Made by a program: the position numbers and the translations under genes
NCBI GenBank assembly: GCA_963809895.1
Contig: CAWELD010000003.1
Span: 1,440,001 to 1,504,000 of the forward strand
DNA from: an uncultured Gemmatimonadales bacterium
GTDB taxonomy: Bacteria; Gemmatimonadota; Gemmatimonadetes; Longimicrobiales; Gaopeijiaceae
Direction: 5' to 3'
Length of the DNA stretch: 64,000 bases
Shown here: in pieces, positions 1 through 64,000 of the stretch
Layout: the number at the start of each line of letters is the position of its first letter
Position numbering within the stretch: position 1 is the stretch's first letter
The notes under the pieces: model-generated
What the model was told of the DNA's origin: nothing
Databases searched by the model: none
What the model saw: the letters and a program-made list of their open reading frames with translations, nothing else

Positions 1-583
1 CGAAGCGCGCGGGATTCCGGAGCCCCAGCACCGACTCGATCTCCTCGCGCACCCGGGGCGTGGCGGTGGCCGTCACGGCGAGGACCGGCACGCCGAGGCG
101 CTGGCCGAAGCCGGCCAGGGCCAGGTAGGACGGGCGGAAGTCGAATCCCCAGTGGACCACGCAGTGAGCCTCGTCCACCGCCAGCAGGCGCACGGGCAGA
201 CGTGGGAGCACGGCCTGGAAGGCCCGGGTCTCCAGGCGCTCGGGCGCAAGCAGCAGCACGCGGAGTCCGCCGGCGGCAGCGGTCTCCAGGGCTTGGCGCC
301 TCTGGCTCGCGGGCACTCCCTGATGGAGGGCCTCGGCGGAAATCCCGGCCCTCCGGGCCCGCTCCACCTGGTCCGCCATGAGCGAAACCAGCGGGCTCAC
401 CACCAGCGTCAGCCCGGGCCGCATGGCCGCCGGCAGCAGGTAGAGGATGCTCTTGCCGCCTCCGGTGGGCAGGATCCCGATGGCGTCCCGGCCCTGGAGG
501 ACCGCCCGGATGAGGGGCTCCTGGCCCGGACGGAAGCCGGGGTGGCCGAAATGACGGCGCAGGGCATCCCGAAGCTCGCTCAT
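1..583 (-). CDS. recQ: RecQ-family ATP-dependent DNA helicase (3' end runs off the window)
   Basis: Manual translation from ATG at 583: MSELRDALRRHFGHPGFRPGQE...ILPTGGGKS...VSPLVSLMADQV...LLAVDEAHCVVHWGFDFRPSY, matching RecQ motifs 0, I, Ia and II. An alternative in-frame ATG lies at 634. Confidence 0.9.
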   Translation of the reverse strand, partial: MSELRDALRRHFGHPGFRPGQEPLIRAVLQGRDAIGILPTGGGKSILYLLPAAMRPGLTLVVSPLVSLMADQVERARRAGISAEALHQGVPASQRRQALETAAAGGLRVLLLAPERLETRAFQAVLPRLPVRLLAVDEAHCVVHWGFDFRPSYLALAGFGQRLGVPVLAVTATATPRVREEIESVLGLRNPARF

Positions 584-677
584 GCCCCCAGCGTCGCTGC
601 GGACCCCTGGGCGCTTCCATGGGGGGATGGGCATGCGGGCGCGGCGCCCGTTCCGGCCGGCGCGCGATCCCGGAGAC

Positions 678-950
678 TCAGATCGCTGAACGACTCCCTT
701 CGTCGCCGTGGGCGGCATCGGGGAGGGCCTCGTCGTCGGGCCGGTCCTCCGAGGCCTCGTCGTCGTCTGCGTCGGCGGTGGGCAGGAAGCGGACGAGGAA
801 TCCCAGGATCAGAATCCCCAGCGCCACATTCACCAGCCAGCCCATGTCCAGATAGATCCCGGCCAGGGCGGTGAACGCCCCGGCGGAGAACAGACGCACG
901 CGCCACATCAGGTGAGCTGACTGCCGGTCCCGCCGTCGCGAGGCGAACAC
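678..950 (-). CDS. Small hypothetical membrane protein with two hydrophobic segments and an acidic tail
   Basis: 3' part of ORF 678..1007. GTG at 950 follows the hydratase stop at 959. Start uncertain. Confidence 0.55.
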   Translation of the reverse strand: MFASRRRDRQSAHLMWRVRLFSAGAFTALAGIYLDMGWLVNVALGILILGFLVRFLPTADADDDEASEDRPDDEALPDAAHGDEGSRSAI

Positions 951-958
951 GACCCGCC

Positions 959-1738
959 TCAGTCGCGGCGCGAGCGCTCTAGAAAGCGCCGCACGCCTTC
1001 GCGGCACTCGGGCGTCGTGCGCGCCTCCACGTTGACCTGGGCGCCCCGCGCGACGCCGGGTGCCACGTCCAGCCCGTCGAGCTCGTACAGCAGGTGCTTG
1101 GTGAGCCTCAGCGCCGACGCCGGAGGCCGCGCCAGCTCGTGCAGATAGCTCACCACCGCCTCCTCGAACTCGCCGGTGGTGAAGACGCGGTTCACCAGGC
1201 CCAGCGCCCGGGCTTCGGACGCCGTGACGCGGTGCCCTCGCGCCACCAGCTCGAACGCCTGACTCTCTCCCACCTTGCGACGCAGGAGCGCCATGACCAT
1301 GGCAGGCACGAATCCCAGGTGTACCTCGGGATATCCGAGCTCGGCATCCTGGCGTGCCAGCACCAGATCGCAGGCGGTGGCGAGGCCGGCCCCACCGGCC
1401 AGGGCCCGCCCGTGCACCACGGCCACCACAGGCTTGGGATGGCGCCGGAGGGCCAGGAACAGCTCACCCAGACGCATGGCGTCGTCCAGGTTCTCCTGGG
1501 GACTCAGCTCGGCGAGGCGCTCCAGCTCGGCCAGGTCGGCGCCGGAGCAGAAGTCGCTTCCCGCCCCCCGCAGCGCCACGACCTTCACCGCCTGGTCGGC
1601 CTCCGTGCGCGCCAGGGCGACCGACAGCGCCTCCACCAGCGCGCCGTTCAGCGCGTTCCGCTTGCCGGGACGGTTCAGGGTGAGCGTGGCGACGCCGCCG
1701 CTCTGCGATACGCGCAGGATGTCGTCGCCCCCGCTCAT
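959..1738 (-). CDS. Enoyl-CoA hydratase/isomerase (methylglutaconyl-CoA hydratase-like)
   Basis: LNRPGKRNAL, FCSGADL, ALAGGAGL and PEVHLG crotonase motifs. ATG at 1738 overlaps the upstream stop. Confidence 0.88.
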   Translation of the reverse strand: MSGGDDILRVSQSGGVATLTLNRPGKRNALNGALVEALSVALARTEADQAVKVVALRGAGSDFCSGADLAELERLAELSPQENLDDAMRLGELFLALRRHPKPVVAVVHGRALAGGAGLATACDLVLARQDAELGYPEVHLGFVPAMVMALLRRKVGESQAFELVARGHRVTASEARALGLVNRVFTTGEFEEAVVSYLHELARPPASALRLTKHLLYELDGLDVAPGVARGAQVNVEARTTPECREGVRRFLERSRRD

Positions 1739-2130
1739 GGCTCGGCTCCGTAGGTGGCGGGATCCCAGCCTTCGGGCACGCGCCCCCACCCCGACACGGC
1801 ACGCGCCACCTCGTCCGGGACCTCGATCTCCATGCGCAGGAGCGCGGTGCTGAAGACCTTGCCCTGGGCGTCGTTCATGAGCGAGACCGTGCCACCGCCG
1901 TCGAGGGCGCCGTGCAGGAGGAAGTTGAGCGCGTGCAGGTTGGGAAGCTCGAAGCGCTCCACCGTGCCCTGCACCCGGTCGCCGAAATGGGCCTTCACCG
2001 CGGGCACGGTGAGGGCGTCGCGGAGCAGGTCGTAGTGGGCGGGATCGTAGGCGATCACACCGACGTTGGCGGTGTCGCCCTTGTCACCGGAGCGCGCGTG
2101 GGCCAGGTGCACCAGAGGAATGCGGGTCAT
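1735..2130 (-). CDS. AtuA C-terminal-like small protein
   Basis: [18 protein letters not shown]...[14 protein letters not shown]...LDGGG...DAQGK pattern typical of the AtuA C-terminal module. Confidence 0.8.
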
Positions 2131-3506
2131 AGCGTCGTCACCTCCACCTGCAAGGCCGGCTCCACGGCTTCGCGCCGCACCAGCGCCGGCCAGTAGGCCA
2201 TGATCTCCTGGACCCGCGGGCGGCCACCGGCGAACCCCGTCACCGACGGCGGACCCGTGAGCACCAGCGGCGCGATCTCGCGGGTGAATCGCTCCACCGC
2301 GGCCCGGTCGTGCCCGCGCACGCCGATGCGGAGCTCCACCTCGGGTAGATTCGCAGGCGGCTCACCCGCCAGGTGGCCGTGGGTCGAGTCCCAGCCCACC
2401 AGCTCGGTGCGGACGGCATCGAAGCGCATCCCCAGCCGGTCCAGCCGCTGCCGGATCACTCTCGCCGCCGCCCGGGCCTTCATGGCCGCGTCGGGCCACG
2501 CGTAGGTCAGGGTGCCCACCGCCTTCCATCCGTCGCTGTAGGCGATGCTCACCTTGAGGAAGTCGGTGGCGGCCCGCCCCTTCACGCCCACCACCCGCAC
2601 CCGATCCGGCCCGTCGTCCTCGAGCCGGATGGTGGTGAAGTCGGCGATGACGTCGGGGGTGATGTAGGTGGAGGGATCACCCATCTCGTAGACGATCTGC
2701 TCCGAGACCGTGGCCCGGGTCACCCGCCCGCCGGTGCCGGCGTGCTTGGTCACCACGAAGGATCCGTCGGGCGAGGCCTCGATGATGGGGAATCCCACCC
2801 CTGCCATGTCGGGGATCGTCCACCAGTCGGCCAGGCAGTTGCCGCCCGTGCTCTGGGCACCGCACTCGTTGATGTGCCCCGCCACCACCCCCGCCGCCAG
2901 GCGGTCGTGATCCGAGGGCGACCAGCCGAAGGCGTGCATCATGGGCGCGTAGGTGAGCGCCGTGTCGGTGGAGCGGCCGGTGACCACCACGTGTGCGCCC
3001 CCCGCCAGCGCTTCGACGATGGGCGCGGCGCCGATGTAGACGTTGGCGCTCTGGACGCGATCCCGGATGGACTCCAGCGGTTCGCCGGTCTCCATGTTGG
3101 CCAGGGCGTGCCCGTCGGTCAGGAGCTCGTCCAGACGGTCCAGGATGTCGTCGCCGATGACCCGGCCGACGCGTGCCCGCCCCGCGACACCGGAGCGTGC
3201 CGCGGCGTCGGCCAGGGCCCGGGCACAGCCCTCGGGGTTCACACCCCCTGCGTTGGTCACCACCCGCACGTTCCGGTCCACCACCGCCGGGAAGATGCGC
3301 TCCATGAGAGGGACGAAGTCCCGGGCGTAGCCCGCCTCGGGATCCCGCGCCCGTTGCTTCTGCATGATGGACATGGTCACCTCGGCGAGGTAGTCCATCA
3401 TGAGGTAGTCGATGGGACCGCCTTCCACCTGGCGAACCGGCGCCTCCTGGTCGTCTCCCCAGAAGCCCTGTCCGCTGGCGATCCGGATCACGTCTCGTTC
3501 AGCCAT
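2127..3506 (-). CDS. Acyclic terpene utilization AtuA family protein (DUF1446)
   Basis: [41 protein letters not shown] and YEMGDP...YITPDV motifs. Confidence 0.88.
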
Positions 3507-3543
3507 GTCTCCGCCCAGCGTTCGCGGCGAAAGTGAAGTGAGG

Positions 3544-5160
3544 TCAGGTGGTGGAGGGCGGCAACTGGAAGGCGCCCAGGTGGGGGCCGGGATTGTGGAG
3601 CGCGGCCCGGAGCAGGAGACTCAGCGCGGGCCGCACCTCTTCGGGCAGGACGACCTCGTCCACGAAGCCCCGGGCGGCGGCGAAGCGGGCGTCCAGCTGC
3701 CGGTCGTACTCCTCGCGCACATCGTCCATGCGCGTGCGGATGTCCTCGTCCGGCACCTGGCCCTCTTCGCGAAGCCGCTCGAGCTGGGCGCTGAAGAGCG
3801 CCATGACCGCGCTCTCGCCCTCCATCACGCCCATGCGGCCCGTGGGAAGGCTCAGGATGAAGTCGGGATCGAAGCCCTGTCCCGCCATGGCGTAGTAGCC
3901 GGCGCCGGAAGCGTGGTTCAGCGTCAGGACCAGCTTCGGCACGGTGGCCGTGGCCATGGCCTCCACGAACTCGGCCCCGGCGCGGATGATGCCCGAGTGC
4001 TCGGCGTCGGGCCCCACCATGAAGCCGCTCACGTCCTGCACGAAGAGCAGCGGCGTGCGATGGCGGTTCATGGTCTCGATGAAGTAGGCCACCTTGCGGG
4101 CGCTCTCCGTGTAGACGATCCCCCCGAATCGCGGCGGGCCGGGGCGGTCGTCCTTGACCATGGTGCGCCGGTTGGCGATGACGCCCACCGGCAGCCCGTC
4201 GATGAAGCCGGTGCCGCAGATCATCTCCGCGGCGTGCTCCGGCTGGAACTCGTCCAGATCCCCGGCATCGAGGAGTGTCTCGAGCACCGCGTGCATGTCG
4301 TAGGGCTGGCGGTGGTCGTCGGGCATGAGCTCGTAGAGGTCGGAGGCCGGACGCGCTGGCGCCTCCGCCTTCCGGCCCTCCAGGGGCGCGTGCTCACGGG
4401 GCAGCTCCCGTACCATCTCGCGGAGCCGGGCGAGGCAGGCTTCGTCGTCGTCCACGCGAACGTGGGCCACGCCGCTGCGGGCCGTGTGTACCCGCGCGCC
4501 GCCGAGCTCCTCGGCACCTACCGTCTGGCCCGTGGCGCCCTTCACCAGATTGGGGCCGCCGAGCCCCATGAACGACGTGCCCTCCACCATGAGGATCACG
4601 TCGGAAAGGGCCGGCAGATAGGCTCCACCCGCGATACACGGCCCCATCACTGCCGCGAGCTGCGGAATGCGCAGATAGCGGCGCATGACCGAGTTGTAGT
4701 AGAAGAGCCGCGCGGCGCCGTACTGGCCCGGGAACACGCCGCCCTGATACGGGAGGTTCACCCCGGCCGAGTCCACGAGGTAGACGATGGGGATGCGGCA
4801 GCGCATGGCGATCTCCTGCGCCCGCAGCATCTTCTTGATGGTCTCGGGCCACCAGGAGCCGGCCTTCACCGTGGCGTCGTTGGCCACCACGACCGCCTCG
4901 CGCCCCTCGATGCGCCCCACGCCGGTGACGACACCGGCCGACGGGGCCTGGCCGTCGTAGCGGTCGTGGGCCACCAGCAGTCCCACTTCCACGAAGGGCT
5001 CGTCCGGATCCAGCAGGCGCGTGAGACGCTCTCGGGCGGTGAGCTTGCCCTGGTCGTGCTGGCGCTGGATGCGCCGTTCGCCTCCTCCCTGCCGCAGCCG
5101 GTCCCGCAACTCCTTCAGCTCGGCGACCAACTGCCCCGTGCGGGACGCCGATTCGGACAT
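3544..5160 (-). CDS. Acyl-CoA carboxylase carboxyltransferase (beta) subunit, methylcrotonyl-CoA carboxylase-like
   Basis: [42 protein letters not shown] and GAGYYAM motifs. Start taken at ATG 5160. Confidence 0.88.
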
Positions 5161-5576
5161 CAGACCCGCTCTTCCTGCCCGGCGAACCATTCCTTGATGT
5201 ACCCGATGGCCTCGGTGGTCGGCGTGCCCGGTCCGAACAGGCGGCCGATCCCCATGGCCTGCAGCGCCTCCACGTCCTCTTCCGGGATGATCCCGCCTCC
5301 GGTGAGGAGGATGTGGTCCGCGCCGGCCTCGCGAAGCATCTCCTTCACCCGCGGGAACAGCGTCATGTGGGCACCGGACAGGATGGACATGGCCACCACG
5401 TCCACGTCCTCCTGCACCGCGGCGCTCACGATCATCTCCGGCGTCTGGTGGAGGCCGGTGTAGATCACCTCGAAGCCGGCATCGCGGAACGCCGATGCGA
5501 TGACCTTGGCGCCGCGGTCGTGGCCATCCAGTCCCGGTTTGGCGACCAACACCCGGATCTTTCGTTCTTCAGCCAT
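5160..5576 (-). CDS. Acyl-CoA mutase small subunit (cobalamin-binding domain, IcmB/McmB type)
   Basis: [22 protein letters not shown] (DxHxxG), SILSGAH, GGGIIP. Real start is ATG 5576 within ORF 5160..6113. Confidence 0.92.
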
Positions 5577-5820
5577 CGTCGAGCCTCGCGTGGCGATGGG
5601 TGGATTTCCTCGTGGTCCTTCGGCATGACAGTCCCACAAGCTAGCGCGTCGGCCGCGCCCGTGACCACCCCAATCGATCCGCGAAAGAGGACTGCCCAGC
5701 ACGCCCGGGATGCTCTCCAAGCAGGACCTCGGAGTCCCGCACCACCGCCGCCAGCGAGAGACGGCGTGCCTGTACCGCCTCGCGCTGGGCGAACGCCGGG
5801 AACGCTGCAGAGAATTGTGG

Positions 5821-7431
5821 TCAGCCGTCCGCCACCGCCGGCCACAGCACGGACACGGTGGTTCCCTCTCCGGGAGTCGAGAGAACTTCGATGCGGCCGC
5901 CGACGCCCTCGACCACGCCGTGCACCGCCGAGAGTCCCAGCCCGCCCCGCCCCACGCCGCGCGTGGTGAAGAAGGGATCGAACACGTGCTCCTGGATCGA
6001 TGGATCCATCCCCTCGCCGTCGTCACGCACTCTGATACGGACCGCCGGTGCCGAGCCGGCATCGGCCCCGTCGACGCTGGCATCGACCATCTCGATCTCG
6101 ACGTGGCCGCCATCCGGGCAGGCCTCGCGGGCGTTGTCCACCAGGTGCACGAGCACGTCCTCGAGCTCGCCGGGGTCGGCCATGATCCAACCCTGAGCGC
6201 TCGCAGACACGTCCAGAATGCACCGGTCCGTGACCAGGCCCCGCAGCATGGGCTCCAGCCGCCGGACCTCGGCCGCGGGGGAGAGCCGCCGCCGCTCGCC
6301 GGGAAGGCGTTGCGCGAACGTCAGCAGCTGCCGGATGAGCGCAGCACCCCGGGACTCCGCTTCCAGGATGTCGCTGGCCAGCGCCTCGAGGGCCTCGCCA
6401 CCCTCGAGTTTGACCAGATCGGCCGAGCCCCGGATCACGGTGAAGAGGTTGTTGAAATCGTGGGCCATCCCCCCCGCCAGCGAACCCACGGCGGCGAGCC
6501 GCTGGCTCCGCTGCATCTGCTCGCGGAGCAGACGGTCCCGGGTCTCGGCACGAACCCGGTCCGTGACGTCGCGAAGCATGAGCTGCAGCCCGCGCACCGT
6601 GGCGGGTCCGGTAGCGGCGCGCACCGTCGCCTCCACGTGACGCAGCTCGCCGTCGGACGCTCGCACGGTCAGTTCGATGGCCGACCGGTCCGGCGCGGGC
6701 GTCGGACCCGCGGCAGCCAGACCGATGGAGTCGAGGGTGGCCCCCCGTAGCGACGCCTCCCCGCGGCCCAGGATGCGGGCCGCCGCGGGATTCAGATCCC
6801 GGACCCGGCCGGCCTCGTCCAACAGGAGGATGCCGTCGGGGGCGTTGCGTACGAGGTCTTCCGCCTGGGCGCGACTCCGCTCCGCCGACTCCGCCACCTC
6901 GCCGAAGCTCCACACGCCCAGCGCGGTCATGGCTGCGGCGCCCATGACCGCCAGGCCGAAGAAGACGAGCTGCTCGATCTCGTCCTGGCCCAGCCCGGGA
7001 TGCACTCCGTCGAACGCGGCGGCCAGGCCCGTGAGGATCAGCGACACCAGGCCGGTGGCCAGCGACGCCCGGGGTCCCAGGAACATCCCCACGGCCATGA
7101 CGAAGACCGGCGCCACCACCAATGACGGCCCCAGGATTCCGTAGGTGAAGCTCGACAGGTGGATCTCGGTGAACGAGGCGGCCAGAAAGAGAAGCGCACC
7201 CTCGCGCTCACGGTGCCTGTGAATCAGCACGAGGGCGATGACGCCCGCGAGCACCGTGATGGCCTCGGGAACGCGCGGCGCGATGACGCCCGGCTCCACC
7301 ACCGCGCTCACCACCATGCCGATGGCGTAGCCCACGGTCCCCAACCACACGCCCCAGAGCACCCAACGCCGGAACGACCCCGGCGACACGTGCTCCAGAG
7401 CCCGGATGGAAGCCAGGCTTCGCACGGTCAA
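5821..7431 (-). CDS. Membrane-bound PAS-domain sensor histidine kinase (no receiver domain)
   Basis: N-terminal transmembrane segments, PAS ([13 protein letters not shown]), H-box [14 protein letters not shown] boxes [26 protein letters not shown]. Start TTG 7431 or GTG 7425. Confidence 0.85.
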
Positions 7432-7459
7432 ATCGCGACGGCCAGAGAGCGGATCCCGA

Positions 7460-9181
7460 TCAGAAGAACACGGGCTCCTTGTAGGCGCCGAAGACCGTCT
7501 CCATGGCGTGACGGATCTCGTAGAGCGTGCAGTAGGCCCGCGCGCACTCCAGGATGCGCGGCACCAGATTGTCGTCGGACCGGCAGGCTGCTTCCAGCTC
7601 GTCCAGGGCGCGAGCCACCCGCTCCTCGTCGCGCCGGCCGCGCAGATCGGCCATGCGCGCCCGCTGACGCTCTTCCACGCCGGCGTCGATGCGCAGGACG
7701 TCGATCTCCACCTTCTCGGACCCGTCGGTGAAGTCGTTGACGCCCACGATGGTGCGCCGGCCGGACTCGACCTCCTCCTGCTGCCGCATGGCGGAACCCG
7801 CGATCTGCTGCTGGAACCAGCCCTCCTCGATGCCCGGCACCACGCCACCGACCCCGGCGATCTCCTCGAAGAGCTCCTCGGCCTCGGCCTCGAGCTGATC
7901 GGTGAGCGCCTCGACGTAATGCGAGCCCGCCAGCGGATCGATGGTGTTGGGCACGCCGGTCTCGAAGGCCAGCACCTGCTGCGTGCGCAGCGCGATGCGC
8001 ACGGCCTTCTCGGTGGGCAGCGCCAGCGTCTCGTCCATGGAGTTGGTGTGCAGCGACTGGGTCCCGCCCAGCACCGCGGCCAGGGCCTGGTAGGCCACCC
8101 GCACGATGTTGTTCTCGGGCTGCTGCGCCGTGAGGGTCACACCGGCGGTCTGCGAATGAGTGCGCAGGCGCCAGGACTCGGGGTTGGTGGCGCCGTAGCG
8201 CTCGCGCATGTGCCGAGCCCAGATCCGCCGCGCGGCCCGCAGCTTGGCGATCTCTTCGAAGAAGTCGTTGTGGATGTCGAAGAAGAAGGAGAGGCGCGGC
8301 GCGAAGGCGTCCACGTCCAGGCCCCGGGCCACGGCGCGCTCCACGTACTCGAACCCGTTGGCCAGGGTGAAGGCCAGCTCCTCGGCCGCCGTGGACCCGG
8401 CCTCGCGGATGTGGTATCCCGAGATCGAGATGGGGTTGTAGCGCGGCGCGTTCCGGCTACACCAGTCGAACATGTCGACGATGCAGCGCAGGGCCGGCTC
8501 CGGCGGAAAGATCCAGGCGTGCTGCGCCTGGTATTCCTTGAGAATGTCGTTCTGGACCGTTCCCGTGAGGGCCGACGCGTCCACGCCCTGTTTCTCGGCG
8601 GCCGCCACGTAGAAGCAGAACAGGATGATGGCGGGGCCGTTGATGGTCATGGAGACCGATACCTGGTCCAGCGGGATGCCGTCGAAGAGCGTCTCCATGT
8701 CGGCCAACGACGAGATCGCGACCCCACACACCCCTACCTCGCCCAGCGAGCGGGGATGGTCGGAGTCGTAGCCCATGAGCGTGGGAAAGTCGAAGGCCAC
8801 GCTGAGGCCGGTCTGGCCGTGCCTGAGAAGGTAGTGGTAGCGCTGGTTGGTCTCTTCGGCGGTGGCGAACCCGGCGAACTGGCGCATGGTCCACAGGCGG
8901 GTCCGGTACATGGTGGTGTACGGCCCGCGGGTGAACGGGAACTCCCCGGGAAGCCCGAGACGCTCCAGGTAGGTGCCTTCGTCCTCGTCCAGGGGCGTGT
9001 ATACCGGCTTCACCTCCCGGCCGGACACCGATGTGAAGAGGGCATCCCGTTTCGGGGTCGCCCGATAGGTCGCCTCCCAGCGCTCCAGGCGGGCCCGTAG
9101 CTCTTGCAGCTCGGCTTCCTTCTCGGCCAGTGCCCGCGCCATGGCGTCCGGGCTGGTCACGTCGTGCTCCAGGATGGACAT
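7460..9181 (-). CDS. B12-dependent acyl-CoA mutase large subunit, isobutyryl-CoA mutase (IcmA)-like
   Basis: PGEFPFTRGPY, WTMRQFAGF, GLSVAFD, QNDILKEYQAQ, SISGYHIREAG, GGTQSLHTN. Phe and Gln sit at the positions of MCM Tyr89 and Arg207. Confidence 0.88.
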   Translation of the reverse strand: MSILEHDVTSPDAMARALAEKEAELQELRARLERWEATYRATPKRDALFTSVSGREVKPVYTPLDEDEGTYLERLGLPGEFPFTRGPYTTMYRTRLWTMRQFAGFATAEETNQRYHYLLRHGQTGLSVAFDFPTLMGYDSDHPRSLGEVGVCGVAISSLADMETLFDGIPLDQVSVSMTINGPAIILFCFYVAAAEKQGVDASALTGTVQNDILKEYQAQHAWIFPPEPALRCIVDMFDWCSRNAPRYNPISISGYHIREAGSTAAEELAFTLANGFEYVERAVARGLDVDAFAPRLSFFFDIHNDFFEEIAKLRAARRIWARHMRERYGATNPESWRLRTHSQTAGVTLTAQQPENNIVRVAYQALAAVLGGTQSLHTNSMDETLALPTEKAVRIALRTQQVLAFETGVPNTIDPLAGSHYVEALTDQLEAEAEELFEEIAGVGGVVPGIEEGWFQQQIAGSAMRQQEEVESGRRTIVGVNDFTDGSEKVEIDVLRIDAGVEERQRARMADLRGRRDEERVARALDELEAACRSDDNLVPRILECARAYCTLYEIRHAMETVFGAYKEPVFF

Positions 9182-9256
9182 CCCCTACCTCTCGTCTGGC
9201 AGATCGCTGAACCCGAGCCCTGCAACCCCGACGGTGGGCACGGGATCCCAATGAAC

Positions 9257-9286
9257 GAAGATGCCAGGAGGCGCGGGCGGGGGTCA
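9257..9286 (-). promoter_or_regulatory. Putative sigma70-type promoter of the mutase gene (TTGACC-N18-CATCTT)
   Basis: Minus strand reads gTTGACCcccgcccgcgcctcctggCATCTTcg, about 75 nt upstream of the ATG. Confidence 0.4.
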
Positions 9287-9445
9287 ACGCACGGAGGCTC
9301 CCACGCCCCTGTCGAAGACCCGCCGGGCGTCGTAGGGGAGTCGCCCCACGCGCGGGCGAGGAAATCCTCCCACGCCCCAGACGGGACGGTCGAGCGTACC
9401 GTATCGTGGGATGGAAGGCGTGACCGAGTCCGAGGAGGGAGGAGC

Positions 9446-11830
9446 ATGGCGACGAAGGGTGGACGCATTGCACGGCGGCTCCTGCGGGAGCACGCGTTCT
9501 CGCTTCCGGCGGGGGGAGTGCTGGCGCTGGCGGCGGGCGCGGCGGCGGCGTTGGCGACGGTGGTGTGGGGTGTGCTGCTCCGCCCCCTGCCCTATCCCGA
9601 CGCCGGACGGCTCGTGACGCTGTGCGAGAGGCACGAGACGCTGGAAGGCTACTGCAACGTGTCGCCCACGAATCTGGGCGACCTGGTGGCGGGTCCCGAG
9701 CTGGAATCCGCCGGCATCGCCAGGGACTGGGGATTCCAGGTCTCGCTGGACGGCCAGCGGCTGCGCGTGGCGACCGGCCTCGCCTCGGGAGGCGTCTTCC
9801 GGGCGCTCCGTCTGACGCCCGCCCTGGGCCGGCTCCCCACACCGGCCGAGATCGGCGAAGAGGACGGGCGGGTGGTGGTGATCTCCAACGCCCTCTGGCG
9901 CGACGCCTTCCAGGGGGATCCCGACGCGCTGGGGCGCACCGTGGTCCTCGACGGCGTTCCCCACACCCTCGTGGCCGTGCTTCCCGCCGGCGCCGGCATT
10001 CCGGAGTGGGACAACATCCAGCTCTGGCGACCGCCGCTGGTGCGCCTCGACGACGAGGAGGTGCGTGGCTGGAGAGGCTTCGGCGACTACGCGCGACTGG
10101 CCGACGGAGTCTCGCTGGCAGAGGCGCGGGCCGGGCTCCAGCGACGGTACGCCGCCATGCGGGATGCCCACGCCGAGATCACGCCCGAGTGGCGGCTGTC
10201 GGTGGTCCCACTGCTGGACCAGGTGGTGGGAGACGTGCGCCCGACACTCCTGGTGCTCACCGCGGCCGTCATGCTCCTGGTGTTGATCGCCGGGGCCAAC
10301 ATCGTGGGTCTGCAGCTGGTCCGTGACGTCCGTCGGGGACGTGAGCGCGCCGTGCGGGCCGCCCTGGGCGCGTCGCGCGCTTCCAGCGCCGGCGAGGAGC
10401 TGGGAACGGCGTTCGTGCTGGGCCTCACCGCCGGCGTCCTGGGTATGCTCCTGGCCGCGGGCTTGCTGGGGGGCCTCCGACGCGTAGCGCCGCCCGGCCT
10501 GCCCCGCCTGGACGAGGTGGCCTTCGCGCCCGTCACGGCGCTGGTGGCGCTGGGCGTGGGCATCCTGCTGCCCGTGCTGGGCACCCTGTTCGTGGCCGTC
10601 CGATCCGTGGGCGATCAGTCGCTGGGGACGCGGCTGAGACAGGGACAGGGCGGCGGGGAGGCCCCGTCCCGTGCGCGCCTCAGGACGGCGCTGGTGGCCG
10701 CGGAGCTGGCGCTGTCTCTCGTTCTGCTGGCGGCGGCGGTGGCGCTCACGCGAAGCTTCGCGCGCTACCGGGCGTGGGATCCGGGCTTCGACCCCCGCGG
10801 CGTGGTCACCGCCTTCGCCGGCGTGTCCACCGCCGATGCCCCCACGCGGGCCGAGGTGCTGCCGGTGTGGCGGGCGGGCGAGGAGGCGCTGGCCGCCCTG
10901 CCCGGCGTGGAGTCGGTGGCCACGGTGTCGGCGGGCCCCCTCTTCGGAGGCCGCGAAACGTCGGAAGTGCGACGCGCCGGCGCCGACGGGCCCGGCACGG
11001 CCGCCCGCTGGTACGACGCCAGCCCCGGCTACTTCGAGACCCTGTCGATTCCCCTCCTGCGCGGTCGGGATCTGTCGGAGTCCGACGTGGCCGGTGGACC
11101 GCTGGCGGTGGTCGTGAACGAGGCGCTGGCCCGCCGCTTGTGGCCCGCGGGCGAGGCCCTGGGACAGCGCCTCACCACCGACGAGAGCGAGGATGCGTTC
11201 ACCGTGGTGGGGGTGGTGGCCGATCGCGCGCCGCTCACCCCGGGCTCACCCCCCGAACCCGAGCTGTGGTGGTCGAATCGCCAGCTCACCCGCTGGGGCA
11301 CGAGCTTCGTGGTGCGCCTGGATCCCGACGCCCCGGCGACCCTTCGCGACGTGCAGGCCGCCCTGGACGGGGCCCATCCGGCGCTGGACGGCGGCGCGTT
11401 CACGCCGCTGGCCGCCCGCCTGGACCGGGCCCTGGTGCGGCCGCGCTTCCACATGCTGCTCCTGGGGGGATTCGCGGTGTTGGCGGCCCTGCTGTCCGCC
11501 GCCGGCCTCTACGGACTGGTCGCGTTCGCGGTGACCCAGCGCCTGCGCGAGATGGGTCTGCGCCTGGCCCTGGGCGCCACCCGGCCCGAAGTGGTGGGGG
11601 AGGTGCTGCGCTGGGCGGCGCGCCCCGTGCTGGTAGGCGTGGTGGTCGGGGTACCGTTGGCGCTGGTGGCGGGAGCGCTCCTGGAGCGCACGCTTCCAGG
11701 CGTGGGCGGGGGACCGAGCCTGGCCTTGGCCGGCGCCACCATCGTGCTGGCCGTGGTGGCGCTGCTGGCGGCCCTGCAGCCCGCCGTACGCGCCGGCAAG
11801 GCAGACCCGCTGGTGCTGCTGAGGGAGTGA
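9446..11830 (+). CDS. ADOP-type duplicated ABC permease (MacB/FtsX domains)
   Basis: LLRPLPYPDAGRLV, two MacB-periplasmic + FtsX repeats, RERAVRAALGAS, RLREMGLRLALGA, DPLVLLRE. RBS GGAGG precedes ATG 9446. Confidence 0.85.
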   Translation: MATKGGRIARRLLREHAFSLPAGGVLALAAGAAAALATVVWGVLLRPLPYPDAGRLVTLCERHETLEGYCNVSPTNLGDLVAGPELESAGIARDWGFQVSLDGQRLRVATGLASGGVFRALRLTPALGRLPTPAEIGEEDGRVVVISNALWRDAFQGDPDALGRTVVLDGVPHTLVAVLPAGAGIPEWDNIQLWRPPLVRLDDEEVRGWRGFGDYARLADGVSLAEARAGLQRRYAAMRDAHAEITPEWRLSVVPLLDQVVGDVRPTLLVLTAAVMLLVLIAGANIVGLQLVRDVRRGRERAVRAALGASRASSAGEELGTAFVLGLTAGVLGMLLAAGLLGGLRRVAPPGLPRLDEVAFAPVTALVALGVGILLPVLGTLFVAVRSVGDQSLGTRLRQGQGGGEAPSRARLRTALVAAELALSLVLLAAAVALTRSFARYRAWDPGFDPRGVVTAFAGVSTADAPTRAEVLPVWRAGEEALAALPGVESVATVSAGPLFGGRETSEVRRAGADGPGTAARWYDASPGYFETLSIPLLRGRDLSESDVAGGPLAVVVNEALARRLWPAGEALGQRLTTDESEDAFTVVGVVADRAPLTPGSPPEPELWWSNRQLTRWGTSFVVRLDPDAPATLRDVQAALDGAHPALDGGAFTPLAARLDRALVRPRFHMLLLGGFAVLAALLSAAGLYGLVAFAVTQRLREMGLRLALGATRPEVVGEVLRWAARPVLVGVVVGVPLALVAGALLERTLPGVGGGPSLALAGATIVLAVVALLAALQPAVRAGKADPLVLLRE

Positions 11831-11840
11831 CGGCGGGGCG

Positions 11841-12929
11841 TCAGCGCTCGGCAGACGCTTCCGCGGCCACCAGGGCGTCGACGATGGCGGCGGCCACCGA
11901 ATAGGGCGTGGCCTCGCCGTCGGCGATGCGGTCCAGGCCGTCGGCGAGCCGCGCCAGGCTCTCTTCGCGTGCCCACGCCCGGCGGGTCAGCTCGCGCTCC
12001 ACCACGTCTCGCACCCTGGTCTCGGCTCGTGCCCGGCGGCGAACCTCGAGCTCGCCGCTCTCCACCAGGTGCGTGCGGTGGTGTTCCACGGCGTCCAGCA
12101 GCTCCTCGACCCCCTCGCCGGTCTGGGCCACCGTCTTGAGCACGGGGATCTGCCATCCTTCGGGCTTCTCCCAGCGGCGCGGCTTCTTGCTGTCCTCGCC
12201 GGGCGCCTCGCGCACCGCACGGGCCATGTCCACGCCGTGGTGCGCGGGGATCTCGCGCAGGGCCTCGCCCGCCCGCAGGTGGATGGCCATGCGCACCTCC
12301 TTCAGCAGACGATCGGCGCCGGGACGGTCCGCCTTGTTCACCACGAAGATGTCGGCGATCTCCATGAGCCCGGCCTTCATGGCCTGGATGGCGTCACCCG
12401 ACTCGGGCACCAGGACCACCACCACCGTATCGGCGGCGCCGGTGATCTCCAGCTCGGTCTGGCCCACCCCCACCGTCTCCACCAGCACGTGGGGAAAGCC
12501 GAAGCCGTCCATGAGGTCGATGACCTCGCGCGTGGTGGTGGCGAGTCCGCCCAGAGACCCTCGCGTCGCCATGGAGCGGATGAAGATGCCCGGGTCGGTG
12601 GCGAGCTCGTTCATGCGAATCCGGTCGCCCAGGAGCGCGCCGCCCGAGTACGGCGACGTCGGGTCCACGGCCACCACGCCCACCTGGTCGTCCCGGGCCC
12701 GGTAGGCGCCCGCCATGGCCGCCACCAGCGACGACTTGCCGGCGCCCGGGGGCCCGGTGAGCCCCACGCGCCGCGCCCGCAGCCCGTGGCGGCCCAGCAC
12801 CCGGTGCAGCAACGCCTGAAAGCCCGGCCTCCCGTTCTCCACCACCGAGATGGCCCGGGCCAGAGCCACGCGTTGTCCGGCGTCGTATCGCTCCAGCAGG
12901 TCCTGAAGGGCGGGCGTCAACGAATCCAC
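11841..12929 (-). CDS. meaB: MeaB/ArgK-family G-protein chaperone of B12 mutases
   Basis: GLTGPPGAGKSS, AVDPTSPYSGGALLGDRIRM, RSMATRGSLGG, ETVGVGQ, NKAD. Start GTG 12929 (uncertain). Confidence 0.92.
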   Translation of the reverse strand: MDSLTPALQDLLERYDAGQRVALARAISVVENGRPGFQALLHRVLGRHGLRARRVGLTGPPGAGKSSLVAAMAGAYRARDDQVGVVAVDPTSPYSGGALLGDRIRMNELATDPGIFIRSMATRGSLGGLATTTREVIDLMDGFGFPHVLVETVGVGQTELEITGAADTVVVVLVPESGDAIQAMKAGLMEIADIFVVNKADRPGADRLLKEVRMAIHLRAGEALREIPAHHGVDMARAVREAPGEDSKKPRRWEKPEGWQIPVLKTVAQTGEGVEELLDAVEHHRTHLVESGELEVRRRARAETRVRDVVERELTRRAWAREESLARLADGLDRIADGEATPYSVAAAIVDALVAAEASAER

Positions 12930-12999
12930 GTCATTCCTCGGATGCGGTCCGGCGTGCGGCGGGGCGCGGCGAACGGGTGAAAAGCGGATGGGCGCACGG

Positions 13000-14661
13000 T
13001 CAGCGGTAGGGGTCGCCGGGGCGGATACCCCGGGCATGACGCAGCGGGTTCTCCAGCAGGTGCGTCGGCAGGAAGAAGACCAGCACGAAGAGCATGAGCG
13101 AGGCGGCGAATCCCACCGCCAGCAGCCACCAGCTGCGGATCGAGATGAAGAGGATCGAGGTGATGACGGCGGTGGCGGTGGCGAAGATCGACAGCAGAAC
13201 CCGGCGGGCCTGCAGGTGCAGGAAGCGCTCCTGACTCTGGATGTCCCGGGGGTGCACCCGCACCCGGAGCTCCTCGCGCTCGGCGCGCCCGATGAGATCC
13301 CGCAGCGAGCGCAGCGCGGTCTGGGCCTCGTCCACCACGTTGCGCGCCAGCGCCGCGGGCTCCTTGCCCGTGGTGCGCAGGATGTCGGCCTTGTAGCTCC
13401 GGATGACGCCGCGGATGAAGTGGAGCCCGTTGAACTCGGGGTCGTAGCGGAAGCCGATCCCCTCCAGCAGCGCCGCCGCGCGGAAGAAGTAGACGAGCTC
13501 GTGGGGGAGGATCAGGGGCCAGGTGTAGAAGGTGTCGAAGATCTCCTGGACCAGCTCCTGCACGCGCTCACGGCTCGTGGTCTGGGCTCGATCCACGATG
13601 CGCATGATCTCCAGCGCGGCTTCGCGGATCTCGCCTCGCGACACCTCCGGCGAGATCATGCCGAGCTGGTACATCCCGTTGATGATCCCGTCCAGATCCT
13701 CGCGGCCCACCGCCAGCGCGACGTTCAGGATCGTCTCGCGGGTCCAACGCGGTACCTCCACCACCATCCCCCAGTCCAGCAGGACCACGGTACCGTCGTC
13801 CTGGACCAGGAGGTTGCCCGGGTGGGGGTCGGCGTGCAGGAACCCGTCCACCATCATCATGCGCAGATAGAGTCCGGTGAGGGTCTCCATGGTCGAGGTG
13901 AACGACAGCCGACCACTCTCGAACAAGGCGTGCAGGCGGTCGATCTTGGTGCCTTCCAGGTACTCCATGACCAGGACGCGCCGCTGCGTGAAGCGCTCGA
14001 TCACCGCCGGGGCGCGCACACGTCGCTCGCTGCGGAAGGTCTCCTGGAAACGCCGGACGTTGTCGGCTTCCTGCCGGAAGTCCATCTCCTGACGGACCTT
14101 GTGACTGAACTCGCGCACGACCCCGGTCAGGGCCCGCACGTGATGGTTCGGGAAAAGGATGTTCAGCCAGAAGAGCAGCCGGAAGGAGATGTCCAGATCC
14201 AGGGCCACGATCTCTTCGACACCGGGGCGCAGGACCTTGACCACCACCTCCCGGCCGTCGACCCTGGCCCGGTGCACCTGCCCCAGCGAGGCCGCCGCCA
14301 GCGGCTCGCGCTCGAAGTGGTCGAAGACCTCCGACACCGTCTGGCCCAGCTCCCGCTCCAGTACCGCGATGATGTCGTCGGGATCGTCGGCGGGCACCTG
14401 GTCCTGGAGGGTGCCGATCTGCGACAGGTAGGGCTCGGGAAGGATGTCGGCTCGCGCCGAGAACAGCTGGGCGAGCTTGATGAAGGTGGGCCCCAACGCG
14501 GCGATGCGCGCCGTGAGCTTCTCGGCCCGCTTCTGGTGGTGCTCCGCGCTGCGCGTGGCGGGCCGGCCCACCAGGATCCACCGCTTCCGGTCCCTGAGAA
14601 ACGCCACCACGAAAGGCGACAGGCGGGTCAGGACCGAGACGGAGCGTGAGAGACGGCGCAC
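13000..14661 (-). CDS. AarF/UbiB (ABC1) family atypical kinase
   Basis: LGPTFIKLAQ, PLAAASLGQVHRA, VVKVLRP, FLHADPHPGN, LLDWGM, C-terminal transmembrane segments. Confidence 0.9.
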   Translation of the reverse strand: MRRLSRSVSVLTRLSPFVVAFLRDRKRWILVGRPATRSAEHHQKRAEKLTARIAALGPTFIKLAQLFSARADILPEPYLSQIGTLQDQVPADDPDDIIAVLERELGQTVSEVFDHFEREPLAAASLGQVHRARVDGREVVVKVLRPGVEEIVALDLDISFRLLFWLNILFPNHHVRALTGVVREFSHKVRQEMDFRQEADNVRRFQETFRSERRVRAPAVIERFTQRRVLVMEYLEGTKIDRLHALFESGRLSFTSTMETLTGLYLRMMMVDGFLHADPHPGNLLVQDDGTVVLLDWGMVVEVPRWTRETILNVALAVGREDLDGIINGMYQLGMISPEVSRGEIREAALEIMRIVDRAQTTSRERVQELVQEIFDTFYTWPLILPHELVYFFRAAALLEGIGFRYDPEFNGLHFIRGVIRSYKADILRTTGKEPAALARNVVDEAQTALRSLRDLIGRAEREELRVRVHPRDIQSQERFLHLQARRVLLSIFATATAVITSILFISIRSWWLLAVGFAASLMLFVLVFFLPTHLLENPLRHARGIRPGDPYR

Positions 14662-14676
14662 GTCGGTTCCCCGGCG

Positions 14677-16038
14677 CTACAGGAGAAGGGCCGTGGCGAG
14701 CCCCAGGAGGAAGAAGAAGCCGCACAGGTCGGTGAGCGTGGTCACGAACACCGACGACGCCACGGCTGGATCCACGCCCAGGCGATCCAGGAGCGTGGGA
14801 ATGAAAGCGCCCGCGAAGCCGGCCACCACGATGTTCCCCCACATGGCCAGGAGCACGACCAGCCCCAGGGTCGGGGCCTGGCCCAGCGCCGTGGCCACGA
14901 CGGCCACCACGACGCCGATGGCGGCGCCGTTGACCAGCCCCACCAGCATCTCCTTCATCACCGCATCGGATTTCTGCTCCAGCGGACCGTCGGAGAGGGC
15001 GATGCGCCGCACCGTCACGGCCAGGGCCTGGGTGCCCGCGTTCCCGCCCATGCCGGCGATGATGGGCATGATGGAGGCGAGGATCACCACCTGCTCGATG
15101 GTGTGCTGGAACATGTAGACCACCGAGGCCGCCACCATGGCGGTGACCAGGTTGACCATGAGCCAGGGCAGCCGCGAGCGCACGGCGCCCGTCCAGCCGG
15201 CACGGACCTCCTCTTCGTCCGACACGCCCGCCAGGCGCAGGATGTCCTCGGTACGCTCCGCCTCGATGACGTCGAGGACATCGTCGAAGGTGATGCGGCC
15301 CAGCAGCCGTCCCATGCCGTCCACCACCGGGACCGACACGAGGTTGTAGCGCGACAACAGCCGCCCCACCTCTTCCTGGTCCAGATCCGGATGCACGGTG
15401 GCGGGCACCTCTTCCACGAGCTCCGAGACCGGCGTGTCGGCGCCTGCCAGGATGAGGTCGTCCAGGGGCACCGTGCCCAGGAGCCGGTGCTCCCGGTCCA
15501 CCACGAAGATGGCGTAGAAGTCCTCCACCTCCCGTCCCTGCCGCCGAACCTCCTCCACCGCCTCCCGCGCCGACAGACGACCCTCCAGCGCCACCAGCTC
15601 GGTGGTCATGAGGCCACCGGCGGTCTCCTCGTCGTAGGAGAGCAGCTCCCTCAGGTCGCCGGCCTCCTCGCGGGGAAGCTGGTCCAGGATGCGCTGGGCC
15701 TCGGCGGGCTCGAGCTCGGCGATGAGGTCGACGGCATCGTCGTCGGCCAGCTCGTGGAGGAGCTCGGCGCCGCGCTGCGGATCGAGGGCGGCCAACAGCT
15801 CGGCGCGGTCGTCGCCTTCCTCCATCTCCGCCAGCGCCTCGGACGCGATGTCCGACGGCAGCAGGTGGATGAGCGACAGCCGCTCGGCCTCGTCCAACGC
15901 CTCGAGCAGGTCCGCCACGTCCGACGGGTGCACGTCGAACTCGGCCAGGACCTGGGCGAGCCCCTGGGCATCGCCTGCCTCCATGAGTGGACGCAGGCGT
16001 TCCTTGAGGGTCACGACCTCGGGCGTGCCGTTGCTCAT
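14677..16038 (-). CDS. mgtE: Magnesium transporter MgtE
   Basis: N domain, CBS pair (ETAGGLMTT), RSRLPWL, GGNAGTQ, DPAVASSVFVTTLTD. Confidence 0.95.
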   Translation of the reverse strand: MSNGTPEVVTLKERLRPLMEAGDAQGLAQVLAEFDVHPSDVADLLEALDEAERLSLIHLLPSDIASEALAEMEEGDDRAELLAALDPQRGAELLHELADDDAVDLIAELEPAEAQRILDQLPREEAGDLRELLSYDEETAGGLMTTELVALEGRLSAREAVEEVRRQGREVEDFYAIFVVDREHRLLGTVPLDDLILAGADTPVSELVEEVPATVHPDLDQEEVGRLLSRYNLVSVPVVDGMGRLLGRITFDDVLDVIEAERTEDILRLAGVSDEEEVRAGWTGAVRSRLPWLMVNLVTAMVAASVVYMFQHTIEQVVILASIMPIIAGMGGNAGTQALAVTVRRIALSDGPLEQKSDAVMKEMLVGLVNGAAIGVVVAVVATALGQAPTLGLVVLLAMWGNIVVAGFAGAFIPTLLDRLGVDPAVASSVFVTTLTDLCGFFFLLGLATALLL

Positions 16039-16163
16039 GGGCGTGTCCGATGGCGGTCGGGAGGAGGGATTGATCCGCCGCCGGGAGGCGACGGAACGTC
16101 ACGGAAGATCCCGCCCCGCGCCTCCGAAGGCAAGCCGCGCGGGCCCGCCCGGGACCGCCCGCT

Positions 16164-16607
16164 TCAGCCCTCTTCGGGGGCCCCGGACACCAGCTCGCGC
16201 ACCAGCTCTTCCTGCAGGCGATACATGGGCGACGCCGCTCGCTCAGCCCCCTCCTCGGGGTGATCGAGGCCCGTCACGTGCAGCGTGCCGTGCACGACCA
16301 GGCGCACCAGCTCCTCGTCCAGCGGGACTGCGAGATCGCGCGCCTGGCGCCCCGCCTGGTGGTACCCGACGTACACGTCGCCCACCACCGGCTCCGGAGG
16401 GTCCCACAGGGCGAAGGACAGCACGTCGGTGGGACGGTCGTGGCCCAGGTGGTCCCGGTTCATGGTCCGGATGGCATCGTCACCCAGGAGCGCCACCGAC
16501 AGCTCGGCGTCCTGTACGTCCCGGCGCCGCAGCGCCGCCGTGGCGGCCCGCTCGAGAAGCTCGACAGACACCGGGAATCCCCCGGCGTCCACCGCCACCT
16601 CGATCAC
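16164..16607 (-). CDS. ybeY: rRNA maturation RNase YbeY
   Basis: NRDHLG, PTDVLSF, GDVYV, HGTLHVTGLDH. Confidence 0.93.
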   Translation of the reverse strand: MIEVAVDAGGFPVSVELLERAATAALRRRDVQDAELSVALLGDDAIRTMNRDHLGHDRPTDVLSFALWDPPEPVVGDVYVGYHQAGRQARDLAVPLDEELVRLVVHGTLHVTGLDHPEEGAERAASPMYRLQEELVRELVSGAPEEG

Positions 16608-19030
16608 GCCTCGGGCCCTCTCCCGGAGCCGCCCTCGGTCCTGCTGCCCCCCGACGGGGCGGGACTGCCCGACTCCGCGCCTGCTCCCTCCGGTCCGGGC
16701 TCCCGTGCGGCTTCAGCGCCGGCGGTTTGATCCCCGGCGTCCTCGGGGCCCTTGCCGCCATCGCCACCGGCTCCGCCGCCGCTGCTCTCGTGCGCGGATT
16801 CGGTGAGGTGGCGCGTCTGCGGGTAGTCGATGCGGTGGTGGTAGACGCCCCCCAGAACCTTGGCGAACTGGTCCTTGATCTGGGCAATCTCGCGGAGCGT
16901 CAGAGGCGCGTCGTCGAGCTGGTGGTCGGCGATCTTGGCATCGACGATGGAGTCGATGAGGCCCCGGATCCGCTCCGGGGTGGGATCCTTCAGGGCCCGG
17001 GTCGCCGATTCCACCGAGTCGGCCAGCATGGCGATGGCCGTTTCACGGGAGCGAGGCCTGGGCCCGGGATAGGTGAAGTCCTCGGGATCCACGTTGTCGG
17101 CGCCGTACTCCTCCTTGGCCTTCTCGAGGAAGAAGCCGATGCGCTGGGTGCCGTGGTGCTCGGTGATGAAGTTCGCCACCACGTCGGGGACCTTGGCCTC
17201 CTTGGCGAGGCGCCGTCCCTCCACGACGTGCTCCTTGACGATGGCCGCCGACGTGTCCGGCTTGAGCCGGTCGTGGGGATTTCGCCCGTCGGGCTGATTC
17301 TCCACGAAATAGTGGGGCTTGAGCATCTTGCCCACGTCGTGGTAGTAGAGCCCGACCCTGCACAGGAGCCCGTTGGCGCCGATGGCGGTGGCGGCGGACT
17401 CGGCCAGGTTGGCCACGTTGATGGTGTGGGCGTACGTGCCGGGAGCCTCCATGGAGAGACGCTTCAGCAGGTCGCGGTTGGGATCGGCCCACTCCAGCAG
17501 GGTCTGGTCCGTGGTCACGCCGGTGAACCACTCGAAGACGGGCAGGAAGCCCATGGCCACGATGGCCGACAGCACCGCGTTCCCCGCCGCCGCTCCCAGC
17601 GCCGTGAACGCCACGCTCGGCTCCCGACCCTGGAGGAGTGCCAGGGCGAGGATCACCGCCGCATAGGCCGCGGTGATGATGGCGATGAAGATCCAGGTCT
17701 GGGCCCGTCGGCGCACGGCCCGCACGCTCATGGCGGCCGCCGAGCCGCCCAGGAGGGTGGTGACGATGACCGAGCCGCCCTGAAGCCCGGGCTGAACGCC
17801 GGAGAGCACCGCCAGGACCATGGCCAGGACCAGCGCCATGCGCCCGTCCCACAACACGGCTACGCCCAGCGCCACGAAGGCCACGGGCAGAGCCTCCACC
17901 GGCCAGTCGCTCCGCGCCACCACCGCCGCGGCCCCGATGTAGACCGCCACCAGCATGGAGATGAGAAGGACCCAGCGGAGGTTGGTGTAGATCTCCCGGC
18001 GGAAGAAGAGCAGCAGGAGCCCGAAGACCGAGAGCAGCAGGACGTTGAGGAGTCCCGCCCCCAGTAGCGGAGCCACGTGGGCGCCGCCCCGCTCCTGCGC
18101 CACGAGCCCCTGCGTCTGGAGCGCCTCTTCGTAGGCCCGCAGCTTGGCCAGCACGGGCTCGGTGATCTGCTCGTTGGCCCGCACGATGGCCTCGCCCTGG
18201 AGCACCTCCTGCTTGACCGTGGGCACCGCCCCGGCGGCCTGGTTCCGGTCCAGCTCGGTCTCCGGCGCGTTGAGCCGGTAGGTGAACTCCACGTGCTGGA
18301 TGAGGATCAGGCGCAACAGATCCTGGAGATCGGGCGGCGACCCCGCCGGCAGCAGGTCGACGGCGCGGGCGTAGAACTCGCGAGCCGGCAGGACCCGGCT
18401 GAGCGGCACGGACCGCTCGGTCTCGGCGCCCTGATCCGTCGAGCGCACGGTGATGCGGTCGGTGGTGACGTCCTCCACCTCACCGGTCTCCGCCACTCCT
18501 TCCGGCAGGATGCGCCGCGCGGCTTCCAGCGCCGAGCGTCGCAGCAACTGGAGGGTCGAGGGATTGAGGAGGAGCTGGAGCTGGGCCGGAGTCGCGGTGA
18601 TGGAGCCCGACCGCAGAACCCGGGCCACCGCCTGCGCCGAATCGGACTCGCCGGCCGCTGCCTGCAGCCGGTCGAAGAAGCGCCCGAGCCGGGCCTGCGT
18701 GGAGTCGGCGGCCTCGGGATGCTCGTCGAAGGTCGGCGGGACCGCCGCCGCCGCGTCGCCCCGGGCCCGCGCCAGCTCTTCCTGGCTCGCGGGCACGGTG
18801 AACCCCACCCGGGCGATGACGTCCTCGCTGGCGACCATGCCCACGGCGTAGCGGGCCATGGACAGCCGGGTGGCCGGCGGGAACAGCGCCGTCACCATCA
18901 CGGCCAGGGCAACCAGCAGCAGGACTCGCGTGCCGTGGTGGACCACGCCCTCGGGCCATACGTGGCGTGGGCGCCTGGACAGCCAGGCCCGTGGCCCCCC
19001 CTGGTCGTTGCGGCGGTCGGGGCGGCTCAC
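16604..19030 (-). CDS. 7TM-HDIG phosphohydrolase, PgpH-like c-di-AMP phosphodiesterase
   Basis: Extracellular domain, multiple transmembrane segments, EAPGTYAH, YYHDVGK, FVENQ, EHHGT, YPGPRP, MLADSVES. phoH-pgpH-ybeY synteny. Confidence 0.88.
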   Translation of the reverse strand: MSRPDRRNDQGGPRAWLSRRPRHVWPEGVVHHGTRVLLLVALAVMVTALFPPATRLSMARYAVGMVASEDVIARVGFTVPASQEELARARGDAAAAVPPTFDEHPEAADSTQARLGRFFDRLQAAAGESDSAQAVARVLRSGSITATPAQLQLLLNPSTLQLLRRSALEAARRILPEGVAETGEVEDVTTDRITVRSTDQGAETERSVPLSRVLPAREFYARAVDLLPAGSPPDLQDLLRLILIQHVEFTYRLNAPETELDRNQAAGAVPTVKQEVLQGEAIVRANEQITEPVLAKLRAYEEALQTQGLVAQERGGAHVAPLLGAGLLNVLLLSVFGLLLLFFRREIYTNLRWVLLISMLVAVYIGAAAVVARSDWPVEALPVAFVALGVAVLWDGRMALVLAMVLAVLSGVQPGLQGGSVIVTTLLGGSAAAMSVRAVRRRAQTWIFIAIITAAYAAVILALALLQGREPSVAFTALGAAAGNAVLSAIVAMGFLPVFEWFTGVTTDQTLLEWADPNRDLLKRLSMEAPGTYAHTINVANLAESAATAIGANGLLCRVGLYYHDVGKMLKPHYFVENQPDGRNPHDRLKPDTSAAIVKEHVVEGRRLAKEAKVPDVVANFITEHHGTQRIGFFLEKAKEEYGADNVDPEDFTYPGPRPRSRETAIAMLADSVESATRALKDPTPERIRGLIDSIVDAKIADHQLDDAPLTLREIAQIKDQFAKVLGGVYHHRIDYPQTRHLTESAHESSGGGAGGDGGKGPEDAGDQTAGAEAAREPGPEGAGAESGSPAPSGGSRTEGGSGRGPEA

Positions 19031-20013
19031 GACTCCTCCGGCTCCTCGCCAGCCTCGGCGTAGGCCCGGATGATGTCCTTCACCAGCCGATGACGGATGA
19101 CGTCCATGGCGTCCAGGTAGATGATGGAAATGCCGTCGATCCCGGCCAGGATCCGCTCCACCTGCAACAGCCCCGAGTCGGCCTTGCGGGGCAGGTCGAT
19201 CTGGGTCTTGTCACCGGTGATCACCACCCGCGAGTTCAGACCCAGGCGGGTGAGGAACATCTTCATCTGCGCGGTGGTGGCGTTCTGCGCCTCGTCGAGG
19301 ATCACGAAGGCGTCGGACAGCGTGCGGCCACGCATGTACGCCAGCGGCGCGATCTCGATGGTGCGGTCCTCGAGCGCCCGGCGGACCCGGTCCGAGGGCA
19401 TCATGTCTTCCAGGGCATCGTACAGGGGCCGGAGGTACGGGTCCACCTTTTCCTGCAGATCGCCCGGCAGGAACCCCAGGTTCTCGCCGGCCTCCACGGC
19501 GGGCCGCGCCAGGATGATCCGCTTCACCCGCTTCTTGTAGAGGGCGTCCACCGCGGCGGCCACCGCCAGGTACGTCTTGCCGGTACCGGCAGGGCCGATG
19601 CCGATGACGATGTCGTTGGCCTGGATGGCGTCCAGATAGCGCCGCTGACCCTCGGACTTGGGCGAGATGACCTTGCGCGAGCCCGGGAGCGCGATGCGCA
19701 TCTCCTGACCCGGCGGCACCACGCCCTCCTGTCCGAGCGCGTCGAAGCTCTCGGCGAAGCGGGCGATGTCGTGGGTGTCGAAGGGCGCGCGCAGCCGCGA
19801 CAGCTCGATCAGGTGCTGCACCACCGGCACCGCGTGCTCCACGGCGTCCAGGACCCCGGAGAGGATCACCTGGTCTCCACGCAGGACGACACGGATGCCG
19901 AAGATCTGGTGGATCTCCTGAAGGTGGCGATCGTTCACTCCGGCCAGGAGGAGGTGATCGACTCCCTCGGCGTCCAGCCGGTGCTCGACGATGGTGGCGT
20001 CTCCGTTCGCCAT
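19027..20013 (-). CDS. phoH: PhoH family ATPase
   Basis: GPAGTGKT, RPAVEAGENLGFLPGD, RGRT, DEAQN, GDKTQIDL. Confidence 0.93.
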   Translation of the reverse strand: MANGDATIVEHRLDAEGVDHLLLAGVNDRHLQEIHQIFGIRVVLRGDQVILSGVLDAVEHAVPVVQHLIELSRLRAPFDTHDIARFAESFDALGQEGVVPPGQEMRIALPGSRKVISPKSEGQRRYLDAIQANDIVIGIGPAGTGKTYLAVAAAVDALYKKRVKRIILARPAVEAGENLGFLPGDLQEKVDPYLRPLYDALEDMMPSDRVRRALEDRTIEIAPLAYMRGRTLSDAFVILDEAQNATTAQMKMFLTRLGLNSRVVITGDKTQIDLPRKADSGLLQVERILAGIDGISIIYLDAMDVIRHRLVKDIIRAYAEAGEEPEES

Positions 20014-20073
20014 GACACTCCTGCCGGAAGAAGGAGCCGACGTCCTTCGTGGACGACGGCGCCGGGCGCCGGC

Positions 20074-21855
20074 CTACGCTCCGGACGGGTTCTTCAGTCG
20101 AAGGCCCAACTCGTCCACGTCGCGCGCGTCGACGGAGGTCGGGGCGCCCTCGAAGAGCGCCCGCGCCGCCGTGGTCTTCGGAAAGGCGATCACGTCCCTG
20201 AGGCTGGCAGCGCCGGCGAACCGCTGCACGATGCGGTCCATGCCCAGCGCGATCCCGGCGTGGGGAGGCGCCCCGGCCTCCAACGCCGACAGCAGGAATC
20301 CGAACTTGTGATCGATCTCCTCCTCACCGAGTCCGAGAATCCGGAAGATACGCCGTTGCAGGTCGGCGTGGTGGATTCTGAGGCTTCCCGAACCCAACTC
20401 CGACCCGTTGTACACCAGATCGTACGCGAGTCCCCGCGCGTCCAGCGGATGCTCCTCGAGCTCGTCCAGCCACTCGTCGTGGGGAAGCACGAACGGGTGG
20501 TGGTTCGGCCCCAGGTGGCCCTCGCTCTCCTCGAAGACCGGGAAGTCGGTGACCCAGAGCCACGCGTGCTCCCGCGCCATGGGCAACTCCAGGGCGCGGA
20601 TGACCGCAGCCCGGGTGGCGGACAGCGCCGGCGACGTGACCTCGTCGGGCCCGGCGGCCACCAGCGCCAGGTCACCCTCTTCCAGCGCCATGGCGTCGTA
20701 GTGCTCGTCCGCCAGGAAGCGCGCCAGCGGCCCGGAGCCGCCTTCGTCGGTGCGCTTCACCCACAGAAGCCCCGGCGCGCCGGCGGCCTTGGCCTCGGCC
20801 TCGACGCCCTCGATGTCCTTCCTGGACAGGCTCGCGCCACCGGGCAGCCGGAACCCACGGGCGCGGCCGCCCGCGTCCAGCGCACCGTCGATGACCCGGA
20901 ATCCCGTGCCCGAGAGCGCTCCGGACCAGTCCTGGATCTGGAGCTCCCACCGCAGATCGGGACGGTCCGAGCCGTAGCGATCCATGGCCTCGTCCCAGGT
21001 CATGCGCGGAAACGGCAGGGCCGCCTCGGCGCCGGCCACCTCGGCCAGGCGCTCCATGAGACCCTCCATCCATCCCAGGATGTCGTCCTGGGCCACGAAT
21101 GACGCCTCCACGTCGATCTGGGTGAACTCGGGCTGTCGATCCGCCCGGAGATCCTCGTCGCGAAAGCAGCGGGCGATCTGGAAGTAGCGGTCGAAGCCGG
21201 CGACCATGAGGATCTGCTTGTAGATCTGGGGGCTCTGGGGCAGCGCGTAGAACTCGCCGGGATGCACCCGACTGGGCACCAGGTAGTCGCGCGCACCCTC
21301 GGGCGTGGGCCTGGTCAGGATGGGCGTCTCCACCTCGGTGAAGCCGAGCTCGTCCAGGTAGTTGCGAGCCGCCAGGATCAGGCGGTGGCGGAGGACGAGC
21401 TTCTCCTGGAGCTCGGGCCGGCGCAGGTCCAGGACCCGGTGGCGGAGCCGCAGCTCTTCCGAAGGCAGCTCCTCGTCGGGAGCCCGGTAGACCGGGATCG
21501 CCGGGGTGCGCGCCGCGTTCAAGCGCTCGACCCGCACCGCCCTGAGCTCCACCTCGCCGGTGGGCATGTCGGGATTGGCGTCCGGACGCAGGACGATCTC
21601 GCCTTCCACCGCCACCACGTCTTCGTGGCCCAACGCGTCGGCCACCCGCCCCGACGCCTCGTCGGTCCAGTCGGGTCCCACCGAAACCTGCAGCAGGCCC
21701 GAGCGGTCGCGCAGATCCAGGAAGAGCAGCCCGCCCAGATCACGGCGCCGGTGCACCCAACCCATGACGCGCAGCGTGCGGCCCACGTCCTGGGCCGTCA
21801 CGATTCCCATGAGGCACGACCGCAGGGCGGTGTGCCCGGTGTTGTCTTCAGGCAT
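20074..21855 (-). CDS. aspS: Aspartate--tRNA ligase
   Basis: RRRDLGGLLFLDLRD, PEGARDYLVP, LPQSPQ, FRDEDLRADRQPEFTQ, PPHAGIALGMDR, VIAFPKT. Confidence 0.96.
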   Translation of the reverse strand: MPEDNTGHTALRSCLMGIVTAQDVGRTLRVMGWVHRRRDLGGLLFLDLRDRSGLLQVSVGPDWTDEASGRVADALGHEDVVAVEGEIVLRPDANPDMPTGEVELRAVRVERLNAARTPAIPVYRAPDEELPSEELRLRHRVLDLRRPELQEKLVLRHRLILAARNYLDELGFTEVETPILTRPTPEGARDYLVPSRVHPGEFYALPQSPQIYKQILMVAGFDRYFQIARCFRDEDLRADRQPEFTQIDVEASFVAQDDILGWMEGLMERLAEVAGAEAALPFPRMTWDEAMDRYGSDRPDLRWELQIQDWSGALSGTGFRVIDGALDAGGRARGFRLPGGASLSRKDIEGVEAEAKAAGAPGLLWVKRTDEGGSGPLARFLADEHYDAMALEEGDLALVAAGPDEVTSPALSATRAAVIRALELPMAREHAWLWVTDFPVFEESEGHLGPNHHPFVLPHDEWLDELEEHPLDARGLAYDLVYNGSELGSGSLRIHHADLQRRIFRILGLGEEEIDHKFGFLLSALEAGAPPHAGIALGMDRIVQRFAGAASLRDVIAFPKTTAARALFEGAPTSVDARDVDELGLRLKNPSGA

Positions 21856-22018
21856 ACGTCTCGTTCTTCAAGGATGTGGGGCATCGGCGAGGGCCGGATG
21901 CGCCGGAGGCTCCGGACGCCGTGGCGCCGGAGGAGAGGATCCACAAGGGATCCGGGAGAGGCTGGGCTGCCAGGCGTCTCGACGAGGCGCCACCTCCTGC
22001 GGGAGTATGGGTTTCGCT

Positions 22019-22047
22019 AACTTAATCGGGCGAATTTCCCCCTTCAA
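22019..22047 (-). promoter_or_regulatory. Putative sigma70 promoter of the aspS operon (TTGAAG-N17-TAAGTT)
   Basis: AT-rich island in the aspS/rlmN divergent spacer with exact 17-nt spacing. Confidence 0.55.
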
Positions 22048-22111
22048 GCGAACCGGCGGCTACCCCGGCGATCCCATCGGGCCGGGGCCCCCGGCGTTCC
22101 ATGGCAGGCGC

Positions 22112-23182
22112 ATGACCGATACCCCTCCCCTTCCGGACCTTCTGAGCCGCACGCCCGACGAGCTCCAGGCCGAGCTCCAGCGCTTCTTCGCAGAGCGCGG
22201 ACAGCCGGCGTATCGCGCACGCCAGGTGGCGCGCTGGCTCTACGAGACCGACGTCGCGGAGTTCCGGGAAATGACCGACCTGCCGGCCGACGAGCGCGAC
22301 GCGCTGGCGCAGGCGTGGCGCCTCGGCGAGCCCGAGGCCGAGACCGTCTCCGTGTCGTCGGATCGCACCGCCAAGCACCTCTGGCGGCTGCACGACGGCG
22401 AGCTGGTGGAGTCGGTCCTCATTCCCACCGACGACCGGCTCACGCTGTGCCTGTCCTCGCAGGCCGGCTGTGCCATGGGGTGCACCTTCTGCGCCACCGG
22501 CTGGAGCGGCTTCCGGCGTCATCTCAGCGCCGGTGAGATCGTCGGCCAGTACCGGGCGTCGCGGCGCTGGGCCGCCGAGCACGACTACGGGCCCGTCACC
22601 AACATCGTCTACATGGGCATGGGCGAGCCGCTGGCCAACCGCCAGGCGGTCCACCCCTCGCTCACCATCCTGAACCAGGGATTTCAGGTCGGCGCGCGCC
22701 GCATCACCGTGTCGACGGTCGGCGTCGTGCCCGGGATCCTGGAGCTCGCGCGACGGCCCGAGCAGTTCAAGCTCGCGCTGTCACTGCACTCGCCCGACGA
22801 GGCGCTCCGACGCGAGCTGATCCCCCTGGAGAAGCGCTGGCCGCTGCCCGAACTGGTGGAGGCGCTCCGGGAGTTCGACGCCCGGGGCGGACGCCGGATC
22901 ACCTTCGAGTACACGATGATCCGAGACGTGAATGACGCCACGGAACTCGCTCCGCGCCTTGCAGATATGGCATACGACCTGAAGGCGTTCGTGAACCTGA
23001 TCCCCTTCAATCCCATCCCGTGGCAGGACTGGGAGCCGAGCCCCCTGGAGCGCATCCAGGCCTTCGCCAGCGTCCTGGAGAATCGGGGTGTGGACGTGGC
23101 CGTGCGCGAGCCCCGGGGTCGGGACATCGACGCCGCCTGCGGACAGCTCCGGGCCAACGCGTTGGTGCAACTCGAGGGTTGA
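22112..23182 (+). CDS. rlmN: 23S rRNA (adenine2503-C2)-methyltransferase RlmN
   Basis: CLSSQAGCAMGCTFCATG radical-SAM motif, MGMGEP, STVG, SLHS, NLIPFN, DIDAACGQL. Start ATG 22112. Confidence 0.95.
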   Translation: MTDTPPLPDLLSRTPDELQAELQRFFAERGQPAYRARQVARWLYETDVAEFREMTDLPADERDALAQAWRLGEPEAETVSVSSDRTAKHLWRLHDGELVESVLIPTDDRLTLCLSSQAGCAMGCTFCATGWSGFRRHLSAGEIVGQYRASRRWAAEHDYGPVTNIVYMGMGEPLANRQAVHPSLTILNQGFQVGARRITVSTVGVVPGILELARRPEQFKLALSLHSPDEALRRELIPLEKRWPLPELVEALREFDARGGRRITFEYTMIRDVNDATELAPRLADMAYDLKAFVNLIPFNPIPWQDWEPSPLERIQAFASVLENRGVDVAVREPRGRDIDAACGQLRANALVQLEG

Positions 23183-23224
23183 GCGAGCCCGGGCGGTCGG
23201 GCGAATGCCCACCACCCGCAGCCC

Positions 23225-23989
23225 TCACCCCTCCGGTTGCGGCGGCCGGGTGTGGATGCCGTGGGCGAAGCGGCCCCAGCGGATCTCGGTGAGGAAGGGG
23301 AACGGCTCGTAGGACTCGCGGTCGTACGAGAAGTAGATGAACGACACCCGCCCTTCCAGCCGCCAGCCTTCCAGGAGTCCCCAGTAGCGCGAGTCCAGGC
23401 TCTGCTCCCGGTTGTCCCCCATCATGAAGTAGCGGTCCTCGGGGATCACCAGAGGGCCCCAGTCGTCGCGGGTCGGGTGGTAGCTGGCGGGATCGACCCC
23501 CGGCAGGAGGTACCCCTTCTGCCACTCCATCCAGGGATCGTACTGGTCCTCCAGCGCCGTGCGCTTCAGATACGGCTCCTCCTGGCGCACGCCGTCGATG
23601 TAGAGGTCGCCGTCCTTCATGGAGATGGTGTCGCCGGGCAGGCCGATGAGTCGCTTCACCAGGCGGAACTCGTCGGTGTGGGGCGGATCGAAGACCAGAA
23701 CGTCGCCCCGGTGGGGCTCGGAGTAGCCCGGGATGCGGATGTCCGTGAACGGGATCCGGCTGCCCATGGCCAGACGGTTCACCACAAGGAAGTCACCCAC
23801 CAGGAGCGTGTCCTCCATCGATCCCGAGGTGATGACGAAGGTCTGGACGACGAAGGATCGCAGGAGGAGGAAGAGGACCACCGCCACCAGCAGCGAACGG
23901 AGGGTCTCCTGCCAACCTCCCTTCTGGTCCTCGTCCTTCTTCTTGCGGGCCGCCCTGCGTCCTCCCTTGCCCCGCTTGTCACGGCTCAT
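23225..23989 (-). CDS. lepB: Signal peptidase I
   Basis: SGSMEDTL (catalytic Ser), VKRLIGLPGD (catalytic Lys), GDNREQSLDSRYWG. Confidence 0.94.
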   Translation of the reverse strand: MSRDKRGKGGRRAARKKKDEDQKGGWQETLRSLLVAVVLFLLLRSFVVQTFVITSGSMEDTLLVGDFLVVNRLAMGSRIPFTDIRIPGYSEPHRGDVLVFDPPHTDEFRLVKRLIGLPGDTISMKDGDLYIDGVRQEEPYLKRTALEDQYDPWMEWQKGYLLPGVDPASYHPTRDDWGPLVIPEDRYFMMGDNREQSLDSRYWGLLEGWRLEGRVSFIYFSYDRESYEPFPFLTEIRWGRFAHGIHTRPPQPEG

Positions 23990-24543
23990 TCGCCACCCTC
24001 TTCGTCACCAGGATCGACCATCCGCGCCCCTTCCCCACCCCCGTCCGGCGTACCGGGCCGCTTCTGGAACAAGCGGCGGGGATCCCACCAGGGTAGCGTG
24101 TCGCGCGCGTTCTCCACGGCATCCGGGCCTTCGGGCGCCCACTCCTGCCCCAACACTACGGTCACGTCGAGGTAGAGGTTCGAGTCGGGCCGGGTCTGCA
24201 CCTGCCGGATGCCCAGCGCATCGGCTACCGCCCGCGCCCACTCCAGGTTCCCGGACCGGTCGAGCACCAGCGAGGAGTCCACGTCGAAATCGTCGGCGTT
24301 GCCGTAGTAGACGACGTCGAAGCCCTGATCCCGGAGCCGGTCGGTGGCCGAGCGGGCCATGTTGGCCTTCCCGCCGCCGTTCAGCACCTCGACCCGGACG
24401 CGTTCCCCCACCTGCGGCGCGCGGCCCGGGGCCGCGGGCACCCCGCCGTCGCCGGCGAAGAACTGGCCCAGAGAGGACCCGAGATAGGCACCGACGCCCA
24501 GCACCACGGCCACCAGGACTACAGTTCGGATGCGCGCGCCCAC
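23986..24543 (-). CDS. LytR C-terminal domain-containing membrane protein
   Basis: N-terminal transmembrane segment, then VRVEVLNGGG...LRDQGFDVVYYGNA...DVTVVLG. Start GTG 24543. Confidence 0.82.
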   Translation of the reverse strand: MGARIRTVVLVAVVLGVGAYLGSSLGQFFAGDGGVPAAPGRAPQVGERVRVEVLNGGGKANMARSATDRLRDQGFDVVYYGNADDFDVDSSLVLDRSGNLEWARAVADALGIRQVQTRPDSNLYLDVTVVLGQEWAPEGPDAVENARDTLPWWDPRRLFQKRPGTPDGGGEGARMVDPGDEEGGE

Positions 24544-25154
24544 GGGGCTCCCTCCGCCATGGCGTTCCAGAAGTCCAGCGTCTCGCGCCGGGCCGGCCGG
24601 CGCTGTTCCAGCAGGTGCATGAGCCGGGCTCGGACGATCTCCGCCACCACCGGCTCGAGGTCGTCCGGCATGCGCTCCCTCAGCTCGCTCCGCCAGTCGT
24701 CGCGGAGCTCCCGGCCGGGCTCGAGGAAGTCGGCGGCGTACAGGGCCCGCCCCGCGCGGTCCAGCGACGGATGGCCCAACGTATGGTACGCCAGTGCGCG
24801 GAGCAGGTCGTCGTCGGCCACACCCTCCCGGCGCAAGCGCTCGGCCACCGCCGGACCGTGCAGCACCGGATCCGGGAGGTCCCGCAGCTCCGGGGGCACC
24901 AGTGCCCGTAGCGCCTCGGGGTCCTCTTCCTTGAGGGCGTCGTGCAGATGGCCCAGCGCGGCCCAGCGGGTGCGTTCCCGCTCGGGAAGCCCGGCCTCGC
25001 GTGCCCACTCGTCCAACAGCGCCGCCACCCGATCCATGTGGGCGCGACGCTTCGGGTTGGCGCGAGCCCAGTTCGGAAGCTCGCCGCGCGCGGCCGCCTC
25101 GACGAGAGGGTGCAGCGCCTCGGTGGAAGGGGAAGCGCCACCATCGGTGGACAC
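24519..25154 (-). CDS. HD-domain protein, YqeK-like (symmetrical Ap4A hydrolase family)
   Basis: RRAH...LHDALK...LHG...AYHTLG...LYAADFLEPGR pattern of YqeK. Confidence 0.78.
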   Translation of the reverse strand: MSTDGGASPSTEALHPLVEAAARGELPNWARANPKRRAHMDRVAALLDEWAREAGLPERERTRWAALGHLHDALKEEDPEALRALVPPELRDLPDPVLHGPAVAERLRREGVADDDLLRALAYHTLGHPSLDRAGRALYAADFLEPGRELRDDWRSELRERMPDDLEPVVAEIVRARLMHLLEQRRPARRETLDFWNAMAEGAPWARASEL

Positions 25155-25196
25155 GAGCGACCTCGGTGAATGGACCAGGCGGGTGAGGGACGACGC

Positions 25197-25225
25197 AAGC
25201 TAGACGTGGCCCCGGAGAGTGTCAA
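25197..25225 (-). promoter_or_regulatory. Sigma70 promoter of the yqeK-lytR_C-lepB unit (TTGACA-N17-TAGCTT)
   Basis: Perfect -35 TTGACA at 25225-25220, 17-nt spacer, TAGCTT at 25202-25197. Confidence 0.65.
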
Positions 25226-25267
25226 AATTCACGCACGCTCCAATCCGCGAATCCAACCCGAGGCCCC

Positions 25268-26920
25268 GTGCTCTGGGATTCACCGCTGGTCGCCAGCACC
25301 GCATCCGCCCTCCACCAGCATCTGCGGGGCGCCCGCCTGCGGGCAGTGCACCTGGAATACGAGGCTCGCCGCCTGCGCCTCCATTTCCGCGAGCACACCC
25401 TGCTCTTCCTCCTTCACCCGGACCACGGGGGGATGATCCTGGCCGACGCCGCCGAGCCCCCGGATCAGGCCCGCCGGCTGGCCTCACAGGTGGTGGCGGT
25501 GGAGGCGCCTCCCGACGACCGGGTGCTGGTGGTCCGTCTGCGACGGGTCCGGGGATCGCCGGCCGAGGCCGCGGTGGTCGTGGAGCTCATGACCAACCAG
25601 TGGAACGCCGCGGTCACCGAGGGCCCGGACCGAACCATCCGGCACCTGCTGCGGCCTCGTGAGGGCGAACGGGCCCTCCGGGTCGGGTCACCCTATCAGC
25701 CGCCCCCGGCGTCGGACCGCGAGGGGATCGATGCCGAGGTGACGCTGGAGCGCTGGCTCGCCGTGCTCGGCGACGCGGATCCCCGGCGCCGGCGGGGGAC
25801 GCTCCTCTCCACCTTCGCCTGGACCTCGTCCCTCAACGCGCGGGAGCTCCTCGGAGCGGCGGCCAGCGCCCAGGCCGGCCCCGAGGGCAGCCGGGCCGCG
25901 CTGGAGGCCGGCTGGAGCCTGTGGCGACGGATCCGCGCCGTGGCGCGGGGCGAGGAAGCCGCCTCTCCCGTCCTGCTCGACGGACCGGACGGCCTCCAGC
26001 CGTATCCCCTGCCCCTGCCGGGCACCCCCGGTTCGGCCGCCGACACCCTCACGGAAGCCCTCACCCGCGCGGCCGACGTCACCACCGCCGCCGCCGCGCT
26101 GCCGACCGAGCTGGTGGAGGCGCTGCGCGGGCAGGTGGAGCGGGCCCGGGGGCGGGTGGCGTCGCTGGAGGAGGAACTGGCGAACCTGTCCGATCCCGCG
26201 GAGCTGCGGGCAGTGGGCGACCTCATCCTGGCACGTTTCCAGGAGGTGCCCACCGGGGCGGAGCGCGTGACGCTTCGGGACTTCGAGGGTGAGGAGGTGG
26301 AGGTGGAGCTGGACCCGTCCCGGCCGCCTGACGCCAACGCCCGCGGGTATTACGATCGCGCCGCCAGGGCCGAGCGAGCGGCGGAGCGGCTGCCGAAGCT
26401 CGCCGCCGAAGCGCGCGCCGCGTGGGAGACGCTCGCCGAGTTGCTGGAGCGCGCCCGGGAGGGCGACGTGGAGGCGGCGGACATCCGGGCGGTGCTGCCC
26501 GAGGAGCGCCCCTCCGCATCGCGCAGCGAAGCCCCTTCGCTGCCGTACCGGCGCTTCCGCTCCAGCGGCGGTCTGGAGATCCGGGTGGGTCGGGGCGCCC
26601 GGCAGAACGACGATCTGACCTTTCACCATTCGGCGCCCGACGACGTGTGGATGCACGCGCGCCACGCCGCGGGAGCCCACGTCATCCTGCGCTGGAACGG
26701 CGAGGGCAATCCCCCGGCCCGGGACCTGGCCGAGGCCGCGGTGCTGGCCGCCGTCCACTCCCGGGCCCGCACGTCGGGCACCGCCCCCGTGGACTGGACG
26801 CGCCGAAAGTACGTGCGCAAGCCCAGGAAGGCGCCCCCCGGGCGCGTGGCCATCGAGCGGGTGCAGACCCTGTTCGTGGAGCCCGACGAGACGCTGGTGG
26901 AGCGACTGCGCGACGAGTGA
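25268..26920 (+). CDS. NFACT-family protein (RqcH/FbpA-like ribosome quality control factor)
   Basis: NFACT-N (DDRVL, VELMTNQWN), coiled coil, NFACT-R (VGRGARQNDDLT, WMHA...GAHVIL, VDWTRRKYVRKP). Confidence 0.85.
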   Translation: MLWDSPLVASTASALHQHLRGARLRAVHLEYEARRLRLHFREHTLLFLLHPDHGGMILADAAEPPDQARRLASQVVAVEAPPDDRVLVVRLRRVRGSPAEAAVVVELMTNQWNAAVTEGPDRTIRHLLRPREGERALRVGSPYQPPPASDREGIDAEVTLERWLAVLGDADPRRRRGTLLSTFAWTSSLNARELLGAAASAQAGPEGSRAALEAGWSLWRRIRAVARGEEAASPVLLDGPDGLQPYPLPLPGTPGSAADTLTEALTRAADVTTAAAALPTELVEALRGQVERARGRVASLEEELANLSDPAELRAVGDLILARFQEVPTGAERVTLRDFEGEEVEVELDPSRPPDANARGYYDRAARAERAAERLPKLAAEARAAWETLAELLERAREGDVEAADIRAVLPEERPSASRSEAPSLPYRRFRSSGGLEIRVGRGARQNDDLTFHHSAPDDVWMHARHAAGAHVILRWNGEGNPPARDLAEAAVLAAVHSRARTSGTAPVDWTRRKYVRKPRKAPPGRVAIERVQTLFVEPDETLVERLRDE

Positions 26921-26944
26921 GCCGGCGCGGGCGTCGGAGCTGGC

Positions 26945-27751
26945 TCAGTCCTCGACGGTGGCGGCGTCCATCCCCTGTCTCAGGGCCGCGGCGAAACGCC
27001 CCGCTCCCTCCACACCGTCGCGCTCCAGCGCCTGGACCAGGGCGCTTCCCACCACCACGCCCTGGGCCACGCGGGCCACCGCTCCGGCCTGCTCGGGGGT
27101 GCTGATGCCGAATCCCACGGCCACCGGCAGATCCACCGCCGCGCGCAGGCGCTCCACCTCACCCGCCAGCTCGTCGCGGAGGCGCGCTCGGGCGCCGGTG
27201 ACACCGGCGCGGGAGATGTAGTACAGGAAGCCCGATGCCCCGCGCGCGACCTCGATCACCCGCTCGGGGCGGGTCGTGGGCGCCAGCAGGCGGATCAGAT
27301 CCAGGCCGGCGTCGCTCGCGGCGGCTTCCAGCGACGGATCGGCACCGGCGGGCAGATCCGTGAGCAGAAGACCGTCGGCGCCGGCGGCCGCGGCGTCACG
27401 GCAGAAGTCCTGGGCGCCGTAGCGCACCACGGGATTCAGGTAGGTGAACAGGACCACCGGCGTGTCCCGTAGCTCACGGAAGGCCCGCACCACGTCCAGC
27501 ACGCCACCCACGGTCATGCCGTTCTGGAGCGCCCGGAAGGACGACGCCTGGATGGTGGGACCGTCGGCCATGGGATCGCTGAAGGGAATCCCCAGCTCGA
27601 TGACGTCGGCGCCGGCATCGGCCAGCGCCACCAGAACCGGAACCGTGGAGTCCAGCTCCGGGAAGCCGGCGGTGACGTAGGGGACCAGCGCGGCCTGGCC
27701 GCGGGCGGCCCGCTCGGCGAAGCGCCGGCGAATACGGGAGTCGTGGGGCAT
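26945..27751 (-). CDS. trpA: Tryptophan synthase alpha chain
   Basis: YVTAGFP, IELGIPFSDPMADGPTIQ, SRAGVTG, VGFGIS, VVGSA. Confidence 0.96.
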   Translation of the reverse strand: MPHDSRIRRRFAERAARGQAALVPYVTAGFPELDSTVPVLVALADAGADVIELGIPFSDPMADGPTIQASSFRALQNGMTVGGVLDVVRAFRELRDTPVVLFTYLNPVVRYGAQDFCRDAAAAGADGLLLTDLPAGADPSLEAAASDAGLDLIRLLAPTTRPERVIEVARGASGFLYYISRAGVTGARARLRDELAGEVERLRAAVDLPVAVGFGISTPEQAGAVARVAQGVVVGSALVQALERDGVEGAGRFAAALRQGMDAATVED

Positions 27752-27796
27752 GGCTCGACAGTGCCGCCGCCCGGGCAGAGGGCCGGGCTCGGCGGT

Positions 27797-29215
27797 TCAG
27801 GAGGTGATGTAGTCCGCCACGCGGATCCCGTATTTCTCGGGATCGGTGGTCTTCAGGATCGTGCGGGCCTGGCCGTCGGGGGCCGTGTGCGGCTTGGTGA
27901 GGTCCAACGTCACCGGGTCGGCCAGCGGTACGCCCATGGCATCGGAGATGAGCTTCACCGTGGGCAGGTGCAGGAAGCGCGGGTCCGGGTTCACCTCGGC
28001 CACCACCGCCAACTCGAAGGAGTCCAGGATGACCAGCGTTCCCACCGGGAACACGCCGGTGGCGGTGACGAGGGCCTTCACCAGGAGCGGATCGTATCCG
28101 CGGCGCGGGTTGTCCCTCATCTCGCGCAGGACCTGGTCCGGCGGCCAGGGCCGGTACTGGTAGCTGCGCACCGAGGTGCCGGCGTCGAAGCCGTCGGCCA
28201 CCGCCACGATGCGCGAGAAGAGCCCGGGCTTGCGGTCACGGCGGTTCGGAGGATATCCGCTCAGATCCAGCTTCATGTGATGCTCGTAGGCGACCAGCAT
28301 CTGCCGGTAGGGCATGTCGCTGAATCCCACCATGTGGAACAGGAGAAGCAGCCCCTCCGTGGGGTGCTGTTTGAGGATCATCCACTCCTCGTCGTCGAGC
28401 CCGCCGGGCTTGTTGATGATGTCCCGGTCGATCCTCATCTTGCCGATGTCGTGGAAGAGGGCCCCGAGGCCCAGATCGTAGAGCTGCATGCGATCCAGAC
28501 CCAGCCGCTGCCCGATGATGAGGCTGAAGATGCACACGTTCACGCAGTGGGTGAACGTGTACTCGTCGAAGTCCCGGAGGGTGGTCATGGTGAGGATCGA
28601 GGGCTCGTTGGAAAGCACCTGATCCACGATGCTCTGCACCGCCCGCTTCACCTTACGCACGTTCACGGCCCGGCCCAGGCGCACGTCTTCGAGGGCGTCG
28701 CGAGCCACCTTCACGGTCTGCACGTAGGTCCGCTTGGCAGCGGCCAGCGCCTCCTCCTTCTCCTCCTCGGCCACCTCCTTCTCGGGCCGGGTCTCTACGT
28801 GGATGACCGGCGTCCGGTCCATGCGCTCCAGGAAGGCCGCGTACGGGTCGTCTTCGTCGGGCTCGCGCAGAAGGAGCGCCAGGAAGGGCGCCCACTCGTC
28901 GCGGCCGATGCCCGGCAGGACGTCGATGGCGCCGATGCCGTGATCCAGTAGCGTGTGGGCGAAGTTGCCGAAGGTCGCGAAGTTGGAGAGGTCCAACCGC
29001 AGACGGGTCTCGTTGAGGAAGAAGAACTCGCCCACGACCCGGAGCTCCATGCCTTCCTCGACGTCCACCAGCCCGGTGACCAGCGCGTGCAGATCGTCCA
29101 GCGCCTGCTGCACGGTGGCGTTCTCCACCGGATAGAGCTTGAGCGAGCGCAACGCGCCGTAGAAGGCCGCCAACAGGCGGCGTCCCCGCTCCTGGACGCT
29201 CATGGCCGCAGTCAC
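27797..29215 (-). CDS. HD-GYP domain protein (putative cyclic dinucleotide phosphodiesterase)
   Basis: DEYTFTHCVNV, FHDIGK, KPGGL, HPTEG, EHHMKLDLSGYP, IVAVADGFDA. Confidence 0.88.
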   Translation of the reverse strand: MTAAMSVQERGRRLLAAFYGALRSLKLYPVENATVQQALDDLHALVTGLVDVEEGMELRVVGEFFFLNETRLRLDLSNFATFGNFAHTLLDHGIGAIDVLPGIGRDEWAPFLALLLREPDEDDPYAAFLERMDRTPVIHVETRPEKEVAEEEKEEALAAAKRTYVQTVKVARDALEDVRLGRAVNVRKVKRAVQSIVDQVLSNEPSILTMTTLRDFDEYTFTHCVNVCIFSLIIGQRLGLDRMQLYDLGLGALFHDIGKMRIDRDIINKPGGLDDEEWMILKQHPTEGLLLLFHMVGFSDMPYRQMLVAYEHHMKLDLSGYPPNRRDRKPGLFSRIVAVADGFDAGTSVRSYQYRPWPPDQVLREMRDNPRRGYDPLLVKALVTATGVFPVGTLVILDSFELAVVAEVNPDPRFLHLPTVKLISDAMGVPLADPVTLDLTKPHTAPDGQARTILKTTDPEKYGIRVADYITS

Positions 29216-29216
29216 G

Positions 29217-30950
29217 TCACTCGCCTCCGCCCCGGAGCGCCCGGTTCACGGCGCTGCGCACCACGGGATCCTCTTCGCGCACGGCCTCCTCCAGCGCCTG
29301 GTGCGCCTCCGGGAGCCCGACCTTGCCGAGTCCGAGGGCGGCGCAGGCCCTGAGCTCGGCGGCCTCGCGGCGTCCGAGAAATCCGCGGCCGTTCAGGAGG
29401 CGGGCCAGGTAGGGCACCGACGCTTCCTGGCCCACGAGGCCGAAGCTCTCGAAGAAGGCGATCTGCTCGCTCAGGTCGGCGCTGCGAAGCTCACGGCTCT
29501 GGAGCGCGGCCTTGAGGGCGTCGGCGGCCGGGCGGTAGCGCAGCGTGCCCAGCGCCCGCGCCGCGGAGATGCGCACCTCGCGCACCGGATCGTCGAGGGC
29601 GGTGATGAGCCCGCCGGCCACGGTGGAGGCCCGGAGCTCGACCGCCGCTTCCACCGCCGCGAGTCGCACCTCGGGATCCCCGTGTCGGAAGAGGTCCGCC
29701 AGCGCCCCGGTCACGGCGCCCACCTTCATGCGCGCGGCCAGGCGAGCCGCACCGGCCACGATCACCGGGTCGGGGTGCGCCAGCAGCGCGGTGAGCTCCC
29801 GCAGGTGACGGGACGCGATCCCCTCGACGGCCTCGCGCAGGACCGGCTGCAACTCCCGACGCTCGGTGAGCTCGGTGGCTCGCAGCAGCGGGCCCAGCGC
29901 GCCGGCACGGAGGTGTTGCAGGAAGGCCCCGAGCTCCCGGGGACGGGGCGCCAGCGACCCGTCCTCCAGCGCCCGTACCACCTCCTGCATGGTCTCGCCA
30001 CTGCTCAACGCGTCCAGGAGGCGAGTGAGCTGTCCCCGGCGCTCTGCGTCGAGCACGTCGTCGTCGCGCTCCTCCATGCGCGCCAGCTCCTCCAGCAGGC
30101 CCGCGGCGGCGCGCAGGGCGCCCCGGGACAGGAGCGTGGGCAGGAGCGTGTGGAAGATCCCCACGATCTCCGACTGGCGCTCCCGGTGCTCCGACTCCTC
30201 CAGACGATCCAGGAGCGCGGCCAGCACGGCGCCCCGCACGTCCCGCTCCATCTCGCGGGTGATCTCCGCGCGCAGCTCATCCATCTCCCGGGGGTCCAGC
30301 GCGTACAGCGTGGGGTTGAAATCCTCGCGGTTCACCAGCTCCGGCGTGGGGGTCAGCGGGCCCACCGCGCCGGTAGGCCGGCCGTTCTCCACCTCCTCTT
30401 CCAGCACCTGCTGGAGCTGCGTCTGCGACGCCGGCTCCCCGGGCTCGGGAACGTCGACGCCCTCGGCGAGGATGTCGACGTAGAAGTACTTGAGGTATTC
30501 GAGCTCGGCCTCCCAGAGCAGCGTCAGGAGGTCGTCGCCGTCGATGCGGGCCTGGCGCGCCTTCTGGAGGACGCCCAGGAAGATCTCCAGCTCGCCCTCG
30601 ATGCCTGGCAGGAAGGTGAGCTCCCGGACGCCGTCCTTGTAGACCAGGAAGGCCAACGACTCGTTCCTGGACGCGGTGCGGTACACCTCGACGCCTTCGT
30701 AGATGAGCGAGTCCTCCTGGACCGCCACCGTGAGCTCGTCGAGCTCGGTCCACAGATGCTGAAACGCCTCGCGCAGCGCAGACACGAAGCGATGGTAGAC
30801 GGGGTTGTTCTCGTCATAGAGCTGGAACGCTCTGAGCGCCTTGCCCAGCGTGACGAAGAGCGCCCGCACCTCCTCCACCGGGAAGAGGTCTTCCGGCATG
30901 TCCCCGGCGGCGGCGGGAACCGAAGCCGAATCGGCGGGCAGGTCGCTCAC
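29217..30950 (-). CDS. HEAT-repeat protein with uncharacterised N-terminal domain
   Basis: C-terminal HEAT/PBS-like repeats (HPDPVIVAGAARL, HGDPEVRLAAVEA, DDPVREVRISAARALG, EEDPVVRSAVNRAL). Confidence 0.85.
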   Translation of the reverse strand: MSDLPADSASVPAAAGDMPEDLFPVEEVRALFVTLGKALRAFQLYDENNPVYHRFVSALREAFQHLWTELDELTVAVQEDSLIYEGVEVYRTASRNESLAFLVYKDGVRELTFLPGIEGELEIFLGVLQKARQARIDGDDLLTLLWEAELEYLKYFYVDILAEGVDVPEPGEPASQTQLQQVLEEEVENGRPTGAVGPLTPTPELVNREDFNPTLYALDPREMDELRAEITREMERDVRGAVLAALLDRLEESEHRERQSEIVGIFHTLLPTLLSRGALRAAAGLLEELARMEERDDDVLDAERRGQLTRLLDALSSGETMQEVVRALEDGSLAPRPRELGAFLQHLRAGALGPLLRATELTERRELQPVLREAVEGIASRHLRELTALLAHPDPVIVAGAARLAARMKVGAVTGALADLFRHGDPEVRLAAVEAAVELRASTVAGGLITALDDPVREVRISAARALGTLRYRPAADALKAALQSRELRSADLSEQIAFFESFGLVGQEASVPYLARLLNGRGFLGRREAAELRACAALGLGKVGLPEAHQALEEAVREEDPVVRSAVNRALRGGGE

Positions 30951-30960
30951 ACGTCCTCGG

Positions 30961-32172
30961 TCACTGGAGGATCGAGCCTCGGCCCTCGACCCGGGCCACG
31001 TGCGCCACGTCCTTGTCTCCCCGGCCGCTCAGCGACACCAGCACGGGGCCTCGCCCGGCGTGGGACGTCCCCATGGTGAGAACGTGAGCGATGGCGTGGG
31101 CCGTTTCCAGCGCGGGAATGATCCCCTCCAGTCGCGAGAGCCTGTGGAACGCCGACAGCGCGGCCTCGTCCGTGACCGAAACGTACGTCGCCCGACCACT
31201 GTCCTTCAGGTAGGCATGTTCGGGTCCCACGCCCGGATAGTCCAGTCCGGCGGATACGGAGTGAGCCGGTGACACCTGGCCGTCGGCATCCTGGAGAAGA
31301 TAGCTCATGGCCCCGTGCAGGACACCCGGCTCGCCCGCAGACAGCGTCGCCGCGTGGCGGCCCGAGGCGATCCCCTCGCCCGCGGCCTCCACACCCACCA
31401 GCTCGACGCCCTCGTCGGCCACGAAGGCGTGGAAGATCCCCATGGCGTTGGAGCCCCCACCCACACACGCGACCACGGCGGCGGGCAGGCGGCCCTCCAC
31501 GTCCAGGATCTGGGCCCGGGCTTCGACCCCGATCACCGACTGGAGCTCTCGCACGATCTGCGGGAACGGGTGCGGCCCCACCACCGAGCCGATGACGTAG
31601 TGCGTGTCGGCCACGTTGGTGACCCAGTCCCGAAGCGCTTCGTTGGTGGCGTCCTTGAGGGTCTGCGTGCCCGAGGTCACCGGACGCACCTCGGCCCCCA
31701 GCAACTCCATGCGGTAGACGTTGAGCGCCTGCCGCTCCACGTCTTCCGCGCCCATGTACACGACGCAATCGAGGTCGAAGAGCGCACACGCGGTGGCGGT
31801 GGCGACGCCGTGTTGTCCCGCGCCCGTCTCGGCGATGATCCGTCGCTTGCCCATGCGGCGCGCGAGCAGAACCTGGCCCATGGTGTTGTTGATCTTGTGG
31901 GCCCCGGTGTGGTTGAGGTCCTCGCGCTTCAGGTAGATGGGCTCGAGGCCGGCGGCCTCCTCCAGGCGCCGGGCCCGATAGAGGGGCGTGGGTCGCCCCA
32001 CGTAGTCCCGCAGCAGGGCGTCGAGCTCCTCGCCGAAGGCCGGGTCCCGGCGAGCGTCGGCCCAGGCCTTCTCCAGCTCGTCGAGCGCGGTCATCAGCGT
32101 CTCGGGCACGTAGCGCCCACCGAATGTCCCGAAGCGTCCCGTGCGGTCCGCCGACGTCACCGATTCACTCAC
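30961..32172 (-). CDS. trpB: Tryptophan synthase beta chain
   Basis: [59 protein letters not shown]. Start GTG 32172. Confidence 0.97.
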
Positions 32173-32855
32173 GTGGGGTCCTCGTCGTATGCGTTGCGTG
32201 CCATGCGGATGAAGCTGCGAACCCGCCCGGCGTCCTTGATGCCCGGACGGATCTCCACACCGGAGCTCACGTCGACCACGTCGGGCCGGAGCCGGCGTAT
32301 CGCTTCGCCCACGTTGTCCGGCTGCAAGCCGCCGGCCGCGATGAAGGTCAGATTCCCGGGGAACTCGTCGCGCAGAGGCGCCACCAGATCCCACGGGAAT
32401 CGCACTCCCGACCCGCCACGATGCTCCGGGTGCCAGCCGTCCAGAAGAAGGCCGTCCGCCAGGGGGCCGTACAGGTCCAGCGCCTCCCGCACCTCGGCGG
32501 CCGTACGAACGCGGAGCGCCTTCCACAGCCGCCAGGACCCCAGCTCCCGCAGGGCCTCCAGCACCCTTGGGGCTTCGTTGCCGTGCAACTGGAGCACGCT
32601 GGCGCCCGTAGCCCGGGCGAGCTGCGCGGCCCGGGACGGCGTCTCGTCGACCAGCACGCCCACCAGGGGGCGGCCCGTCTCGCCGGGGTAGCGGGTCGCG
32701 AGCCCCGGCTCCACGGACCTGCGAAAACCGGTGGACAGGATCGCACCGAGATAGTCGGCGCCGGCGTGGGCCGCTGCAAGGGCGTCCTCGAGGCGGGTGA
32801 TCCCGCAGATCTTCACCTCGGGACCGAGCCGATCCTCCATCTCCGGGTCAGCCAC
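32169..32855 (-). CDS. trpF: Phosphoribosylanthranilate isomerase
   Basis: [38 protein letters not shown]. Confidence 0.94.
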
Positions 32856-33675
32856 GGACGGTCTCGCTGCGGGCCCGGCCGGCCAGCTCCCGGACCTTCG
32901 CCCCCGGGTCCGGCGCCTTCAGGATGGACTCGCCCACCAGCACGGCGTCCACGCCGGCCTTGCCGAGCCGGGCTACGTCGTCACCGGTACGGATGCCGCT
33001 CTCGGAGACCACCACCACCTCGTCGGGAAGGCGCTCCAGCAGGCCTTCGGTGACGGCGAGATCGGTTCGGAAGGTACGGAGATCTCGATTGTTGATCCCG
33101 ATCACGCGCGCGCCCGAGCGCAGCGCTCGCTCGAGCTCGGTGGCGTCGTGCACCTCCACCAGCGCCGCCATCCCCAGACCCTCCGCCCGTTCCCTGAGAT
33201 CGCGCAGGGGGGCGTCGTCCAGGATGCGCACGATGAGGAGCACCGCGTCGGCCCCGGCGGCCCGGGCCTCATCGACCTGGATCGCTTCCAGGGTGAAGTC
33301 CTTGCGGAGCGCGGGCAGCGGCACGGCGTCGCGCACCGCGGCCAGATCGTGGAGAGAGCCACCGAACCAGGGGCCGTCGGTGAGCACGCTGACGGCGGCC
33401 GCGCCGGAGCGCTCATAGCCCGACGCCAGGTCGGCCGGGTCCAGGTCCGGACGGATGGCCCCCGCCCCCGGCGAGCGGCGCTTCACCTCGGCGATGACCG
33501 ACACCGAGTCACCCCCGGCCAGCGCCCCGGCGAAATCGCGGGCCGCCGGTGCCGCCTCGGCGCGCTCCCGGAGCTCGGCGGCGGCGGGCTTCAACGCCGC
33601 GATCTCGGTGCGCTTCGTCTCGACGATGGCCTGCAGGATGTCGCCCTGCGGCCTCGATCCTTGCGTTTCGGGCAA
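32848..33675 (-). CDS. trpC: Indole-3-glycerol phosphate synthase
   Basis: IAEVKRRSP, SVLTD, LRKDF, GADAVLLI, LVEVH, GINNRDL, SESGI, LVGES. Start taken as TTG 33675 (AAGGA upstream) because the ORF-track start overlaps lexA. Confidence 0.93.
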   Translation of the reverse strand: MPETQGSRPQGDILQAIVETKRTEIAALKPAAAELRERAEAAPAARDFAGALAGGDSVSVIAEVKRRSPGAGAIRPDLDPADLASGYERSGAAAVSVLTDGPWFGGSLHDLAAVRDAVPLPALRKDFTLEAIQVDEARAAGADAVLLIVRILDDAPLRDLRERAEGLGMAALVEVHDATELERALRSGARVIGINNRDLRTFRTDLAVTEGLLERLPDEVVVVSESGIRTGDDVARLGKAGVDAVLVGESILKAPDPGAKVRELAGRARSETVRG

Positions 33676-33708
33676 CGTTCGGGTATCCTTACTTCGGTTC
33701 CTGTTCGG
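33666..33708 (+). promoter_or_regulatory. Two candidate LexA operators (TTCGG-N6-TTCGG direct repeats, near-matches to GTTC-N7-GTTC)
   Basis: tTTCGGgcaacgTTCGG at 33666-33682 and cTTCGGttcctgTTCGG at 33692-33708, immediately upstream of lexA. Confidence 0.6.
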
Positions 33709-33730
33709 TACCCACCGATGGAGGGCACGC

Positions 33731-34342
33731 ATGCCCCTGACCAAGCGTCAGAAAGAGATCCTCGATCACATCAGCGCGTTCATCGAGGAGTGGGGGTACG
33801 CCCCGAGCTTCGAGGAGATCGCCGAGCATTTCGGGTATTCCTCGCTGGCGACGGTGCACGAGCACCTGAGCAATCTGGAGCGCAAGGGATACATACGGAA
33901 GGCCTACAACGAGAGCCGCTCCATCGAGCTCGTGGACCGCGACGGAAGCGGCACCTCGGGCATGGAGCTTCCCCTCCTCGGAAGCGTGGCCGCGGGCCTC
34001 CCCATCGAAGCGGTCGAGGACAACGAGACCCTGAGCGTGCCACCGGACATGGTGCGGCGCAACCGGGAGAACTACGTGCTCCGGGTGCAGGGTGACTCGA
34101 TGATCGACGAGCAGATCCGCGACGGGGACTACATCGTGGTGGCGGCGCAGGACACCGCCGACGACGGGCAGATGGTGGTGGCGCTGGTGGGCGGGGACTC
34201 GGCCACCGTGAAGAAGCTCTACCGCGAGGCGGGCAACCGCATCCGCCTGCAGCCGGCCAACCCCACCATGTCCCCCATCGTGGAAGACGCCCGCAACGTC
34301 CGTATCCAGGGCGTGGTCGTGGGCGTCATCCGCAAGTACTGA
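33731..34342 (+). CDS. lexA: SOS repressor LexA
   Basis: LTKRQKEIL, APSFEEI, SLATVHEHL helix, VAAG cleavage site, GDSM (Ser), TVKK (Lys). RBS GGAGG precedes ATG 33731. Confidence 0.96.
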   Translation: MPLTKRQKEILDHISAFIEEWGYAPSFEEIAEHFGYSSLATVHEHLSNLERKGYIRKAYNESRSIELVDRDGSGTSGMELPLLGSVAAGLPIEAVEDNETLSVPPDMVRRNRENYVLRVQGDSMIDEQIRDGDYIVVAAQDTADDGQMVVALVGGDSATVKKLYREAGNRIRLQPANPTMSPIVEDARNVRIQGVVVGVIRKY

Positions 34343-34512
34343 TGCCCGCCGAGACCGCGCGCCGGCGCACCTTCCTGGTGGGTCGGCTCACGCACCGGAC
34401 CCGGGAGATCCAGTGGGTGGAGCCCCAACCGTCACCGCTCCCGGGGCCGTGGTCGCTCAAGGCGGTGGTGCGGGAGCGCGCCCTGCAGCCCGCGCTCCGG
34501 CTGGTGCGCTGA
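34342..34512 (+). CDS. Unannotated 56-aa protein translationally coupled to lexA, with an SspB-like C-terminal motif
   Basis: TGATG overlap with the lexA stop. MPAETARRRTFLVGRLTHRTREIQWVEPQPSPLPGPWSLKAVVRERALQPALRLVR*. Nearly all third codon positions are G/C. Below the ORF-track length cutoff. Confidence 0.7.
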   Translation: MPAETARRRTFLVGRLTHRTREIQWVEPQPSPLPGPWSLKAVVRERALQPALRLVR

Positions 34513-34525
34513 CCGCCGCTGGTCA

Positions 34526-34547
34526 GGGGCAATCCCGAGGATTCCCC
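34526..34547. terminator. Hairpin between the convergent lexA unit and trpD
   Basis: GGGG-C-AATCC-CGA-GGATT-CCCC, no U-tract. Confidence 0.35.
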
Positions 34548-34555
34548 GGCGGCCT

Positions 34556-35611
34556 TCAGGCGTTGGAGGCTGCAGCCAGCGCGTCGAGCTTGGACAGCGC
34601 AGCGCCCGAATCGATGCTTTCGCGGGCGACCGTCACACCCTCCTCGAGAGACGCGGCGGCGTCTGCCACGTAGATGGCCGCGCCGGCGTTGAGGAGCACG
34701 GCCGAGCGCGCGGCGCCCGACTCCTTCCCCTCGAGCACCCGCCGGATGAGGGCGGCGTTGTCCTGGGGCTCCCCTCCCCGCAGTCCCTCGAGCCCGTGCG
34801 GCTCCAGACCCAGGCCAGCCGGCGTCACCTCGCGCTCCACCACGCCGTCGGGGCCGAGCTCCGAGACCTGTGACGGACCGCTGGGGCTGAGCTCGTCCAT
34901 GCCCGGCGAACCGTGCACCACCAGCGCCCGCGTGTGACCCAGGGCGGCCAGCGCCTCCACGATGAGGGTCCGCAGCGCCGGGTCGGCCACGCCCACCACC
35001 TGCCGGCGCGCGCCCGCGGGGTTGGTGAGGGGTCCCAGGATGTTCATGATGGTGGCGATTCCCAGGCCACGACGGACCGGCGCCACGTGCCGCATGGCCG
35101 GGTGAAGAAGCGGTGCGAACATGAAGACGATCCCCACCTCGGCGAGGATCTCGCCCATGCGCTCGGGCGTCAGATCGATGCGCACGCCCAGCGCCTCCAG
35201 CACGTCGGCGCTGCCACTGCGCGAAGTGAAGGAGCGGTTACCGTGCTTGGCCATGCGCACCCCGGCGCCGGCGGCCACCAGCGCCGCAGCGGTGGAGATG
35301 TTGAAGGTGGTCACGGCGCCACCGCCGGTGCCGGCGGTGTCCACCAGCGCGTCGGGATCGGCCGACTCCACGGGAACCATGGCGTTGCGCAGCGCCCGCA
35401 CGCCGCCCGCGACCTCGGCAGGAGTGATGCCCTTGGTTCGGAGCCCCATGAGCAGGGCGGCCATCTCGATGTCGGTGGCCACCCCGGCCATGAAGGCGTC
35501 GAAGGCCTCCTCGGCCTCGCCGATGGTCAGGTCCGCGCCGCCGGAGACCTTGAGGAGGAGGGCCGGAAAGTCCGGAAGCGGGGCCTCGGTGGGCGGAGGC
35601 GTCTGCGCCAT
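34556..35611 (-). CDS. trpD: Anthranilate phosphoribosyltransferase
   Basis: DTAGTGGG, FNIST, KHGNRS...SGSADVLEALG, NILGPLTNP, GMDELS. Confidence 0.96.
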   Translation of the reverse strand: MAQTPPPTEAPLPDFPALLLKVSGGADLTIGEAEEAFDAFMAGVATDIEMAALLMGLRTKGITPAEVAGGVRALRNAMVPVESADPDALVDTAGTGGGAVTTFNISTAAALVAAGAGVRMAKHGNRSFTSRSGSADVLEALGVRIDLTPERMGEILAEVGIVFMFAPLLHPAMRHVAPVRRGLGIATIMNILGPLTNPAGARRQVVGVADPALRTLIVEALAALGHTRALVVHGSPGMDELSPSGPSQVSELGPDGVVEREVTPAGLGLEPHGLEGLRGGEPQDNAALIRRVLEGKESGAARSAVLLNAGAAIYVADAAASLEEGVTVARESIDSGAALSKLDALAAASNA

Positions 35612-35702
35612 GGAAGCGGCCTTCGAGAAGCGGAGGGTGGTCGGGAGCCAGAATGCCTAATCTCCCGTGCGCGCGGCGTCAAATCGGCACGCCCCGGCTC
35701 GC

Positions 35703-35730
35703 TTGACTTCGACCGCGCCGCCTCTACCTT
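35703..35730 (+). promoter_or_regulatory. Putative sigma70 promoter of truA (TTGACT-N16-TACCTT), possibly leaderless
   Basis: The -10 hexamer ends 6 nt before the GTG start at 35737 and there is no SD. Confidence 0.5.
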
Positions 35731-35736
35731 TCCGGC

Positions 35737-36567
35737 GTGTCATCCGGGGAGAAGCGCCGCTTCGAGCTCACGCTCCAGTACGACGGAACCGACTTCCACG
35801 GCTGGCAGGTCCAGCCGGGTCTCCGGACCGTCCAGGGCGTGATCGAGGCGGTGGTGGCCCGCATCACCGAACGGCACCGCACGGTGCTGGCTTCGGGGCG
35901 CACCGACACCGGCGTCCACGCCACCGGTCAGGTGGCCACCCTGGACGTGCCGGCGAAGTGGACGGGGCCCACACTGCGGAAGGCCGTCAACGCACTCCTG
36001 CCGCGCGACGTCTGGTTGGCGGGCATCCGGGAGGTACCGAACACCTTCCATCCTCGCTACCATGCAATAGCGCGCACCTATCAGTACCGGCTGGGACTGG
36101 CGCCCGAGGCCTTCTCGCCCTTCCAGCGGCCCTGGTGCTGGGCGATGGACGAGGCGCTGGACCGGTCGGCCATGGAGGCCGCCGCGGCGCTCCTTCCGGG
36201 CGAGCACTCGTTCCTCGGCTTCGCGAAGTCGGGGCAGCCGGAGCGCGGCGATCGCTGCACGGTGCACGCGGCGCGCTGGAGCGCGTGGGAACGGATGGGG
36301 CTGGTCTTCACCATGACCGCCAACCGGTACCTGCACCACATGGTGCGCTACCTGGTGGGAACCATGGTGGAGGTGGGTCGGGGCCGACGGCCGTTCGAGG
36401 ACGTGGGCACCCTCCTGGAGGATCCCGGGGGCGACCTGAGAACGTCGCCCCCAGCGCCTCCCGAGGGTCTCTACCTCGCTCGAGTGGAGTACCCTCCGGA
36501 AGCCTACGAGGCGACCCGGAGCGTTGCCGTTACCGAACCCGAGAGCCGGAGTCCGTCCGAGCCATGA
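35737..36567 (+). CDS. truA: tRNA pseudouridine(38-40) synthase
   Basis: [44 protein letters not shown]. Confidence 0.95.
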
Positions 36568-37220
36568 AGATCTTTCTCGACACTGCCGACGTGAACGAGA
36601 TCCGCCGCGCCGCCGATGCGGGTCTCATCGACGGGGTCACCACGAACCCCTCCCTCCTGTCCAAGGTCGCCGGTGACCGGGATCCCCAGGACATCTTCCT
36701 GGAGATCTGCGAAGCCGTCGATGGTCCGGTGAGCGCCGAGGTGGTCGCCGTGGAGCGCGACGACATGGTCAAGGAGGGCACGCGCCTGGCCAAGATCCAC
36801 GACAACATCGTGGTGAAGTGCCCCCTCACCGAAGACGGGTTGCGGGCGTGCCGCGCGCTGACCAGCGACGGGATCCACGTCAACGTGACGCTGTGCTTTT
36901 CGCCCACCCAGGCCATGCTCGCCGCCAAGGCCGGAGCCACCTACATCTCGCCCTTCGTGGGACGTCTGGACGACATCTCGCACGACGGCATGCATCTGGT
37001 GTCGCAGATTCGCCAGATCTACGACAACTACGAGGTCGAGACCCAGATCCTGACGGCGTCCATCCGTCATCCCCGCCACGTGGTGGAGGCGATGATCATC
37101 GGAAGCGACTGCGGGACCATGCCGACCAAGGTGCTGTACCAGCTTCTGGAGCATCCGCTGACCGACAAGGGACTGGACGGCTTCCTGGCGGACTGGAAGA
37201 AGCTGGGCAAGGACCTCTGA
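36564..37220 (+). CDS. Transaldolase / fructose-6-phosphate aldolase family protein
   Basis: [46 protein letters not shown]. Confidence 0.92.
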
Positions 37221-37263
37221 CGCGGCCGGCGAACCACGACGCAGCGGCGGAGACGGATCACAA

Positions 37264-38739
37264 ATGACCTCGCGCAAGAACTTCTCGAGCACCCCCGTCG
37301 TCCTGGGTGCGACACTGATACTGGCCCTGTCTCTCGGCGCCTGTCGCGATGCCGACGGCCAGGGCGCACCCGACCAATCCCCGGCGGCCCAGACGGCGCT
37401 GGCACAGGAATCACCCTCGGAGGCGCCCCAGGCGCTCCAGGACGCCGCCCAGCAGGTGGACGCCTCGCGACGCACGGCCATCGTGCAGGCCGCCAATCGC
37501 GTGGCGCCGGCCGTGGTGACGGTGAACACCCGGCGCACGGAGCGGGTGCAGCCCCGGAGCCTGTGGGAGAGCTTCTTCCTGCCGCCCGGTGCCGCCCGTC
37601 GCGTGGCCGGGCTCGGCTCGGGCTTCGTCATCGACGGCGACCAGGGCTACGTGCTCACCAACAACCACGTGGTGGAAGGGGCCGACAGCGTCATGGTGAC
37701 CTTCCCCGACGGCCGGGACTTTCCGGCGACGGTGGTGGGGACCGACCCGGTGACCGACGTGGCGGTGATCCAGTTGCAGGGTGACGGTCCGTTTCCCGAG
37801 GCGCCCCTGGGCACCTCCGAAGGCCTCCTCATCGGCGAGTGGGTGGTGGCCATCGGCAATCCCTTCGGCTACCTCCTCTCCAACACCGAGCCCACCGTCA
37901 CCACCGGCGTGGTGAGCGCCGTGGGCCGCGACATCGTGCCCGACGCCAACAGCGGTGAGCAGGGGTCGTATCTGGGGATGATCCAGACCGACGCCTCCAT
38001 CAACCCGGGCAATTCGGGCGGGCCGCTGGTGAACGTGCTGGGTCAGGTCATCGGCGTGAACTCCTCCATCTTCTCGCGCAGCGGGGGGAGCGAGGGACTG
38101 GGCTTCGCCATCCCCATCGATCGGGCGCTCCGCTCCGCCCGCGACCTCATGGCCAGCGGCACTGTGCACCGCGCCTGGCTGGGCGTGGACGTACAACCGG
38201 CCGAGGCCGACTCCTGGGGACGCACCCGCGGCGTGCTGGTCTCACGTGTGGTGGGCGGCTCGCCGGCGCAGAAGGCCGGGCTCCGGCCCGGGCGCCGCAT
38301 CATGGACGTGAACGGCCACCGGCTGGCCGTGCCCCTGGACTGGCAGGACGTCATGCTGGACCTGAGGCCCGGCGACCAGGTGGAGCTCCACGTGGAGGGG
38401 AGCGACCAGCCCCTCCGGCTGACGGCCACCACCTCGCCCCTGGAGGACGCCGAGCGGGTCACGGCGCTGGACGAGATGCAGCTCATCTCGCTCACGCCGC
38501 AGATCCGGGGTGAGTTGGGCGTCGCGGCCGAGCAGGGCGCGGTGGTGGTGAAGGTGAGCGACGCCATCCAGGCGCAGCTCGACTTCCGCGAGGGCGACGT
38601 CATCGTGCGCATCAACGGCACCGCCATCACCAGCGCCCAGCAGGCCGCCAGCACCCTGGACGGGCTGGGGCCCGGTCGGGTGGAGATCATCCTCGAGCGC
38701 GGTGGCAGCTACGTGACCCACCGCTTCATCTGGCGGTGA
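37264..38739 (+). CDS. HtrA/DegP-like serine protease with PDZ domains (lipoprotein signal)
   Basis: LGAC lipobox, GSGF, TNNHVV, DVAV, QTDASINPGNSGGPL, two PDZ-like regions. Confidence 0.92.
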   Translation: MTSRKNFSSTPVVLGATLILALSLGACRDADGQGAPDQSPAAQTALAQESPSEAPQALQDAAQQVDASRRTAIVQAANRVAPAVVTVNTRRTERVQPRSLWESFFLPPGAARRVAGLGSGFVIDGDQGYVLTNNHVVEGADSVMVTFPDGRDFPATVVGTDPVTDVAVIQLQGDGPFPEAPLGTSEGLLIGEWVVAIGNPFGYLLSNTEPTVTTGVVSAVGRDIVPDANSGEQGSYLGMIQTDASINPGNSGGPLVNVLGQVIGVNSSIFSRSGGSEGLGFAIPIDRALRSARDLMASGTVHRAWLGVDVQPAEADSWGRTRGVLVSRVVGGSPAQKAGLRPGRRIMDVNGHRLAVPLDWQDVMLDLRPGDQVELHVEGSDQPLRLTATTSPLEDAERVTALDEMQLISLTPQIRGELGVAAEQGAVVVKVSDAIQAQLDFREGDVIVRINGTAITSAQQAASTLDGLGPGRVEIILERGGSYVTHRFIWR

Positions 38740-38746
38740 GGCGCCC

Positions 38747-40196
38747 ATGACCCAACCCGACCTGTCCCGCTACCGGCATCCGCTCACCGAGCGCTACGCG
38801 TCGCCGGAGATGCAGGCCGTCTTCTCGCCGGCCCGGCGCTACGGCACCTGGCGTCGGCTGTGGCTGGCGCTGGCCGAAGCGGAGCGGGAGCTGGGTCTGG
38901 ACATTCCCGACGAAGCGCTGGACCAGATGCGCGGGGCCCTGGAGCGCCTGGATCTGGACAAGGCGGCGGAATACGAGCGCCGCTTCCGCCACGACGTCAT
39001 GGCGCACGTGCACCTTTTCGGTGACGACGCACCGGCGGCCCGGGGCATCATCCACCTGGGCGCCACCAGCGCCTTCATCGGCGACAACACCGACCTCATC
39101 CTGCACCGCGAGGCGCTCTCGCTCATCCGGGATCGCCTGGTGCGCTCCGTCGCGGCGCTGGCGGACTTCGCCCACGAGCACCGCGAGCTGCCCACGCTGG
39201 CCTACACCCACTTCCAACCGGCGCAGCCCACCACGGTGGGCAAGCGCGCCACGCTGTGGATCCAGGATCTGCTCCTGGACGTGGAAGAGCTGGAATTCCG
39301 CCTCGACTCACTGCGCTTCCGTGGCGTGCGCGGGACCACGGGCACGCAGGCGTCGTTCCTGGAGCTCTTTCACGGGGATCACGAGCGGGTCGACCGGCTC
39401 GACGAGCTGGTGAGCGCCAAGATGGGCTTCGCCGACCAGTACGGGGTCAGCGGCCAGACCTACCCGCGCAAGGTGGATCAGGCGCTTCAGGCCACGCTGG
39501 CCGGCGCGGCGGCGTCCATCTCCAAGTTCGGCCACGATCTGCGCCTGCTGGCGCACCTGCGCGAGGTGGAGGAGCCCTTCGAGGCCGAGCAGATCGGTTC
39601 GTCGGCCATGCCGTACAAGCGCAACCCCATGCGGGCCGAGCGCATCTGCGCGCTGGCGCGCCACGTCATCACCCTGGCCCAGGACCCCGCCTTCACGGCG
39701 GCCACCCAGTGGCTGGAGCGCACCCTGGACGACTCGGCCAACCGCCGGCTGTCCATCCCCGATGCCTACCTCACGCTGGACGGCGCCCTGGTCCTCGTGG
39801 AGAACGTGGCCCGGGGACTGGTGGTGCACCCGGCCGTGGTGGCCCGGAACCTGGAGGAGCACCTGCCCTTCATGGCCACCGAGACGCTGCTCATGCACGC
39901 CACGGCGGCCGGGGGCGACCGCCAGGAGCTCCACGAGCGCATCCGCCGCCACGCGCACGCCGCCGCGGCGGAGATGAAAGCGGGCCGGCCGTCGGACCTG
40001 GTGGCTCGCATCGCCGGCGACAACGCGTTCGCCATGGACGCCGCGGCCATCGGAGGAGCTCATGGACGCCCGCCGCTTCGTGGGACGGGCGCCCGAGCAG
40101 GTGGACCGCTTCCTGGCCAGCCGGGTACGGCCCGTCCTCGATCGCCTGCAACCCGCTGCCGACGAACGTCTTGGGGAGCCCGAGGTCCGTGTCTGA
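38747..40196 (+). CDS. purB: Adenylosuccinate lyase (one extra base near 40052)
   Basis: RHDVMAH, HLGATS, THFQPAQ, GSSAMPYKRNP. Removing one G at about 40052 restores ...IEELMDARRFVGRAPEQV...EVRV*, ending 40196 and overlapping the purC start. Confidence 0.92.
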
Positions 40197-41136
40197 CACC
40201 GTGATCCGCACCGATCTCCCCCTTCCCCGCGTGCATGAGGGGAAGGTGCGCGACGTCTATGCCGTGGGCGACGACCGCCTGCTCATGGTGGCCAGCGACC
40301 GCGTGAGCGCCTTCGACGTCATCCTGCCCCAGCCGATTCCCCGCAAGGGCGAGGTGCTGACGCAGATCACCGGCTGGTGGCTCCAGCGCCTGGAGCGCGA
40401 CGAGGGGGTGCGCCACCATCTGCTGGCCGTGGACTCCGATCACATCGTGGAGCTACACCCGGAGTTGGCCGCCAGCCGGCCCGGCTGGGAGCGTCGCGCC
40501 ATGCTGGTGCGCCGTACCGAGCCCATCCTGGTGGAGTGCGTGGTACGGGGCTATCTGTCGGGCTCGGCGTGGCGCGAGTACCGGGTGTCGGGTACGCTGG
40601 CCGGAGAGCCGCTCCCTCAAGGGCTCCAGGAGAGCCAGCGCCTGCCCTCGCCGGTCTTCTCGCCGGCCACCAAGGCGCAGGAGGGGCACGACGAGAACAT
40701 CACCTTCGCCGAGGTGGTGGACGTGGTGGGGGTGGAGCGCGCCACGCGCCTGCGCGAGTTGTCGCTCCGCATCTACGAGCACGGTAGAGCGACCTGCGCC
40801 GCCCGCGGTATCCTGTTGGCGGACACCAAGTTCGAGTTCGGCGTCAGGCCCGACGGCACACTCCTCCTCATCGACGAGGTCATGACGCCGGACTCCTCGC
40901 GCTTCTGGCCCGAGGCCGACTACATGGTGGGCCGCGGGCAGCCGTCGCTGGACAAGCAGCCCATCCGGGACTGGCTCGACGCGCTCCCCGACTGGGACAA
41001 GTCGCCGCCTCCGCCGGACCTGCCGCCCGAGGTGGTGGGCGCCGCCTCGGCGCGCTACCTGGAGGTCTTTCAACGCCTCACGGGACAAGCGCTGGACGCG
41101 TGGACCCCGCCCCGCTTCGAGGTGGCCGGCCCATGA
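40189..41136 (+). CDS. purC: SAICAR synthetase
   Basis: GKVRDVY, SDRVSAFD, ECVVRGYLSGS, PATKA, DTKFEFG, DEVMTPDSSRFW, DKQ. Start GTG 40189. Confidence 0.95.
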   Translation: MSDTVIRTDLPLPRVHEGKVRDVYAVGDDRLLMVASDRVSAFDVILPQPIPRKGEVLTQITGWWLQRLERDEGVRHHLLAVDSDHIVELHPELAASRPGWERRAMLVRRTEPILVECVVRGYLSGSAWREYRVSGTLAGEPLPQGLQESQRLPSPVFSPATKAQEGHDENITFAEVVDVVGVERATRLRELSLRIYEHGRATCAARGILLADTKFEFGVRPDGTLLLIDEVMTPDSSRFWPEADYMVGRGQPSLDKQPIRDWLDALPDWDKSPPPPDLPPEVVGAASARYLEVFQRLTGQALDAWTPPRFEVAGP

Positions 41137-42059
41137 CGCCCCAGGGCCGCGACGACGACGTCGGCGGCGCCACCCCGGGCCGCCGGCGCCCGTCCCTCCA
41201 GCGTGGGGTCATCATCCTGCCCTCGGCCTTCACGCTGGGGAACCTGTTCTTCGGCGTCTACGCCATCGTGGCGGCCACCCGCGGCGATTTCGAATGGGCG
41301 GGCTGGTTCGTGGTCATCGCCGGCGTGCTGGACATGCTGGACGGTCGGGTGGCTCGCTTCACGCGCACGGGCACGCGCTTCGGCGCCGAGCTGGACTCGT
41401 TGGTGGACGCCATCTCCTTCGGCGTCGCGCCTGCGCTCATCATGTACGAGATCTTCTTCCACGATGCCTCGTGGAGCTGGACGCTCTCGTACGTCTACGT
41501 GGTGGCGGCCGTGGTGCGGCTGGCGCGCTTCAACATCGAGCAGGGCGGCGAGGCCAAGCGGGTCTTCCACGGTCTCCCCTCGCCCGCCGCGGGCATGACG
41601 CTGGCCAGCTACTACCCGTTCAGCCAGACGCCCTTCTATCAGACCTATCTGGCCGCCCTGCCCTGGCACCAGATCATGGCCATGGCCATGGTGCTGCTGG
41701 CGGTGCTCATGGTGAGCCACGTGCCCTACGCCAAGGTGCCCCGCATCGGCTTCCGCACGCGCAAGGGCCAGCTCACCACGCTGTGGATCCTGCTGCTGGT
41801 GGTGCTCGCCTTCACCGTGCCCCGCTACTACTTCTTCACCGCCCTGGTCCTGTACATGGCGTGGGGACTCCTGCGCTCCGTCCTCCTGGGCCTGCTGGAT
41901 CGGCTCCCCGAGCGGGACCCGCTCCTGGACGAGGACGAAGACGAGGACGACGAGCTGCCCACCCGGGCCATGGACTACAGAGAATTGACCCCCTCCCGCC
42001 CCCGTCACGGGCCGAAGGCGGGATCCCACCACCCGGACCACCCGGAGACCGACGCGTGA
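41133..42059 (+). CDS. pssA: CDP-diacylglycerol--serine O-phosphatidyltransferase
   Basis: [17 protein letters not shown]...[28 protein letters not shown]. Confidence 0.9.
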
Positions 42060-42319
42060 GCCGTTTTCGCCTGGAGATTCGCGTGACCCCCCGCCCCGGC
42101 ATCCTGGACCCCGAGGGCAAGGCCATCCACCACGCCCTGCACCAGCTCGGCTGGAGCGGCGTGGACGACGTGCGCGTAGGCAAGTCCATCCACCTGGAGA
42201 TCGGCGCGGCCTCCGCCGCCGAGGCCCGGGCCGAAGCCGAGGCCATGTGCCGCAAGCTGCTGGCCAACCCGGTGACCGAGGACTTCGAGGTCTACCAGGT
42301 GGAGGAGGCGGCCGTATGA
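42056..42319 (+). CDS. purS: FGAM synthase subunit PurS
   Basis: ILDPEGKAI...VRVGK...[14 protein letters not shown]. Confidence 0.93.
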
Positions 42320-43014
42320 AGGTCGCCGTGGTCACCTTTCCCGGCTCCAACTGCGACTACGACCTCTACAAGGCCGTGCAGCAGGTAGGGGGCGAGCCCG
42401 AGTTCCGCTGGCACCGCGAGCGCGGCCTCGAGGGCATGGACGCGGTGCTGCTCCCCGGGGGATTCAGCTACGGCGACTATCTCCGCGCGGGGGCCATCGC
42501 CCGCTTCAGCCCGATCATGGACGACGTGGTGGCCTTCGCCGAGGCCGGGGGCCCGGTGCTGGGCATCTGCAACGGGTTCCAGATCCTGTGCGAGGCCGGC
42601 CTGCTGCCCGGCGCGCTCATCCGCAACGCCTCGCTCCGCTTTCAGAGCGAGGACGTGCGCATCCGGGTGGAGCGCACCGACACGCTCTTCACCCGCGACT
42701 ACCAGCGCGGTCAGGTGCTGCGCATCCCCATCGCCCACGCCGAAGGCAACTACCGGGCCGACGACGAGACCCTGGCCATGCTGGAGGGCGAGGACCGCAT
42801 CCTGTTCCGCTACGTGGACCGCGACGGGCGCCCCGCGCCCGAGGCCAACCCCAACGGCTCGGCCCACAACATCGCTGGCCTGCTCAACGAAGCCGGCAAC
42901 GTCATGGGGATGATGCCTCACCCCGAGCGCGCCATGGAAGACATCCTGGGCTCCACCGACGGCCTGGGCGTCTTCACCTCGCTGGTGGCCAGCCTGGCCG
43001 CCGCCGCCGCCTGA
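42316..43014 (+). CDS. purQ: FGAM synthase subunit PurQ
   Basis: [41 protein letters not shown]. Confidence 0.96.
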
Positions 43015-43039
43015 CCCTCGAACGCCGACGACCCACGAC

Positions 43040-45368
43040 GTGAGCGCCGACACCACTACCGAGCGAAAGACGCTGACCCCCGCCGCCGTCCAGCCGCGTG
43101 ACGGAGATCCCGTGGTAACCCCCGAGGTCGTGGCCGATCACGGACTGTCGCCCGAGGAGTACGAGCGCGTCCGCGCCCTCATGGGCAGGGATCCCACCTT
43201 CACCGAGCTCGGGATCTTCAGTGCCATGTGGTCCGAGCACTGCGGTTACAAGAACTCCAAGCGGGTGCTGAGGCTGCTGCCCACGGAAGCGCCCTGGGTG
43301 ATCCAGGGTCCCGGCGAGAACGCCGGCGTCATCGACATCGGCGACGGCTACGCGCTGGCCTTCAAGATCGAGTCCCACAACCATCCCTCGGCGGTGGAGC
43401 CCTATCAGGGCGCGGCCACCGGGGTGGGCGGGATTCTGCGGGACATCTTCACCATGGGCGCCCGCCCCATCGCCGTGCTGGACTCGCTCCGTTTCGGCGA
43501 CCTGGACACGCCCCGGGTGCGCTACCTTTTCGGCGGCGTGGTGAAGGGGGTGGGCGACTACGGCAATTGCGTGGGGATTCCCAACATCGGCGGCGAGGTG
43601 CAGTTCGACCGGGGCTACGAAGGCAATCCCATCGTCAACGCCATGTGCCTGGGGCTCATGAAGAAGGAGGAGCTCATCACCGGCGTGGCCGAGGGGGTGG
43701 GCAACACCCTCATGGCCGTGGGCGCCCGTACCGGCCGCGACGGCATCCACGGGGCCACCTTCGCCTCGGAGGAGCTCAGTGAGGATTCCGACGAGGCCAG
43801 TCGCCCGCAGGTGCAGGTGGGGGATCCCTTCACGGAGAAGCTGCTGCTGGAGGCCAGCCTGGAGCTCATCGCCAGCGGCCACATCGTGGGCATCCAGGAC
43901 ATGGGGGCCGCCGGCATCACGTCGTCGGCCTCGGAGATGGCCGGCCGGGCCGGCAACGGCGTGGAGATCGACACGGCGAAGGTGCCGGTGCGCGAACCCG
44001 GCATGACGCCCTACGAGATCCTGCTGTCCGAATCGCAGGAGCGCATGCTGGTGGTGGCCACGGTGGGCCACGAAGCCGAGGTGCGCCGCATTCTGGAGAA
44101 GTGGGAGCTCGAGGCCGAGGTCATCGGCCGGGTCACCGACGACGGCATGTTCCGCGTGCTGGAGAACGGCGTGCACCGTGGCCGAGATCCCCGCGCTGCC
44201 CCTCACCGACGGCTGCCCCACCTACGAGCGCGAGGGCATCGAGGCGCTTGAGATCGCCGAGCTCCGCGACCGGGAGCTGCCCGAGGCCGAGATGCCCGGG
44301 CGTGACCTGTCCGAGGCGCTGGTGACGCTCATGGGCTCGCCCAACCTGGCGTCGCGCCGCTGGATCTACCGGCAGTACGACTCCACGGTGCGCACCGGCA
44401 CCGCGGTGCGGCCCGGCGGCGACGCCGGCGTGGTGCGCATCCGGGGGACTGAGCGGGCCGTGGCGGCCACCACCGACTGCAACGGCCGCTACGTCTACCT
44501 GGAGCCCCGCACCGGCGCCATGGCGGCAGTGGCCGAGGCCGCCCGCAACCTGGTGTGCGTGGGCGCGCTGCCCACGGCCATCACCAACAACCTCAATTTC
44601 GGCAACCCGCTCAAGCCGCACATCTACTACCAGTTCCGCGAGGCGGCGCTGGGCATGGCCGAGGCGTGCCGGCTCTTCGAGACCCCCGTGACCGGCGGCA
44701 ACGTGTCGTTCTACAACGAGACCGACGGCCGGGCCATCTATCCCACGCCGGTCATCGGCATGGTGGGCGTGGTGGACGACGTGGCCCACCTCATGGGGCA
44801 GGCCTTCCGCCGGCCCGGCGACGCCATCGTGCTGCTGGGCGACAACACCAACGAGTTGGGCGGCTCCGAATACCTGTACGTCTTCCACGACCTGGTGGCC
44901 GGCCGGCCGCCTTCGGTGGACCTCATGGCCGAGCGCAGCCTGCAACAGGCCGTGCTGGCGCTCATCCAGAAGGACATGGTGGCGTCGGCACACGACTGCG
45001 CCGAGGGCGGCCTGGCGGTGGCGCTGGTGGAGAGCGCGCTGGGCGACGGCGAGCATCCACTGGGGCTGGACGTGACGCTGGAAGACGCCCTGCCCGCCGT
45101 GCCCCTGCTCTTCGGTGAGGCCCAGGGTCGCGTGGTGGTGTCCTGCGCCCCGGACCGGGTCGACGACGTGCTGGAAACGGCGCTGCGATACGGGGTGCCC
45201 GCCCGCCACGTCGGCACCGTGAAGAAGGCCGCCGAGGGAGTGCGCATCGCCGGCGGCGGCCACGAGGTGCGGGCCGAGGTGGCAGCGCTGCTGGCGGCGT
45301 GGCGCGACGGACTGCCGGCGCGCATGGACGCCGGCGCGGATGCGGGCGGCGCCGGAGGAGCGGGCTGA
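43040..45368 (+). CDS. purL: FGAM synthase subunit PurL (one extra base near 44174)
   Basis: [22 protein letters not shown] and SESQERM in ORF 43040..44251. Continues in ORF 44178..45368 ([23 protein letters not shown]). Confidence 0.93.
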
Positions 45369-46756
45369 TGTGCGGCGTCGTGGGGATCACGGGCATTCCC
45401 GACGCCGCCGAGCTGGCGTTCCTGGGACTGTACGCGCTCCAGCACAGGGGCCAGGAGTCGGCGGGCATCGTGGCCGTGGACGAGCGGGGCGACGCTCGGG
45501 CCCACAAGGGTCTCGGGCTGGTGGCCGACGTCTTCGGCGCCGAGCAGCTCAAGGCGCTGCCCGGCAGCACCGCCATCGGGCACGTGCGCTACTCCACGGC
45601 CGGTGGGGGCGGCGCGCGCAACGCCCAGCCCATCATGGTGCGCTACGCCGAGGGCGACCTGGCCATCGCCCACAACGGCAACCTCACCAACGCCCACGAC
45701 CTGCGCTCCTGGCTGGTGCGCGAGGGCTCCATCTTCCAGTCCACGTCGGACTCGGAGGTCATCGTGCACCTGGTGGCGCGCTCCCGGCACGAGACCGTGG
45801 AGGCGCAGATCGACGATGCGCTGCTCCACCTCGAGGGCGCCTTCAGCCTGGTCATGTCGGTGGGCGAGACGCTCTATGCCGCCCGGGATCCCCGGGGATT
45901 CCGGCCCCTGGTGCTGGGCCGCAAGGGCGAGGGCCACGTGGTGGCCAGCGAGACCTGCGCCCTGGACATCCTGGGCGCCGAGTACGTGCGCGACATCGAG
46001 CCCGGTGAGGTGCTCCGCATCCGGGGACCCCGGGTGGAGCGACTGCGCTCGCTGCCGCCCGCCGATCAGCCGGCGCCATGCATTTTCGAGCTGGTCTACT
46101 TCGCCCGCCCCGACTCGCGCCTGTGGGGAGTGAGCGTGGACCGGGCCCGGCGGGCCTTCGGGCGCCAGCTCGCCCGGGAGCACGCGGTGGAGGCCGACTG
46201 CGTCATCGCCGTGCCCGACTCGGCCAACTCGGCGGCGCTGGGCTTCGCCGAAGAGAGCGGGATCCCCTTCGAGCTCGGGCTGCTCCGCAACCACTACGTG
46301 GGCCGCACCTTCATCAAGCCCAGCCAGGCCGACCGTGACTTCGGGGCCCGCATGAAGTACAACCCGGTGAAGGAAGTGCTGGAAGGCAACCGGGTCGTGG
46401 TGGTGGACGACTCGCTGGTGCGGGGCACCACGTCGCGCAGCCTGGTCAAGTTCCTGCGCGACGCAGGCGCCACCGCGGTGCACTTCCGCATCGCCTCGCC
46501 TCCCGTGCGCTTTCCCTGCTTCTACGGCATCGACATGCCGAGCAAGGAAGAGCTCATCGGCTCCCAGATGAGCGTGGACGAGATCCGCGCCGAGCTGGGC
46601 GTGGACTCGCTGGGCTACCTGTCGCTGGAGGGCATGGAGGGCGCCGTGGAGGAGCGCGGTCCCTTCTGCAACGCCTGTTTCTCGGGCAACTACCGGGCCC
46701 CGCTGGTAGACGTCGAGAAGGGCTACGTGCCCGGCAACGCCCCGGTGGGCTGCTGA
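45368..46756 (+). CDS. purF: Amidophosphoribosyltransferase
   Basis: N-terminal MCGVVG, QHRGQESAG, GHVRYST, HNGN, YFARPDS, VDDSLVRGTT, CFYGID. Confidence 0.96.
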   Translation: MCGVVGITGIPDAAELAFLGLYALQHRGQESAGIVAVDERGDARAHKGLGLVADVFGAEQLKALPGSTAIGHVRYSTAGGGGARNAQPIMVRYAEGDLAIAHNGNLTNAHDLRSWLVREGSIFQSTSDSEVIVHLVARSRHETVEAQIDDALLHLEGAFSLVMSVGETLYAARDPRGFRPLVLGRKGEGHVVASETCALDILGAEYVRDIEPGEVLRIRGPRVERLRSLPPADQPAPCIFELVYFARPDSRLWGVSVDRARRAFGRQLAREHAVEADCVIAVPDSANSAALGFAEESGIPFELGLLRNHYVGRTFIKPSQADRDFGARMKYNPVKEVLEGNRVVVVDDSLVRGTTSRSLVKFLRDAGATAVHFRIASPPVRFPCFYGIDMPSKEELIGSQMSVDEIRAELGVDSLGYLSLEGMEGAVEERGPFCNACFSGNYRAPLVDVEKGYVPGNAPVGC

Positions 46757-46772
46757 GGAGCGGGAAGCGATC

Positions 46773-47774
46773 GTGGCAGAGGTCACCCGCGAGCGCGTGA
46801 GGGCGCTCCCCAAAGCCGAGCTGCACGTGCACCTGGACGGCAGCCTGCGCCCCGGCACCATGCTGGAGTTGGCGGACCCGGCCGGTGTGGTTCTGCCGGC
46901 CGACACTCCCGAGGGGCTGGCCGCGGCGCTCCGGGCCGACGAGGCCACCAGTCTGGTGGACTACCTGAAGGTCTTCGAGCTCACGCTGTCGGTGCTCCAG
47001 ACGGCCGATGCCCTGGAAAGGGTGGCCTACGAGCTGGTCGAGGACCACGCCGCCGAGGGCGTCACGGTGGTGGAGGTGCGCTTCAGCCCGGTCCTGAACG
47101 TGAAGGCCGGCCTCAGCCTGGACGCCGTCCTGGAGGCCGTGACCGCCGGGCTGGAGCGGGGGCGCCGCGATTTCGAGATCCTGCCGTCGGTCATCGTGTG
47201 CGCCCTCCGGCACCTGGACCCGGCCGTCTCCATCCGCCTGGCCGAGCTGGCGATCCGTTGGCGGGAGCGGGGCGTGGTGGCGCTGGACCTGGCCGCCGGT
47301 GAGGCCGGCAATCCGGCCCGCAGCCACTCGGCGGCCTTTCGCCTGGCCACCAAGGGCGGCCTGGGCCGCACCGTGCACGCCGGCGAGGCCTGGGGACCGG
47401 ACTCCATCCGTCAGGCGTTGGTGGACGGCTGGGCCGAGCGCATCGGCCACGGCACCCGCCTCTACGAGGATCCCGAGCTGGAGGCCTACATCCGGGACCA
47501 CCGCATCCCCCTGGAGGTGTGCCTCACCAGCAACGTCCAGACCGGCGCGGCCCCCAGCCTGGCCGAGCACCCCGCCCGTCGCTACTTCGACCTGGACATC
47601 CCCCTCACCTTCTGCACCGACAACCGCCTCGTGTCGGGCACCACCGTGACCGACGAATACATGAAAGCCCACGAGCACCTGGGCTTCACCTGGGACGAGC
47701 TGGTGAAGGTGGCGCGCATGGGCTTCGAGTCGGCGTTTCTGCCGTGGGACGTGAAGAGGGAGTTGGTGGGTTAG
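46773..47774 (+). CDS. add: Adenosine/adenine deaminase
   Basis: PKAELHVHLDGS, HAGE, RIGHG, EVCLTSN, TDN. Confidence 0.9.
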   Translation: MAEVTRERVRALPKAELHVHLDGSLRPGTMLELADPAGVVLPADTPEGLAAALRADEATSLVDYLKVFELTLSVLQTADALERVAYELVEDHAAEGVTVVEVRFSPVLNVKAGLSLDAVLEAVTAGLERGRRDFEILPSVIVCALRHLDPAVSIRLAELAIRWRERGVVALDLAAGEAGNPARSHSAAFRLATKGGLGRTVHAGEAWGPDSIRQALVDGWAERIGHGTRLYEDPELEAYIRDHRIPLEVCLTSNVQTGAAPSLAEHPARRYFDLDIPLTFCTDNRLVSGTTVTDEYMKAHEHLGFTWDELVKVARMGFESAFLPWDVKRELVG

Positions 47775-47786
47775 CACGGCCCCCCC

Positions 47787-47814
47787 TTGCCGTTCCGCGA
47801 TCTCGGCGTAAGCT
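47787..47814 (+). promoter_or_regulatory. Putative promoter of the BTAD-STAND gene (TTGCCG-N16-TAAGCT)
   Basis: About 45 nt upstream of ATG 47860, which has a GAGG SD. Confidence 0.4.
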
Positions 47815-47859
47815 ACGCGACGGAGGTAACCCGCCAGCCCTCCGCACAAACGAGGTCGC

Positions 47860-50800
47860 ATGTCGTCCCACAGGTTCCGGTTTTCCCTGCTCGGGATGCC
47901 GCGGGTGGTCGGAGTCACCGACGGTGAGTCCGTCGAGCTCCCCCTCGGCAAACCCCTCGCTGCCCTTGCGTACGTAACCCTCGCGGAAGGCCCGGTCACT
48001 CGCGAGGATCTGGCCAATCTCCTGTGGCCATCCAGTCCCCTGGATCGCGGGCGGGCGTCCGTGCGCCAGGCGATCTGGCTGCTGCGCAAGCAGATCCATC
48101 CCGACGTGCTCATCGACACCGAGGGCCGCCTGGCGGTCGCGCCTGGAGTGCTGACGCACGATCTCGTCGAGCTGGGAGAGCTCATCAGCCGTGGTAAGCT
48201 CGATGCGGCGTGGTCTCTATGGAATGGCGGGCCCCTGCGCGGCCTCGCCGTCTCCGACGCTCCCGCGTGGGAGACGTGGGCGGACGAGCTCCGTACGCGC
48301 TGGGAGCGCCGCTTCGGTGAAGCCCTTGAAACGGCCGCCGCGGGCCTGCCCCCGGAGGAGCGACTCACCTGGTTGGACCGGGCCCTGGAGGTGCGGCCCT
48401 TTCGCCAGACCGTCCATACCTCGCGCGTGCGCACCCTCATCGAGCTGAGGCGCGAGGAAGCTGCGGAGGAGGCCCTGCACAGACTCCGCTCGGTGGTGGA
48501 CGAGCCTGATCCGGAGCTCGTGCGCGAGTTGGAAGAGGCCCTCAGGGGCCTCAAGCGACATATCGTCGACGCGGCCACCGACCGCCTGGTCCCCGAATTC
48601 GTGGGCCGGTCCGAGGAATTGGCCGAGCTGGGCACCCTCTGGCAGTCGGTGCTCTCTGCTCGACCCCGGATGGTCGCCATCATGGGGCCGGCGGGAATCG
48701 GTAAGTCCCGCCTCGCCGCCGAACTCTTGCGACGTGCCAGTCTCGATGGAGCCGTGGTGGCCGACGCTGCGGGTCTGGACGTGGAACGGGCCCTCGAGCT
48801 CGGCGTCCTGGCCACGCTGGTCCGTGATCTCCTGACCCTCCCCGGGGCGGCTGGGATCAGTGCCGGCTCGATCGAGGCTCTCCACACGCTCCTGCCGTCG
48901 GAACGGCGACAGGGGACCCCACTCCACCCTGCGACGCCAGCGGCGCTCTCGGACGCGCTATTGGACCTTCTGGAGGCCGTCTCGCACGAGGCCCCGCTCG
49001 TGCTCCTGGTGGAGGATGTCCATTGGGTCGACCCCGCCTCCCGCACGCTGCTGCTCAGGGCCCTCCGGACCCTTCGAGGCGCGCGGGTCCTGATCGTGTG
49101 GACCTGCCGTACGGAGGAAGGTGATGCCTCCACGCTCCACACCATCGAGGGCCTGGAGCGCACGCATCGGGCTGCTGTTCTTCACCTCTCACCGCTCTCG
49201 TTGGCCGAGGTGCGTGAGATGGTCACCCTCATGGTGGACAGCTCTTCGGCGGACAGCATCGAGCGGCTCGCACGGGCGCTCCACGACACGTCGAACGGCA
49301 ACCCGCTCCACGCCGTTGAATTGCTGCAGGGCCTCAGGGAGGAGGGGGTCTTCGTTCAAGAGCCCGGCCATGGGTGGCTGCTGGTCGAGGAACGGATACC
49401 GGCAGCGCTGCAGCTGCCTCCGTCGGTGCGCCAGGCGCTGGAGAGGCGACTGGCGCACCTGTCACCCGAAGCGTTCACTCTCGCCCGCGAGTTGGCCAGC
49501 CACGACCGGCCTCAGGCGCCAAGGACGCTCATGGCGTCCTCAGAGCTGTCTCCGGCGCGCGAGGCAGACGCGCTCCACGAACTGCTACAACGCAATGTCG
49601 TCCACTGGACGCGAGACGATCGGCTGGACTTCGCGCACTCGGCGATCCGCGAGGCGGTGGGACCGCCGGCGTCGGTCACGAGCCCCAAGCGGCGATGGTT
49701 GGCCTACGCCCTCGCGACCGCTGCGGTGCTCGTCATTGCCTTGGTGACCCAGGCCAACCACAAGAGCGACGCCCCCCCGCCCTTCGGCGGTGGGACGATA
49801 TGGGTCGTCTCGGGCCGCACGTTGCACGGGTACCAGGTGTCACCAGGGACGCCGGTGTCTCTGCACGAGTTGGATTCGATCTCGCTGCCGGCTGGCTTCC
49901 AGGGCGGACACGCACCCCGACAGGGCCCGGACGGAAGCCGATGGGTCCCTGGCTACACAGATCTCGATCCGGTAGAAGCTCCAGACGCCGCGATTCTGCG
50001 GAACGGCCGCATACGCAAGGTCTTCTCTTCTGACGGCGACGACGCAGTGCGGGCATTCGAGCCGAATCTACAGGCGGCCGTGCTCTCGGTGCAGGCCCCA
50101 GACACCGGCCGGTATCACCAGACCGTGGCGCGCCTGAACCTTCGCACGGGCGAGGTCACCACCATCGCCACCGCCGAGCCGAGCATAACTGCGTCGGAGT
50201 GGGCTTGGGATGGTTCTCTGATTCTCGCGAAGATCGACGCCGCCTGGGACACGCTCGTGGTCCTCCGGCCCGACGGACGACGTATCGCCTCCAAAGCGTC
50301 TCTGGACCCGGACATCTCGACCCCGACGCTGTGCGCGTCGCGTGGCGTCCTGGCAGCATCTCTGCCGCGCGGAGGTCTGAGCCACTCCTGGTACTGGAAC
50401 CTGGCCACCGATGAGGTCGTGAACGTGCGGTCTCCGACGGCGATGAAGGGCACGATGGTGTGCTCTCCCGACGGCTCGGCCGTGGCCTACCTCGTGGATG
50501 GACCTGACGGAGACCAACTGGAGATCAAGGAGTTGCAGGGAGCCATCGTGACGACCCTGGACCTTCCGTTCCCGGCCATGCGCGTGCTCTGGAGCCCTGA
50601 TCCGGCACCGGCACCGGCACGGGTCGTCGTGCAAACGACGGACACGGTGCTGGCGCGCGGTGCGCGCACCCGAATTGCAGCGCGAGTGCTGGACGCGGAC
50701 GGGCGCGACATGGATCTGCCCGTGGAATGGAGCTCCAATGATCCGGCCATTGCATCGGTGGCGGGGGAAGGCCAGATCTGGGCCAACCGCGCCGGCACGA

Positions 50801-51582
50801 CCGTGCTGCGGGGCGCGGTCTATGGGTGGATCCGGGACTCGGTGCGAATCAGGGTCACCGACAATGGAACCTCGCGCTCGATCCTCCTCTCGGACTCTTT
50901 CCCGACGCTGGACGAGTCACGCTGGCAGATCCTGGGCTATCCAGCCCCTCAGGTAGTCACCGACGAGACCGACCGCCCCGCCCTGGACATGCGCGGTGAT
51001 GGACGCTCCGCCGACGGCATCGTCTCGATGCGGGACTTCGCCCTCGGGCAAGGCGCGACCCTGGAAGCCAACTTTCGCCTGCCCCTTTATCGCGTGGACC
51101 GCGAGTCCATCGCCGTCTGTTTGTTGCAGGCCGAACCGGGCTCGCAACCCGAGATCTTCGGTACCTGGGAGCGCACGGAGCAGTGGTGCGCGGGGTGGCC
51201 CGCCAGGGAACTGGCCGACTTCGATCCCGATCTGGTGATGCTGCACGAGTTCGGCACCGACTTGGGTCCGGTCGATGCCGGAGCCTTCCTGAATCAGGAC
51301 GACTGGAATCGCTTCGCGCTGCAGATGCGGCCCGACGGGCGCGTGAGCCTGTTCGTGAACGACCGCTTTCTGGTGTCCCACCCGGTGCGGGCCGACAATT
51401 CAGCCGACACCCGCTGGCGGGTGCTCATCGTGGACCGCGCCGCCGACACGCGCCTCTTCCTGCGCGACGTGACCCTGTGGAACGAGGCGCGTTATCCGGT
51501 CCCGGACGTGGGGATCGCGCCGGAGGCAGCTCCGCACGCCGACGACGACGGTCAGCCAGGGGGAGAACCGCGGCAGCCCTGA
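47860..51582 (+). CDS. Membrane-spanning multidomain regulator: wHTH/BTAD + STAND-type ATPase + TM + beta-propeller-like + Ig-like + lectin-like domains
   Basis: SARP-like N-terminus (TREDLANLLWP...RASVRQAIWLLRK), FVGRSEEL, Walker A GPAGIGKS, Walker B LLVEDVHWVD, GNPL, TM WLAYALATAAVLVIALV, TolB-like CSPDGSAVAY, Big_2-like WSSNDPAIASV. Confidence 0.8.
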   Translation: MSSHRFRFSLLGMPRVVGVTDGESVELPLGKPLAALAYVTLAEGPVTREDLANLLWPSSPLDRGRASVRQAIWLLRKQIHPDVLIDTEGRLAVAPGVLTHDLVELGELISRGKLDAAWSLWNGGPLRGLAVSDAPAWETWADELRTRWERRFGEALETAAAGLPPEERLTWLDRALEVRPFRQTVHTSRVRTLIELRREEAAEEALHRLRSVVDEPDPELVRELEEALRGLKRHIVDAATDRLVPEFVGRSEELAELGTLWQSVLSARPRMVAIMGPAGIGKSRLAAELLRRASLDGAVVADAAGLDVERALELGVLATLVRDLLTLPGAAGISAGSIEALHTLLPSERRQGTPLHPATPAALSDALLDLLEAVSHEAPLVLLVEDVHWVDPASRTLLLRALRTLRGARVLIVWTCRTEEGDASTLHTIEGLERTHRAAVLHLSPLSLAEVREMVTLMVDSSSADSIERLARALHDTSNGNPLHAVELLQGLREEGVFVQEPGHGWLLVEERIPAALQLPPSVRQALERRLAHLSPEAFTLARELASHDRPQAPRTLMASSELSPAREADALHELLQRNVVHWTRDDRLDFAHSAIREAVGPPASVTSPKRRWLAYALATAAVLVIALVTQANHKSDAPPPFGGGTIWVVSGRTLHGYQVSPGTPVSLHELDSISLPAGFQGGHAPRQGPDGSRWVPGYTDLDPVEAPDAAILRNGRIRKVFSSDGDDAVRAFEPNLQAAVLSVQAPDTGRYHQTVARLNLRTGEVTTIATAEPSITASEWAWDGSLILAKIDAAWDTLVVLRPDGRRIASKASLDPDISTPTLCASRGVLAASLPRGGLSHSWYWNLATDEVVNVRSPTAMKGTMVCSPDGSAVAYLVDGPDGDQLEIKELQGAIVTTLDLPFPAMRVLWSPDPAPAPARVVVQTTDTVLARGARTRIAARVLDADGRDMDLPVEWSSNDPAIASVAGEGQIWANRAGTTVLRGAVYGWIRDSVRIRVTDNGTSRSILLSDSFPTLDESRWQILGYPAPQVVTDETDRPALDMRGDGRSADGIVSMRDFALGQGATLEANFRLPLYRVDRESIAVCLLQAEPGSQPEIFGTWERTEQWCAGWPARELADFDPDLVMLHEFGTDLGPVDAGAFLNQDDWNRFALQMRPDGRVSLFVNDRFLVSHPVRADNSADTRWRVLIVDRAADTRLFLRDVTLWNEARYPVPDVGIAPEAAPHADDDGQPGGEPRQP

Positions 51583-51593
51583 CCAAGCCCCCC

Positions 51594-52601
51594 CTAGAAC
51601 GCCTCCGACCCCACCTGACAGGGCAACCTGGGATCGTCGGTGGTGCGCACCGCCCAGCGGCCGTCCACGGCCACGCGCAGGGTGATGTCGCCGTGCTGTG
51701 GGGTGCAGAAGAGCTCCACGCCCACATGTGCCTCGAGAAGGGCCAGGGTGCTGCCGTGGGGATGCGTGGTGCCGTTGGCGCTGATGAGAGCGGCTTCGGG
51801 CGTCACCTGGGCGAGCCAGCCCTCGCTGGTAGCGTCGGAGGAGCCGTGGTGGCCCACCTTGAGGACGTCCACATCGACCAACGCCGGATACTGGTTTCCG
51901 AAGCGGGCGTTGGCCTCCATCTCGGCGTCGCCGGTGCTCAGCAGGCTGAAGGAGCCCAGATCCAGCCGCACCGCCAGCGAGCCGTCGTTCAGCTCCTGAC
52001 CGTCGTCGGTGTCGTTGGCCAGGTACGTCGTGAGCGGCGGTAGCACCGTCACCTCGACCCCGCCCACCGGTCCCGCATCGAGCACGCTGCTCACCAACTC
52101 CACGTCCAGCGCCCGGTCGGCGTCGGACAGGAATCGCTGCCAGGTCACGTTGGTGCGGGTCTGGCCGTTGTAGAGGAGCCGGCGCACCACGATCCCGCTC
52201 TCCAGGATCGGGATGGCGCCCCCGAAGTGATCGTAGTGGGCGTGGGTCACCACCAGGAGGTCCAGGGTGTCGACCCCGGCCGCTTCGAGCGCCTGGAGCG
52301 CCCTCGGTCCGTCGCCGGCGTCCACCAGGCCGTACCACGGCCACACCCCTGACGAATCGGCCACCAGGAGCGCATCGCCCCCACCCCCCTCGGCGTCGGG
52401 ACCCAGGTCCAGCAGGGTCAGCGTGAGCACGGCGTCGGACACCGTGCGCTCCGTCGAAGGCGGCGTGTCGCGCAAGGTGTCCGGGCCCACCGGCGTGGTG
52501 TCGTCGCTGGACGCGCACGCCGTGGCGATGAGCGTCGTAGCCAAGGCCATGGCCACGAGGGCGGCGCGTCTCGGGAGCCGGGTCGGGAGCTGTCGTCTCA
52601 T
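51594..52601 (-). CDS. ComEC/Rec2-type metallo-beta-lactamase-fold hydrolase, predicted lipoprotein
   Basis: Signal peptide with ATAC lipobox, THAHYDHFGG, NDGSL, TGDAE, LKVGHHGS, HPH. Start ATG 52601. Confidence 0.85.
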   Translation of the reverse strand: MRRQLPTRLPRRAALVAMALATTLIATACASSDDTTPVGPDTLRDTPPSTERTVSDAVLTLTLLDLGPDAEGGGGDALLVADSSGVWPWYGLVDAGDGPRALQALEAAGVDTLDLLVVTHAHYDHFGGAIPILESGIVVRRLLYNGQTRTNVTWQRFLSDADRALDVELVSSVLDAGPVGGVEVTVLPPLTTYLANDTDDGQELNDGSLAVRLDLGSFSLLSTGDAEMEANARFGNQYPALVDVDVLKVGHHGSSDATSEGWLAQVTPEAALISANGTTHPHGSTLALLEAHVGVELFCTPQHGDITLRVAVDGRWAVRTTDDPRLPCQVGSEAF

Positions 52602-52658
52602 ACCGGGACGCTCGCCAAAGCCACCGGGCGGATCAAGGGCTCGTGGGGACACCCGGAA

Positions 52659-52710
52659 ACGGCGAAGCCCCCGCCCCGCACGAGGCGGGACGGGGGCCAG
52701 ACTTCGCCGT
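52659..52710 (-). terminator. GC-rich stem-loop downstream of the TonB receptor gene
   Basis: Minus-strand stem CCCCCGTCCCGC/GCGGGGCGGGGG with an outer ACGGCGAAG/CTTCGCCGT stem, then TTCC. Confidence 0.6.
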
Positions 52711-52722
52711 CAGGCGACGGGC

Positions 52723-55438
52723 TCAGAAGATAACCTGGAAGCCCAGATTCACCGTACGCGGGAAGCCCATGAAGATCTCGGCATCGTCCGCGTTGTGGTC
52801 GCCGTCGAAGCCGTTGAAGGACGAATTGTCCGTGGCGTCCTGAACGTACTCGGAGTCGAACAGGTTGTAGACGTTGGCGAAGAGCCGCACGTCACCGCCG
52901 TTCCACGTCCGGATCAGGTTGTTCAGCCGATACGAGGCGTGGGCCTCGAAAACGCTGTAGCCCGGAGCCTTCCAGGACTGCTTGCCGGCCTCGTCCTCAC
53001 TGGTCCGATCGAAGGGCTCGAAGTCGGCGTAGTTCTTGGCGTAGCTCTTACCCACGAGCTGGATATTGAGCCCGGCTATGGGGAAGACCGACGCCGAATA
53101 GGCCACCTGCATCTGCGGCGCATCACCCACGTAGAGGCCATCGAGATAGAAATCGTAGGTCTCGACGTCGCCGCTGCCCTCGTCGGGCCGGTAGGTGCCG
53201 GTGACGTCGTTCAGGTACTTCCAGTCGCCGATGGAACCCGCCAGGTCGAAGCGCAGCAGGTCGCTGGGCTGGAAGGCCGCCGTGGCCTCGATGCCCATGT
53301 GGCGGGCATCCACGCCCAGCAGGTTCACGAGGCCGTCCTGGCCCGTGCCCTGGAGGTTCCGGATGAAGAGGTTGTAGGTCCGGTCCTTCCAGGTCGTGTG
53401 GTACACGTTGGCGTCGAACGACCACATGCGGTCGAGGGAGCGGTACTTCACGCCCGCCTCGAACGACAGGAAGGTCTCGTTCTTCGGATCCGGATTCTTG
53501 ACGCCGGCGCCGTCGTCGATGACGCCGTCGAAGATCGGCACCTTGGACACCCAGCCCGCGTTGCCGAACAGCGACCACTCCTGGGTCACGTTCCGCACCA
53601 CGCCACCCTTGATCTGGTAGCCGGTCAGCGCGCCGCTCTTGAGCTTGAGCGTCTGGCTGGCGTTGTCGGGATCCTGCTTGAAGAAGTCCTCGAAGTTGTA
53701 CGAGATGGCCGACACGCCACCCATGGCGTACACGGAGCCGTTCTCGGTCGACTTCTCGGCCTGGGCGTATCCGCCGATCCAGTTGACCTTGTTGCGGTTG
53801 TAGTAGTCGACCTTGTCGCCGAGCTTCGCCTGGATCTCACCGGTGAACGCGTTGGCGTCGTCCAGGAAGTAGGAGCCGCCCAACAGATCACGGACCTCGC
53901 GGTAGTGATCGATGGCCGCGGTGCGCCAGTCCAGGCCCACCTCGCCGGTGATCCCGGAGTCGAAGTCCTTGCGGAGCTTCGAGATGGCGCCGATGGTCCA
54001 CTGCTTGTTCACCGAGTTGCGCAGGATGCCCCGCGAACCGGTGGCGTTGGTCTCGTTGCGATCGATGGTCGCGTTCCAATCGGCGAAGCGCTGGGTGTAG
54101 GTGTAGTCCCAGGCTACCGATCCCAGGGTGCCTGTCCCGCCGCCGGAGCCGCCGGAATAGTAGGCCACCGTGGACAGGGTGAGCCCGTTGCCCAGGTACG
54201 AGTACCAGTTGAGGTTGACCTGGGGCTTGTGGTAGTAGTTCTCCCGCTCGTTGATGAAGTCCGCGGAATGCCGGTCGAAGGTGCCGGTCTTGGGCCCGGT
54301 GCTGGCGTACTGCTCGCCCGTGTAGGACGAACTCACCGTCCCGTAGTTCGGGTTCCAGTCCTTGCCCGCCTCGGGGAACTCGCTGAGCGCCGCAGGATCA
54401 TAGCCGTCGAGGCCCGCTGCGAACTCATGGCTGTAGGTCGCGGCGTTCAGCGCGTAGAGCCGCTGCCCGTGGCGCGTGGGCGCGCCCAGCGCGTAGAGCT
54501 CCAGGCGGTTGCGCGCGTTGAGCTGGTACGACGAGGCGATATAGTAGGCCAGCCCCTCGGTCCAGAGCCCATCGACAATGCCGTCGCCCGTCTTGCGGAC
54601 GAAGGCACCGGTCAGGGCGAACTTGCCCTGCTCGCCCGTGGATCCCGTCGCGGTCGTCTTGAAGAAGCTGCCCGAGCCGAACTCCTGCTTGACCTGGACA
54701 CCGGGGTCGTTGGCCGTGGGATCGGTGATGACGTTGAGCGTGCCACCGATGGAAGGCGTGGCCAGGTTCACGGCGCTCAGACCGCGCTGGAGCTGGATGC
54801 TGGTGGTGGCGTCGCCGACGCCGTCCCAGTTGGACCAGTAGACCCAGCCGTTCTCCATGTCGTTCACGGGCACGCCGTTGATCATCACGGCGGTATTCCG
54901 CTGGCTGAAGCCACGCACGTTGATGCGCGCGTCACCGGCGCCTCCACCTTCGACGGTGGAATACACGGAGGGCGTAACATTCAGGATCAGGGGCATGTCC
55001 CGTGATCCCAAGCTGGTTCTGGATCTGGACCTTGCCCACGTCGGTGTAGGCCACCGGCGTCCTGCGCTCTTCGGCCCGTGACGCGAACACCTCGATGCCT
55101 CCCAACGAGACCGCCTCGCTGGTGAGCTCGAAGTCCAGCGTAGTGGTCTGCCCGGCCGTGACGCGCACCCCGGTCTGGCGACCCGTCGCGTACCCGATAC
55201 TCTGGGCCTGCACGTCGTAGGTGCCCGCGCGGACGGGCACACTGAAGCGGCCGTCCGTGCCCGACAGCGAGCCGAACTGGGAGCCCGACGCCAGGTCTGT
55301 CACAACGACCTGCACGCCGCTGAGCGGCTGCCCTTCGCTGGTTACGCGCCCGGCCACCGTGCCGGTCTGCGCAAGCGAAGGAGCGGCGCCCAGAGCCAGA
55401 AAGGCCACGAGCGCGGTGAGAGTTCGAACGATCTTCAT
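52723..55438 (-). CDS. TonB-dependent outer-membrane receptor with N-terminal carboxypeptidase-regulatory-like domain (one extra base near 55008)
   Basis: Signal peptide MKIVRTLTALVAFLALGAAPSLA, GTVAGRVT, plug (INVRGF, NGVPVND, IQLQRG), C-terminal PRTVNLGFQVIF. The frames join as NQLG-SRDMP. Confidence 0.9.
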
Positions 55439-55675
55439 AGTCGACCTTCCCTCCGTGGTCAGAGAGAGACGGAATGAGGGCTTAAGCGAAGCCTCCTTCA
55501 GCCCGGAAGTTGCCCGGACACGGTAAGGATAAGGACTTCCTGTAACAGCGCCAATGGCTATCGGTAACGGTGTGGGGGATTGGCGCATGGCACGGGGCCT
55601 CCGCACCTTCTGAGCCACCCTTGCGGCGCCACCGCCGAGCGTGCGCGGCACGAACGCACCACCTGAATGCGCGAA

Positions 55676-55703
55676 CCCCCGCCCGGCTTGCGCCGGACGG
55701 GGG
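55676..55703 (-). terminator. GC-rich stem-loop with GCAA tetraloop downstream of the surface-protein gene
   Basis: Minus strand CCCCCGTCCGGC-GCAA-GCCGGGCGGGGG. Confidence 0.6.
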
Positions 55704-55749
55704 CCGCGTTTCCAGCTACCCGACCGAGGTCGGGCTCAGCTACGGGTCA

Positions 55750-58700
55750 TCAGTTGGTCGTACCATCCCAGATGAGGCCGTGTCCGGCCTTGGAACCCGT
55801 GAGCTTCAGGACGAAGAAGTAGCTGCCCACAGTACCGTTCGTGAGCGCTTCGTCGTTGATGTCGGTCGGGAGCGGACCGACGTACGTGTACTCGTACGCC
55901 CGACCGAAGGCACCCGTACCGGTGTCGCTGACCACCAGGCTCCAGTTGGAGCTGTCACCGGTGTCGAGCAGGATCGCCCGGCCCGCGGTGTCGAGGTAGT
56001 ACATCGCAACGTTGTTGAAGTCGACGTTCGGCACGAAGGTGGCCGTCGTCCCCTTCAGGACAATCATCGGACGGCTGTTCGAATCCAGCAGGAACAGCCA
56101 GCCGAACTCGTCGTCAATGGTGCCCAGCGTGTTGTCGGCACCATCCGGATCCGCACCCTGCGTGCCGATACCCGGCACGATGCCGTCCTCGAAGCTACCC
56201 GAGGTGAACGGCGCGGCACCACCGTCCGCCGCAAGGCAGGTCGGCAGGCTCGTGGGCACGAAGGTGTTGAACTGCGTGTTGACCTGGCCGTAGTTGTGGC
56301 CGTAGTCCCACGACCGCCAACGCGGACCGCGAGGACGCTGCACCGTGCCGGCCCCGTCACTACCCACTTCGTCGAAGCGGAGCAGGCAGCCCAGGAACTG
56401 GGTGTTGGCGCTCAGGTTCGCACCGCGAACGATGCTGGCCGAGCCCCACGGCGCATGGCTGATGTTGACCATGGGAAGCTGCAGGGACTGACCAACGTAG
56501 GCGTTGGCGTCCACGTCAGCACCGGGTCCACCGGGCATGCCGGCGGCCGGATCGACGTACTCCTGCAGCGTCGTGATGCCGTTGAAGTCGAACGAGAAGT
56601 CCGTCTTCCGCAGGTCGGCCTGATCGAAGACCTCACCGTTGAAGGTGTAGGTCTGCAGCGGATCGAAGGTCACGACCGTGGGCATCTGGACGTTACCGAC
56701 ATCGGGACCGTCGTGGTCCGCGATGTTCTCGTCCACCGGCGAAACGTCCGTCGGGTTACCGGCACGGTCCCAGCTCGTGAACATCTGAGTCCGGTATCCG
56801 TCCGCTCCCATGGGAGCGTCCACCGTCGCCACGTAGGCGTGGAAGTCCGGCTCCGTCGGGTACGCCGCCAGATCACTCATGAAGTCGTCCACGCCAGCGG
56901 CCGGAATGGCCACCATGCCTTCACCGTCGAAGGTGAAGGGCAGGACGGTCGTCGCTCCACCCGGAGCCACGGCCTGGAGCTTGTAGCCCCAACGATGAGT
57001 GGTGGTGCTGAAGCAGCTCAGCTCACCCGCACCCTCATCGCAGCCCTGCTCGTAGTCGTCGACCACGACGCCCGCGACACCGGAGAACCCGTTGCCACGA
57101 TCGGTCGTGTAACCAGCGGCCGCGCCAGGCGCCTTGCCACCGAGCACGAAGGTCTGCTGACCGTAGTCCACATCCTCCGTACCACCGTTGGCCAGATCCT
57201 GAACCACGTGCTGGTCATCGTCGTACGAATCCCACTTGGTTCCACCCACGGGCACTGTGTCGGCCGCGTTGGAGGGATCCTCTGCACGAGGCCCGTGACG
57301 TCCGAATAGATCGGGCCCTTACCGTCCACACCCAGCAGCAGGTAGTTGGCCGCGTTGGTATGTTACCGAAGAGGTCCCAGTGACGGGCCGTCATGGCGTA
57401 GTCCAACTCGGTGTCCGAGAAGGGCGTGCCAGGCGCAGAACCCGCGTCGATGAGGCCGGGGGAATCCGTCTCCTCGGGGAGATCGGCACCGACCATCGTC
57501 AGACCCATCGCATCGGCGCCCGAGATGATGGTGGACACCGTAGACAGCGTGTTGTCAGGACCGTTGACGTACAGGAGGTTCGGCACGCCGGACGGCAGAC
57601 CGATTCCCATGAGCGTCGTGCCGGCCAGACCGGCCAGGGTGCTTCCACCCGGCCAGGCCGCACCGTTCTTGTCGATGCCCGGATAGACGTTCGGGTTGTC
57701 CGACCCCGGATCGTCCACCAGACCGCCGATGTTGTCGGTCCAGTTGACCCAGCCCAGGTTGAGGCAGCAGGCACAGGAGGACACGTCGGACCGCCGATGC
57801 CGGTGCGGCTGAACCCGGAGATACCTCGGTGGAATTGTTGGCCGGGTGCGGGCAGGTTGGAGGCGATCCATCATACCGGCCACCGGACCCTCGTTGTCCA
57901 CGCGCAGCACGTCGTTGATGACGGCCGTGCCGGACTGCAGGTCGGTACCGAAGAGGGTGATCGCCTTCACGTTGGCCAGCGTCGGGCCGAACTGCCCGAA
58001 CTGGGTCTTCGTCACCAGGGCGACGTTGCGCGCACCGATGCTGCCGGTGTTCAGCCCCGCGATGGAGGCGTAGCAGGTCGCGCCGTTGGTGGCGGTCGTT
58101 CCACCGTTCTCACAGAAGGAGAAGGTGAAGGTGTTGTTGGCGTTGTTCGGAGCGGTCAGCTCCGTGCCGCCGAAGCCCATGTCCGCGCCGCTGACGAAAC
58201 CGTCGAACATGAAGGCGGCACGCTGCAGGACCGGAGCGTTCGGATCGTACGGCGCCGAGTAGATGATCGGGTACACCGTGACGTGGATGTCACCAGACAG
58301 CCAGCGCAGACCGCTGGAGGCGCTGATGATGAAGTTCGGGAACGGATCGCCGCTCACCGGATCCACCCAGTCGGTGTTGTCCGCGATCACGCCGAGGTTC
58401 ACCGCGTCCATGTTGATGGTCGTGGCCTCGACGATAGCGTCGAACGTCTCTTCGAACTCGGTCACCGTCACACGCCCGATGATCTCCCAGTTGCCGTTCG
58501 TGAACAGCGGATGGTAGGGGCGCATCGGATCGGCGGCGATCGCCTCGAACTCGTCCGAAGTCGAGTTGTACATCTTGATCGAGGACGAGCCGTCCCGCAT
58601 CCGGATCAGATCGGAGTTCCAGGAGAACGTCACGTCGATGGCATCGTCCGCGTTGCCGGCGGCCAGCGGCGCGCCCTGCGCGAAGGTCTGACGACCGACG

Positions 58701-59491
58701 CGGAACATGTCACCAGTGTCCACGTCACGCACCAGCAACTCGATGGACTCCACCGCGTTGTCGTTGGGACGGACGTTCACCGTGATGTCGACACGACCCA
58801 TGATCGAATCGGGATCGACGATGGCGCCACCAGAGGTGATGTTCTCGATGACGATCTCCGGCTCCACCAGCTCCTTCTCACCGGTGAAGTTCACCTGAGC
58901 GGACTGGCCCGTATTGAGCTGGACCTGCTGCTCGGTGATGTCGAAGCCCTCCGGCGGGTTGGTCAGGGTCACCGTGTAGGTGCCCGACCGCAGGCCGGTG
59001 AACTGGACCTGACCGTTGGCGTTGGTGCCGAGGGTCTGATCGACGCCCATGCCCGTGAGCTGGACGCTGGTTGCGATGCCCTCGCCGCCGTTGCGCGTCA
59101 CCGACACCAGAACCGAGGCGGTGCGCACGTACTGGCCGTTGAAGTCGGCCTGGGCGACCTGACCGTCGGTGGTGATGCCGACCGACTGGGTCGTCTGAGA
59201 GAAGACCACGTCCGCGGGGACCGCGGACAGGGTCACAGAATAGTTGCCCTCCAGCACGTTGCTGAAGGAGTAGCTTCCGTCGGCTCCGGAGGTGGTCGAC
59301 TGCGCCGACGCACCTGCCAGAGCCACCGTGACACCGGCGAGACCGGTGCCCTCAACGGAAACAGTACCCGAGACGGTGCCTACCGCAGGCGGCGTCTCCG
59401 TCGGGCCCACGCTGTTGTTACCCTCGTCGCAGGCCGCGACGGGGATGGTGAGAACCAGCGCGGCGATGAGTAGCTTGTGGAGCTTTCTCAT
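55750..59491 (-). CDS. Large surface lipoprotein (~1,250 aa; N-terminal carboxypeptidase-regulatory/Cna-B-like domains), broken by several indels
   Basis: MRKLHKLLIAALVLTIPVAAC lipobox, GTVSGTVS...GVTVAL...DGSYSFSNV...GNYSV and FTGLRSGTYTVT repeats. ORFs 57215..59491, 57018..57329 and 55750..57255 join through shifts at about 57361 and 57283. Confidence 0.75.
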
Positions 59492-59669
59492 GCTGCTGCG
59501 TCCAGGTGTGGATGAGAGTGATTGCCCGGTCCGGGTCGGGAACTCGGCCCCGGGCTGCGCCGAGAAGGCGCACTAAACCGTACGGAGGAACCGCAATCAC
59601 CGTGCCATTCCGGAGGGTCTCCGGAACTCACTGAGACGGCAAGAACTTAGAAGGACACGCCAGACCTCC

Positions 59670-59705
59670 GAAATCCCTCGGATTTCTGAATTTCGATCAG
59701 AAATC
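59670..59705. promoter_or_regulatory. Overlapping inverted repeats, candidate transcription-factor operator upstream of the surface-protein gene
   Basis: GAAATCC-N3-GGATTTC (59670-59686) and GATTTCTGA-N7-TCAGAAATC (59681-59705). Confidence 0.5.
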
Positions 59706-59739
59706 TGACCCTTCGCGGTCCTTTGGGGGCGAGCGGCGC

Positions 59740-60734
59740 TCAATCCCCGTCCCGCAAGGCTTCTCGGGCTCTTTCCACAAGGTTCGCGGACCCCAGATAG
59801 AGGGGCGTGCGCTGGTGGAGCTCGCTGGGCTCCACGTCGAGGATGTCCACATGTCCGTTGCACGCGGCACCTCCGGCCTGGTGGAAGATCATGGCCATGG
59901 GCGCCGCTTCGTAGAGGAGCCGTAGCTTTCCGCGAGGATTCCGGGAATCTGCCGGATACATGAACAGCCCCCCCTTGAGGAGCGTGCGATGGGCGTCCGC
60001 CACCAGGGAGCCGATGTAGCGCGAGGAGAAGCTCTCGCTCTTGAACCCGTCCACCAGCGACCGCTGACCCGCCGACCAGCGGGCGTAGTAGGCCTCGTTG
60101 ACGGAGTAGCTCATGGCCGGGGGCTCGGGAATGCGGATGATCGGGGTGGCTCAGGAGGAACTCGCCGATGGAGGGGTCCAGCGTGAAGCCGTGCACGCCG
60201 ACGCCGCTGGTGTAGACGAGCATCGTAGAGGACCCGTAGACGACATAGCCGGCGGCGAGCTGGCGCCGGCCGGGCTGGAGGCAGTCCTCCAGACAGCCGC
60301 GCTCGCCGGCTGGAGATCTTGCGATGGACCGAGAAGATGGTCCCGATGGAGACGTTCACGTCGATGTTCGAGGAACCGTCCAGCGGGTCGAACAACAGCG
60401 CGTAGTCCCCGGTCGGAAAGCGCTCGGGGATGTCCAGGACGTCGGGGTGCTCCTCGGAGGCCATGCAGCACAGGTTTCCCGTATGGTCCATGGCGTTGAA
60501 GATCACGGCGTCGGCGAACACGTCGAGCTTCTGGACCGACTCCCCGTGCACGTTGGTATCGCCGGTGCGTCCCAGCACGTCCACGAGCCCGGCCTTGCTC
60601 ACCTCTCTGGAGATCACCTTGGCGGCGAGGGCGATGTCCATGAGGATGTTGGTGAACGCCCCCGTGGCCTCGGGATGGCGGCGCTCCTCCTCCACGATGT
60701 GGCGGGCGAGGGTGACGACGCTGGTCTCAGGCAT
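59740..60734 (-). CDS. fbp: Fructose-1,6-bisphosphatase class 1 (extra bases near 60308 and 60140)
   Basis: [64 protein letters not shown], distributed over three frames. Confidence 0.92.
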
Positions 60735-60814
60735 GGCGGATCCGACGCTGGGTGGTGAGGAGGGCCGGGAGGGCATCCTGGTTCCGGCCAAGTAACCGCC
60801 CCGGGCCGCGCACG

Positions 60815-63181
60815 TCAATCGCCGGACGGGCGGTCGCCGTGCACCTCCCAGCGCCCCGACGGCTCGACCCGCACGTGGACCGATCCCGCGCGGTCGGTCC
60901 GGTACACGCGAACCCCGTTGTCACGCAGCCTCCGGAGGACGGCCGGCGAGGGATGCCCGAAGCGGTTGTAGCGGCCCACCGAGATCACGGCCACCTCGGG
61001 CTGCGTGGCAGCCAGCAGGGCCGCCCCGGTCGAGGTCCGGCTCCCGTGGTGGCCCACCTTGAGGAGATCCACGACACCGGTCAGGGGTGCGAACTCCGCC
61101 TCGGCTGCCAGGGGGGCGTCGCCGGTGAGGAGGGCCCGGAAGCCGTGCCACGACACGCGGAGCACCACGGAGCGGTCGTTGGGTGACTGCGCGGCGTCCG
61201 CCGCATCCGGCGGTACCGGGCCCGGATGCAGCACCGCCACCTCGACCCCGTCCAGGACGAGCCGGTCCCCCCGGACGAGGATCCGCCAGCGAGCCGGCTC
61301 CTCGGCCGCGGCCTCCAGGACCTCCAGGTAGGGCCCGGAGCCCCGCGCGGTGCCCGGATCGCCGATCTCGGGCACCTGGAACGCGTCGAGGATCTCGGCG
61401 GCCCCGCCCAGGTGATCCAGGTCCGGGTGGGTCAGCACCAGGAGGGCCACCCGGGACACACCCAGCCGGCGCAGCTCCCGAACGACCCGGTCGCCCGGAT
61501 CCGGACCCGTGTCCACGAGGAGCCATCGCCCCCCGGGCGTGCGCAGCGCGATGGCGTCCCCCTGCCCCACGTCCAGGATGTGGAGCTCCATGGATCCGTC
61601 GCGGATCGCCGCATCCGCCAGCGGCGCCACCACCAGCGCGGCGGCGCAGCCGGCGGCCACCGCCGCCACCCGCACCGGCCGGCCCACTCCCCGGGCGGAC
61701 CGCAGCAGTAGCCAGGCCAGCGTGGCTCCCACGCTGGCGGCCAGGACCTGCGGCCGGGTGACGGGCACGGCGGCCCACCGGAACGACGCCAGCACGAACA
61801 CGACCCAGCGGGCCGCGGCCAACAGCGCGCCCGCCCCGGCGGCGGGAAGCGCCGCGGCGGCACTACCGGTGAGTCCCAGGGCCACGACCAGCAGGAGGCC
61901 GGGCAGCGCGGCGGCGACCAGCGGTCCGGCCAGGAGCGTCGCGGGGATCCCCACCAGCGACACGGCCTCGAAATGCCAGGCCACCAGGGGAAGCGTGAAG
62001 GCGGTCGCCGCGGCCGACGCCGCCACGCCCTCCACCACCACGGACGGGATCCCCCTGAGCCACCGGAGCCCGGAGCGCCGAGCCCACTGGCCCGTCTGCT
62101 GTCGTATCCACGCCGCCACGGGCCGCGCGCCCATCACCAGCCCGAAGGCGCCGGCGAAGGAGAGTTGGAAGCCCACCCTGCCCAGGGCCAGCGGATCCAG
62201 GAGCGCGAAGCACAGGAGCGCGGTGGCGAGCACGCCGGCTCCCAGCACGGGACGACCCAGCAGGCGTCCCGAGGCCACCAACGCCACCAGGAGGGCCGCT
62301 CGCGTGGCGGCGTCCGGGAAGCCGAGCAGCGCCACGTAGCTCCACGCCACGCCCGCCCCGACGCAACCCGCCACGCCCAGCGTCGCGCCGGCCGCGCGGG
62401 CCAGCGTCACGGCCAGCAGCGCCAGCACGCCCACGTGGAAGCCGGAAATGGCGAGCAGGTGCGCCGTGCCGGAGCGAACGAAGGCCTCGCGAACGCCCGG
62501 ATCCAGGCCATCCCGGCGAGCCAGGATCAGCGCCTTGGCCAGCGCCGCCTCGGAGCCCAGGTGGCGGTCCAGCGCGGCGGCCGCGGCTCCGCGCAACCGG
62601 GCGGCGGCGGCGGCGACCCGGTCACCGGCCCGCCGGGGTCCCGGGACGTGGGACCCCTGCCTGCGCAGCGACGAGGCCAGCACGATGCCCGCACGCGCCG
62701 GATCGCCTCCGGGACCCCCCGAAGGGCTCCACAACCCGCGCACGCCGATGCGCGCGCCCACGGCCACCGGCGAACTCCGCCTGGGAAGCGCCACCCGGAT
62801 CTCGCGCCGGCACTGCACGGGCCCGCCCGTCAGCGAATCCACGCGCAGCCGGGCGCGGCCCGCGGCCTCCAGGGTGGTGACGGTGCCCCAGGCGGTGAGC
62901 GAGTCGGCGGGCAGGACCCAGCGGCAGTCGCGGCGTACCCGAGCCTGTGCCGCCGCCACGTGCAGCCAGCCGGCGAGGCTGCATGCGAGAAGCCCGACCA
63001 GGACCGGTAGCCGGTCGGTCGGGCGAGTCCATGGCTGGATGGGCAGGGCGAGGGCGGCGACCATCAGGGGCGCCGCCGGCAGGGGTGCTCCCGCCAGGCG
63101 GAGGCCCGCCCCGGCCACGAAGGCCAGGGCCAGGACCGTAACGGGCGGGAGCGTCCGTGTCAGGGCACGGCCCTTCCCCAC
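60815..63181 (-). CDS. comEC: DNA internalization competence protein ComEC/Rec2
   Basis: GTAHLLAISGFHV, GFQLSF, MBL domain LDVGQGDA, THPDLDHLGG, TGDA, KVGHHGS, NRFGHP, RTD. Confidence 0.92.
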   Translation of the reverse strand: MGKGRALTRTLPPVTVLALAFVAGAGLRLAGAPLPAAPLMVAALALPIQPWTRPTDRLPVLVGLLACSLAGWLHVAAAQARVRRDCRWVLPADSLTAWGTVTTLEAAGRARLRVDSLTGGPVQCRREIRVALPRRSSPVAVGARIGVRGLWSPSGGPGGDPARAGIVLASSLRRQGSHVPGPRRAGDRVAAAAARLRGAAAAALDRHLGSEAALAKALILARRDGLDPGVREAFVRSGTAHLLAISGFHVGVLALLAVTLARAAGATLGVAGCVGAGVAWSYVALLGFPDAATRAALLVALVASGRLLGRPVLGAGVLATALLCFALLDPLALGRVGFQLSFAGAFGLVMGARPVAAWIRQQTGQWARRSGLRWLRGIPSVVVEGVAASAAATAFTLPLVAWHFEAVSLVGIPATLLAGPLVAAALPGLLLVVALGLTGSAAAALPAAGAGALLAAARWVVFVLASFRWAAVPVTRPQVLAASVGATLAWLLLRSARGVGRPVRVAAVAAGCAAALVVAPLADAAIRDGSMELHILDVGQGDAIALRTPGGRWLLVDTGPDPGDRVVRELRRLGVSRVALLVLTHPDLDHLGGAAEILDAFQVPEIGDPGTARGSGPYLEVLEAAAEEPARWRILVRGDRLVLDGVEVAVLHPGPVPPDAADAAQSPNDRSVVLRVSWHGFRALLTGDAPLAAEAEFAPLTGVVDLLKVGHHGSRTSTGAALLAATQPEVAVISVGRYNRFGHPSPAVLRRLRDNGVRVYRTDRAGSVHVRVEPSGRWEVHGDRPSGD

Positions 63182-63205
63182 CCGGGACGCCGGGCTTCTC
63201 GAATA

Positions 63206-63535
63206 TCAGCTCTCCTTCTGCTCTCCCTGCTCACCGGCCTCGAAGAGGCTCGTCTGCGCCCGGTCCACGAAGATGCGTGCCCGCTCCTCGCGGTCTTCTT
63301 CGGCCAGGCGCGCCCTCAGGATGCGGCGCACCTTGAGGTCGGAGTGGATGCCCGCCGCCAGCATGATGAGCATGCCGACAATCATGGCTCCGAAGGCGAC
63401 CCCCATGAGCGGCACCCGGTAGAGGGTCACCACGCCCAGACGCAGGGTCACCCGCTGGCCGCCGTTGAGCGCGGCGAACGCCATGGACAGGAGCAGGACC
63501 AGCAGCACGCCCAGGGTGCCGGCGAGTCGACTCAC
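63206..63535 (-). CDS. LapA/DUF1049-like small membrane protein
   Basis: TM-FAALN...V.L-TM-basic helix layout. Confidence 0.6.
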   Translation of the reverse strand: MSRLAGTLGVLLVLLLSMAFAALNGGQRVTLRLGVVTLYRVPLMGVAFGAMIVGMLIMLAAGIHSDLKVRRILRARLAEEDREERARIFVDRAQTSLFEAGEQGEQKES

Positions 63536-63580
63536 GGGGCTCCTCGCGTGAAGGTCATGGCCGTGGCGTTCATGGCGCGG

Positions 63581-64000
63581 CTACCGGGCCTGGAGCTCGG
63601 CCGGCTCGTGCGCCAGCCGGCCGCCGAAGGTGGCACCGGTGGTGGAGTCCAGCACGACGCGACGGTAGCTCCCGAACCAGTGGGGATCTCCGGGGAACGC
63701 CACCACCTTGTTGCGGCGCGTGCGACCCAGGACGTGGCCCGGGTCCCGCGCATCCTTCTCCACCAGGACCTCTTCGACGCGTCCCACCTCGCCGTGGTTG
63801 ATCTCCGACTGGATTCCCCGGGCCACCTCGATGAGCTCCTCGAGCCGGGCCTGCGCCACGGCGTCGTCCACGAACCACTCCCGGGGCATGCGTGTCGCGG
63901 GGGTCCCGTCGCGGGGCGAGTACTTGTAGGTGAAGGCGTCGTCGAAGCGCACCTGCCGCATGAGCTCCAGCGTATCGCGGAACTCGGCGTCGGTCTCGTC
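63581..64000 (-). CDS. miaB: tRNA methylthiotransferase MiaB (5' end off the window)
   Basis: ETDAEFRDTL...FDDAFTYKYSPRDGTPA...RL, TRAM domain (EVLVE, GRTRRNKVV). Confidence 0.88.
   Translation of the reverse strand, partial: DETDAEFRDTLELMRQVRFDDAFTYKYSPRDGTPATRMPREWFVDDAVAQARLEELIEVARGIQSEINHGEVGRVEEVLVEKDARDPGHVLGRTRRNKVVAFPGDPHWFGSYRRVVLDSTTGATFGGRLAHEPAELQAR

Follow-up and report, generated by a model that had tools for sequence, protein, structure and literature searches.

SulA, YneA and SidA are small SOS division inhibitors that are proteolytically short-lived, and SspB in E. coli delivers a LexA fragment. Small SOS-linked accessory proteins are already known as a kind, and a phage provides an example of a small protein that tunes LexA, with a counterpart for a LexA-like repressor in Acinetobacter. 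The gp7 protein of phage GIL01 is reported to bind LexA, to strengthen its binding to DNA and to inhibit the cleavage that RecA mediates (PMC4551915), and Acinetobacter DdrR is described as a co-repressor of UmuDAb (PMC11332147). Here, we describe a 56-aa microprotein of an undescribed family, which is encoded directly behind lexA in a Gemmatimonadota genome.

In the window (the whole 64,000-nucleotide stretch that was analyzed), lexA occupies positions 33731..34342 on the + strand, is preceded by a GGAGG ribosome site at 33720, and encodes a protein of 203 aa with LexA_DNA_bind and Peptidase_S24 matches above the Pfam cut-off. The microprotein gene follows at 34342..34512 (+) and is identified by its coding score and its homologs. 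The first letter of its ATG is at the same time the last letter of the lexA stop codon TGA (TGATG, 34340-34344); the initial annotation described an ORF that starts in the lexA stop and ends in QPALRLVR, and both features are confirmed for the 56-aa frame. The product comprises a conserved core (residues 8-44; 34363..34473, +), which is delimited by the alignment, column counts and an AlphaFold2 monomer, and a tail, PALRLVR (34489..34509, +), which resembles the ClpX-binding tail of E. coli SspB and is found in its own genus only. The gene is present as a single copy in this genome. The convergent neighbor is trpD (34556..35611, - strand, assigned by Pfam), which was not found behind the ORF in the retrieved stretches of several relatives (among them L002 and L004-L006) and is not part of the lexA-microprotein module. 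The gap between the genes (34505-34565) shows modest RNA folding (z -1.9). Further upstream in the window (27797-32526), HEAT-repeat-like and HD-GYP-like genes lie downstream of trpB.

A comparison with the described systems reveals partial likenesses. As in the case of gp7, a small protein is involved and an action on LexA is proposed by analogy; however, gp7 is phage-encoded, whereas the microprotein is chromosomal and has neither a PHROG match nor a locus from viral collections. DdrR is likewise small, confined to a lineage and linked to a LexA-like repressor, but no family match is observed, and the phylum and the repressor differ. No homology to gp7 or DdrR was found in the Pfam, NCBIfam, PHROG and PDB searches, which compare at the level of whole libraries; a model that consists of a hairpin only also offers little to a fold search. 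SOS control and a probably short lifetime are shared with SulA, SosA, YneA and SidA, and the H-ending tails of some family members appear to recall the SulA degron; in contrast, no sequence or fold match exists, no membrane segment is apparent by eye, and the microprotein is much shorter than SulA. The C-terminal heptapeptide PALR[LV]V[RK] is common to the microprotein and SspB, and a ClpX zinc-binding domain is present in this host, but the microprotein lacks the SspB domain (PF04386), has 56 rather than 165 aa and sits in the lexA operon, and the tail is missing from most members of its family. The small subunits of UmuD and mutasome type (YqjX, ImuB-C; reported in PMC12926913) are similar in their clamp- and protease-type short motifs, and a possibly related ORF of Glassbacteria precedes a dinB-like gene. 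The microprotein differs from these subunits in that it has no S24 similarity and does not track Y-family polymerases, and the imuB-like gene of this genome has its own separate small ORF behind it. In the available part of PMC12926913, no mention of a Gemmatimonad or of lexA was found.

The 56-aa ORF is a real protein-coding gene that is under selection and is kept behind lexA. Its GC3 is 0.95, and the codon log-odds trained on this genome are 16.0 in frame, whereas the five remaining frames score between -3 and -53, which bears out the host-like coding character noted previously. Of 6840 windows of 56 codons taken from intergenic DNA (mean -22, sd 15), 1.5% score as high. In pairwise comparisons of 26 homologs, nucleotide identity at codon positions 1, 2 and 3 is 0.57, 0.66 and 0.43, respectively, and 3121 of 5757 amino-acid-identical pairs have differing codons. 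For each of the invariant residues G14, G35 and P36, all four synonymous codons are used among these homologs, which indicates that selection acts on the protein. The starts of the homologs lie at -4, -1, +1, +10, +11, +13, +14, +15, +22 and further relative to the lexA stop, with a spacing of up to ~480 nt. The overlap between the start and the lexA stop recurs in two families of the order (f1 and f3), and several relatives have their own GGAG site before the start. Because these starts fall in all three frames, a readthrough or frameshift extension of LexA is ruled out. Additionally, 13 RNA runs were compared, which share 4-5% of words and contain no own-strain sequence; for the four that were aligned at 80% likeness, none of the pieces listed spans both lexA and the ORF.

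With clusters formed at 50% identity, a profile of the 26 homologs matches up to 264 of them at E values of up to 1e-3 and 63 at 1e-10; a word-based search from the single microprotein gave 1 match only. False matches (P0004, L019, L060, L287) were removed before counting, and all tallies over 149 clusters refer to the best 150 of the 264 minus one false repeat protein (P0004, 1809 aa). No family match was found in Pfam, PDB sequence, Foldseek, VIA or ESM Atlas searches, only single-member matches at E 0.02-0.08 were obtained from NCBIfam and PHROGs, and viral contigs and phage collections yielded no microprotein locus (one stretch passed tblastn, with no locus). Fused forms are absent among 8000 scored candidates of 248-2000 aa, a range that does not extend to intermediate lengths. 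No published description of the family was found in the literature searched, which included few subscription journals and no supplements. The family is undescribed, and the earlier statement to that effect holds with respect to Pfam, NCBIfam, PHROG and PDB.

Among 401 genomes of the phylum, 31 contain a match. Within the order, the gene is present in 18 of 70, 3 of 4 and 6 of 7 genomes of the respective families (own genome left out); outside the order, it is found in 2 of 30 genomes of one family and in 0 of 166 and 1 of 95 genomes of the two largest other families, and the lone match among the 95 is doubtful and without lexA. Judged from these sequences, the family is mostly restricted to Longimicrobiales (Gemmatimonadota). 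At 59 lexA loci of relatives (own included), the ORF is full-length in 42, hairpin-only in 4 and absent in 12, and 1 ends at a contig edge, so the conserved ORF that was expected behind lexA in relatives is indeed present. A second set of 80 lexA loci contains 35 full-length, 14 hairpin-only and 27 absent cases and 4 contig edges, and none of 40 further lexA loci (39 outside the order) lies above the profile threshold. In a LexA tree of 56 rows, from which short LexA fragments were left out, the microprotein occurs in all three families, and its absence needs about 5 changes, of which at least 3 are forced by well-supported branches. The microprotein is probably ancestral to the order and was then lost repeatedly.

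The linkage to lexA is tight. lexA lies directly upstream in 28 of 30 loci, with one contig edge and one spurious match as the exceptions, and upstream in 29 of 30 loci of another set, the exception being a weak match without the hairpin; the two sets overlap, and both include this genome. Among metagenome loci that were retrieved with no criterion other than the peptide motif, lexA is upstream in 20 of 21. All credible loci with upstream DNA sit behind lexA. One genome additionally carries a second, divergent lexA-like gene with 47% identity (L264, G051:C1:2705703-2706269).

An unannotated ORF of 55-60 aa is found behind lexA in another class, one member of which is Candidatus Glassbacteria, at 10 of 11 loci (L226-L229, L231-L236), and a dinB-like gene is next in 9. 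This ORF has 41 homologs and no Pfam match; its hairpin (LVAYGRIQKGR..C.LV.LD) looks similar and has a basic segment behind it. Comparison of the two families by hhalign gives P 0.013 and a probability of 3%, with weaker values in repeat comparisons, and the cross-HMM scores are near those of shuffles. On the basis of the sequences, the Glassbacteria ORF is possibly homologous to the microprotein family.

The conserved core is ~37 aa long, has a median net charge of +4 (149 clusters listed) and follows the consensus R-x-x-F-[AVL]-V-G-R, a second strand and then P-[IFL]-P-G-P-W-x-L-x-A-V-[VIF]. G14, G35 and P36 are present in all 149 clusters listed, and F11 and A41 are present in 143 of these; the PGPW segment is the most conserved part. 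The short N-terminal part and the Pro-rich linker of the initial annotation together form the conserved core, and the latter segment is thus not a linker. The AlphaFold2 monomer, which was obtained from 149 sequences, builds only a hairpin (12-16 and 21-25), with the remaining chain unpacked (pLDDT 76, pTM 0.40), which suggests that the core may fold on a partner or into an oligomer. Hairpin-only variants (L142, L145-L147, L149, L153, L154, L108-L110, L112, L116 and L117) keep RIPFAVGR..EVVLVGE and have an Arg/Pro-rich tail in place of the PGPW strand. The loss of this strand in these variants suggests that the hairpin may be the minimal unit.

The tail PALRLVR differs only slightly from PALRVVK of E. 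coli SspB, the RPALRVVK ending of which is confirmed. It is not commonplace, since the strict pattern L[RH][LIV][VI][RK]? ends 0 of the 4114 predicted proteins of at least 100 aa in this genome. However, this tail is present in only 10 of 42 full-length ORFs of relatives, all of the own genus, and has been lost in four genomes of that genus (G001, G004, G007, G009); 52 of the 149 clusters listed stop at most 4 residues past the core and thus have no tail. The tail is therefore not conserved at the family level, where the wider pattern L[RKHQE][LIV][VIL]x0-3 ends 16 of the 149 clusters listed (14 of the 4114 genome proteins), and the idea that an XB tail defines the module is not borne out. Other endings recur as well: [VIL]H terminates 21 of the 149 clusters listed (11 of 4114 genome proteins), and QLxLF is found near the end of 4 (0 of 4114). 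The 90 listed clusters with tails of at least 8 residues include 20 with [VIL]H, 16 with an LRLV-type ending, 4 that end in QLxL[FL], 4 that contain V[LI]PF and 46 without any named motif. The strict forms QLxLF or Qx[SD]LF occur outside the core, at either terminus, in 10 of 148 members listed (shuffle mean 0.02, max 1). These enrichments are indicative only, as the patterns were picked after inspection and the clusters are kin.

QLxLF is reported as the canonical beta-clamp motif (PMC11791011), and x-L/I-L/I/V-H, with TVH and TLH as examples, is reported as a Lon degron that is shared by SulA (PMC11986505). The strict Lon consensus x[LI][LIV]H is present in 3 of the 149 clusters listed, and the present protein, which ends in Arg, does not match it. 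A terminal Arg is reported to be disfavored by Lon (PMC11986505), which indicates that LRLVR is not a variant of the Lon H-degron. As far as can be read from the sequences, the SspB-like tail is one of several interchangeable endings; binding of this genus's tail to the ClpX zinc domain is slightly favored.

A sigma70-type promoter of lexA is predicted at 33661..33689 (+), with a -35 element TTGCGT at 33661 and a -10 element TATCCT at 33684, and the position of these elements is conserved among the upstream regions of lexA genes. The direct repeat TTCGG-N6-TTCGG is present between the two elements (33667..33682, +) and again downstream of the -10 (33693..33708, +). The pattern TTCG[GC]-N6-TTCG[GC] is observed in 134 of 145 lexA upstream windows, and the double box is observed in 38 of 41 genomes, with 0 for the reversed-pattern control; a TTCGC variant of the box occurs in the other class. 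This genome contains 28 exact copies, 21 of which are intergenic. The best sites precede the imuB-like gene, dnaE2, uvrA, a radical-SAM gene, mraZ, DinB-family genes and ribonucleotide reductase, and a one-letter variant precedes recA (boxes before imuB-like, dnaE2, uvrA and recA on G000:C3 at 1379736-1379772, 1384958, 2081468 and 372216). The 28 copies with spacer 6 are not above those with spacers 4 and 7 (36 and 33), and the case for an operator therefore rests on position and conservation, not abundance. TTCGG-N6-TTCGG is a candidate SOS operator to which we infer that LexA binds, and no description of it was found in the same searched literature. As the double repeat overlaps the lexA promoter and recurs before uvrA, dnaE2 and the imuB-like gene, the microprotein is probably damage-induced, and the damage induction that the initial annotation proposed gains support from this shared promoter element.

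The reading that we prefer, at a probability of roughly 0.3, is an SOS accessory peptide of short lifetime, which takes up its fold on a partner (LexA being the leading guess) and carries lineage-specific degron tails. The microprotein gene very likely shares a transcript with lexA, driven by a promoter that LexA autorepresses, and the peptide would thus be made after DNA damage. Its working part is probably the basic core of ~37 aa, which would have no hydrophobic core alone and would add beta-strands to its partner. Its termini would carry short, exchangeable motifs by which lifetime or location is determined; these would resemble a ClpX-docking motif in this genus and a Lon H-degron in other genera, and two families would have none. 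LexA itself is a tentative choice of partner. The peptide made alongside fresh LexA would bind the LexA C-terminal domain, perhaps at the acidic surface that is engaged by RecA filaments, and, in the manner of phage gp7, would dampen or adjust renewed cleavage during the period in which LexA builds up again. After the return of repression, the peptide would be cleared by way of its degron tail. LexA is favored because of the unbroken linkage, the recurrent start-stop overlap, the match of a basic core to an acidic LexA surface (an acidic LexA cluster is reported to meet a basic RecA cluster; PMC9926225), and the precedents of gp7 and DdrR.

Against LexA as the partner, the adjacency is fully explained by a need for SOS control, as a dinB-like gene also directly follows lexA elsewhere in the phylum, in families other than these (L203, L205, L207). 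The absence of the gene at 12 of 59 lexA loci and the spacing of up to ~480 nt weaken strict stoichiometric coupling. Frequent loss or truncation of the gene also counts against LexA, as does the lack of profile similarity to it. Covariation between the core and LexA (67 triplets) reaches a maximum Z of 6.2, with 8 of 3710 pairs at Z>4, and is not clearly above that of the TrpD control (5.1; 6 of 3745). By eye, the LexA cleavage-site and C-terminal segments are alike with and without the microprotein gene. The microprotein was also considered as a LexA fragment, a mimic or a degenerate S24 piece (xVGR strand, AVVR end), which was rejected at an hhalign probability of 0.1% over 1 column.

LexA is about level with a division or replication protein as the target. 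In the latter case, which is equally tentative, the microprotein would be an unstable checkpoint or replisome peptide in the role of SulA, SidA or YneA, the core of which binds the division or replication protein and the tails of which give turnover or clamp localization. The resemblance of the H-ending tails to the Lon degron reported for SulA (PMC11986505), the strict clamp-type motifs outside the core, and the possibly related Glassbacteria ORF with its dinB-like neighbor are consistent with such an effector. However, that ORF is only a possible homolog, the clamp motifs and the strict x[LI][LIV]H ending are confined to small minorities of the members listed, the core has no transmembrane-like hydrophobic stretch by eye, and four gene-bearing genomes (G038, G046, G047, G048) have no Y-family polymerase match. 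An obligate TLS/Y-polymerase subunit is disfavored because these four genomes (MAGs 94-99% complete) show no PF00817 match. A binder of the RecA filament or of nucleic acid, such as a DinI-/RecX-like modulator or a basic ssDNA/RNA-binding hairpin, would agree with a small, SOS-linked and basic protein with conserved aromatic residues, but it is rather improbable: groove binders are reported to show acidic patches to the basic RecA patch (PMC9926225), whereas the core is basic, and no similarity to any Pfam family is observed. The least probable explanation is a cis-acting or nearly dispensable ORF, the translation of which, for example, stabilizes the lexA mRNA or protects it against transcription that converges from trpD. 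This explanation would fit the convergent trpD and the frequency with which the gene is lost (27 of 80 loci) or reduced to its hairpin (14 of 80), but residues are conserved across three families while synonymous codons change freely, and the gene is also kept at loci with no trpD found close by.

The initial annotation favored a ClpX micro-adaptor or ClpX competitor with the XB tail as its functional element, which we consider unlikely. The tail is near-identical to that of E. coli SspB, fits the LKxh-type zinc-domain motif reported in PMC7226468 and is kept after linkers of very different length (L013, L015). The ClpX zinc-binding domain of this genome is 52% identical to that of E. coli over 60 aa, and Lon is also present. 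SspB was not found in this genome or in 61 genomes of the order by a search that was positive in E. coli and Caulobacter, and the SspB domain (PF04386) matches neither this protein nor the 26 members. Synthetic bait-linker-XB peptides (CLIPPERs) are reported to degrade targets (PMC12373786). In contrast, the look-alike C-terminal motif of RssB is reported not to bind the zinc domain (PMC7226468), and the absence of the tail from most members, including some of the own genus, leaves a family-wide ClpX micro-adaptor unsupported. By analogy, a genus-level adaptor may exist, given that synthetic CLIPPERs work and that SspB delivers a LexA fragment. A further version, which is about as unlikely, is a natural minimal bait-and-anchor degrader, the core of which would grip LexA or a LexA cleavage fragment and the interchangeable tails of which would deliver it to the machine that the respective lineage employs, with LRLVR for the ClpX zinc domain, xxH for Lon and QLxLF for the sliding clamp; if true, a chromosomal, lexA-coupled feedback peptide would stand in for SspB.

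Should LexA be the partner of the short-lived accessory peptide, a chromosomal peptide of ~40 residues in the lexA operon would add a new level of feedback to the SOS response and provide a compact means of probing LexA cleavage, which is a target for suppressing resistance evolution. Even with another partner, an undescribed family of up to 264 clusters that combines one core with alternative protease- and clamp-type motifs provides a clean case for testing motif swapping. Additionally, a candidate operator and regulon of the SOS response in Gemmatimonadota emerge from the analysis.

Several loci that carry the candidate operator have features of their own. Behind the imuB-like gene, which has no obvious catalytic motifs, lie a small ORF, a gene that is recX-like by eye and the boxed dnaE2 (L213, L225:78-425, L214:1-3426). 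By eye, the small ORF resembles ImuB-C/DUF6504. The locus fits the DnaE2-iPolY-ImuBC-RecA type reported in PMC12926913. Two boxes lie ~215-240 nt upstream of mraZ (G000:C3:1536641-1536682), a sequence-level hint that the division gene cluster may be under direct LexA control. Two near-identical DUF222 genes (G000:C3:2236136, 2556522) each have a box ~130 nt upstream, which suggests that this pair may be a damage-inducible mobile element.
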